Shown here: positions 1-32,000 of the stretch, one piece after another
Layout: the number at the start of each line of letters is the position of its first letter
Position numbering within the stretch: the first letter of the stretch is position 1
NCBI GenBank assembly: GCA_046350815.1
Contig: JAXLZO010000001.1
Location: 690,001 to 722,000 of the forward strand
Source: Candidatus Saccharimonadota bacterium
Lineage (GTDB): Bacteria; Patescibacteriota; Gracilibacteria; BD1-5; UBA2023
Direction of reading: 5' to 3'
Length of the DNA: 32,000 nucleotides
The notes under the pieces: generated by a model
The model's input: the letters and a program-made list of their open reading frames with translations, nothing else
What the model was told of the DNA's origin: nothing
The model's database searches: none
Made by a program: the position numbers and the translations under genes

Positions 1-1
1 A

Positions 2-526
2 CTCTTGAATGGACAGTTCTTCGGGAATTATTATGCACTCCAGCCAGGTTATACTTCTCGGCTTGCTTTTGGTGTATTTCAAGATGGTGATGTCCTTTCA
101 CTTGGATATGGTCGCATCGAGGCATATCGCAAGAAGATACTGACAATCTCATCAAAATGAGCTCGTATTCAATGATACAAGCTCTCAAATGCCTATGCTC
201 TCAAATGAGAAACAGGCTCACTCGCGATCGTCGGTCTTCATCCACTCGCGAATAAAGATTCACGATCAGAAAGTAATCTTGGTCGTGTCTATGTTGGTGT
301 TGGTGGTGCGAAGATTCGTGGCGGATGATCTTCAAAGATATACTTTCTCGTTGCGACTGGCATAGAGGAACGAGAAGCTTTTGCTATCCTTCGCAAAGCA
401 TGAGCTCGTGAGACAATGATGCTCGATGGGGGATGATCGACGCAGATCTGGGCAGCCGGACAGTCTCGTATATCCTCATCTCGTCCTATTCCGCACGCAA
501 TAGCTCTCTTCTCAGCTAATCGTTAG
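2..526 (+). CDS. C-terminal fragment of a phosphodiester-glycosidase-like (DUF2233/NAGPA-type) protein; the 5' end lies outside the window
   Basis: Frame 2 is open from the window edge to TAG 524-526 when the 6 in-frame TGA are read as Gly. The product ends ...AGARETMMLDGGGSTQIWAAGQSR. MLDGGGS is the motif I associate with this family. The family call is from memory only. Confidence 0.45.
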
Positions 527-2009
527 AAGAATTTTTCATGGATTCTTCGTACTGCTTCATATATTTTTCAAAGATGGCGGAAATTTGATATTCCCGGGTT
601 GTTATCTTTTGATGCTTACCTGTTTCTATTCTCTCCTTTAAGTTGTTTCTCTCATCCTCGGATGCAATCCAAAGAAAGAAAAATATTTTTTCGTAGGCTT
701 TCTCATTCTCCATCTGTTTATCAGCAGTCATATTACGAAGATGAAGATACCAGTTTTTTGATTTTTCTTGTTTTGTTAAAAGAGTCTCAAAAAGTCCAAT
801 CAATCATCAAATTCTTTGAAAATCTCACTTATTTACATGAAGTTTTCGGTCGAGATGAGATGCACTCTTCCCTCCAAGAGTATGGGTATAAGAATTATTT
901 ATACTCGCTAGCTCCCGCAAGGATAATCTTGTTGTATTTTTGTCTTTTATTTCTGATCCTATGTATTGAATTTTTGTGGGCATATCCATATCTTTGTCAT
1001 AATTTCCACCGTATAATTCATCATAATATATAGTATCCACATCTCAGATAGATGCTTTCCCCCAATCAATTATATATGGTGTGTACTCTAAATTTTCTGT
1101 TTGTTGAAACATGATATTTCGAGGATTGCCCGATAAATCCCTGTGATGTAGTGATATTTTTTGTAAATCCTCTATAAAGAGCCGAATTTTTGATCGAATT
1201 TGATATTTTTGTACATCTGTGAAAAGTTCGATTTTTGAAAGATATTTTTTATAGATACCTTCAATAGCTGGGTAAACTTTTCTTCATCCGTCAAAATAAT
1301 ACATTCACGGATTCTCATTAATAATACCTTGTTTGCAAAGTTCCAGTAGTATAAGATTGACTTGATCTTCCGCATGTGAGTCATTTTCAAAATGTATATT
1401 TCCATCCCGGTTTATAAGATATGAGAAAATGGTTTCAAAATTTGGCAGGTCCCGTAATAAGAACTGCTCTGCAATTTTCTCCAGTGTCATACAATAGAGG
1501 GTTTTTCCATTGACGCGCTCCATTACAAGATAGCCATCTATATTATCTTCGTCATTCTTTTGATTAAAGGAATCTATGAGATAAGGTACCTTTATGCCAG
1601 AAATACTTTCTCTGGATACATCGTAAGCAAGCTGATGCATACTTTCCTCATTGTCCTTAGAGCTTCCTGGGCGTTTCTTTGCGACGACAACCATCATACC
1701 ATTGAGATCGATGTAATAAATCTCTCATTCTTGGCCACGAGTAACAGGAGTCGTATCGGCAATTTGGGAGAGAACTTGCTTGCGAAGAAGTATTTTGAAT
1801 GCTTCTTCTTGATCTGCTCATGTAAGTACATGTTTCAATACATCCATCTTCTCTTGAGAAGAGAGTTCATTTAAAAGTGCTCCAACTTTCGCACCAATGC
1901 CTTGAATCGTATCTTGTGAACGAGCAGAAACTTCTTGATCGAAGTTTGCTTGTACTTTTGTTAATGGAGGGGTAGTACGAGGGTGATGTGGGATCGATAT
2001 GTTTGGCAT
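516..2009 (-). CDS. protein-kinase-like fold protein (497 aa), function unknown
   Basis: Standard-code pieces 1818-2009, 1305-1697, 825-1040 and 516-803 share one frame and are joined by 8 TGA. I checked codon by codon that no TAA/TAG lies between ATG 2009 and TAG 516-518. It has a catalytic-loop-like LHHRDLSGNPRNIMF and a downstream IIDWGKA. Confidence 0.6.
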
Positions 2010-2429
2010 AATATTACGTATTTGCTGTTCATACTAACATAGTTTTTTATTTTTGTAAATAAAAAACGCTTTTATTTGGATTTATCATTATTGAAGAGAG
2101 AGCGTAAAAATTATTTGTAACTATAGATTTATATCGTATAGTATACGCGTGTCCAAATACCGACACATGATGTTATGTTTTCATTCCCTGGGCAATTCGG
2201 ACTCTCTGGCATGATGATATTGTCCATGAAAATGGTGCAATAGAATCACTGATAGTAATATCTTCAGTAGCCGTTCTCTTTGGGTGGACTTGAGAATACC
2301 AGCCTAGGACTTCAGGACGAAGTCACCTCCTACGCAGGATAACCCAAAAATAGTCGACCTGCAACGACCATTTGATCCCTCAATGCATTGCAGCGAGGGG
2401 TTTTGAATAAAAATGCAAGGAGAATAAAT

Positions 2430-2747
2430 ATGATAATCAATCCAAGAATTTTGAATGTAGAGTTCATTCAGAGCCCGATTTTTTATCAACTGTCTCATGA
2501 TATACCTATTGCCTTTCTCGCAGGATATATTTTCTATGCTCAGATTGAAGTAGAGTATCATGAAAAAAGCAAAGTAACGGTTATGATTGATCGACAAGTG
2601 ATTGTTCGTGCGAATGTAAAGTCAATTCGACGTGGACGCCGTAAAATAAGAAAGATGGTTCGGAGATTCGAATGTTATCTTTATATGCAACATAAACCAG
2701 CTACAGACCCAGATTTTGTAAGGAAAATTTGTGGTTTCCCACACTAA
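2430..2747 (+). CDS. small basic hypothetical protein (105 aa)
   Basis: AAGGAG at 2417-2422 lies 7 nt before ATG 2430. The ORF runs to TAA 2745-2747 and is followed directly by a strong hairpin. The C-terminus is Arg/Lys-rich (RRGRRKIRKMVRR). No family recognised. Confidence 0.55.
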   Translation: MIINPRILNVEFIQSPIFYQLSHDIPIAFLAGYIFYAQIEVEYHEKSKVTVMIDRQVIVRANVKSIRRGRRKIRKMVRRFECYLYMQHKPATDPDFVRKICGFPH

Positions 2748-2749
2748 CG

Positions 2750-2771
2750 AAAGCCCCCATTTGGGGGCTTT
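2750..2771. terminator. bidirectional intrinsic terminator shared by convergent genes
   Basis: AAAGCCCCCA / TGGGGGCTTT inverted repeat with an A-run on one side and a T-run on the other. The nth stop codon (2770-2772) lies in its right arm. Confidence 0.7.
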
Positions 2772-3408
2772 AATATTCTCTCTTCGATGGACAGCTTTGT
2801 GCGAGAGGACACTCACTACATCGGGGATTTCTTGCAGTACACATATATCGTCCGAAGAGGACAATGGCATGGTGAGTTTGGCTTTTTTGCGATGTTCCGA
2901 GATGCTTTTCGATCCACTTGTCCGTCTCTTCAGGGGTTTTGGTATTACAGAGTCTGAGTCGATTAAATACTCGGTGAATATGTGTATCGACGCCAATGTA
3001 GGGGAGATCGTAGAGATGTGAGAGGACGACTTTTGCTGTCTTGATGCCGACTCAGGGGAGGGTGATGATTTCTTCGATCGTATCTGGGATGAAACTATCA
3101 AAATCTTCTCTCAAAATCTTTGCTGTCTTGAGGATATTTGCTGATTTGTTGTGATAAAAATTTACCCGAGAGAGATAGGATTCGATACGATCTATTGTCC
3201 AATCTTTGAGGTCCGCTGGTTCTCGTACGAGTGCAAAAAACTCGGGAGTAACTCGATTGACCTGTTTGTCCGTCGTCTGAGCAGAGAGCATCACGGCCAT
3301 CAGGAGCTGAAAAGGTGTCTCATAGACGAGTTCAATTTGCTTCTCCGGATAGAGTGCGAGGATCGCATCGAGGACTTCTTGGATGCGGGCTTTTGAGATT
3401 CGTGGCAT
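2770..3408 (-). CDS. nth: endonuclease III (DNA glycosylase/AP lyase)
   Basis: MPRISKARIQEVLDAILALYP...LLMAVMLSAQTTDKQVN...ITLP-G-VGIKTAKVVL (HhH-GPD motif; the Gly is TGA 3052-3054). The C-terminal 4Fe-4S motif is CTARNPRCSECPLAQSC. 213 codons ending in TAA. Confidence 0.9.
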
Positions 3409-3452
3409 GATCAATAAAGAAGCTATTATATTGACAAATTCATTTCACGAAA

Positions 3453-4100
3453 TTAATATCGAATCAGAAAATTTGGATCTGGGCAGATATATTTCATGTT
3501 CGGTACATCCTCTACCCAACAATACCCTCTGTTTTTCCATGTATCCATCTCCTCTCCAGTGAATATCTGTAAATGAAGATGTACAAACCAATTTCCATTT
3601 TCACTTGTATTTCCGAGTTTTCCGATGGATTCTCCCTGTGGTATGATGGATTGTGTATTGAGAGATTCATATGAGAGATGTCCATAGAGTGCATAGAAGA
3701 CGGTTCATCAGAGTGTGTATCGTATAATCATGTATCAGCCATAGTTGCCATCTCATTCTTCATAACCACGTTCATATACCTCTCAATGAAGTGGATTAAA
3801 AAGAGATAATGCCTCTGTTGGTGTAATATCAACACCAAGATGATAAATTCTTCCTTGCTGTTGAATATGAGTTCCCTTGAGAATATGTGATCTGTTCTCA
3901 AGATATCATCCGAGTCACCATATCTTCCCACTATTTTTCAGATGTTCACGATTGTAGTTATTCATATCATCCATGTTTCTCGGATCTACACTGAGAAAAT
4001 CCTCATTTGAGTAGTCAAATATATATGGATCTCATTGAGTTTGTTCTCCAAAAATTGGGAATATGGTAATGTTTTTTTGTAAAAGTGGATAGGGATACAT
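3453..4100 (-). CDS. M23 (LytM/lysostaphin-type) metallopeptidase domain protein
   Basis: This frame is invisible in the standard-code track because it holds 8 in-frame TGA. I scanned every codon from 3453 to 4100 and found no TAA/TAG. Motifs: YHLGVDI (HxxxD), YALYGHLS, GKLGNTSENGNWFVHLHLQI (HxH). By my hand count, 8 of its 24 Gly are TGA. Confidence 0.8.
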
Positions 4101-4110
4101 ATTTGAAAAA

Positions 4111-5178
4111 TTATAGATGAAGTATACTGAGATACGCTTCAGAAATATTTTGTGTGATTTTCCGGGTATCAATAGAACCAAGTAGGAAGCTCTTGAGTTG
4201 CTGTGCGTCGCCCGGATATCCATCTACGGCAAGATTTTGATTGTGAGTATCGGGGATATCTTCAATATCAACGTGATTATAGAGGTATCCGCCTCTTTTG
4301 TCATGTGTGTGAAATTGTATGCCACTTTCAAGTCCGAATTTGAGTGATTGTATGGGGTTTGATTGTTCGTTACCGATGATGCGATATTCGCCATAGATGT
4401 TATGAATACCTCTGTGCATTGCGAAACTTGCGACGGATGTTCCAAGTATGCTCATGAGGCCCTTGCCACGATGCTCTCTACATGTGCTTGCTTCAGTGAT
4501 CTCTCCATGCTGTATGACAGTTCCATCTTCAAGAACATGAGGTTGATGACTGTAGAGTATTGCTGCTACGAGATTCTGAGCTCGATCTCGTATTCATAGT
4601 GCAAAACTTCAACTTTGAGTGTCAATCACATCGCTTTGACATGCACTCTCACTCCAGCCAAATGGTCTCCACAAATGAGCAAGCTCGTGAGCTTCAAGTT
4701 GACTTGTGAGTTGAAATCCTTGTTGTTCCATATGATGAATACGATTGAGACTATGAGATTCAAAATCTCAAATTCTGTGTGCGATATCATCAATATATTT
4801 GCTATTCTTTGCTACTAGTGTATTCATAGTTGCCTCAGATAGATCACGGTCTCTGCGATTGAGCGCAAAAGTAACATACCAAAATGGTCGTTGGTTTCCA
4901 GGTGTTTGATCGAGATAATATGAGAATGTTCCACTAATGCGTTCGCAAAATCCCTCAATCTCTTTGATTTCATTTTGGTCTGCGATGAGTAGAGTTCTCA
5001 CAATAAGGCGTGATTGATGCGTCTCACGAAACTTGGCTATTGATTCTTTGATAAGATTTTGATATCGTTGTGGTTCATAGAGTGTAGCGCGATCCTCAAA
5101 TGATGCTCGATGGTAGGAACGATGCGGATTCCATCATGAATCGGATCCACTATATCCAGTAGCTTGACTGAGTGTCAT
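4111..5178 (-). CDS. GNAT-type acetyltransferase domain protein (355 aa)
   Basis: Pieces 4768-5001 and 4111-4455 are joined in one frame (verified row by row) from ATG 5176-5178 to TAA 4111-4113. The acetyl-CoA-site-like motif is CREHRGKGLMSILGTSVASFAM. The N-terminal roughly 200 aa are unassigned. Confidence 0.6.
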
Positions 5179-5187
5179 ATACTATAT

Positions 5188-5994
5188 GGCTCTAGACCAG
5201 AAGAAAGTAACTCATATACTCTCTTCTTATGATCCCATACAGCAAAATATCAGTTCACGAACTTAAAAAGATTATTAAGTGCTTTTGTGTGGATATTGAT
5301 ACCACAAAAACAAGCGAGCTTTTGGGATATAATCGAAAGACGGTCAACCATTATTTCTCTATCTTTAGGAAAATAATCTACACGAATCGTATTGAGGCTT
5401 TCAAAGAAAAGATAGGTTGAGAAATAGAAGTAGATGAAAGCTATTTCTGAGCCAAGCGAAAAAGATGATTTGCAGGAAAACTTAAACGATGAAGATGAAC
5501 CCTCAAACAGCCAGTATTTTGACTCATCAAGAGAAAAGATGAGAATGGAAGAGTAGAAATATATACAGAGATTATTCCGAATTGCAAAGCTGTAACACTC
5601 CGCCCTATAATACAGGGAAAAGTCAGTGCCCCATAATCCAAGGAAAAGTCAGTCTAGAGAATTCTATCCTATATTCGGATGGCTGGAAAGGATACGATGG
5701 TCTCGTAGATGTATGAATCGACAAGCACTTTCGAGTCAACCATGGTACAAGTGAATTCTCACTTGGGAATGGAATTCACATCAATGGGATTGAGAACTTC
5801 TGGAGTTTTACAAAGCGCCGATTGAACAAGTTCAACGGCGTGAAAGTAAACTTTCACCTTCATCTCAAAGAATGTGAATGGAGATATACCAAAGAAAGCT
5901 TTGAACTTGAGCAGGAACTTCTTACAATGATTAAAATCTTTTATAAAAAATCCAGAAAATCTTAGATATTTCTAAAATCTTCTGGTCTAGAGCC
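5188..5994 (+). mobile_element. IS1595-family (ISXO2-like) insertion sequence, 807 bp
   Basis: Perfect 17-bp terminal inverted repeats GGCTCTAGACCAGAAGA (5188-5204 and the reverse complement at 5978-5994) are flanked by the direct repeat ACTATAT (5181-5187 and 5995-6001). The internal ORF has IS1595-type motifs. Confidence 0.8.
5229..5965 (+). pseudogene. IS1595-family transposase, disrupted by a 26-nt insertion (frameshift plus TAA at 5634-5636)
   Basis: N-terminal part: ...EKIG-G-EIEVDESYF-G-AKRKR-G-FAGKLKR-G-R-G-TLKQPVF-G-LIKR..IIQGKVSAP*. In the +2 frame from 5642: GKVSLENSILYSDGWKGYDGLVDV-G-IDKHFRVNHG..INGIENFWSFTKRRLNKFNGV..HLKECEWRY. Deleting 5616-5641 restores one continuous ORF. Confidence 0.8.
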
Positions 5995-6052
5995 ACTATA
6001 TTTAGCAGGTAAGTGATCTGCTTGTACTCTCTTTTTTGTATAAATCACGAAA

Positions 6053-6081
6053 TTGACTTTTTTATGCTATTTGGATATTAT
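6053..6081 (+). promoter_or_regulatory. sigma-70-like promoter
   Basis: TTGACT (6053-6058), a 17-nt spacer, then TATTAT (6076-6081), about 22 nt upstream of ATG 6104. Confidence 0.45.
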
Positions 6082-6103
6082 ATTGTTCTATTTAGAACAT
6101 TTT

Positions 6104-6739
6104 ATGAGAAAAATATCAGAGATTATCGAGCAGGTCGTAGTGAATCAACCATTTCTTGAAGAGGCACTTGCATTTGGGTTTCTCAATCTGACCGCATTCG
6201 CCGAGTATATCCGCCCGCATGTCGAGCGAGAATCTCAGAAGTCACTCTCGGTACATGCTATTAAGATGGCACTCTCACGCATGGAGAGGCCAAAAATTAT
6301 CCGTGAAACCATATCTCATCGGTCGTTTCACAATATCACTACTCGCGTTGGCTTGTCTATCATGACTCTACTGCGTTCATCAAAAAGCGTTGAGATTGTC
6401 AGTGGTTGTATGACTGAGATGAGACGGAAAAATGATCATTTTTTTACCATGATAGAGGGTGTGCAGGAGATAGATATTATCTATGATACCTCTACTCACG
6501 AGCATCTCCTCTGTCAGATTCCAGCATCTCTTCAGCTCCTCTGTGTGCCCGACTTGGCGCTTATTTCTATTGGTCTTTCGGATATCGAGATATCTACTCC
6601 ATGACTTTTTTATTCCATTACTAAGCAACTCGCATTCTATGGGATCAATATTATTCAGGTGCTTTCGACCTATCACGAATTCGGAATTATCATAAGTGTT
6701 AAAGATCTCAAAAAGGCCGTATCGGTACTAATGGGTTAA
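6104..6739 (+). CDS. ACT-domain-containing protein (211 aa)
   Basis: MRKISEIIEQVVVNQPFLEEALAFGFLNLTAFAEYIRPHVE... continues through TGA 6602-6604 to TAA 6737-6739. The C-terminal GLFYSITKQLAFYGINIIQVLSTYHEFGIIISVKDLKKAV looks like an ACT ligand-binding fold. Family call from memory. Confidence 0.5.
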
Positions 6740-6741
6740 AT

Positions 6742-6765
6742 AAATCTCCATATCGATGGAGATTT
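6742..6765 (+). terminator. intrinsic terminator
   Basis: AAATCTCCAT-atcg-ATGGAGATTT hairpin immediately after the stop codon, followed by ATTT. Confidence 0.65.
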
Positions 6766-6799
6766 ATTTGCAAAATTGTAATACTTCTCTACTATAATA

Positions 6800-6819
6800 A
6801 CCATACCCTATGGTATGGT
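6800..6819. promoter_or_regulatory. perfect 8-4-8 palindromic operator (candidate CsoR-family box)
   Basis: ACCATACC-ctat-GGTATGGT lies directly downstream of a TATAAT hexamer (6793-6798) and 21 nt upstream of the Cys-rich micro-ORF. Confidence 0.5.
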
Positions 6820-6839
6820 ATAAATTCAATCAAAAAAAT

Positions 6840-6914
6840 ATGACAAATTGCTCATGCAATCCATGCAAGTGTACGACATGTACATGCAGTGGATGCAAAT
6901 GCTCACAGCGGTAG
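6840..6914 (+). CDS. 24-aa cysteine-rich, metallothionein-like peptide
   Basis: MTNCSCNPCKCTTCTCSGCKCSQR has 9 Cys in 24 residues in CxC/CxxC spacing. An operator lies upstream and two hairpins downstream. No obvious SD. Confidence 0.5.
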   Translation: MTNCSCNPCKCTTCTCSGCKCSQR

Positions 6915-6946
6915 TTAACCGCTAAAAAACCTCCCGGATGGGAGGT
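6907..6946 (+). terminator. two tandem hairpins after the micro-ORF (weak terminator candidate)
   Basis: AGCGGT-agtta-ACCGCT (6907-6923) and ACCTCCC-ggat-GGGAGGT (6929-6946). No T-run follows. Confidence 0.35.
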
Positions 6947-6974
6947 GCCTCTGGACAAGGCATTGACAGTATAT

Positions 6975-6992
6975 CCATACCATAGGGTTTTG
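6975..6992. promoter_or_regulatory. degenerate second copy of the operator, upstream of the csoR-like gene
   Basis: CCATACC-atag-GGTTTTG: the left arm and spacer match the reverse complement of the 6800-6819 site, and the right arm matches 5 of 8. It lies in the spacer after a TTGACA at 6963-6968. Confidence 0.3.
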
Positions 6993-7011
6993 CACTTTTT
7001 CTTTCCATCTC

Positions 7012-7287
7012 ATGTCAACCTACCAAGATCGACTTTCACTCAATATCAAAAAAGCTCAATGAACCCTCAAGAAGGTGCAAGAGATGATTGAGAGTGATCA
7101 ATACTGTGCTGATATTGCCCATCAGGTCAATGCAACTATGGGATTATTGCAGAGTGTTAATCGTGAACTTCTCAAACATCATCTCTCTTGTTGTGGAGTC
7201 AAGGCACTCTCGAGTGAGGATATTGCCAAGAAAACCGAATTTATCGATGAATTGGTACGCACATGGGATGTTGCGACACGAAAATAA
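7012..7287 (+). CDS. csoR: CsoR/RcnR-family metal-sensing transcriptional repressor (DUF156)
   Basis: MSTYQDRLSLNIKKAQ-G-TLKKVQEMIESDQYCADIAHQVNATMGLLQSVNRELLKHHLSCC... The Cys in YCAD plus H-x3-C in HHLSC match the Cu(I)-type C-H-C ligand pattern. One TGA (Gly) falls in the conserved GQ/GT position. Confidence 0.8.
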
Positions 7288-7292
7288 CCCCT

Positions 7293-7748
7293 ATGTCTCT
7301 TATGAATACCAAAAAATATTATGCACTTATTCTTCGATACCTCGGCATGAGCTTTATTACAGGAGCAGTAGCACATGGATTTTTCTCTGGATACCGATCA
7401 CTGTTTACTGCAATTTTTGGGTTAGTGTTTTTCTTGAGTGCATTATTTCTTGAAAAAGAAAGTGCTTCGGTGACTCGTTATCAGATTTTTTGGAATACTC
7501 TCCTTGCTATTGGCGTTGGTATCTTCACGGGAGGTATTCAGCATTTTCCGGATTCACCTGAGCGAAGCGTTTGGATTGTGCCACTTGGTTTCATTATTGC
7601 AGCTTTTTCTTTTTCAAGGTCGCAAATGATCCACTATACTCCTCGAGATACCAAATGGCTCACCTTCACGAGTCTGGCTGTAGGAGTGGGAAGCGTTGTA
7701 ATGTTCGCTGCGCTTGAGTCATTTTCTATTATTCCTCATAATCATTAA
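7293..7748 (+). CDS. integral membrane protein, about 4 TM segments, unknown function
   Basis: MSLMNTKKYYALILRYLGMSFITGAVAHGFFSG... has hydrophobic segments throughout and ends PHNH. It starts 6 nt after the csoR stop. The start is chosen at the first ATG after that stop; an upstream ATG at 7263 would overlap csoR. Confidence 0.6.
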   Translation: MSLMNTKKYYALILRYLGMSFITGAVAHGFFSGYRSLFTAIFGLVFFLSALFLEKESASVTRYQIFWNTLLAIGVGIFTGGIQHFPDSPERSVWIVPLGFIIAAFSFSRSQMIHYTPRDTKWLTFTSLAVGVGSVVMFAALESFSIIPHNH

Positions 7749-7757
7749 TTATCTTTT

Positions 7758-8396
7758 ATGAAATCAAATCAAACCTGTCCATGCGGTCCAGACTGCAAAT
7801 GTGGGCCAAATTGTCCGTGTGAGAAGACGGGGTCTTGTGGCACTTGTCCAACCGAATCGAAGAAATGTGCTCGAAGCTGTTGTCATTTCTGGGCGATTCT
7901 CTGTGTGATCTCTTGCGTCTTCTGTGCATGAGTCATGATCTGGGGTGCTTATGTGATGCATCGAGATCTCATCAAGATGGAGGCTCTTATGAATCCATCC
8001 AATGCGTCTCTCATGACCCAATCATCTCCTTCTAAAAATATCTCATCTACCCAAGGTCAAATGAATGATCCTATGCGTGAGCATTGTAAAATGATGCCAA
8101 ATATGATGGGCTGTGAGGTATACCGAGGAGGACAAGATGCTCGTACGATGGATCCTATGGATATGAGTATGATGCAAATGGGTCAAATGCTCGCAGGCAA
8201 AATGGGAGATGATCTCGATCGTGCCTTTATCGAGGGTATGATTCCACATCATCAGGCAGCCGTTGATATGGCTCGCTATCTCACTGGCGCAAAACATCCA
8301 GAGCTTCAGAAAATGGGGCAAGATATCATCGCAGCTCAGTCCAAAGAAATCGATCAAATGAAAAAGTGGCAAGCTGAATGGGGATACGCAAAATAA
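7758..8396 (+). CDS. fusion protein: N-terminal Cys-rich (metallothionein-like) segment, one TM helix, Met-rich linker, C-terminal DUF305 domain
   Basis: MKSNQTCPCGPDCKCGPNCPCEKTGSCGTCP..CCHFWAILCVISCVFCA-G-VMIWGAYVM..MMPNMMGCE..MDPMDMSMMQMGQM..FIEGMIPHHQAAVDMARYL..AAQSKEIDQMKKW. The 7758 piece and ORF 7935-8396 are in one frame, joined by TGA 7929-7931. Confidence 0.75.
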
Positions 8397-8416
8397 AAAC
8401 TCACTAGTGAGTTTTT
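8395..8416. terminator. bidirectional intrinsic terminator
   Basis: AAAAACTCAC-ta-GTGAGTTTTT. The stop codon of the convergent gene (8415-8417) overlaps its right arm. Confidence 0.65.
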
Positions 8417-9293
8417 ATTTTCTTTGCTGGAGGTATCCGAGATATCTCTGCCACTGATGGATTGGCATCATTGCAAGCTCTATGTGATAGGTTTCTGGTC
8501 TGATGTACTTTACTTGACGAGCAATATCGATAAATCTGCTTAGGTCATTATAAAATCTCTGACGGTCTGCGCTACTATATCCTTCGATACGTTTATAGAA
8601 TGCATATCTTTGGTCATTTACTATTCACATTTGTACATAGGCTCGCTTGAGTCACTCAGAGAAAAATGCAAGGATTTCTTCTTGTAGGTCATCATAGACA
8701 CAGACCTCATACATAGACCTACCTCATCATTTGCCGTAGTAGTCCATGCCGATGATATGATTGCGAAAATGTGTGAGCTCATGAGTAGTGGTAGAGCTGG
8801 TATCATGTCCCGAGCAGTTGACACAAACAGGGATCTCTTTCCCATCAAAGTGGAGCACTTTGTAAAAACCACTTGCACGATCTTCTTGGGAGAACTGCTC
8901 TTTCCTCTTCGCAAACTTGGCAAAGAGGAGATCTTGCATATTTGAAAACTCAATGATGAGAACTGGTCAATGATTTTTGATATCCATGGTGCCGACAAAC
9001 TTTTCTGGTCGAAATCCAAAGAGTCGCCCTACTTGTACCTGAGATGATTCGGCTCCATGTTTTTTCAAGAAATAAGATATCCCATCTGAATATCTCTGTA
9101 TTCGATGAAATGCTTGGATAAAATACCCATGGAGCACCTCGTCGACTTGTGAGAGGACTTTTTGTTTGATAGCGAGTATATCATAGTTTTCTTTTCATGC
9201 GAGTATCTTTTCCGCTGATTGGATTGCTTCGGATCCGTTCTGGATAGACGCAACATAGTCATTTCGCTGCTGTTCGTATGTTGATTTGTTCAT
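8415..9293 (-). CDS. HExxH-motif protein (putative zinc metallopeptidase), 292 aa
   Basis: One frame runs from ATG 9291-9293 to TAA 8415-8417 through 7 TGA, checked block by block. Motif: CVNCSGHDTSSTTTHELTHFRNHI. No signal peptide. Family not recognised. Confidence 0.55.
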
Positions 9294-9327
9294 ATCAGAG
9301 TATTATTTATATAATGAAATTTCTGTC

Positions 9328-9347
9328 AATACCTATTCATAGGTATT
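9328..9347. promoter_or_regulatory. perfect 9-2-9 palindrome in a divergent intergenic region (candidate operator)
   Basis: AATACCTAT-tc-ATAGGTATT lies between the HExxH gene (start 9293) and the Fic gene (start 9414). Confidence 0.35.
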
Positions 9348-9413
9348 CTGTTACAGTATTTTGACTTTGAGTTTAGATTATGATACCATTTGTCCGTAAG
9401 ATATATTTTATAT

Positions 9414-10448
9414 ATGGAAAATATTATTTCTCCTGATGATGACTGAAACATATCAAAAGACCAGTATGTAAAAATATCATTGATGAATACTGGGGTGAGA
9501 GTATCGAAGATTTTGAATATGACTCACTTTTTAGAGATTCGAAATAATCCAGAATCATTTGAAAAATGGATCCAAGAAATGAACTATAAGACTTTTATTC
9601 ATTTGCTTATTCAATGGAATGGTATATTACGTGGATCCAAAAAAATAGATCGAGATATTGATGGGGTAAATGTCGCTGTTGCTTCTTGGGTTCCACCGAG
9701 TGAGCATATAAAATCAAAAATACTCAGAAAGACATTTGATGTAGTAAAAAAACTAGAAAATCCAAACGATAGAGCAGACTTGCTAACATATATGCTCCAG
9801 TTTCTTCATATATTCAGCGATGGTAATGGGAGGCTTGGTCGGTTTATTCATTCATTGCTAGATGGTACGAATAATCTCAATGCTCAGTATCTTGCTAAGA
9901 TATTAGATCATAATATGGAGGGTAACGATGGCTATCGGGTTTATAAACATACAAAACATATAAATCCTGAAAAATATTATCCATATTTTTCAATATTCGT
10001 GAACTCTCTCTTATTCGAAGAGAGAGAATACCAAACTAAGCCCTGAGTTCCATATTTAAATTTAGATGGAATTTGGAATCAAAAAATTGCTCGTGATTGG
10101 GAAGAAAAATCACCAAAATTTGCATCAAGAGTTATTCAAATCCTTGCTGAAATGGATGAACAATCTGGGGGATCGGATAAATTTAATGGGGTAGTTTTGT
10201 TAAAATTTCTGATCGAAAAATGACTCGATTCTTCTCGTTTTATAGATAATTCAAATGTAAGTTTTATTCGATTAGTGGTAGATGAAGAATTTTTATTGTC
10301 ACTTTCCGGAGAAGATATTGCTCGATTGTATACTATTCATGATGATGTAAAATTATTTTTACTTGATCGACTGATAGATGTCTATATGTCACCTGATGAG
10401 TACAGACTTTCGAATGGGGTACTCTTACGAGATATCATGAGAATATAA
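9414..10448 (+). CDS. Fic/DOC-family protein (putative AMPylase/NMP-transferase), 344 aa
   Basis: Canonical Fic motif HIFSDGNGRLGRF (HxFx[DE]GNGRxxR). The ORF runs from ATG 9414 through 3 TGA (9444, 10044, 10221) to TAA 10446-10448, verified codon by codon. Confidence 0.85.
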
Positions 10449-10505
10449 AACTTACCTAAAATTAGGCTATGACGGAATTTCACGAGCACACCTTTTAAAC
10501 TTTTT

Positions 10506-10916
10506 CTATTGTCCCCATACTATCTCTCGTACACTTCGTCAAATCTCCTCCACACACTCAAACTCCACCACCTCACGAGCCACCGATCTGAATCTCTCAT
10601 GTCCGAGTCACTGCTTGATCACAAGTACGATCGGGAGTCACATTTCCTGTGCTCGCTCGAGCTCGAGGATCATCCCTTTGCTCTCTGTCTCTGACTGAAT
10701 ATACGCGATCATGAGGTCAGATCATTGCATTGCTTTGAGACAATACGCATAGTTGTCATCGGCAGTCATATGCTGCTCCTCGAAGTAGGGGATGAGCCAG
10801 AGTGAGCAAAATACTATATGTCCGAGTGACTCGAGTGTATCGGTGATGGTGCGCAAGGCGATGGTGAGTGATGGGATATCTTCGCCAGTGTAGCGATGAG
10901 AGAGGAATATCTTCAT
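10506..10916 (-). CDS. nucleoside 2-deoxyribosyltransferase-like / TIR-like Rossmannoid protein (136 aa)
   Basis: MKIFLSHRYTGEDIPSL... (beta-A-like start) and ...SDLMIAYIQSETESKGMILELERAQEM-G-LPIVLVIKQ (acidic Glu after a Gly loop, as in NDT/TIR-like folds). 4 in-frame TGA; ends in TAG 10506-10508. The start could instead be 10976. Confidence 0.45.
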
Positions 10917-11250
10917 AAATATCGAGAAAAACGAGAGGAAAATGTGAGTATTGAGATGTATTGTATGTATTATCATATTTTTTCATATTTCCTTTCATCT
11001 CAAAAATGAGGAATAAAATATTTTTTATTATTATTATTATGTAAGTGATCTTAGAATTAATCTAAGAAAAACCATGGTATATGCAAAACTTATTTTACTA
11101 TTTTTTCTTCCCATTCTCACAATTTCCCATATACTCACCTAGCTAAAATATACACATTCTTGAAGTATTTCTTTTAATACTCAAACAAATTAAAGGGCAA
11201 CTAATTGTTGCTCAGCCCTTTGATTGTTCTTTTGAGTATGAAAAGGTGTG

Positions 11251-11304
11251 TATGTTTTAGCGAACTTGAGCGCATTGGTTGCCCTTTTGTTTCGCTAAAA
11301 CATA
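11251..11304. repeat. 14-bp perfect inverted repeat with a 26-nt loop upstream of mod
   Basis: TATGTTTTAGCGAA (11251-11264) pairs with TTCGCTAAAACATA (11291-11304). The loop contains GTTGCCCTTT (11278-11287), which is complementary to AAAGGGCAAC (11192-11201). Confidence 0.6.
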
Positions 11305-11343
11305 TTTTCAATTCAAGTCGTCATTTTAGCATTTACTTTGTAG

Positions 11344-13035
11344 ATGCTTTTTTGTATGGATACTCAGCTCAAAAAGTGAAGATTTACCGAATATGGCAAC
11401 CGCATCGGACTGATGCTCGCCCAGTCGGGAGAGGTAGTGCTTTCGTTTCCGTTCAAGGATGCGATCCTCGAGGGTGGGATGAGTCGTGAGGATACGGGGA
11501 GAGAGGAGAGATTCTTTCATCTTTCCCAAGATCGCTCAGATATCGATACACTTCAGGAGCGAAAGGTGCTGACGGGTTTTCGTCGTATCGACTCGAGCGG
11601 GGATCATGAGATCACGAGTCCTGAGGAGGTTGAGTTCTTCGATAATGAGTGAGAGCTTCGCTCTAATCTCCTGATCAAAGGCAATAATCTCGTTGCACTC
11701 TACACCCTCCGTGATCGCCTCGCGGGCAAAGTGAAGCTCATCTATATCGATCCACCCTACAATACGGGCAATGATGGATTTCGCTATAATGACAATTTCA
11801 ATCACTCGACGTGGCTCGCATTTATGAAAAATCGTCTCGAGATAGCGAGAGAATTACTCAGAGATGATGGAGTCATATTTGTGCAGTGTGATGATAATGA
11901 ACAAGCGTATCTCAAAGTATTGATGGATGAAGTGTTTGGGAGAGAGAATTTTGTCGGTGATTATATATGGAAGAACAAACTTTGATGATGAAATGATTCT
12001 AGTATTTTTGTTTCTGAGCATGAGTATACTGTTGTATTTGCGAAAGTTATTTCCAATATAACTCCATTTACTGAATTAAATGTAGATAATGGAAAATATT
12101 TGTACGAAGATGAATTTGTGCACGAGCGAGGAAAATATGCAATAGAAGCACTCTACCGTAGCTCTATACAATTTTCAGAAAGTTTATTTTACCCAATAGA
12201 AGCACCAGACGGTACGTTGATTTACCCAAATGAGAGCGATAAAAATAGTGATAAGCACATATGGAGATGGTCAAAGCAAACATTTGAGAAGAAAAAATCA
12301 GAAGGAAGAATAGAGTTTAAAAAAACAAAGAATGGTTGGCGTGTTTTTAGTAAACAGTATTTTTTGCAGGATGATGATTGAAATGAACGGCGATTAAAGA
12401 GTCGCAGTATTATTGATTTTATAGGGAATAGACAGTGAACAGAGCATTTAAAGGATATGTTTGGTGGTAAATTTTTTAATAATCCAAAACCAGAAGAGAT
12501 CATTGAATATTTTGTTCAAATCTCCACTCAACCCTGAGACATCGTCCTCGACTACCACCTTGGCTCCGGCACGACCGCCGCAGTGGCTCACAAGATGGGG
12601 AGACGGTGGATCGGGATTGAGCAGATGGACTATATCCAGGATATTGCGAAGGTGAGACTCCAGAAAGTGATCGAGGGAGAGCAAGGTGGGATATCGAAGA
12701 ATGTTGGGTGGCAGTGAGGAGGGGAGTTTGTGTATCTAGAGCTCAAGACCTATAACGGTGAGTATCTCGAGAGGATCGAGCTTGCTCGCACCAAGGAGGA
12801 GCTTCATCGGGTCTATGCGGATATGGCGCGCAATGCTTTTCTCCAGTTTTGGTTCGATCGTCGAGACTTCGAGCGAGATGGATACAAGGCACTCCCGCTT
12901 GAGGAGCAACGAGTCAAGCTCCGTGAGATCCTCGATCTCAATCACCTCTACCTCAACTACCAAGATATGCGTGATGCTCGTCATCGCGTGTCGCCGATAG
13001 ATCAGTCCCTCACCGATGCGTTCTATGGCAGCTAA
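11344..13035 (+). CDS. mod: Type III restriction-modification DNA methyltransferase (Mod, N6-adenine)
   Basis: VLSFPFKDAILEGG..NLLIKGNNLVAL..GKVKLIYIDPPYNTGNDGFRYND (motif IV DPPY), W.[59 protein letters not shown] (motif I). 9 in-frame TGA. I verified row by row that no TAA/TAG occurs before 13033-13035. The start could be 11356. Confidence 0.9.
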
Positions 13036-15796
13036 CAAACAATGATCACCGCAGAGGGTCGGGGCGACTCTTGGGGATTTTCTCTTTGCCCGTATCCGAG
13101 ACGATGCGGTATTTCAGGTTTGGACGAAGCACTATGATATCCCGAGCTTCATCACGGACAATCTCCATCCGTCCAAGCAGCTGCGACCATACCAAGAGGA
13201 AGCGGTCAAGTATTTCATCTACCTCTTCGAGTCCGGAGATCGTGAGGCGTGCAAGCATCTCCTCTTCAATATGGCGACCGGTACTGGCAAGACGCTCGTG
13301 ATGGCGTGTGTGATCCTCTATCTCTACGAGCGTGGGTATCGTCATTTTGTTTTTCTCGTGCATCAGGTGCAGATCCTCGCACAGGCGAGGAAGAATTTCA
13401 CAGAATATAGCTTCGACAAATACCTCTTTCATCCAAATGGGATCTCGTTCAACGGTCGCAAGGTACGATCGCGATGTATCGAGAGCTTCGAGGAGGCAAA
13501 TGATGGTGATATCAATATCATGTTTTTATCCACTTCGCTTTTCTACAATCGTATCCGAGAAGACGGGGAGAATCGCCTCTGTGCAGAGGATTTTGCCACT
13601 CGAGATGTGGTCATCATCGCGGATGAGGCTCATAGGCTCAATGTCGAGACTCGCAAGACTAAATCAGCCACCGAAGAGGAAGAAGTGCTCAACTGGGAGT
13701 CGGCGGTGATGGGTGCGATCTCGGCTCGTCCCTCCAATATGCTCATCGAGTTCACGGCGACGGTGGATCTCTCCAATCGCAATATCCATGCAAAGTACCG
13801 TGACAAGCTCGTGTACAAATATGATTTCCTCGATTTCAATCGGGCAGGATACTGCAAAGATGTGCAATTTCTCTACAACAATGAGACCCAAGTCGAAGAT
13901 CAGAAGCGGCTTCTTATCGTCCATGCGGTGGCACTCTCTCAGTATCGCAAGATCCTCTTTCGCCTCTTGGTGGGCGTGGAGATCCATCCGGTCATACTCG
14001 TCAAGTCTCGTCGTATCGCCGATAGTGAGGCAGATCGGGAGTTTTTCCACTCGGTCATATCCGATCTCTCACCTCGAGATTTTGACAAGCTCCGCCAGAC
14101 GGAGAATGATGAAAATCATCTCATATCAAATATCTTCGGTGAGCTCTCGGCTCGTCGTATCTCTATCGAGCAATTTATCGCAGATATTCGCCATGATTTT
14201 GCCCTCGAGAATACGCTCATCTACAATAGCCAGAAAAAAGAACGATCCGAACTCCTCGCAGATCTCGATCATGCTCGCAATCGCGTACGAGCGATATTCT
14301 CAGTCAACGCTCTCAATGAGTGATGGGATGTCCTCTCGCTCTTTGATATTATCCATTTTGATATCGGTGCGGACAAGAAAGTCTCACTCCAAGATATTCA
14401 GCTCATCGGGCGTGGGGCGAGATATTGTCCATTTTCGCTGCCTGAGGATTTTCAGATCGGTGGACTCTTCGGGTCGTATGAGAGCGTGCGTGACAAGCGC
14501 AAATTTGACCAAGTGCGATATGAGAGTGCTCGCATCCTCGAGACTTTTTTCTATCATTTCGTCAAGACAGGGATGTTTCTCGAAAATCTCCAGCAAGAGC
14601 TCATGGGCGAGGGGATCATCAGCGAGTGAGTCGAGCGACGCACGATCCGTCTCAAGTCGGGGTTTCTCCAGTCTGATACCTGGCAAAATGGATTTGTCCT
14701 CGTCAATCGCACCGAGAAGCGTACTCGGACGACGGATGAAGAGCGAGAAGCGACTTTTGATAAGGTGCTCAAAGTCTCGTCGTATACGCTCCGATCACGA
14801 GGTCTGACGAACCGTGAAGAGAATATGATCCTCTCAGATATAGCGGTCGGAGAGATATCGATCGTTCGGGATTTTAGTCGACATATCCTCTACAAGGCGT
14901 TGGTGAGAGCAGAGAATGGATTTTTTCGATTTGGTCACCTGAGAGAGCATCTTCCGGATATCGAGAGCATCGATGAATTCATCGACTCATATCTCTCGCG
15001 ATACAGTGTCACCTATCAGTATGAGCGCGGTAAGGATATCGAGCACCTTGATCCGTATGAGAAGCTCCAGCTCTTGGTCGGAGTGATCCTCCCAGAGATC
15101 CGCAAAGTGATCGATCGGAGTCTCCCAAAAGTGGTGGGGAGTACAGTGTTTCGTCCGGTATCGATCTCACAGGTATTCGAACAAGAGAAAAATCTCCATT
15201 TTATCTCTTTTCCTATTCCTGATCCTCTCACGGGTGAAGTGACCTATACCAATAGCGATGAGAAATCAAAACCTCAGAGCGATCATGACAATCCCACTCT
15301 TGCACTCGATATCTCGAAGCGTGATTGGTACGTGTATGATGAGAGCTATGGGACGAGTGAAGAGAAAAAGTTTGTGAAGTTTATCGATTCAAAGGTATGA
15401 GCTCTCAGGTCTCGCTATCTGTGAGCAGAGATATTTCTCGTGCGAAATGAACTCGATTATTGGATGTTTGCTCCAAAGAGTGGCAAGAGGTTCTCTCCGG
15501 ATTTTCTTCTCTTTATCAATGATGTGGTGAATAAGAAACTCTACTATCAGTGTATATTTGAGGTCAAATGAGGTCATCTCCTCGAGATCGACTCCTGGAA
15601 AGAAGAAGCGATCCTTGATATTGACCGACTCTCCCAGATATCTCTCGACTCTCACGACGATGGGTGGTCACCAGAGCGAAGATCATATCTCGAGTGATAT
15701 GATGAGATCAAAAATATCGGATATAGTTTCTACAATAGTGAGATGCGAGATACCGAGTTTCGAGCGGAGTTCGATGAGAAAATGGGCTTGAGATAA
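13016..15796 (+). CDS. res: Type III restriction enzyme Res subunit (SF2 helicase plus C-terminal PD-(D/E)xK nuclease)
   Basis: LRPYQEEAV, MATGTGKTLVMA (motif I), IIADEAHRL (DEAH), ALNE-G-WDV, LIGRGARY (motif VI), and C-terminal SPDFLLF...CIFEVK-G (nuclease). Pieces 13271-14323 and 14765-15400 and the tail are joined by 7 TGA. It overlaps the mod stop by 20 nt (11 nt if the ATG at 13025 is used). Confidence 0.9.
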
Positions 15797-15827
15797 TAGC
15801 TCTTGCATTGTTCACAGTGAATTGCTC

Positions 15828-15854
15828 TTGACAACTTGTTTGATTCCCTAGAAT
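15828..15854 (+). promoter_or_regulatory. sigma-70-like promoter
   Basis: TTGACA (15828-15833), a 15-nt spacer, then TAGAAT (15849-15854). The spacer is shorter than optimal. Confidence 0.4.
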
Positions 15855-15883
15855 GATCGAACCGTTAAACAAGGAGTACGGTC

Positions 15884-16024
15884 ATGAGAAAGAAGGGGTA
15901 CGTCGTTATTTTGTTGTTGAATATGGTATTGCTCACAGCTCTATCTGTGCTCTATATTTACCAGCAGCAACAGAGTAAACATAAAAATATCAATCCAGTT
16001 ATTAATATAATAACAATAGAATAA
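15884..16024 (+). CDS. 46-aa single-TM peptide
   Basis: AAGGAG (15871-15876) lies 7 nt before the ATG. The product is MRKKGYVVILLLNMVLLTALSVLYIYQQQQSKHKNINPVINIITIE. It has its own terminator. Confidence 0.6.
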   Translation: MRKKGYVVILLLNMVLLTALSVLYIYQQQQSKHKNINPVINIITIE

Positions 16025-16032
16025 TTTGGAAT

Positions 16033-16060
16033 AAAAAGCTCATAGACATATGAGCTTTTT
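16033..16060. terminator. intrinsic terminator (symmetric A-run/T-run)
   Basis: AAAAAGCTCATA-gaca-TATGAGCTTTTT. Confidence 0.7.
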
Positions 16061-16087
16061 CTTTATCTTAATAGGATAGAGTATTCC

Positions 16088-16114
16088 TTGACAAAATATT
16101 TTCTTTCTTACAAT
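16088..16114 (+). promoter_or_regulatory. sigma-70-like promoter
   Basis: TTGACA (16088-16093), a 15-nt spacer, then TACAAT (16109-16114). Confidence 0.4.
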
Positions 16115-16141
16115 CTTTCTTCGTTGCAAATCCGCAACACC

Positions 16142-16276
16142 ATGGAGAAAATAATGGATGCTAAAAAAGTCGTTTCCTTTACGAAAAATAATCCTTTCGC
16201 GTACCGTTACGCAGATGGTTATGTAAGTATTGCGATTGCAGTGCTCATCGGTTTGGTCTTTTTCGGGTTAAACTAA
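16142..16276 (+). CDS. 44-aa C-terminally anchored single-TM peptide
   Basis: MEKIMDAKKVVSFTKNNPFAYRYADGYVSIAIAVLIGLVFFGLN. An alternative start is ATG 16154, preceded by GGAG. A strong terminator follows. Confidence 0.5.
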   Translation: MEKIMDAKKVVSFTKNNPFAYRYADGYVSIAIAVLIGLVFFGLN

Positions 16277-16299
16277 TTCAGTTTGTATACAAAGGAGAA

Positions 16300-16323
16300 A
16301 AAACCGGTCGTTTGACCGGTTTT
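16300..16323. terminator. bidirectional intrinsic terminator
   Basis: AAAACCGGTC-gttt-GACCGGTTTT. The stop codon of the convergent gene (16323-16325) abuts its right arm. Confidence 0.7.
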
Positions 16324-17087
16324 TAATTTCCTAGAGTTTTTAGGATGGAGTTAAGAATCGTACTGGATCCAGTGAATTGAAAAGTATTATCCTTGAGTTC
16401 GCCCTTTGCACCTATTTTTTCGATACTTGCTTTTAGAGAACTGAGCGTATCTTTGTTTGATCATGTGATGGTTCATTTGAGTATATTCCCTTGAGATTGG
16501 ATGTTATAACGAACAAAATCCCCATTTACTTCACGATACCCACTATAATTTGCATCGGATGTTGGCTTGCTGTCTTGTCTCATAATAACTGTAGGACGAT
16601 CAAACATTCGATCCATCATTACTTGATGTGATCTTTGCATCCTCTGCATATCTTGCATCATATCATTGAAATCCTGATCGACAGGTCACATAGGCATCCA
16701 GTTGCTATGACGATAGTATGATGGTCGATCATCTAATTCTTGCATCATACCCATGAAATTCTCATAGCGATCGTTTGCGCGATGGATCTTCTTCTCATAA
16801 CATCCGATCGTGACTGCAAGGAGAAGAATGAGTGCTATCACAAGCCACCAAGCCGGATGAAGCGTGCGACACATACTAGAACAACGACCGAGGAGTGAGG
16901 ATTTTGTTGCTGGTGATGTGTTGTTATCCGTGTTCGTGCTATCCTCCGTTTTGATAGATTCCGATGTGGATGTGTTCGCACTTGACTCGGATGCTTCATT
17001 ATGAGAAGAAGCATCCGTCGTGTCTCGTGAAGTAGCCTCTTCGATTGATGTTTCCTTCTCTGGAGAGGAATGATCTTTTTTATGCAT
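16323..17087 (-). CDS. membrane-anchored protein with a low-complexity N-terminus and Met-rich segments (254 aa)
   Basis: Pieces 16686-17087 and 16473-16661 plus the tail are in one frame through 3 TGA. The N-terminus is S/T/E/D-rich, followed by the TM helix WWLVIALILLLAVTIGCY, then MGMMQELDD and NDMMQDMQRMQRSHQVMMDRMF. Confidence 0.6.
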
Positions 17088-17104
17088 AGGTGGGATTATA
17101 GAAA

Positions 17105-17530
17105 TTATGTGAGCTTTTGAAGCTCTTGTTCGATCTTTTTCAGGTCATCCTGAGCATCGCTGTCGTCTGGGTTTTCGCTCAGATAGTCTTGAATATATGT
17201 TTTACTTTGTTCGAGACTGTATCGCCTTTCTGCCTGCTCTGCACTCATTCGGCGCTTCTCTGCTCGCCGGTTCTCATATTTTGTTAGGTCGACCCCATCT
17301 GGAAGATGTTTTATATCAGCAGGAAGAGTCCGTGTGCCTCCTGGGAGTGCAAAGAACGAATCAAACGGAGAATTCCATCCATCGAAGAAGTTCTGGAAGA
17401 GCCCCTTTGTATTATATTCTGGATTTTCATTGATGAATTTCTGATATGAATCATAGTCATCAAAATCCTTCTGGAACGTGTGTACTTTTCCGTTTATATT
17501 CGAACGAGAAACAATTCTTCATTGAAACAT
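17105..17530 (-). CDS. hypothetical protein (141 aa)
   Basis: Missing from the standard-code track because of TGA at codon 4. ATG 17528-17530 to TAA 17105-17107, verified row by row. MFQ-G-RIVSRSNINGKVHTFQKDFDDYDSYQKFINENPEYN...; the C-terminal half is charged and helical. Confidence 0.5.
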
Positions 17531-17697
17531 AAAAGTGAATGTAAGGAGATAATATTTCATGCTATTTCTAGCACTCTTATTTTATATGTGCTAATTTGAA
17601 AATCAAATATTTTTTATTGACGCACATGCTATGAGTATCCAAATATAGTTTTCACGTAAAAACTCGATTTTTTCGAATTTTTTTCTATACTTCTCAC

Positions 17698-18546
17698 ATG
17701 CTTTTTGACACACATTCGCACTTGTCATACGAGCCTCTTGATCAGGATGAGGACGGTGTTTTTGCACGTTTGCAGGATGCATGAGTCACTCATACGATGC
17801 AAATCGGGTGTGATATTGAGAGTTCTACCAAGGCGATCTCTCTTGCGAAAAAGTATCCCGGGCATTATGCTAGCATAGGACTTCATCCAGTCGATGCACA
17901 GTCTACTCAAGATGAGTATGAAATTGGTAAGAATCAAAGAGAACTCACAGAATTATTGAAATCACATCCTCATCTTGTTCGTGCCATAGGGGAGACGGGA
18001 TTGGATAATTATCATCTACCAGATACGAATATCGATGATGCGAAGCGGGCACAGGAATTTTGGTTTCGATGGCACATGGAGCTCGCACAAGATTATTGTC
18101 TTCCACTCGTGGTTCATACGCGTGATGCACGAGAGAGAACATACGATCTCCTGTGTGAAATCGTGGAGAAGAATTTCACCGATATCCCCGCTATTGTTAT
18201 GCATTGCTACAGTGAGGATTTTTCCTTTGCACAGAGTCTTATGGATGTATTTGGTCAGAGAGTATATTTTGCTTTTGGTGGAATACTCACGTATCGATCA
18301 CGTAACGAAGCGATTCAGGATGCAGCTATTCGAATACCGATCTCTCATCTGCTTCTCGAGACAGATGCTCCGTTTCTCACACCGTATATTGCACGAAAAA
18401 ACGGAGCAAAACACAATGAATCCTCCTATATCGGTGAAGTCCTCGACAAACTCTCAGACCTGCGAAATGAACCGAGAGACATACTCGAAAAAGCTATCTA
18501 TAACAACAGTATCCGTATATTTTGCCCAGAAAATGCTCACGAATAA
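17698..18546 (+). CDS. tatD: TatD-family metal-dependent hydrolase/DNase
   Basis: MLFDTHSHLSYEPL..DA-G-VTHTMQIGCD..IGLHP..AIGETGLDNYH..LPLVVHTRDA..VMHCYSE..LLLETDAPFLTP. The N-terminal 33 codons are recovered by reading TGA 17782-17784 as Gly. Confidence 0.9.
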
Positions 18547-19534
18547 TACACAATCGGAATTTTGTATCTATGCACAGGATCCAAGATATACACGCCGGAT
18601 CGATCTCGTCCTTTCTCAGATGTTTGATGGACAGTCACGCTCATACATTCAGAGGCTTATCGAAGATGGTCTGGTGATGAAAAATGGATTAGTCCTCGAT
18701 CGTCATTGCAAAGTGCGAAGAGGTGATGTCATCATCGTAAATTGGAGAATTGATAAATCGCATATCGCCGCAGAAGATATCCCTCTCGAGGTGATTGTTG
18801 AGACGGATGATTATGCCTTGGTATCCAAAGATGCTGGTATGAATGTACATCCGGTACCTGGTGAAGGTGGTAAATCGGGGACATTGATAAATGCTCTCAT
18901 GAGTTATTTTTGATCACTTTCTGTGATTAATGGTATTGAACGTCCATGACTGGTACACCGTCTTGATAAAGATACTTCTGGAATCCTGATTATTGCGAAG
19001 AATGATGGATTCATGACGCATATTCAACGCCAAATTAACAAACGAACCGTCAAAAAAACATATATCACGATCGTTGCTGGACGAGTGAAAGAAACAAAAT
19101 GATACATCGAGTCATATATGTGACGAGATCCGAATGATCGAAAAAAACACACCATACATAATCCGATCAATCCAAAGCTTGCTCAGACAAGATATAAAGT
19201 GCTTGGGTATTTTGGTGATCTTGCCTCACTTGTTGAGGTAGATCTCCTCACTGGACGTACGCATCAGATACGACTGCATATGCTCTCGATCGGACATCCG
19301 GTGATAGGGGACAACGTATATGGAAATACAAAAGCGAATACACTCTTCTCAGAGAAATATGATCTCCATCGTCAGGCACTTCATGCATATCGAGTAGAAT
19401 TTACCCACGAAAGTGAGCGAGTATATGGTATCGCTCCGCTCAAGCAAGATATGAGGTGTGTTATCCAACGACTTGTAGAGACCTTTGAGCCTGCTGAGGA
19501 GAGTGAATATTTTGACCAAAAAGAGTACATATAA
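18533..19534 (+). CDS. rluD: RluA/RluD-family 23S rRNA pseudouridine synthase with an N-terminal S4 domain
   Basis: RIDLVLSQMF..SRSYIQRLIEDGLVMKNG (S4), RP-G-LVHRLDKDTSGILIIAKND (catalytic Asp motif; the Gly is TGA 18947-18949), LLTGRTHQIRLHM. The start overlaps the tatD end by 14 nt. Confidence 0.9.
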
Positions 19535-19560
19535 AATAAATCCCCTAAAGGGATTTATTT
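19534..19560. terminator. bidirectional intrinsic terminator
   Basis: AAATAAATCCC-ctaaa-GGGATTTATTT. The stop codon of the convergent gene (19555-19557) lies in its right arm. Confidence 0.7.
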
Positions 19561-20781
19561 TATATGTCTGATTTGCGCTGTAGCATTGCGTATTCTATCG
19601 GATGCTATGATTGCTTGATCTTTGAGTTTTCCTCAGAATGCTCATGGAGCTTCAATAGCTTTTCATAGATCGCTGAGTGATTCGGTGATGACAGTGACAA
19701 TGCCTCCATGTGCAAGTTTCATCTCAAAGAGATCTTTTTCGTACAATGCTTCTTTTTGTATAATGGTATTTTCAAGTCGATCCACCCGCTCGCTGAGAGC
19801 ATCAGTTTTCTCTTTTTCTTGATTAAGAAGTTTGAGTAGCTGAGCTATTTCAGCATCTTTGTCAGTTAATTTTGTGATTTTTTCATCATGAAGCTTAACA
19901 AGGTCATCACGTTGTGCAGTAAGTACATCATGTTCTTCTGTAAGATTTGTGATTTTTTTCACTTGTTGTTGTGTGAGAGCTCGATACCCCTCTACAAGAT
20001 AGTGCCCCTTTTTTGGTCTTTCTCGGTGATTATCAAGCTCGATTTTCGTGATTCGATCTGTCCCGACAGGAGTTTTAAAAGAAATGAAGAGATTATCACC
20101 TTCAACTTTTAGTGGGGCACTTAGCTTATGAATATCAAGTGGGATCTCTCGATGATCAATATAGAGATGAATTCCCTCGTCGTCTTTTTTCGTTCCAACG
20201 ATCACGACATGTCAGGATGAAGTTATAAATGGACCTTGGAGAATACTCGGATATTTTGGAGCTTGTTCAAATTCTTGTTTCTCTCTTTCACTTTTTATTT
20301 TGTATTCTTCGGTTGACATTTTTATCTCAGGATTCGCAGGAATGATACGATGATTATCATCGTAGATGTGCTTCATAAAGATAGCATCACCCAGTGTATA
20401 TACCATTTGTCCGTCTTCATTTATATCCGCAGATTTGAGGCGTTTATCTTTGAGAACGAGCTTATCATTGATAATAATCATTCGATCCGATCCAAATTCT
20501 CTGGAATAATCTCAGTGCTTATTTGATACTGCTATTGTTGAGATAATGCCTGTCTCAATTTGCTTCTTGCTCCATACAATCGTATTGCGGAGATGATCCC
20601 ACTCAACACCATTGATGATCGCATTGTCCTGATAACCATAGTCTCTGTTTTTATCCCATTGGTTATTGTCTATAGATATAAGTCCTTGCATTGTTTCTGT
20701 AGTTGATGGTACTTCAAGCATAGGTGTCATTCGAAAGGATCGGGCTCCTTCTCGATTGTTGCTTAATGCAGTAGTATTCAT
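19555..20781 (-). CDS. hypothetical protein with a C-terminal coiled-coil (408 aa)
   Basis: Pieces 20512-20781, 20212-20481 and 19663-20205 share a frame. The ORF continues through further TGA codons to TAA 19555-19557. The C-terminal heptad-like stretch is LTEEHDVLTAQRDDLVKLHDEKITKLTDKDAEIAQLLKLLNQEKEKTDALSERVDRLEN. No family recognised. Confidence 0.6.
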
Positions 20782-20949
20782 AGATTGGATAATAAAAAAT
20801 CTTGTTGCTCTTATATAATCATATCTTGTTTATTCTGTCAAAAAATCTCCTAGTCTAATAACAATATTATTTAGAATAGTCAAGTAATAATTTTTGCATT
20901 ATTTGAAAATATAAGAAAGAATAAATATGTATTTATTTTTTAGTATTTT

Positions 20950-22152
20950 ATGGATATGGGAAATTTTGATTCCATGTTTGGAGATCGTCGCAATATTAGC
21001 GATGTAACACGTGATAAGTATGATGTATCGAAGGAAGATACACAGAAGAATGCTCAAGAAATAGCTATTCTTCAATCAAAGAGAGAAGCGATGCAATCTG
21101 ATAAGAAAAGACTGGAAACTCAAAAAAGTTATCTTGTATCTCAACAAAAAGAAGCTCAGGCAGCTCGTGATAATGCAAAAGCTCGGTTTGATCAGGCTGC
21201 AGCATCCGTTCAGAAAGAGCTGTGATCTTCCAATCCAGATATTCGTCGGAATGCAGAAAATCGTGTTGCTGCTGATAAACAGTATCTTGAGGAGACTGAA
21301 GCAACGTTGAAGCGAATAACCAGAGAAATTGAAAAAGTTACAGTACTGCTTGCTCCCATTGTAGATTTGGATAAGCAACTAGCTTTATTAAAAACTAAGT
21401 ATGATACAAGTCGGTGACAATACCTTGCAAATAATGAACAAGCAAATCAAGAGCTTGCACAATATCAAATACAAAAAGAGCAAACAGAGATTAATATTCT
21501 TAGTATGAGTCTTTCAGTAAAAGAAGCAGAATTAAAGGGGGCTCGAGAAAAAATGAATCCATTACTTGCTCAACAAAAAGAAGCTCAGGCAGCTCGTGAT
21601 AATGCAAAAGCTCGGTTTGATCAGGCTGCAGCATCCGTTCAGAAAGAGCTGTGATCTTCCAATCCAGATATTCGTCGGAATGCAGAAAATCGTGTTGCTG
21701 CTGATAAACAGTATCTTGAGGAGACTGAAGCAACGTTGAAGCGAATAACCAGAGAAATTGAAAGGAAACAGCAACTTTTGGGTCCACTTATTCAGCAAGT
21801 GGCAAGCTTGCATACACAGAAGCAAGACCATGATCAACGGTTAGCATCTTTGATGCCAAAAAAAGATGTGATTATCAGAGTTGCTTCGCAACCCCTTGCA
21901 AAGCCTGAGAAAGTGTTATGAGGAGCGGAAAAAAGGCTCCATGATAAAACAATAAAAATTGCAAAAAATGTTGATCCAGTCTTGGTAGCGAAGGCGTTAA
22001 GTACATATGCACAGAAGAAAAATATTCCTTGAAATCAAAGTATTACTGCTGAACAGATTCGCTCAGATCTAAACCTTGGAAACTATAAAAATCTTATTAT
22101 TTGACCAAACACACTAGCGGCTCTCGATAATTTTAACAGTCAGAATGCGTAA
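20950..22152 (+). CDS. coiled-coil protein with an internal duplicated 64-aa module (400 aa)
   Basis: ATG 20950 to TAA 22150-22152 through 7 TGA, verified row by row. The product is largely Q/E/K/A-rich and helical. It contains the two repeat copies listed below. Confidence 0.65.
21142..21334 (+). repeat. direct repeat copy 1 (193 bp)
   Basis: Identical by eye to 21571-21763. It encodes QQKEAQAARDNAKARFDQAAASVQKEL-G-SSNPDIRRNAENRVAADKQYLEETEATLKRITREIE. Confidence 0.9.
21571..21763 (+). repeat. direct repeat copy 2 (193 bp)
   Basis: Offset by 429 bp (143 codons) from copy 1, so it is in the same reading frame. Confidence 0.9.
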
Positions 22153-22182
22153 GAATAAACCCTTCAATTGAAGGGTTTATTC
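22153..22182. terminator. bidirectional intrinsic terminator
   Basis: GAATAAACCCTT-caattg-AAGGGTTTATTC. The apbE stop codon (22177-22179) lies inside the right arm. Confidence 0.7.
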
Positions 22183-22980
22183 TGTAATATACACATCCAT
22201 ATTTTCACCATACTTTCTGAGGTATTCTCCACGTTCTTCAGTATTCATGATGCAAAAGAGTGTAGCGTGAACATCAGCGATCATTGCACTGGTTGCAAGT
22301 ACAAAACTTCCATGATTTGTATAGCTTGATGCTCAGGTACGAGGATCAATCAGATGATGATTTCTTCAGAAATATCGTTTTGATCTGCTTGATGCCGCAA
22401 GGGCACTATTGCTGAGAGTGATTACATTGAGTATTCTCTCTGTGTCGCAAGGATCCTCAAGTCATACCTGCCATCATGTTCATTCCGCCCATATATCACC
22501 ACCAAAATCTACAAGAAACCGCTCATAATATTTCTCCCGAAGCAACTGGGTAATCTGATCAATAAGATATCCTTTGCCAATGCCACCGAATTCTATCTCA
22601 ATATGATTATTGAGTGTGAGTTGATTTCCGATCAAATGAATATATTGATATCATACAGTTTGATGAGTGTTTTCTCATCTTTGATGATAGTCGTATCAGA
22701 TCTTTCTGAGATAGGGAAGTACGGTCGGGTCAAATATACCATTGCTCTGATGGGCTATTTTAAGAGCATATTGAAGCATAATAATACCATCTTGATCGAG
22801 GATTCATCCACCGTTTTTATTGATAGTATCGAGATGGTTTCATGGGATAAACCGCGAAAACCGATTTTCAAAATCAATTATTTTCTCTCTCATCTCCAAA
22901 AATACCTCATCGCATGGCTCTGAGGTATCAATCTTGAGATTGAGAATGGTTCCAAGATGTTCTCCTTGGTAGATTTGCAT
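22177..22980 (-). CDS. apbE: ApbE-family FAD:protein FMN transferase
   Basis: Absent from the standard-code track because it holds 13 in-frame TGA. I checked every codon from 22177 to 22980. Motifs: GIFDPTVLP, EFGGIGKGYLIDQ, FLVDFGGDIW, HHLIDPRT-G. Confidence 0.85.
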
Positions 22981-22981
22981 A

Positions 22982-23509
22982 TTAATTCTGCGCTACAAAT
23001 TGCTGAAATGCATTTGTTGTGAGAGAAGCACCACCAACAGCATGAAGTTGAAGTTCTGATTTTTTCTTCCCGACTACTTCTTTTGAGATAGCTTCGGAGA
23101 ATTTTGTTTGAAGGTTTCGGCTTATAGGATTGCTTGCAAGTGGTTTTGTGGATACGGCTGTGACAGTGTCGCCAGAGGTAGTCAGAGTAAACTCTACACT
23201 TTCATCACCTGCTGGTGAGTTATAGTGTACCTCTTTTGTGATGCTTGATCCAGCGACAATTATTGATGATCCTGTTGATGTTGAGGAGGAGTTATTATTC
23301 ATTTCCGATTCATTTTCTTCTGAATTGATATTTCCTGAATTTGATACCTCTGTCTGAGTTGTTGGCTCTTTTGATTTGTTTTCTACAGAGGTTGTTTCTA
23401 TTTTCTTTTCTTCGGATGTTGGAGCCGTCACTTGTTTGTTATTTTCACATGATGCAAGAAGAATAGCTGGGGTAAGAATGAGTGCAGATGCAAGGATTTT
23501 TTTAGACAT
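22982..23509 (-). CDS. lipoprotein with a C-terminal FMN-binding (FMN_bind-like) domain
   Basis: MSKKILASALILTPAILLASC (lipobox LLASC), a low-complexity S/T/N/E linker, and a C-terminal ...VGKKKSELQLHAVGGASLTTNAFQQFV that resembles the D-x-x-[ST]-G-A-[ST] flavinylation motif. It ends 1 nt before the apbE start. Confidence 0.55.
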   Translation of the reverse strand: MSKKILASALILTPAILLASCENNKQVTAPTSEEKKIETTSVENKSKEPTTQTEVSNSGNINSEENESEMNNNSSSTSTGSSIIVAGSSITKEVHYNSPAGDESVEFTLTTSGDTVTAVSTKPLASNPISRNLQTKFSEAISKEVVGKKKSELQLHAVGGASLTTNAFQQFVAQN

Positions 23510-23616
23510 GAGTGGTTGATAAAATATATCGAGTATCATAAGGAAAATGCTCAAAAAAACAAATTTACATCTCTCATCTTTTCTATACAATTCTCACAAT
23601 TTTGTCAATTATTTCT

Positions 23617-24516
23617 ATGTCTGGACTCACGCTAGTTATTATGGCTGCCGGTATGGCAAGCCGCTATGGATCACTCAAGCAGCTCGACGCTTTTGGTCCG
23701 AATGGTGAGGCAATCATTGATTATTCTCTCTATGATGCGATTCGTGCTTGATTTACTCGGGTAGTATTTGTGATACGTCCTGAACTAGAAGGTCAATTTC
23801 GGGAGAGATTTGATGTGAAACTTACTGGAAAAATTGAAGTTCGATACGCATTTCAGACGGTCGACCGATTTGTTCCTGAGGGAACTGATATAGGGAATCG
23901 TGTAAAACCATGGGGTACTGGACATGCAGTACTCTGTGCACGAGATGAGGTAGATGGACCATTTGCAGTTATTAATGCAGATGACTTTTACGGGAGAGAA
24001 TCATTTGAAGTTATGTCACGGTTTTTGCAGAATAATGATCATCAACATAGCTGCGCTATCGTTGCATACCAACTTGGAAACACTCTTTCAAATAATGGTG
24101 CCGTATCGAGAGGACTATGTATTGTTGATACAAAATGACATCTGCTCTCTGTAACTGAGCATACTAATATTATTCGTGAGAATGGTCAGATCCTTTCTCT
24201 CTATGCTGATACAAGCTGAGAATTGCCCGCTGATACACTTGTATCGGTGAATTTCTGGGGCTTTAAACCGGAAGTGTTTGATGATTTTCTCCGACTCTTT
24301 CACTGATATATTGAAAAATATTCCAACGCGGAAAAAGCTGAGTTTTATCTTCCCTCGGTTGTATCATCACTCATTGCTCGCAATCAGGAAACATGCCAAG
24401 TATTTAATACTCAGGAAAGTTGGTTTGGTGTTACATACCACGAAGATAAAACAAGCGTCTGCCAATCAATCCATTGACTCATTCAAAAATGAGAGTATCC
24501 TAATGTTCTTTTTTAG
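23617..24516 (+). CDS. sugar-phosphate nucleotidyltransferase (GT-A fold), 299 aa
   Basis: LVIMAAGMASRYGSLKQL (G-x-G-x-R loop), KPWGTGHAVLCA, VINADDFYG. 6 TGA. Verified row by row to TAG 24514-24516. Confidence 0.8.
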
Positions 24517-24522
24517 ATTTCT

Positions 24523-25635
24523 ATGAATCATGCTTGTGAAAACCGTTTTGATACGGTGCGTCAGAAGGTTATTGATACTTGAATCATTCGAAGAGGGGCA
24601 AACAAGATACTCCTCCCGAGTCATCTTGAGGCATCATCGTATCAGATATACAATCAACTTCAGACTTATGAGCAACTTGAGCAATATTTTGATGGGGCAA
24701 AACAAAAATTTCAACTCTTATGAATTAGTACTTCTCATCTTATTCAAGAAGTAAAAAAGAACTTCGGTACTTTTCTTGTAAAAGCATTGAATGACAAAAA
24801 ACATATAAGCAATAAACAGGTGCTTTCATTACGAATGTTACCATTTACTGTACATAACTCAGAGTATAATTTTGTGTTTCAACCGGTTGAATACTATGCA
24901 TATCTTGCCTTCAGTTCTTTTTTGGATGTTCCACTTACTTCACTTTCAGGCTGAACTCTACGTCATTTGTATGATCAGTGCGGTGGTACGATGGATGATG
25001 GAAAAACATTGCTTTTTCCAAATTCTGCATGAGTAAGTCTCAACCTTGTATCTTACTGAAAATGAAACACTGAAGTGATTTTTCAAGAGCGGAATAATAG
25101 TAAAACTGCGACGACTCGAATTGGTCTTGTTTCAGGCGCATCTTGAGCTATCGATATTCCGGATCAGCGTATTGGATCGCTCACAGATCTTACATCAGCA
25201 CAGATTATTCATGAGCTTGATGAAGAATTAGGTATAAATGGTATGCTTACTACTCAAAAAAAGAATTTTCATGACAATTCCAATGGATGAGTTCAAGTTA
25301 TTCCTGGTGGTTTTGTTATATCAAGTGATCGCCTCAACCCAGAGTTTCTCTTTCTTGGTATGACCGTAATGGAATTCCCAGATATAGAGAATTTTGCATA
25401 CAAGGCAAAGGATTCTTGGGAGTTCAAAAGTCTTCGGTCGCTCGATCCGAGTCAAGTGTATCGTGAATTACTACGATTTGCTCAGAATCAAGAATCAAAA
25501 CTTAATCCTCACGCGATTGTGAGTATGATCGCTACAATGAATACCCTCGCAGTTATTCATGAATTGAGGCAATCAAGTCAAGCTATTTGAAGTCATCAAC
25601 CAAGACATGAACGAAGGCTTGAAGGGGTAGCTTAG
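24523..25635 (+). CDS. hypothetical protein (370 aa) with a degenerate Nudix-like box
   Basis: One frame from ATG 24523 to TAG 25633-25635 through 10 TGA, verified row by row. The segment GSLTDLTSAQIIHELDEELGI resembles Gx5Ex7REUxEExGU with R-to-H and E-to-D substitutions. Weak assignment. Confidence 0.4.
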
Positions 25636-25637
25636 CT

Positions 25638-26522
25638 TTATCTGAGTAGGTATTTATTCAGGCTGTCTCTCCAATGCTCAAGTTGAATATTAGAATTATT
25701 TATTAAAAGACTCATAATGGGTCTTTTTGCTTTTGTTGGGTATTCGGATGATGCGCAAGGACTCACGCGAGTTGATGATTGGGTCATGGTAAGTATTTCT
25801 TGTGCGAATTCGAACCAACTGATAGATTGATCCGTCGAATTTGCGAAATGAAGGATACGATTATCTCCATCAAGAAATTCATCTATCCTATCTATGAGCT
25901 CTCCGATTGCTTTGGAGAGAGCATAGCAAGATGTCGGTACCCCAAATTGATCATCAACAACCCTCATCTCATCTTTCTCTTGTGAAAGTCTCAAGATAGT
26001 ATTTACAAAATTTTTGTATATTCCTTCTTCTGATTTTTGATTCCAATGATTACCACCATAGAGCCAGCTTGTACGAACAATGATAGTTTGTGAATTTTCA
26101 CGTAGCGCAAGAGTTTCCCCGAGATATTTTGCGATACCATAGTTATTGATGGGGTTGGTATGATCACTTGGTAGATATCACACCTCCTTGTTGCCATCAA
26201 ACACATAGTCGCTCGATATACTTATGAGTGGAAGTCAAAGTGCGGATGTGGCTTTTGCAAGATTATAAACACCAAGAGCATTGATATCCATATTTTGTTT
26301 TCTACCAATATCTTCTGCATCATCCACTGCTGTATAGGCTGCAAGATTAAGAATTATATCTGGTTCATGAGTTACAAGAGCATTGAGACATGATGTAAAA
26401 TCACAAATATCACACTCTCTTTTTCCAAGTGTGATAAGGTCGAATAGATCGTGATGTATGCGTATGAAATCGTATGCAAGCATTCCATTTGCTCCAGTGA
26501 TCAGTATTTTTTTCTTGGTCAT
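25638..26522 (-). CDS. rmlD: dTDP-4-dehydrorhamnose reductase
   Basis: MTKKKILITGANGMLAYDF, LNLAAYTAVDDAE, ISISSDYVFDG, NNYGIAKYLGE, VRTSWLYG. Pieces 26235-26588 and 25638-25994 are joined in frame through 2 TGA. Confidence 0.9.
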
Positions 26523-26532
26523 ATGTTTAACT

Positions 26533-27096
26533 TTATTGATCACAGATTGCCTTAAAATTCGGAAGAATGGAGTCTTTTTTGCTAACAATAACTTCTTTTA
26601 TGTTGTATGCATCAAGATATTTTTCCCAATCGATAGCAAGTTGGCTATCGTTCCAGGCGATGCCACCTTCATCATTTGGATCGTAATAATTATCACACTT
26701 GTAGAGAAATTCCGTGTCATCTTCGAGTGTCAAAAATCCATGTGCGAATCACCTTGGAACAAAGAGTTGTGTTTTATTTTCTCATGAGAGAAAAAATCCC
26801 TCCCATTTCCCATACGTAGGAGAATCGGAACGCAAGTCAATCACTACATCATATACGGATCATCGTATGACTCGTACCAGTTTTGCTTGAGGGTTTATTT
26901 TTTGAAAATGCATCCCACGAAGGACTCATTTTTCACTCTTTGAGTGATTATCTTGGATGAAATGAGCGTTCAAGCCATGCTTAGTATATTCCCTCTGAGA
27001 ATAAGATTCCAAGAAAAAACCTCGCTCATCGCTAAATACTTGGGGATGAATGAGTACAAGTCAGGGTATGTTGGTGTATTCGATATTGACGGACAT
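26533..27096 (-). CDS. rmlC: dTDP-4-dehydrorhamnose 3,5-epimerase
   Basis: [57 protein letters not shown]. 5 TGA fall at conserved Gly positions. Verified row by row. Confidence 0.9.
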
Positions 27097-27103
27097 GCTG
27101 ATT

Positions 27104-28351
27104 CTAAAAGAGTATTTTGAAGGTTGAACCTTGTCATTCCTGACTTTCAACGATTATTTTCATCTTGTAGATGCTACAGATTTTTGCTACGAGAGCAAGT
27201 CCGATACCATGTCAGTTCTGTTGGCTGTGATTGATCCTATAGAATCTGTCAAAGATTTTTGATTGGTGTTCTTTTGTTATTCAAACTCACGTGTCGCGTA
27301 TGATGAGTGATTTTTCTGTGAGCTCTACGAATATTTCTCATCAGGTATTATTATATTTTATAGCATTCTCAATGAGGTTGTGCATGAGTATTTTGGCATG
27401 TTCTTGAGCTATTATGTGACTTATATTTTCAATCTTATCTATGTTGATTGTGAGAGATTTTTCTTTCATACGTGCCTCAAGTGATCACATTTCTTCAAGA
27501 AGAATATCTTTCAAATTACAAATTGTATTTTTTGGTGCTCGTTCAATACTTGAGAGCTCTACAAGTGTCGTTATGAGATTGTCTGCGTGTTTGATAGCTT
27601 TTTGTGCTTGATGAATTTCTTCATTTTCTTGATAGGTTTTGCTGAGTAGTTGTAAATTACCATTTGCTATAGCGAGTGGTGTTTTAAGTTCATGTCCTGC
27701 ATCATGGATAAAGGCTTCCATTTCATTGATATTTTTTCGTATTGGTTTCAATATTCTTCGAATAAGAGAGGAACTAATGATAGCAAATGGAAGTATAAAA
27801 ATAAAATTTACGAGAAGAAAATACAGTATATCACTCATGAGATCGTCCTTGTCATAAGCCGACCGTGACAGGAGAAGAAGCGAATCATCTCATCTTGTAA
27901 AAATCCGAAAAAAATATCATTCCTGCTCCTCCATATTTGTTATATTTCATTCCTGTAAATAGTTTCATGTATGAAGCTTGTTTTGAAAGTTTGTAATGCT
28001 TCACTCAAGTTTTGATGAGAGGAGTCTCTCTGGAATATCGATGGAGACAATTATTCATGATGAAAACTTAATGATACCTATACTCTCTCGCGGTGGTGGG
28101 GTAGCATCATGGATACTGCGTCGAATACTTGGTTTTTCCATATTGTGAGGACTTCCTATCCTCTGAAACATCGCTCATATAACCTGGGATTCTCGATCAA
28201 AAGCATCACGCGATAAACGATATTCATTGAGATATTTGGCTCAGATAAAACCACCTCCTATCATCGATGTTGCCACAAAGGCACATAAGGTAGCAAGAAT
28301 GGTGAGCCTATAATGTGTTCCTTGGAGCGAAAGATTTTGTGTTTTTTCCAT
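27104..28351 (-). CDS. sensor histidine kinase (2 TM, extracytoplasmic loop, HisKA, HATPase)
   Basis: TM1 is LTILATLCAFVATSMIGGGFI and TM2 is ILYFLLVNFIFILPFAIISS. H-box FIHDAGHELKTPLA, N-box NLIENAIKY, G1 IRDT-G-V-G-I (both Gly are TGA, at 27287-27289 and 27281-27283), F-box IFDRFYR, G2 G-HGIGLALV. The N-terminal 171 codons were recovered by hand. Confidence 0.85.
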
Positions 28352-28352
28352 G

Positions 28353-29015
28353 CTAGCGATTGGTTATACGATATCCAAATCATTTTACGGTTTCGATGGA
28401 TTCACGTGAGAGTTTTTTGCGCAGGTATCCGATATAGACATCTACTACTTTTGGGTCGCCTGATCAAGATCGCTCACCCCATACTTGTTCGAGAAGTGAG
28501 TCTCGAGAATGCACCTGCTTACTTTGCACAACAAGAGCAGAAAGGAGATGAAATTCTCGTGGTGATAGATCAATTACATGCCCACAATATTTCACACATT
28601 TACTCATAGTATTAATATAGATGTTACCAAAAGTAATTTCTTGTGATTTATGGTCCATATCGCGACGAACCAGTGCTCGTCCACGTGCTATGAGCTCATC
28701 GTAATCAACCGGTTTCACCATATAATCATCAGCTCATATGTTGAGAAGTTCAATTTTATCAACAGTGCGTGATCGAGAGGTAAGTACAAGAATTGGAATG
28801 GTATACCCATTGTTACGTATTTCTCAGCATACATCCCGACCATCTCTATCTGGTAGTCCAAGATCAAGTATAATTATATCAAATTTTTCCTGAGCTAACT
28901 CATATATTCCCTCGCGAGCGTTTGATCGCCAAATTACGGATATGTCTTCGAGTGCAAGATATCGAATAAGAGGAGTTGCAACTTCTTGTATATCTTCGAT
29001 CAGGAGGATTTTCAT
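28353..29015 (-). CDS. OmpR/PhoB-family response regulator
   Basis: MKILLIEDIQEV..DIIILDLGLPDRDG..LVLTSRS..-G-ADDYMVKPVDYDEL (TGA 28734-28736), and a winged helix LSPREFHLLSAL..VDVYIGYLRKKL..VK-G-FGYRI. The stop lies 1 nt before the HK ATG. Confidence 0.9.
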
Positions 29016-29077
29016 AATTTTACTAAATTATAGCTATAATAACAAGGAAAATAGCTTCGTCCAGAAGCTCTGATGAA

Positions 29078-29104
29078 AAAAGGAATCAAGATTTGATTCC
29101 TTTT
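29078..29104 (-). terminator. intrinsic terminator after the Spy-like gene
   Basis: AAAAGGAATCAA-gat-TTGATTCCTTTT (symmetric A/T runs), 35 nt downstream of the stop at 29139. Confidence 0.65.
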
Positions 29105-29138
29105 GAGCGAATGTAAAACTTTCTATTCACCGTTACGG

Positions 29139-29714
29139 TTAATTCGATTCTTCAGTAAACTCTTTTTTCATTGATTTCATCATATTTCCACGATGTCCGC
29201 GATCACCATTTTGTGGCTTATGAGAATCAAGAAACGTTTGCTCCTCGGTTGTGAGAGTTTCATTCTTTTCGAGCTTGGTGTGAATAGCATCCATCTGTGC
29301 ACGTTCCGCTTTCATTTTCGCACGTTCCGTCTTTATTTCACTGACCACTCCTTTGTCAGCATCGCTGAGGCTTTCGCCATTGAGGAGTTTGTCTATAACA
29401 GCATCACGTGCGTCCATTTTTGCTTTTTGTTCGTCCATTTTTTTCTGGAAGAATTCTTTTTTCTGAGCATCTGTCATACTCTCGAGGGATTTCTTTTCAT
29501 CATCTGTGAGAGATTGCATACTATGCATCATCGGCATACCCATCTTATAGTTTCATTGAGAATTTTTTATATTGTTCCGTGTGTGCTTTTGTGTGCTGGT
29601 AGATTTAACCGATGATGAATCGGTGGAGGTATTGTTGGCAAATGTTACACCAACGAAAGAGCTTGCCACTATGGCTGGCATTACGATAAGTGCCGTGAGA
29701 ACTGATTTGTTCAT
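29139..29714 (-). CDS. secreted Spy/CpxP-like helical protein (LTxxQ-type repeats), 191 aa
   Basis: Signal peptide MNKSVLTALIVMPAIVASSFVGVTFA, then SLTDDEKKSLESMTDAQKKEFFQKKMDEQKAKMDARDA... and a basic/His-rich tail. Pieces 29553-29813 and 29139-29543 are joined by one TGA. Confidence 0.55.
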
Positions 29715-29781
29715 ATATCTAAAGATAATAAGTAAGTATGTAACTCCGTCTGGAGTACACACATACTCTAACCGAATGTTA

Positions 29782-29798
29782 GTAAGAGATAGGTAAGA
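29782..29798. promoter_or_regulatory. tandem GTAAGA direct repeats with 11-bp phasing (candidate response-regulator site)
   Basis: GTAAGA (29782-29787) and GTAAGA (29793-29798) lie in the divergent region between the Spy-like gene and the DUF2304-GT2-galE operon. They overlap an AAGAGAT/ATCTCTT hairpin. Confidence 0.3.
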
Positions 29799-29892
29799 AT
29801 CTCTTATTGTCATTAGTATTCACTTAATTTCGCTTTGGAAGAACCATTTTTCTTCGTATAATCTCAGTAATTGTTTGGATTAACACATCCAT

Positions 29893-30246
29893 ATGTTGCT
29901 CACACCTCTTCAGATATTTTTCGTAGTATCGGGAACTATCATTCTTATCATTGCTTTGGATGTAGCACGCCGAGAGCGCTTTAATGCGCTTCATTTTCTG
30001 GTGTTTATTGGTGTCGGTCTTTGATTGCTTGTTTTTACTCTCTTTCCAAAAATTCTTGATCTTATCGGGCACATGGTTGGACTTCAGCGATGAGCTGATG
30101 CACTTGTGTATGCGGCGATTATATTTTTGATGTATTTTTCGTTACTATTACTCAGAAAAATCGAAGCAACCAATGCTGTATTAACGATGCTTACTCGGGA
30201 AATTGCTCTCTCAAAATTTAAAAAACATAACGATGAAAAAAGATAA
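29893..30246 (+). CDS. DUF2304-family small membrane protein (117 aa)
   Basis: MLLTPLQIFFVVSGTIILIIALDVARRERFNALHFLVFIGVGL-G-LLVFTLFPKILDLIGHMVGLQR-G-ADALVYAAIIFLMYF..LTREIAL. It is absent from the track because of 2 TGA. This family typically precedes a GT2 gene. Confidence 0.7.
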
Positions 30247-30940
30247 ATTTCTTTTCATAGTTCGCGCATACAATGAGGTATCTCGTGTCTGAATAGTGAT
30301 CCAGGCACTCTTAGATGCATGATTTTCTGAAATTTGTGTTGTGAACGATGGTTCAAAAGATGAAACACAAAAAGTGCTGAATTCATTTTGAAATAAAATT
30401 TATTCTTTAAGGCATCCTATAAATCGAGGTGCCGGAGCAGCGTTGGAGACAGGTTTTGAGTTTGCCCGTAGATATTCGGATGATTATAATTGGGAATACA
30501 TTGTTACTTTCGATGCGGATGGTCAACATGATATTGCCGATATTCATTCCTTTTTTCAAATATTACATAAAAATCCAGGAACACAGGTTATATTTTGATC
30601 TCGATTTATTCAAAAAACTCGATCAAATGTTCCTCTGTTACGAAGAATAGTATTGTATCTTGGAATGATATTTACCAAATGTATTTCTCAGGTACATCTA
30701 ACAGATGCTCATAATGGTTATCGTCTTATCAAAATAGAGGTTGTAAATAGTATTCGCCTCACCATGGATGGCATGGAATATGCAAGTGAACTCATAGATC
30801 AAATCAATAAACTTTGATTCCATATTCATGAAGTACCTGTTAATATTCACTATGATAGCTATACTCTTGGGAAGGGGCAGAGACATGGTTGAATGTTTCG
30901 GATAGCATTTAAAATGGTAATGAATAAATTTTTTCTCTAG
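30233..30940 (+). CDS. family-2 glycosyltransferase (polyprenyl-phosphate sugar transferase-like)
   Basis: FLFIVRAYNE, CVVNDGSKDET, TFDADGQHD, F-G-SRF, LTDAHNGYRL. Verified row by row to TAG 30938-30940. It overlaps the DUF2304 gene by 14 nt. Confidence 0.85.
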
Positions 30941-30947
30941 ATTGTTT

Positions 30948-31946
<999 letters not shown>

Positions 31947-32000
31947 ATTCTTATAAAACTTATTTATCTTTTGCTTTCATGGAACAATATACTGATTATT

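Follow-up and report, generated by a model that had tools for sequence, protein, structure and literature searches.

RicR, a CsoR paralog of M. tuberculosis, represses the metallothionein gene mymT via a palindrome in its promoter and also regulates its own expression (PMC3944814). MymT is the product of a small, originally unannotated Cys-rich ORF and binds Cu(I) (PMC7558416). The protein has a mass of 4.9 kDa (~53 aa) and is found only in pathogenic mycobacteria. The SmtA/BmtA proteins (PF02069) are also small, Cys-rich bacterial metal buffers; they are Zn-finger-like, consist of ~55 aa, use His ligands, bind Zn or Cd and are controlled by repressors of the SmtB/ArsR type. Genes for CopZ are among the classic targets of CsoR (PMC3902906). 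CopZ has a ferredoxin fold of ~70 aa and a single MxCxxC site for one Cu(I) ion. The fungal family-8 Cu-metallothioneins (Neurospora crassa and Agaricus bisporus) have 26 aa and 7 Cys and were once regarded as the shortest metallothioneins (PMC4755600). DUF305 is the domain of CopM, a copper-binding resistance protein of Synechocystis (PMC4335983). Its regulator is the two-component system CopRS and not CsoR.

The window, the whole stretch of 32 kb that was analysed, uses genetic code 25 and belongs to the Gracilibacteria, in line with the CPR lineage proposed in the initial annotation. We know of almost no described metal physiology for this uncultured, genome-reduced CPR group. The feature of interest is a Cys-rich micro-gene on the plus strand at 6840–6914, which runs from ATG to TAG and encodes a metallothionein-like peptide of 24 residues, MTNCSCNPCKCTTCTCSGCKCSQR. 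The csoR gene starts 97 nt 3′ of it. Eight of the 24 residues are Cys (33%), not nine as first counted, and they form four CxC pairs with two-residue spacers (C4 and C6, C9 and C11, C14 and C16, C19 and C21). The suggestion that such richness is improbable by chance is borne out. The binomial probability of at least 8 Cys in 24 residues is ~8e-11 with the gene background and ~2e-7 with the six-frame background; the long ORFs of the window have a mean Cys content of 1.0%, and the micro-ORF tops the Cys ranking among all 996 ORFs of the window that start with ATG and reach 20 aa or more. The mass is below 10 kDa (24 aa in the window, 24–37 aa in relatives), the Cys residues show the CxC/CxxC arrangement of the metallothionein class, and aromatic residues are absent from the window peptide, with an occasional Tyr or His in four relatives (L006, L008, L010 and L021). 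By size, Cys motif and low aromatic content, the peptide falls within the operational class of metallothioneins, its metal clusters being predicted only.

The start was set at 6840 because the in-frame ATG at 6810 is not kept as a start in close relatives. In one of these (L030), a stop cuts the upstream reading just before the MTNC start; in another (L031), the ATGs of the upstream palindrome are in another frame than the micro-ORF. A Met-rich reading in the +2 frame (MLMQSMQ...) was rejected, as stops interrupt that frame in relatives. The lack of a Shine-Dalgarno sequence was likewise rejected as an argument against translation, since such a sequence is found in 0 of the 24 genes of the window.

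The comparison set consisted of 29 species-level GTDB Gracilibacteria csoR loci, contigs of closer relatives and the window. The initial annotation had named absence or disruption of the ORF in relatives as an outcome that would count against it, and the ORF came through this check. A Cys-rich micro-ORF of this size range is located at the same position and on the same strand, 80–190 nt upstream of csoR, in 16 of the 29 species loci. It is also present in five to six contigs of closer relatives (L030, L031, L033, L034, L035 and L036), whose CsoR is 88–93% identical; a further contig (L037) holds only the 3′ end. In the closer relatives, all substitutions are at non-Cys positions, except for a C-terminal rearrangement of CKCSQR to CKSCGK, in which the number of Cys stays at 8. 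Six columns of the alignment are invariant Cys, each in 17 of 17 aligned sequences, the CxC-xx spacing is exact across the homologues, and the length changes by whole CxCxx units. The Cys codons interchange synonymously (88 TGC and 65 TGT overall). The dN/dS of close pairs is ~0.03–0.2, with pairwise values of 0.03/0.86 (L002–L003), 0.02/0.25 (L004–L011), 0.02/0.24 (L005–L019) and 0.11/0.64 (L001–L007). Where the other sequences have Gly codons, the L001 micro-ORF has an in-frame TGA, which matches the prediction for code 25. None of the five other frames stays open throughout; all are interrupted by stops in one relative or another. On these comparisons, ORF 6840–6914 is a genuine gene under purifying selection on its Cys frame, and it is a member of a previously unannotated Gracilibacteria family of Cys-rich peptides of 24–37 residues. 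As 13 of the 29 related loci are without the micro-ORF, the gene is dispensable. In one locus (L020), where the micro-ORF has 11 Cys, a tRNA-Cys(GCA) gene is inserted directly after it.

The peptides were compared with family profiles and protein catalogues. None of 20 peptides matched a Pfam profile above threshold; the best match was a compositional one to PF12749 (Metallothio_Euk; E = 0.25, with 11.8 bits where the cut-off is 22), and the SmtA/BmtA profile PF02069 gave no match for any of the 20 even at E ≤ 10. NCBIfam and the PDB gave no match to the micro-ORF peptide. An exhaustive phmmer search with a 34-aa extended ORF against 1.84 billion representatives returned only two unrelated repetitive proteins. 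Exact look-up of ten versions of the peptide in ~15 billion catalogued proteins found only the 51-aa over-extended form from L021, which carries no name, and a search with that form recovered only itself. The metagenome pattern ATGA-N5-14-(TGY NNN TGY N6)x2-TGY NNN TGY gave no family members among the matches listed, which were dominated by the poly-Cys microsatellites (TGC)n and (TGT)n. A role as RiPP or bacteriocin precursor was also considered and rejected, with no modification or export genes seen among the examined neighbours.

The locus shares with the mycobacterial system a small Cys-rich ORF, a promoter palindrome for a CsoR-family repressor and the same proposed regulatory logic, with binding here predicted. 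A CsoR-controlled metallothionein, which had been put forward as new, is thus not new in principle, given the RicR–mymT precedent (PMC3944814); the locus is a variant on RicR–MymT-type regulation. The window peptide is half the size of MymT, has regular CxC-xx repeats, is encoded directly upstream of the repressor gene and occurs in a code-25 CPR lineage. No sequence relationship to MymT was detected with the NCBIfam and other family profiles or in the search of 1.84 billion representatives. With SmtA/BmtA, the peptide has in common a bacterial origin, small size, Cys richness and a predicted buffering role, but it is not matched by their profile. It also differs from CopZ, having 8 Cys and being too small to adopt a fold in the absence of metal. 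The fungal family-8 proteins, although eukaryotic, are similar in size and composition (24 aa and 8 Cys here), with CxC motifs, no aromatics and a Cu-thionein character. Their Cys spacing is CxC-x5-CxC-x3-CxC-x2-C, as compared to CxC-x2-CxC-x2-CxC-x2-CxC in the peptide. Because the only Pfam match is sub-threshold and compositional, we regard this resemblance as convergent, not homologous.

The initial annotation described a TATAAT hexamer followed by a perfect 8-4-8 palindrome ahead of the micro-ORF, and both are present. The −10 box TATAAT (6793–6798, plus strand) is separated by one base (A6799) from operator O1, ACCATACC-CTAT-GGTATGGT (6800–6819), the presumed CsoR site over the transcription start region. 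A −35-like TTGCAA is located at 6768–6773 on the plus strand, with a spacer of 19 nt to the −10 box in the window and 16–17 nt in most relatives. Over 30 loci, a TTTGCttt (TTGCtt) block is conserved 24–27 nt upstream of the operator, and in most loci the operator directly adjoins a TATAxT box. A generic promoter scan called no promoter at the micro-ORF, the −35 TTGCAA included. Even with three mismatches allowed, nothing else in the 32 kb window matches O1, with 0.05 matches expected by chance. A single ACCATACC-N4-GGT motif per locus is located at the promoter of the csoR operon, both in the window and in 28 of the 29 loci compared with it, and only two off-target matches with one mismatch are found in 236 kb. 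It is always ahead of the first gene of the operon, whether this is the micro-ORF, a CopZ-like HMA gene or csoR. In loci without the micro-ORF, the motif lies before csoR itself or before an HMA gene that is followed by csoR (L023 and L024). Among the non-coding motifs of the csoR loci, only the palindrome is strongly conserved; where the micro-ORF is missing, it stands in front of csoR, as would be expected of an operator through which CsoR regulates its own gene.

CsoR operators contain a TAC/GTA dyad around C/G runs, with TAC-N9-GTA in type-2 sites (PMC3902906). The earlier view that ATACC...GGTAT repeats are CsoR-type operators is supported. ATACC-CTAT-GGTAT, inside the 8-4-8 palindrome and overlapping the promoter, has the TAC/GTA dyad around C/G runs; however, the spacing is TAC-N6-GTA (N11 for the outer GTA) instead of N9, and the runs are shorter than in type-2 sites. 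The degenerate copy of the palindrome reported before the csoR-like gene is located at 6974–6993 (S2, TCCATACCATAGGGTTTTGC), 174 nt from O1 centre to centre and 18 nt before the csoR start. S2 has the reverse orientation; the two sites have a common 14-nt core (6805–6818 and 6975–6988) that is 100% complementary. All micro-ORF loci have a conserved block with CATAGGG ahead of csoR. TTGACA at 6963–6968 on the plus strand, read from the sequence, may be the −35 element of an internal csoR promoter; no convincing −10 follows. DNA looping between the two operator copies was considered and is unsupported, as the centre distances vary from 171 to 215 bp with no consistent helical phase.

Hairpins flank the micro-ORF on both sides (all plus strand). 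A perfect 14-4-14 hairpin, AAATAAATCTCCAT-atcg-ATGGAGATTTATTT (6738–6769, 100% complementary), forms the left boundary of the unit and ends the upstream ACT-domain gene (6104–6739; ACT_7). A short stem, AGCGG/CCGCT (6907–6923), holds the stop codon of the micro-ORF in its loop; it appears in the minimum free energy (MFE) folds of the window and L030 and is specific to the clade of the window. Beyond the stop codon, the GC-rich hairpin ACCTCCC-GGAT-GGGAGGT (6929–6946) has an A-run on the 5′ side and no U-run on the 3′ side, and it gives a terminator score for the minus strand only. In single-sequence MFE folds, a hairpin starts 3–17 nt after the micro-ORF stop in 19 of 19 loci, with ~8 different self-complementary stem sequences that covary. 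A second short hairpin follows, GCCT-CTGGACA-AGGC (6947–6961), and the equivalent stem in relatives differs (ACTTT/AAAGT or TACCT/AGGTA). RNAalifold gave no consensus structure between the ORF stop and the csoR start, because the hairpin stems are misaligned. The Rfam 15 covariance models, run over 6500–7300, gave only a chance-level match to Phe_leader (22 bits, where the gathering score is 55; E = 0.42). Both the hairpins that follow the ORF and the other conserved element, ahead of csoR, would still allow a regulatory role at the RNA level.

As the initial annotation proposed, the downstream gene (7012–7287, plus strand) encodes a CsoR-family repressor of 91 aa (PF02583, E = 1.9e-17), with an in-frame TGA read as Gly at 7060–7062. 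Its C32, H57 and C61 align with C36, H61 and C65 of M. tuberculosis CsoR (2hh7), the Cys-His-Cys triad for Cu(I). The structure-based alignments also took in other CsoR structures, and InrS is among the PDB matches. The next gene (7293–7748, plus strand) encodes a membrane protein of 151 aa with a sub-threshold match to DUF6962, which is adjacent to csoR in many relatives. It is followed by a gene for a 212-aa protein (7758–8396, plus strand; in-frame TGA read as Gly at 7929–7931) with a Cys-rich N-terminal module (CPCGPDCKCGPNCPC...), one transmembrane helix and a CopM-like DUF305 domain (PF03713, E = 3.1e-17). The likeness to CopM thus concerns this partner protein and not the peptide; unlike CopM, the Gracilibacteria DUF305 proteins have an additional cytoplasmic Cys-rich N-terminal module and a membrane anchor. 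The peptide had been said to resemble the N-terminus of this fusion protein. The same kind of CxC array is indeed present in both, but the pairs are separated by three residues in the fusion protein and by two in the peptide. A CxCxxCxCxxCxC array forms the N-terminus of the TM-DUF305 orthologues in three related loci (L012, L024 and L027; for example, ECTCENCNCNPCTC), and variant Cys-rich N-termini occur on DUF305 proteins in three others (L018, L019 and L028). Judged by this distribution, the Cys array works as a protein module, which occurs both free and fused. The related loci carry genes for CopA-type ATPase, HMA, CusB-like, CDF, DsbA-like and DUF305 proteins. Within ±4 kb, the micro-ORF co-occurs with HMA or CopA in 0 of 17 micro-ORF loci, as compared to HMA or CopA in 5 of 13 loci without it, a statistic that ignores kinship. 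No CopA or HMA gene was found in the 32 kb window.

The micro-ORF is probably the first gene of a copper-stress operon under CsoR control and encodes a metallothionein-like peptide that buffers Cu(I) in the cytoplasm. When copper is scarce, apo-CsoR, as a tetramer, would sit on the pseudopalindrome ACCATACC-N4-GGTATGGT, as the position and conservation of this site suggest. Because the start of transcription lies within the site, which begins 1–2 nt downstream of the −10 box, CsoR is proposed to block RNA polymerase. Cu(I) bound at Cys32-His57-Cys61 would release CsoR from the DNA, and Cu(I)-driven release is established behaviour of the family. The peptide would then be made, and its four CxC pairs would form a thiolate cluster around several Cu(I) ions, an estimated ~4–6 per peptide by analogy with MymT and the 7-Cys fungal Cu-metallothioneins. 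The peptide may hold the copper or pass it to co-regulated membrane proteins; one of these candidate recipients is the CopM-like DUF305 protein, with the same kind of Cys module on its cytoplasmic N-terminus. The metal binding, the identity of the metal, the stoichiometry, the repression and the role of the peptide as sink or chaperone are all points that we only infer.

The peptide could instead be a copper donor that replaces CopZ, giving Cu(I) to CsoR for faster derepression, or to the DUF305 N-terminus or the DUF6962-like protein for disposal. CopZ of Enterococcus hands Cu(I) to CopY in this manner and speeds derepression. The micro-ORF occupies the slot held by the CopZ-like HMA gene in two loci (L023 and L024; operator, first gene, csoR), it does not co-occur with HMA or CopA in the sampled loci, the window has neither gene, and the Cys module is also fused to TM-DUF305 proteins. 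However, eight Cys in CxC arrays are typical of multi-copper clusters, whereas chaperones have a single CxxC site. The transfer partners are predicted only, and CopA could be encoded elsewhere in the genome. We consider this donor role improbable; it differs from the buffer only in the fate of the bound copper. Another thiophilic metal (Zn, Cd or Ag), or a thiol redox or persulfide buffer with a regulator that senses something other than Cu(I), seems very unlikely. Members of the CsoR/RcnR family elsewhere sense Ni (InrS, which is among the PDB matches), formaldehyde or persulfide, and a CDF (Zn/Co/Cd) transporter is present in some related loci; yet the regulator has the Cys-His-Cys set of a Cu(I) sensor and neither the His-rich Ni set nor the Cys-only persulfide set, the neighbours are of copper type (HMA, CopA, CusB-like and CopM-like DUF305), and CxC arrays without His favour Cu(I) clusters.

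The hairpins bear on a different proposal, in which the ORF is mainly a regulatory leader peptide and the transit of the ribosome over eight Cys codons, hence the supply of Cys-tRNA, sets hairpin formation and thereby transcription or translation into csoR and the downstream genes. The size and position of the micro-ORF are typical of such leaders, a hairpin with covarying stems follows the stop in all 19 loci with a second short hairpin next to it, and the L020 tRNA-Cys gene lies between micro-ORF and csoR. On the coding strand, though, the hairpin has no 3′ U-tract and so is no intrinsic terminator, while canonical U-tract terminators exist elsewhere in the window; an antiterminator pairing overlapping the ORF was not seen in the MFE folds or with RNAalifold, whose alignment is poor in the stem region. 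The genes that follow have to do with copper and not with cysteine supply, the stretch from the hairpins to csoR contains a conserved element resembling a promoter and an operator, and a leader that counts codons would need neither the conserved CxC-xx spacing nor its reuse as a domain of DUF305 proteins. A leader function as the main role is accordingly hard to favour, and we rate it as distinctly unlikely. That the ORF is not a gene at all, and is a chance product of CATGCA-rich repeat DNA or an element acting purely at the DNA level, might be suspected from the repeated ATGCA/CATGCA strings inside it and from the fact that no gene caller records it. Its retention in 16 species with invariant Cys codons, TGT/TGC interchange and low dN/dS, its changes of length in whole CxCxx units and the stops in the other frames mean that, as far as sequence comparison can tell, this suspicion is already effectively refuted.

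The copper buffer reading can be extended to a speculative and rather doubtful scheme, in which cytoplasmic copper in Gracilibacteria would be handled by a modular thiolate-only system without CopZ and CopA. The CxC-xx module of 6–8 Cys would have two forms, the shortest free metallothionein known (24–37 aa) and a cytoplasmic domain at the N-terminus of CopM-like (DUF305) proteins anchored in the membrane. The free peptide would capture Cu(I) and relay it to the anchored form and the membrane protein that partners it, which would pass it to an extracellular copper sponge; the micro-ORF and the hairpins could also act as a leader, sensitive to Cys supply, that tunes the csoR operon.

The family, present in at least 16 species and nearly absent from the catalogues, shows that genes shorter than 30 codons are systematically missed in code-25 genomes. 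The operator ACCATACC-N4-GGTATGGT and its promoter architecture are now defined for Gracilibacteria and usable for regulon prediction; a search pattern for Gracilibacteria/Absconditabacteria genomes would be ACCATACCNNNNGGT. Few families of bacterial metallothioneins are known; the literature covered here names SmtA/BmtA and MymT. The peptide would make a third, not related to either of them and similar in length to the shortest metallothioneins described. The specific hypothesis for the organism is that the Cys module may take the place of CopZ and act together with membrane proteins of the CopM-like type.

The window (39% GC) is readable as coding sequence under genetic code 25 (TGA = Gly) alone; ORFs of at least 100 aa sum to 19,899 residues with table 25 versus 4,169 with table 11. 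In-frame TGA codons occur at 6602–6604 in the ACT-domain gene, at 7060–7062 in csoR and at 7929–7931 in the DUF305 gene. All three genes are split in code-11 gene calls, and public catalogues consequently hold 67-aa CsoR fragments. The nearest csoR relatives come without exception from Candidatus Gracilibacteria MAGs. The initial annotation had spoken of a CPR bacterium; this is borne out and, with code 25 and these relatives, narrowed to Gracilibacteria.

The ACT-domain gene (6104–6739) has its own perfect hairpin at its end (6738–6769) and is followed by a TATAAT −10 box (6793–6798), located one base before a perfect 8-4-8 palindrome, ACCATACC-CTAT-GGTATGGT (6800–6819). The micro-ORF (6840–6914, plus strand) encodes MTNCSCNPCKCTTCTCSGCKCSQR. 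A degenerate copy of the palindrome (6974–6993) lies 18 nt upstream of csoR (7012–7287; PF02583, E = 1.9e-17), which precedes genes for a membrane protein (7293–7748; sub-threshold DUF6962 match) and for a DUF305-domain protein with a single membrane helix and an N-terminus rich in Cys (7758–8396). Directly downstream lies a Fic/DOC-domain protein gene (9414–10448, plus strand), adjoined by a gene for a 292-aa protein without Pfam match (8415–9293, minus strand); the same Fic gene is also found near the locus in the close relative L030. An IS1595-family (ISXO2-like) transposase gene at 5229–5965 (plus strand) is frameshifted into two overlapping ORFs, which when joined match PF12762 at 9.6e-23. 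A similar transposase is located near the related csoR locus L017 (3893–4612, minus strand), a hint that the copper loci may sit in mobile or variable regions.

The micro-ORF is almost certainly a real gene. Its peptide contains eight Cys (the initial annotation had miscounted nine), in four CxC pairs spaced two residues apart; none of the window's other ATG-started ORFs (996 in all, 20 aa or longer) is as rich in Cys, and real genes there average 1.0% Cys. We scanned 29 species-level Gracilibacteria loci with a close CsoR homologue under code 25. The conservation expected of such a gene was found: 16 of the 29 carry a Cys-rich ORF of 24–37 aa on the same strand, 80–190 nt upstream of csoR, as do five contigs of closer relatives (CsoR 88–93% identical); a sixth, L037, contains the 3′ end only. 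The closer relatives differ by K10T/T12A/K20R, by K10E, or by CKCSQR to CKSCGK at the C-terminus, which keeps eight Cys. In the alignment of 17 micro-ORF sequences, six Cys columns are invariant in the peptide, and TGC and TGT interchange freely at Cys columns (for example 10/7, 9/8 and 13/4 per column; 88/65 overall). Purifying selection is strong in comparisons of close pairs (dN/dS 0.03/0.86, 0.02/0.25, 0.02/0.24 and 0.11/0.64). The L001 sequence has an in-frame TGA opposite GGA/GGT (Gly) of the others, which is just what reading by code 25 would lead one to expect. Stops break up all five other frames, each in some of the relatives. Length variants (L006, L008, L010, L021) arise by addition of whole CxCxx units, a mode of growth likewise seen in metallothionein evolution. 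Relatives do not conserve the in-frame ATG at 6810, which was dropped, so the start is placed at 6840. Lack of a Shine–Dalgarno sequence here is uninformative, since none of 24 gene starts in the window has one; upstream regions are merely A/T-rich.

A hairpin starts 3–17 nt 3′ of the micro-ORF stop in every locus (6929–6946 in the window, and 18 related loci). About eight different stem sequences are used, all self-complementary, and the stems covary. An A-run precedes the hairpin, no U-run follows, and a second short hairpin is usually next. With the A-run on the 5′ side only, 6929–6946 scores as a minus-strand intrinsic terminator; no gene converges on that strand. The coding strand has no canonical terminator here, although these occur elsewhere in the window. 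The hairpin may terminate some transcripts, stabilise them as a 3′ end or belong to an attenuator. In L020, a tRNA-Cys(GCA) gene (3910–3983, plus strand) is located between micro-ORF and csoR, the only tRNA in this intergenic region of any locus; the L020 micro-ORF is the most Cys-rich (11 Cys in 28 residues).

Control of the micro-ORF through a CsoR operator, which the repressor would bind, is very probable. With up to three mismatches allowed, the palindrome matches nowhere else in the 32 kb (0.05 expected by chance), and the degenerate copy shares a 14-nt core with it in reverse orientation. Of the 29 loci, 28 contain the motif ACCATACC-N4-GGT exactly once, and so does the window; only two off-target matches with one mismatch were found in 236 kb. 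In most loci the motif lies directly 3′ of a TATAxT box, and a conserved TTGCtt block stands ~25 nt before the motif; box and block form a predicted sigma-70-type promoter whose start region the motif would cover. In the 13 loci without micro-ORF, the motif stands directly before csoR, except in L023 and L024, where it precedes a CopZ-like HMA gene, then csoR. The central four bases switch orientation between loci, as expected of a symmetric protein site. The TAC/GTA dyad around C/G runs of known CsoR operators is present too, but with tighter dyad spacing and shorter runs (PMC3902906). C32, H57 and C61 of the window CsoR align with C36, H61 and C65 of Mycobacterium tuberculosis CsoR: the repressor retains the Cu(I) ligands. 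We conclude that the palindrome is a putative operator through which a CsoR operon, with the micro-ORF as first gene, would respond to copper and regulate itself.

A second conserved block before csoR contains the operator core CATAGGG(T), joined in most loci by a TATAAT box; it is probably an internal promoter, possibly CsoR-modulated. In L003 (3960–3995) and equivalents in L004, L011, L014, L016, L019 and L020, the block forms an inverted repeat, TATAyTGAAA-N10-TTTCAATATA, with the operator core CATAGGGT in the middle and the TATAAT box closing it on the 3′ side. The window clade differs, with TCCATACCATAGGGTTTTGC preceded by TTGACA. The measured distances between the two operator sites show no consistent helical phase.

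The Cys array looks to be a protein module, beyond a mere codon run. Membrane-anchored DUF305 proteins of L012, L024 and L027 carry an N-terminal CxCxxCxCxxCxC array as in the micro-ORFs (MNKTPHCTCENCKCDPCECKN and ECTCENCNCNPCTC versus KCTCNPCTCETCSC and TPCTCENCSYKNCTCENC). Those of L018, L019 and L028 have variant Cys-rich N-termini, the window protein has a variant with three-residue spacers, and further orthologues lack the module entirely. DUF305 is the domain of CopM, a copper-binding resistance protein (PMC4335983). Neighbours in related loci include genes for CopA-type ATPase, HMA, CusB-like, CDF, DsbA-like, MauE-like and DUF305 proteins. HMA/CopA is found within ±4 kb in 0/17 micro-ORF loci versus 5/13 without (one-sided Fisher P ~0.009, ignoring phylogeny); the 32-kb window has no CopA or HMA gene. 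The MauE-family membrane protein (L004, 4286–4960; also L012, L014, L016 and L020) has an N-terminal CC motif and a Met/Cys-rich C-terminal tail (…HCESMPNMGGCEAY) whose motif recurs in the window protein immediately ahead of DUF305 (…EHCKMMPNMMGCEVY); it looks like a shared extracytoplasmic, putative copper-binding motif.

A Cu(I)-binding, metallothionein-like function, as sink or chaperone, is likely, more or less so by how narrowly it is defined; the peptide passes those operational metallothionein criteria that sequence alone can address. Searches of Pfam, NCBIfam and PDB gave no family match for it (best, Metallothio_Euk, E = 0.25), and none of 1.84 billion representative proteins is related to it; ~15 billion catalogued proteins hold one version only, over-extended and unnamed. 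No paper linking metallothioneins with CPR lineages was found. By these searches the peptide falls outside every described metallothionein sequence family. Fungal Cu-thioneins (26 residues, 7 Cys), formerly held the shortest metallothioneins (PMC4755600), are nearest in size and chemistry. The closest precedent in function and regulatory logic is M. tuberculosis MymT, a small Cu(I) metallothionein at first unannotated (PMC7558416), whose gene is repressed by the CsoR paralog RicR via a promoter palindrome (PMC3944814). The principle is already known; the novelty lies in the family, in its size and lineage, and in how it is used as a module.

Follow-up and report, generated by a model that had tools for sequence, protein, structure and literature searches.

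The window (the whole stretch of DNA analysed, 32,000 nt) carries a 7.4-kb block of five genes. On the minus strand, these encode an orphan HExxH protein of 292 aa (8415–9293) and a 136-aa protein of the nucleoside deoxyribosyltransferase (NDT) superfamily (10506–10916); on the plus strand, they encode a Fic-domain protein of 344 aa (9414–10448) and the Mod (563 aa; 11344–13035) and Res (926 aa; 13016–15796) subunits of a Type III restriction-modification (R-M) system. When translation table 11 was used, the ORFs of the block were fragmented. With TAA and TAG as the sole stops, all five were recovered exactly where the original prediction had placed them. Of 33 cases in which a TGA of the window or of an ortholog was aligned to a different codon, 25 had GGN and none had TGG. 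These codon alignments therefore confirm code 25 (UGA = glycine) for the block.

Both boundaries were found as predicted. On the left lies a perfect palindromic bidirectional terminator (8390–8421; inverted repeat of 16+16 nt, 100% complementary), located 3' of the DUF305 gene and containing the HExxH stop codon inside its T-tract. Orthologous DUF305 terminators are present in the relatives L005, L006 and L012. On the right are two small ORFs for TM proteins on the plus strand (15884–16024, 46 aa; 16142–16276, 44 aa), which gave no blastn match in the relatives L004, L005 and L006. A terminator-like hairpin (16033–16060) follows the first, and a hairpin called on the opposite strand (16299–16324) adjoins the end of the second. 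The sharp change of composition within the block was also borne out: the Fic gene has a GC content of 32.5% (GC3 24.6%) and res one of 47.9% (GC3 55%), compared with 39.4% for the whole window.

Both R-M subunits match HMMs over nearly their full length. Mod matches Pfam N6_N4_Mtase (5e-48) and PADLOC MTase_III (PDLC03635; 3.7e-150), and Res matches Pfam ResIII (7.6e-28) and PADLOC REase_III (PDLC03651; 7.6e-98), covering positions 23–823 of 873 in the latter model. Mod is an N6-adenine methyltransferase of the beta class, in which DPPY (residue 136) precedes the GSG AdoMet motif, and Res has the SF2 helicase motifs GTGKT89, DEAH203 and QxxGRxxR462 as well as a C-terminal PD-(D/E)xK nuclease motif (PD828...EVK851). 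These features, together with the order mod-then-res and the gene overlap of 20 nt, are those of the EcoP15I/EcoP1I type. Judged by HMM matches and motifs, mod–res is a complete and intact Type III system, as had been claimed. In such systems, Mod uses AdoMet to methylate a short asymmetric site on one strand, and Res2Mod2 cuts foreign DNA after ATP-driven communication between unmethylated, inversely oriented sites. In contrast to the EcoP15I/EcoP1I type, mod has nine and res seven in-frame UGA codons for Gly, and a scan of mod for a simple-sequence phase-variation tract found none. The UGA codons would therefore restrict expression and exchange of the system to code-25 organisms.

The 136-aa protein had been described as NDT/TIR-like. 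It gave sub-threshold matches to Pfam NDT and DUF4406 and a match to PHROG 355 at 1.4e-6. With its AF2 model (pLDDT 90.7, pTM 0.85), Foldseek found MilB (2e-6), BcmB, LlNDT and DNPH1 (probability 1.0; TMq 0.6–0.8). From this model we are confident that the fold is that of the NDT superfamily (MilB/BcmB/DNPH1/NDT-like N-glycosidases), so that the NDT half of the description holds and the TIR half does not. In a profile alignment to CtNDT, E85 corresponds to the nucleophile E88 and F4 to Y7. The protein thus shares fold and aligned glutamate nucleophile with MilB, BcmB and BlsM (CMP/hmCMP N-glycosidases), DNPH1/Rcl and nucleoside 2'-deoxyribosyltransferases, but has Phe for the Tyr of deoxy-specific NDT enzymes. 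Its N-terminal F-L-x-x-x-aromatic stretch resembles the F17...F22 motif of MilB, in which the exchange F17Y reversed the specificity from CMP to dCMP (PMC4081090). However, it scores under the Pfam gathering level, has Thr at the position of MilB Arg23, and, unlike in MilB systems, no MilA/ThyA-like gene is linked to it. Moreover, the conserved Asp of NDT, DNPH1 and MilB falls on an invariant Cys59 in the profile alignment, and the chemistry of the protein may therefore differ from that of its models.

In L005, L006 and L012, the NDT-like gene ends with its stop codon directly against the DUF305 terminator (in L012, the gene is followed directly by the terminator), and no HExxH, Fic or R-M gene is nearby. 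The NDT-like gene is therefore a conserved resident, syntenic in three related lineages. Its dN/dS of 0.10–0.21 indicates purifying selection, as in the adjoining housekeeping genes, whose values are similar. The family has few members, all of them in close relatives. We propose that the protein is a resident NDT-superfamily N-glycosidase which has kept its glutamate nucleophile and has Phe at the position that gives MilB its preference for ribo- over deoxyribonucleotides. It may cleave the base from (ribo)nucleoside 5'-monophosphates or swap bases, and would then serve nucleotide salvage in an organism unable to make nucleotides, and not defence.

The HExxH and Fic genes lie in an indel of 2,084 bp (8422–10505) that is absent from L005, L006 and L012. 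Its edges are clean (8421/8422 and 10505/10506, the left one coinciding with the end of the DUF305/HExxH terminator): in blastn, window positions 6784–8421 correspond to L005 10146–8511, and 10506–10919 to L005 8505–8089. Parsimony and composition point to an insertion instead of three losses. The pair would accordingly be a lineage-specific insertion of 2.1 kb with two orphan genes transcribed divergently. The 120-bp region between them (9294–9413) contains back-to-back promoter-like sites, recognized by consensus match only: TTGACA-16-AATAAT (11/12) for HExxH on the minus strand (9329–9302) and TTGACT-17-TACCAT with a TG for Fic on the plus strand (9361–9389). HExxH co-occurred with Fic wherever Fic was found, and all such strains were 96–99% identical to the window in the block.

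The HExxH protein belongs to a family with 12 representatives in 1.84 billion (1.84e9) proteins, all from Gracilibacteria. HELTH (residues 171–175) is invariant in the family, as are DDLQEEILAFFSE (201–213) and four Glu residues in the helix that follows (E196, E205, E206 and E213). In the AF2 model, which is of moderate confidence (pLDDT 70), HExxH lies on a helix (165–180) after a four-stranded sheet. An invariant HExTH on a predicted helix after a small beta-sheet, with a Glu-rich helix downstream, is also the arrangement of zincin/gluzincin metallopeptidases, and on these motifs the protein is a putative minimal gluzincin-like metallopeptidase. Unlike zincins, however, none of 13 family members matched a peptidase-family HMM, and the protein itself matched no Pfam, NCBIfam or PADLOC family. 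Structure prediction with Foldseek, which gave an assignment for the NDT-like protein, gave none here: nothing was better than E=0.09 and no zincin fold was matched, the weak, non-significant echoes being nucleotidyltransferase and RelA-SpoT folds.

The Fic protein has the intact motif HxFx(D/E)GNGRxxR that had been predicted (HIFSDGNGRLGR at residues 132–143). Its core matches Pfam Fic (26.2 bits; cut-off 24) and solved Fic structures (PDB 4rgl at 0.005), and the canonical catalytic loop is shared with Fic/Doc AMPylases such as the class II SoFic type, which PADLOC lists as a single-gene defence. The resemblance to SoFic is limited to the core: the PADLOC SoFic match (6e-6) covers ~70 residues, NCBIfam SoFic (cut-off 550) gave 12.4 bits, and DUF4172/Fic_N and a recognizable wHTH are lacking. 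The C-terminal region of ~190 aa is without family assignment. A motif scan of the protein and the nearby small ORFs found no canonical inhibitory (S/T)xxxE(G/N). From its motifs, we infer an active AMPylase-type enzyme without a recognizable cis-inhibitory motif.

These properties raise the question of whether the two genes form a toxin-regulator or abortive-infection module, acquired as a unit, in which the metalloprotease-like protein checks or activates a Fic AMPylase lacking the built-in inhibitory glutamate. The gain (or loss) of both genes in one clean indel, the common divergent promoter region and the intact Fic motif without an inhibitory counterpart in cis or nearby would agree with this. 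So would the changes between strains (10 nonsynonymous and 3 synonymous in Fic; one amino-acid change among 8 nucleotide differences in HExxH), which are compatible with an arms-race target-recognition protein. However, a Fic dN/dS near 1 over 13 substitutions fits relaxed selection or decay equally well, no Fic relatives were detected outside near-identical strains, and no family or PADLOC model joins the two proteins. Moreover, members of the HExxH family stand without Fic in 5/5 other genomes, mostly in housekeeping neighbourhoods. We consider such a module unlikely.

Fic AMPylases are also classic inter-cellular effectors, and VopS was among the weak matches of the Fic protein. One or both proteins could act on the bacterial host of a presumably episymbiotic CPR bacterium, in host manipulation and not phage defence. 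The restriction of the HExxH family to Gracilibacteria would fit, and relatives among Gracilibacteria and Absconditabacteria have been described as predators or episymbionts whose genomes are reduced (PMC8080830). Inspection of both proteins and their neighbourhood revealed no signal peptide, secretion-system gene or delivery domain, however, and we regard this role as quite improbable. We favour the view that HExxH and Fic are independent accessory cargo, and neither R-M parts nor partners of the NDT-like protein.

The original prediction had placed all of these genes in one defence island and had seen the HExxH, Fic and NDT/TIR-like proteins, together or partly, as an undescribed multi-gene system. 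NDT-like and Fic domains are indeed classes known from conflict systems, the genes adjoin a Type III R-M system, and the Fic protein has weak PADLOC matches to SoFic, PDC-S04 and PDC-S24. PADLOC nevertheless gave no match for the HExxH and NDT-like proteins. The three genes alternate in strand. HExxH and Fic each have a promoter-like site, and terminator-like hairpins lie downstream of res and at the DUF305/HExxH junction. No Fic, NDT, mod or res homologue was found near the HExxH homologues of five other Gracilibacteria genomes, whose contexts were mostly housekeeping (KsgA/RsmB; ABC-F/Lgt with MetRS). Two of the five loci adjoin defence-like genes (EcoRI-MTase and GmrSD in L002/L009; a ResIII/SNF2 helicase in L007), and the HExxH family may therefore have a conflict role. 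The NDT-like gene, in turn, has the wrong fold for TIR, evolves like a housekeeping gene and is kept in three lineages without all the others. Its synteny and fold and the HExxH contexts thus provide most of what, by the original prediction's own account, would speak against the trio. Synteny largely refutes a single system, which we consider very unlikely.

What did hold of the defence island is a variable slot upstream of the NDT-like gene. Blastn breakpoints delimit 73 bp of the window (11030–11102), with (TTA)5 at 11025–11040. At 11029/11030, L004 carries a 3.2-kb block with DUF3800_VII (3e-22) and an Old nuclease (1.2e-29; Pfam/PADLOC), and L016 carries a DUF4172/Fic-type gene (DUF4172 1.4e-24), which, unlike the Fic gene of the block, encodes a protein that is typical of the DUF4172 type and has the motif TSEIEG. 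L005 has in the same place the remnant of a mod pseudogene, 49 codons long and containing an in-frame TAA. Such additions in sister strains could be read in favour of a single system, but they support a hotspot that varies between strains and gathers defence-type genes. The mod–res slot would turn over, the system being decayed in one relative and further defence genes being added in sister strains.

Taken together, the block is probably a mosaic variable hotspot of independent units around one conserved resident gene. The R-M system is slotted in on one side of a conserved gene of nucleotide metabolism and the two orphan genes on the other, and no single new four-part defence system is therefore indicated; the block would be an ordinary defence or variable hotspot, with a known R-M system and two orphan cargo genes. 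As in defence islands and variable hotspots with core flanks, the slots are bracketed by the DUF305 module, the NDT-like gene and p151-TatD-RluD, and the strain-differing content includes R-M, Old, DUF3800 and Fic-type genes. Unlike in defence islands, the slots show no integrase, tRNA or direct repeats, and the same slot in other relatives is occupied by lipoproteins and a GT4 glycosyltransferase instead of defence genes.

When ORFs were called with the standard bacterial code, the region contained only short ORFs. With stops limited to TAA and TAG, long ORFs appeared at exactly the coordinates of the original prediction, encoding an HExxH protein (8415-9293, minus strand, 292 aa), a Fic protein (9414-10448, plus strand, 344 aa), an NDT-like protein (10506-10916, minus strand, 136 aa), Mod (11344-13035, plus strand, 563 aa) and Res (13016-15796, plus strand, 926 aa). 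We aligned 19 window/ortholog gene pairs and tallied the positions at which TGA faced a differing codon. The opposite codon was GGN (glycine) in 25 of the 33 mismatched cases and TGG in none (0/33), and thus UGA is read as Gly in the window, in agreement with the code 25 that had been assumed. Many database homologues (P0001, P0002, P0016-P0019 and others, from Logan, ENA and JGI) have Trp where the window has Gly, as in GKWWGRS versus GKGGGRS; these sources evidently applied code 4, with UGA as Trp, to code-25 organisms. Such an artefact is a potential pitfall for alignments and for structure prediction; our structure prediction input was a 97%-identical database protein, P0001, with Trp at the UGA positions. 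Scans of the window for tRNAs and Rfam families gave no matches.

The original prediction had described the block 8415-15796 as a candidate defence island with a shift in composition, bounded by a terminator and by two small genes, and the shift and the boundaries are confirmed: GC3 is 25% in fic and 55% in res (window GC: 39%), a perfect palindromic terminator lies at 8390-8421 on the left, and two small transmembrane ORFs with hairpins lie on the right. The motif and family assignments of HELTH, the Fic catalytic loop, Mod and Res likewise hold. It had further proposed that the HExxH, Fic and NDT-like genes might form a single undescribed system. We gathered related loci via homologues of each window protein and found no conserved co-occurrence of the three genes across genomes: the NDT-like gene stands without the other two in three relatives (L005, L006 and L012), the HExxH gene occurs alone in five loci (L007-L011), and fic turned up solely in near-identical strains. 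The trio as one system therefore fails on co-occurrence, and for the NDT-like gene also on structure (see below). We conclude that the locus is a mosaic and no single unit: a variable hotspot for which a conserved NDT-superfamily gene serves as anchor. On one side of this gene, a 2.1-kb insertion would have brought in two orphan genes, HExxH and fic. The other side is a slot with lineage-dependent cargo. The window has the Type III restriction-modification (R-M) system there, sister strains have R-M with Old/DUF3800 or a DUF4172-Fic-type gene, one relative retains a decayed R-M gene, and others carry genes for surface proteins. The term defence island is fair for the R-M slot.

The insertion is delimited by the relatives L005 (JGI, 160-kb contig) and L006 (GCA_020632315.1), whose common proteins are 76-92% identical to those of the window. 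Both share its flanks, with APH-like, EndoIII, CsoR, p161 and DUF305 genes on one side and p151, TatD and RluD genes on the other. In these genomes, few bases (5 bp in L005) separate the NDT-like stop codon from the bidirectional terminator of the DUF305 gene, which identifies window positions 8422-10505 (HExxH and fic) as a clean 2,084-bp indel. Past the NDT-like gene, both carry two lipoprotein genes and a GT4 glycosyltransferase gene where the window has the R-M system. Between the two lipoprotein genes of L005, 49 codons from the 5' end of mod survive (7054-7200, minus strand); they are 78% identical in amino acid sequence to Mod 1-49 and contain an in-frame TAA. This pseudogene is direct evidence of R-M decay or loss at the slot in a relative. 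In L012/L013 the order is NT5C, a 178-aa gene, an SLH protein gene and the NDT-like gene, followed directly by the DUF305 terminator; here both slots are empty.

In the sister strains, one breakpoint holds alternative cargo (Old, DUF3800, a DUF4172/Fic-type gene). Two differences apart, L004 (Logan SRR22388166; 92-97% nucleotide identity) is colinear with the window. The first is an additional 3.2 kb that separates the NDT-like gene from mod, exactly at the window breakpoint 11029/11103. This segment (L004 11911-14801) encodes a 281-aa DUF3800 protein (PADLOC DUF3800_VII, 3e-22) and a 602-aa Old-family ATPase-TOPRIM nuclease (PADLOC Old, 1.2e-29; Pfam AAA_15/AAA_21/OLD-like_TOPRIM). Since an SLH gene follows just beyond res in L004, the DUF3800-Old-mod-res block lies between the NDT-like and SLH genes in this strain. 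The metagenomic loci L016/L017 (ERZ650309; 98-99% identity) have the HExxH-Fic-NDT arrangement of the window, but past window position 11029 L016 carries a different gene (L016 1330-1875), which is partial, as the contig ends within it. Its DUF4172 domain (Pfam, 1.4e-24) and canonical TSEIEG inhibitory motif make it a typical class II Fic-type protein. The L016 breakpoint lies inside a hairpin, GAGGAATAAAATATTTTTTATTCCTC, and the window has (TTA)n in place of the right arm. Defence systems cluster at the variable locus: one full system, R-M, in the window, Old and DUF3800_VII in L004, and DUF4172/Fic in L016. No tRNA, integrase or flanking repeats marking the slots were found, and on the sides of both indels a repeat search detected neither target-site duplications nor inverted repeats.

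The second difference of L004 is the lack of window positions 3409-6783, which contain a GNAT-domain gene (4111-5178), an IS1595 fragment and an ACT-domain gene (6104-6739). This second strain-specific indel of 3.4 kb is also absent from L005 and L006, and L004 has 69 bp instead. The IS1595-type transposase fragment (5489-5965; Pfam DDE_Tnp_IS1595, 1.2e-10) comprises the C-terminal part only and lies between two perfect inverted repeats of 18 nt, TGGCTCTAGACCAGAAGA (5187-5204 and 5978-5995). The element (5187-5995) looks like a decayed or miniature IS. A fuller IS1595 copy, 53% identical, lies between the DUF305 and p161 genes of L006. The N-terminus of the DUF305 protein (7758-8396, plus strand) is rich in Cys and metallothionein-like (CPCGPDCKCGPNCPC...), and a hydrophobic segment comes after it; together with the upstream CsoR-type repressor gene (7012-7287), the DUF305 gene forms a 'metal module', the left-hand anchor of the hotspot. 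We rejected the lower dS of HExxH and fic relative to the flanks as proof of recent transfer, because in sliding-window identity to L004 the neighbouring CsoR module is just as close to identical.

The anchor gene encodes a protein that is 100% identical to an NCBI protein (locus tag U0518_03610; 'Candidatus Gracilibacteria bacterium' MAG, 1.28-Mb contig). Its AlphaFold2 model was confident (pLDDT 90.7, pTM 0.85), and NDT-superfamily entries made up 49 of the top 50 Foldseek PDB matches, a confident assignment to the flavodoxin-like NDT fold. They included MilB (4ohr, 2e-6), the CMP N-glycosidase BcmB (4jen), the Lactobacillus leichmannii and Chroococcidiopsis NDTs and human DNPH1 (TMq up to 0.80), with probability 1.0 for 4ohr, 4jen, 9ezk and 8rpt; the sole other entry was Escherichia coli MurR at rank 47. 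There was no TIR domain among these 50 matches and no TIR match in Pfam or PADLOC. The protein had been labelled NDT/TIR-like; its fold bears out the NDT part of the label, and on the structure we rejected the TIR part. Pfam gathering scores were not reached (PF05014, 18.1 versus 28.8; DUF4406, 19.3 versus 22), and the protein matched PHROG 355 at 1.4e-6.

A profile-to-PDB alignment placed E85 of the NDT-like protein on E88 of CtNDT (GMILELERA versus GVMVELGMA), so that the catalytic Glu nucleophile is present. An invariant C59 occupies the column of the conserved Asp (D62 in CtNDT, D72 in LlNDT, D78 in MilB, D80 in DNPH1), with an alignment gap nearby and with D53/D54 located 5-6 residues upstream. 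A Tyr in the beta1 loop (Y7 of NDT) enforces 2'-deoxyribose specificity. In the window protein, F4 aligns with CtNDT Y7 and S6 with A9; the Tyr of the 2'-deoxy-specific NDT/DNPH1 enzymes is thus absent. In MilB, it is the equivalent Phe17 that makes CMP preferred to dCMP, a preference reversed by the F17Y substitution (PMC4081090). From this we infer a ribonucleotide/ribonucleoside N-glycosidase or transferase whose active site has diverged somewhat. Against three orthologues, the gene had a dN/dS of 0.10-0.21, the same range as for DUF305, TatD, RluD and EndoIII, and tblastn against 50,697 phage records gave no match. Taken together, fold, synteny and selection mark the gene as resident and metabolic, with no part in defence, and its role is probably nucleotide salvage. 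A conserved MilB-like nucleotide N-glycosidase may serve this purpose in organisms unable to make nucleotides.

The R-M system in the slot had been predicted to be a complete Type III mod-res pair, and the profile matches, motifs and gene arrangement agree. Mod is a beta-class N6-adenine DNA methyltransferase (Pfam N6_N4_Mtase, 5e-48; PADLOC MTase_III, 3.7e-150) with the motif order of that class, DPPY (motif IV) at residue 136 and the AdoMet GSG motif (HLGSGT) at about residue 410. Res (Pfam ResIII, 7.6e-28; PADLOC REase_III, 7.6e-98) has the SF2 helicase motifs GTGKT89, DEAH203 and QLIGRGAR462 and a C-terminal PD-(D/E)xK nuclease motif (PD828...EVK851). Both proteins cover their PADLOC profiles almost end to end. 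On the plus strand, mod lies directly upstream of res with a 20-nt overlap, in one operon, and neither gene contains an in-frame TAA or TAG; no simple-sequence tract was found in mod. Judged from its genes, the system is complete and of the ordinary Type III kind. Nine in-frame UGA codons in mod and seven in res argue that it is adapted to code-25 hosts, and genes written with UGA as Gly could circulate among code-25 organisms only.

The Fic protein passed the Pfam cut-off marginally (PF02661, 26.2 bits versus 24), and only a core of roughly 70 residues is recognizable. Its catalytic motif HxFx(D/E)GNGRxxR is canonical (HIFSDGNGRLGR at 132-143; HIFNDGNGR in L004). No inhibitory (S/T)xxxE(G/N) motif is present in the protein; the nearest match, THFLEI at residue 37, was considered as a class II inhibitory helix and is not canonical. 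Among all ORFs of at least 25 aa between 8300 and 11400 there was no antitoxin candidate; the motif matched only in two short ones that are out of frame (36 and 66 aa), and these matches were judged spurious. The protein is no equivalog of SoFic (NCBIfam NF046030, 12.4 bits versus 550), and the PADLOC SoFic profile matched with 23.9 bits at positions 150-211 of 361 only. Detectable relatives were solely strain variants with 96-99% identity; tblastn against the 50,697 phage records gave no match, and none was found in an IMG/VR scan. Between the window and L004 (10001-11035), fic differs by 10 nonsynonymous and 3 synonymous changes (dN/dS about 0.87), and the HExxH gene by a single amino-acid change among 8 nucleotide differences (dN/dS 0.036). 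Few as they are, the fic substitutions would fit either diversifying or relaxed selection. Six of the 10 nonsynonymous changes fall in residues 128-169, around and just past the catalytic loop, and include S135N at an x position of the motif.

A word-indexed search found 14 proteins of the HExxH family, each about 290 aa, the named ones all from Gracilibacteria, and an exhaustive search with a profile through 1.84 billion representatives yielded no more than 12 members at E<=0.001. An IMG/VR scan for the HExxH protein gave no match. HELTH lies at residues 171-175 within a predicted helix (165-180), HE.TH being invariant in the 14 sequences, as is DDLQEEILAFFSE across the family. The downstream residues E196, E205, E206 and E213 are also invariant, and residues 183-196 were modelled at a pLDDT below 50. 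The AlphaFold2 model as a whole was moderate (pLDDT 70), with a four-stranded sheet, the HExxH helix and then a Glu-rich helix, a predicted layout that is zincin-like. Pfam, NCBIfam, PHROG and PADLOC provided no family for the window protein or the 13 members scanned, for which Pfam at E<=5 also gave no consistent family, and the distant HMM matches P0035-P0037 had no informative fused Pfam domains. Foldseek found nothing significant for the model (best E 0.19 in PDB and 0.09 in BFVD, neither top match a peptidase). Echoes of SpoT, TUTase and nucleotidyltransferases recurred but were weak (E >= 0.09, TM 0.2-0.26) and were not accepted. Our best guess is a putative minimal gluzincin-like metallopeptidase; such a small, Gracilibacteria-only family with no fold match is noteworthy.

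Five loci among the GTDB species representatives encode HExxH homologues, and no homologue of Fic, NDT, mod or res lies within 10 kb of any of them. The HExxH gene is accompanied by KsgA and RsmB in L010, by ABC-F/Lgt and beta-lactamase2/MetRS in the L002/L003/L009 group, and in L007 by ribosomal protein S2 and a stand-alone ResIII/SNF2-type helicase (836 aa). From these neighbourhoods and the lack of family matches, the HExxH family is an orphan with mostly housekeeping neighbours; an EcoRI-type methylase and GmrSD insert lies beside the homologue in one strain and is absent from another. An identical homologue, P0010, occurs in two assemblies, L002 (9149-12751) and L003. In L002 it is followed by three small ORFs, the methylase, the GmrSD/HNH protein and then beta-lactamase2, and in L003 by beta-lactamase2 directly. 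This site is a second variable defence slot beside an HExxH-family member. In L007 (9986-10849; MAG GL51_DN_metabat_148) the homologue is split into two ORFs (114 and 153 aa) and may be a pseudogene or a sequencing error.

HExxH and fic are divergently transcribed from a 120-bp region. One could envisage an undescribed two-gene toxin/regulator module of the abortive-infection type, confined to code-25 Gracilibacteria, in which a Fic AMPylase without the usual auto-inhibitory glutamate would be controlled by the fold-unmatched HExxH member, the two having been inserted as a unit beside a Type III R-M system in a defence hotspot. We consider this very unlikely. For Fic, no diverged relatives were found, and the comparison was among near-identical strains. 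Neither the R-M system nor the architecture of the hotspot is of a new kind; the resident MilB-like enzyme and the orphan family of HExxH proteins count as minor additions or as unknowns, and no new defence mechanism is revealed. The locus is a worked example of accessory and defence gene turnover in a code-25 CPR genome, with a conserved anchor gene and hotspots on both sides. Elsewhere in the window, a segment of 64 aa (QQKEAQAARDNAKARF...TREIE) is exactly duplicated within a 400-aa coiled-coil-like protein (20950-22152, plus strand), with copies at residues 65 and 208 that begin at 21142 and 21571 in the DNA.
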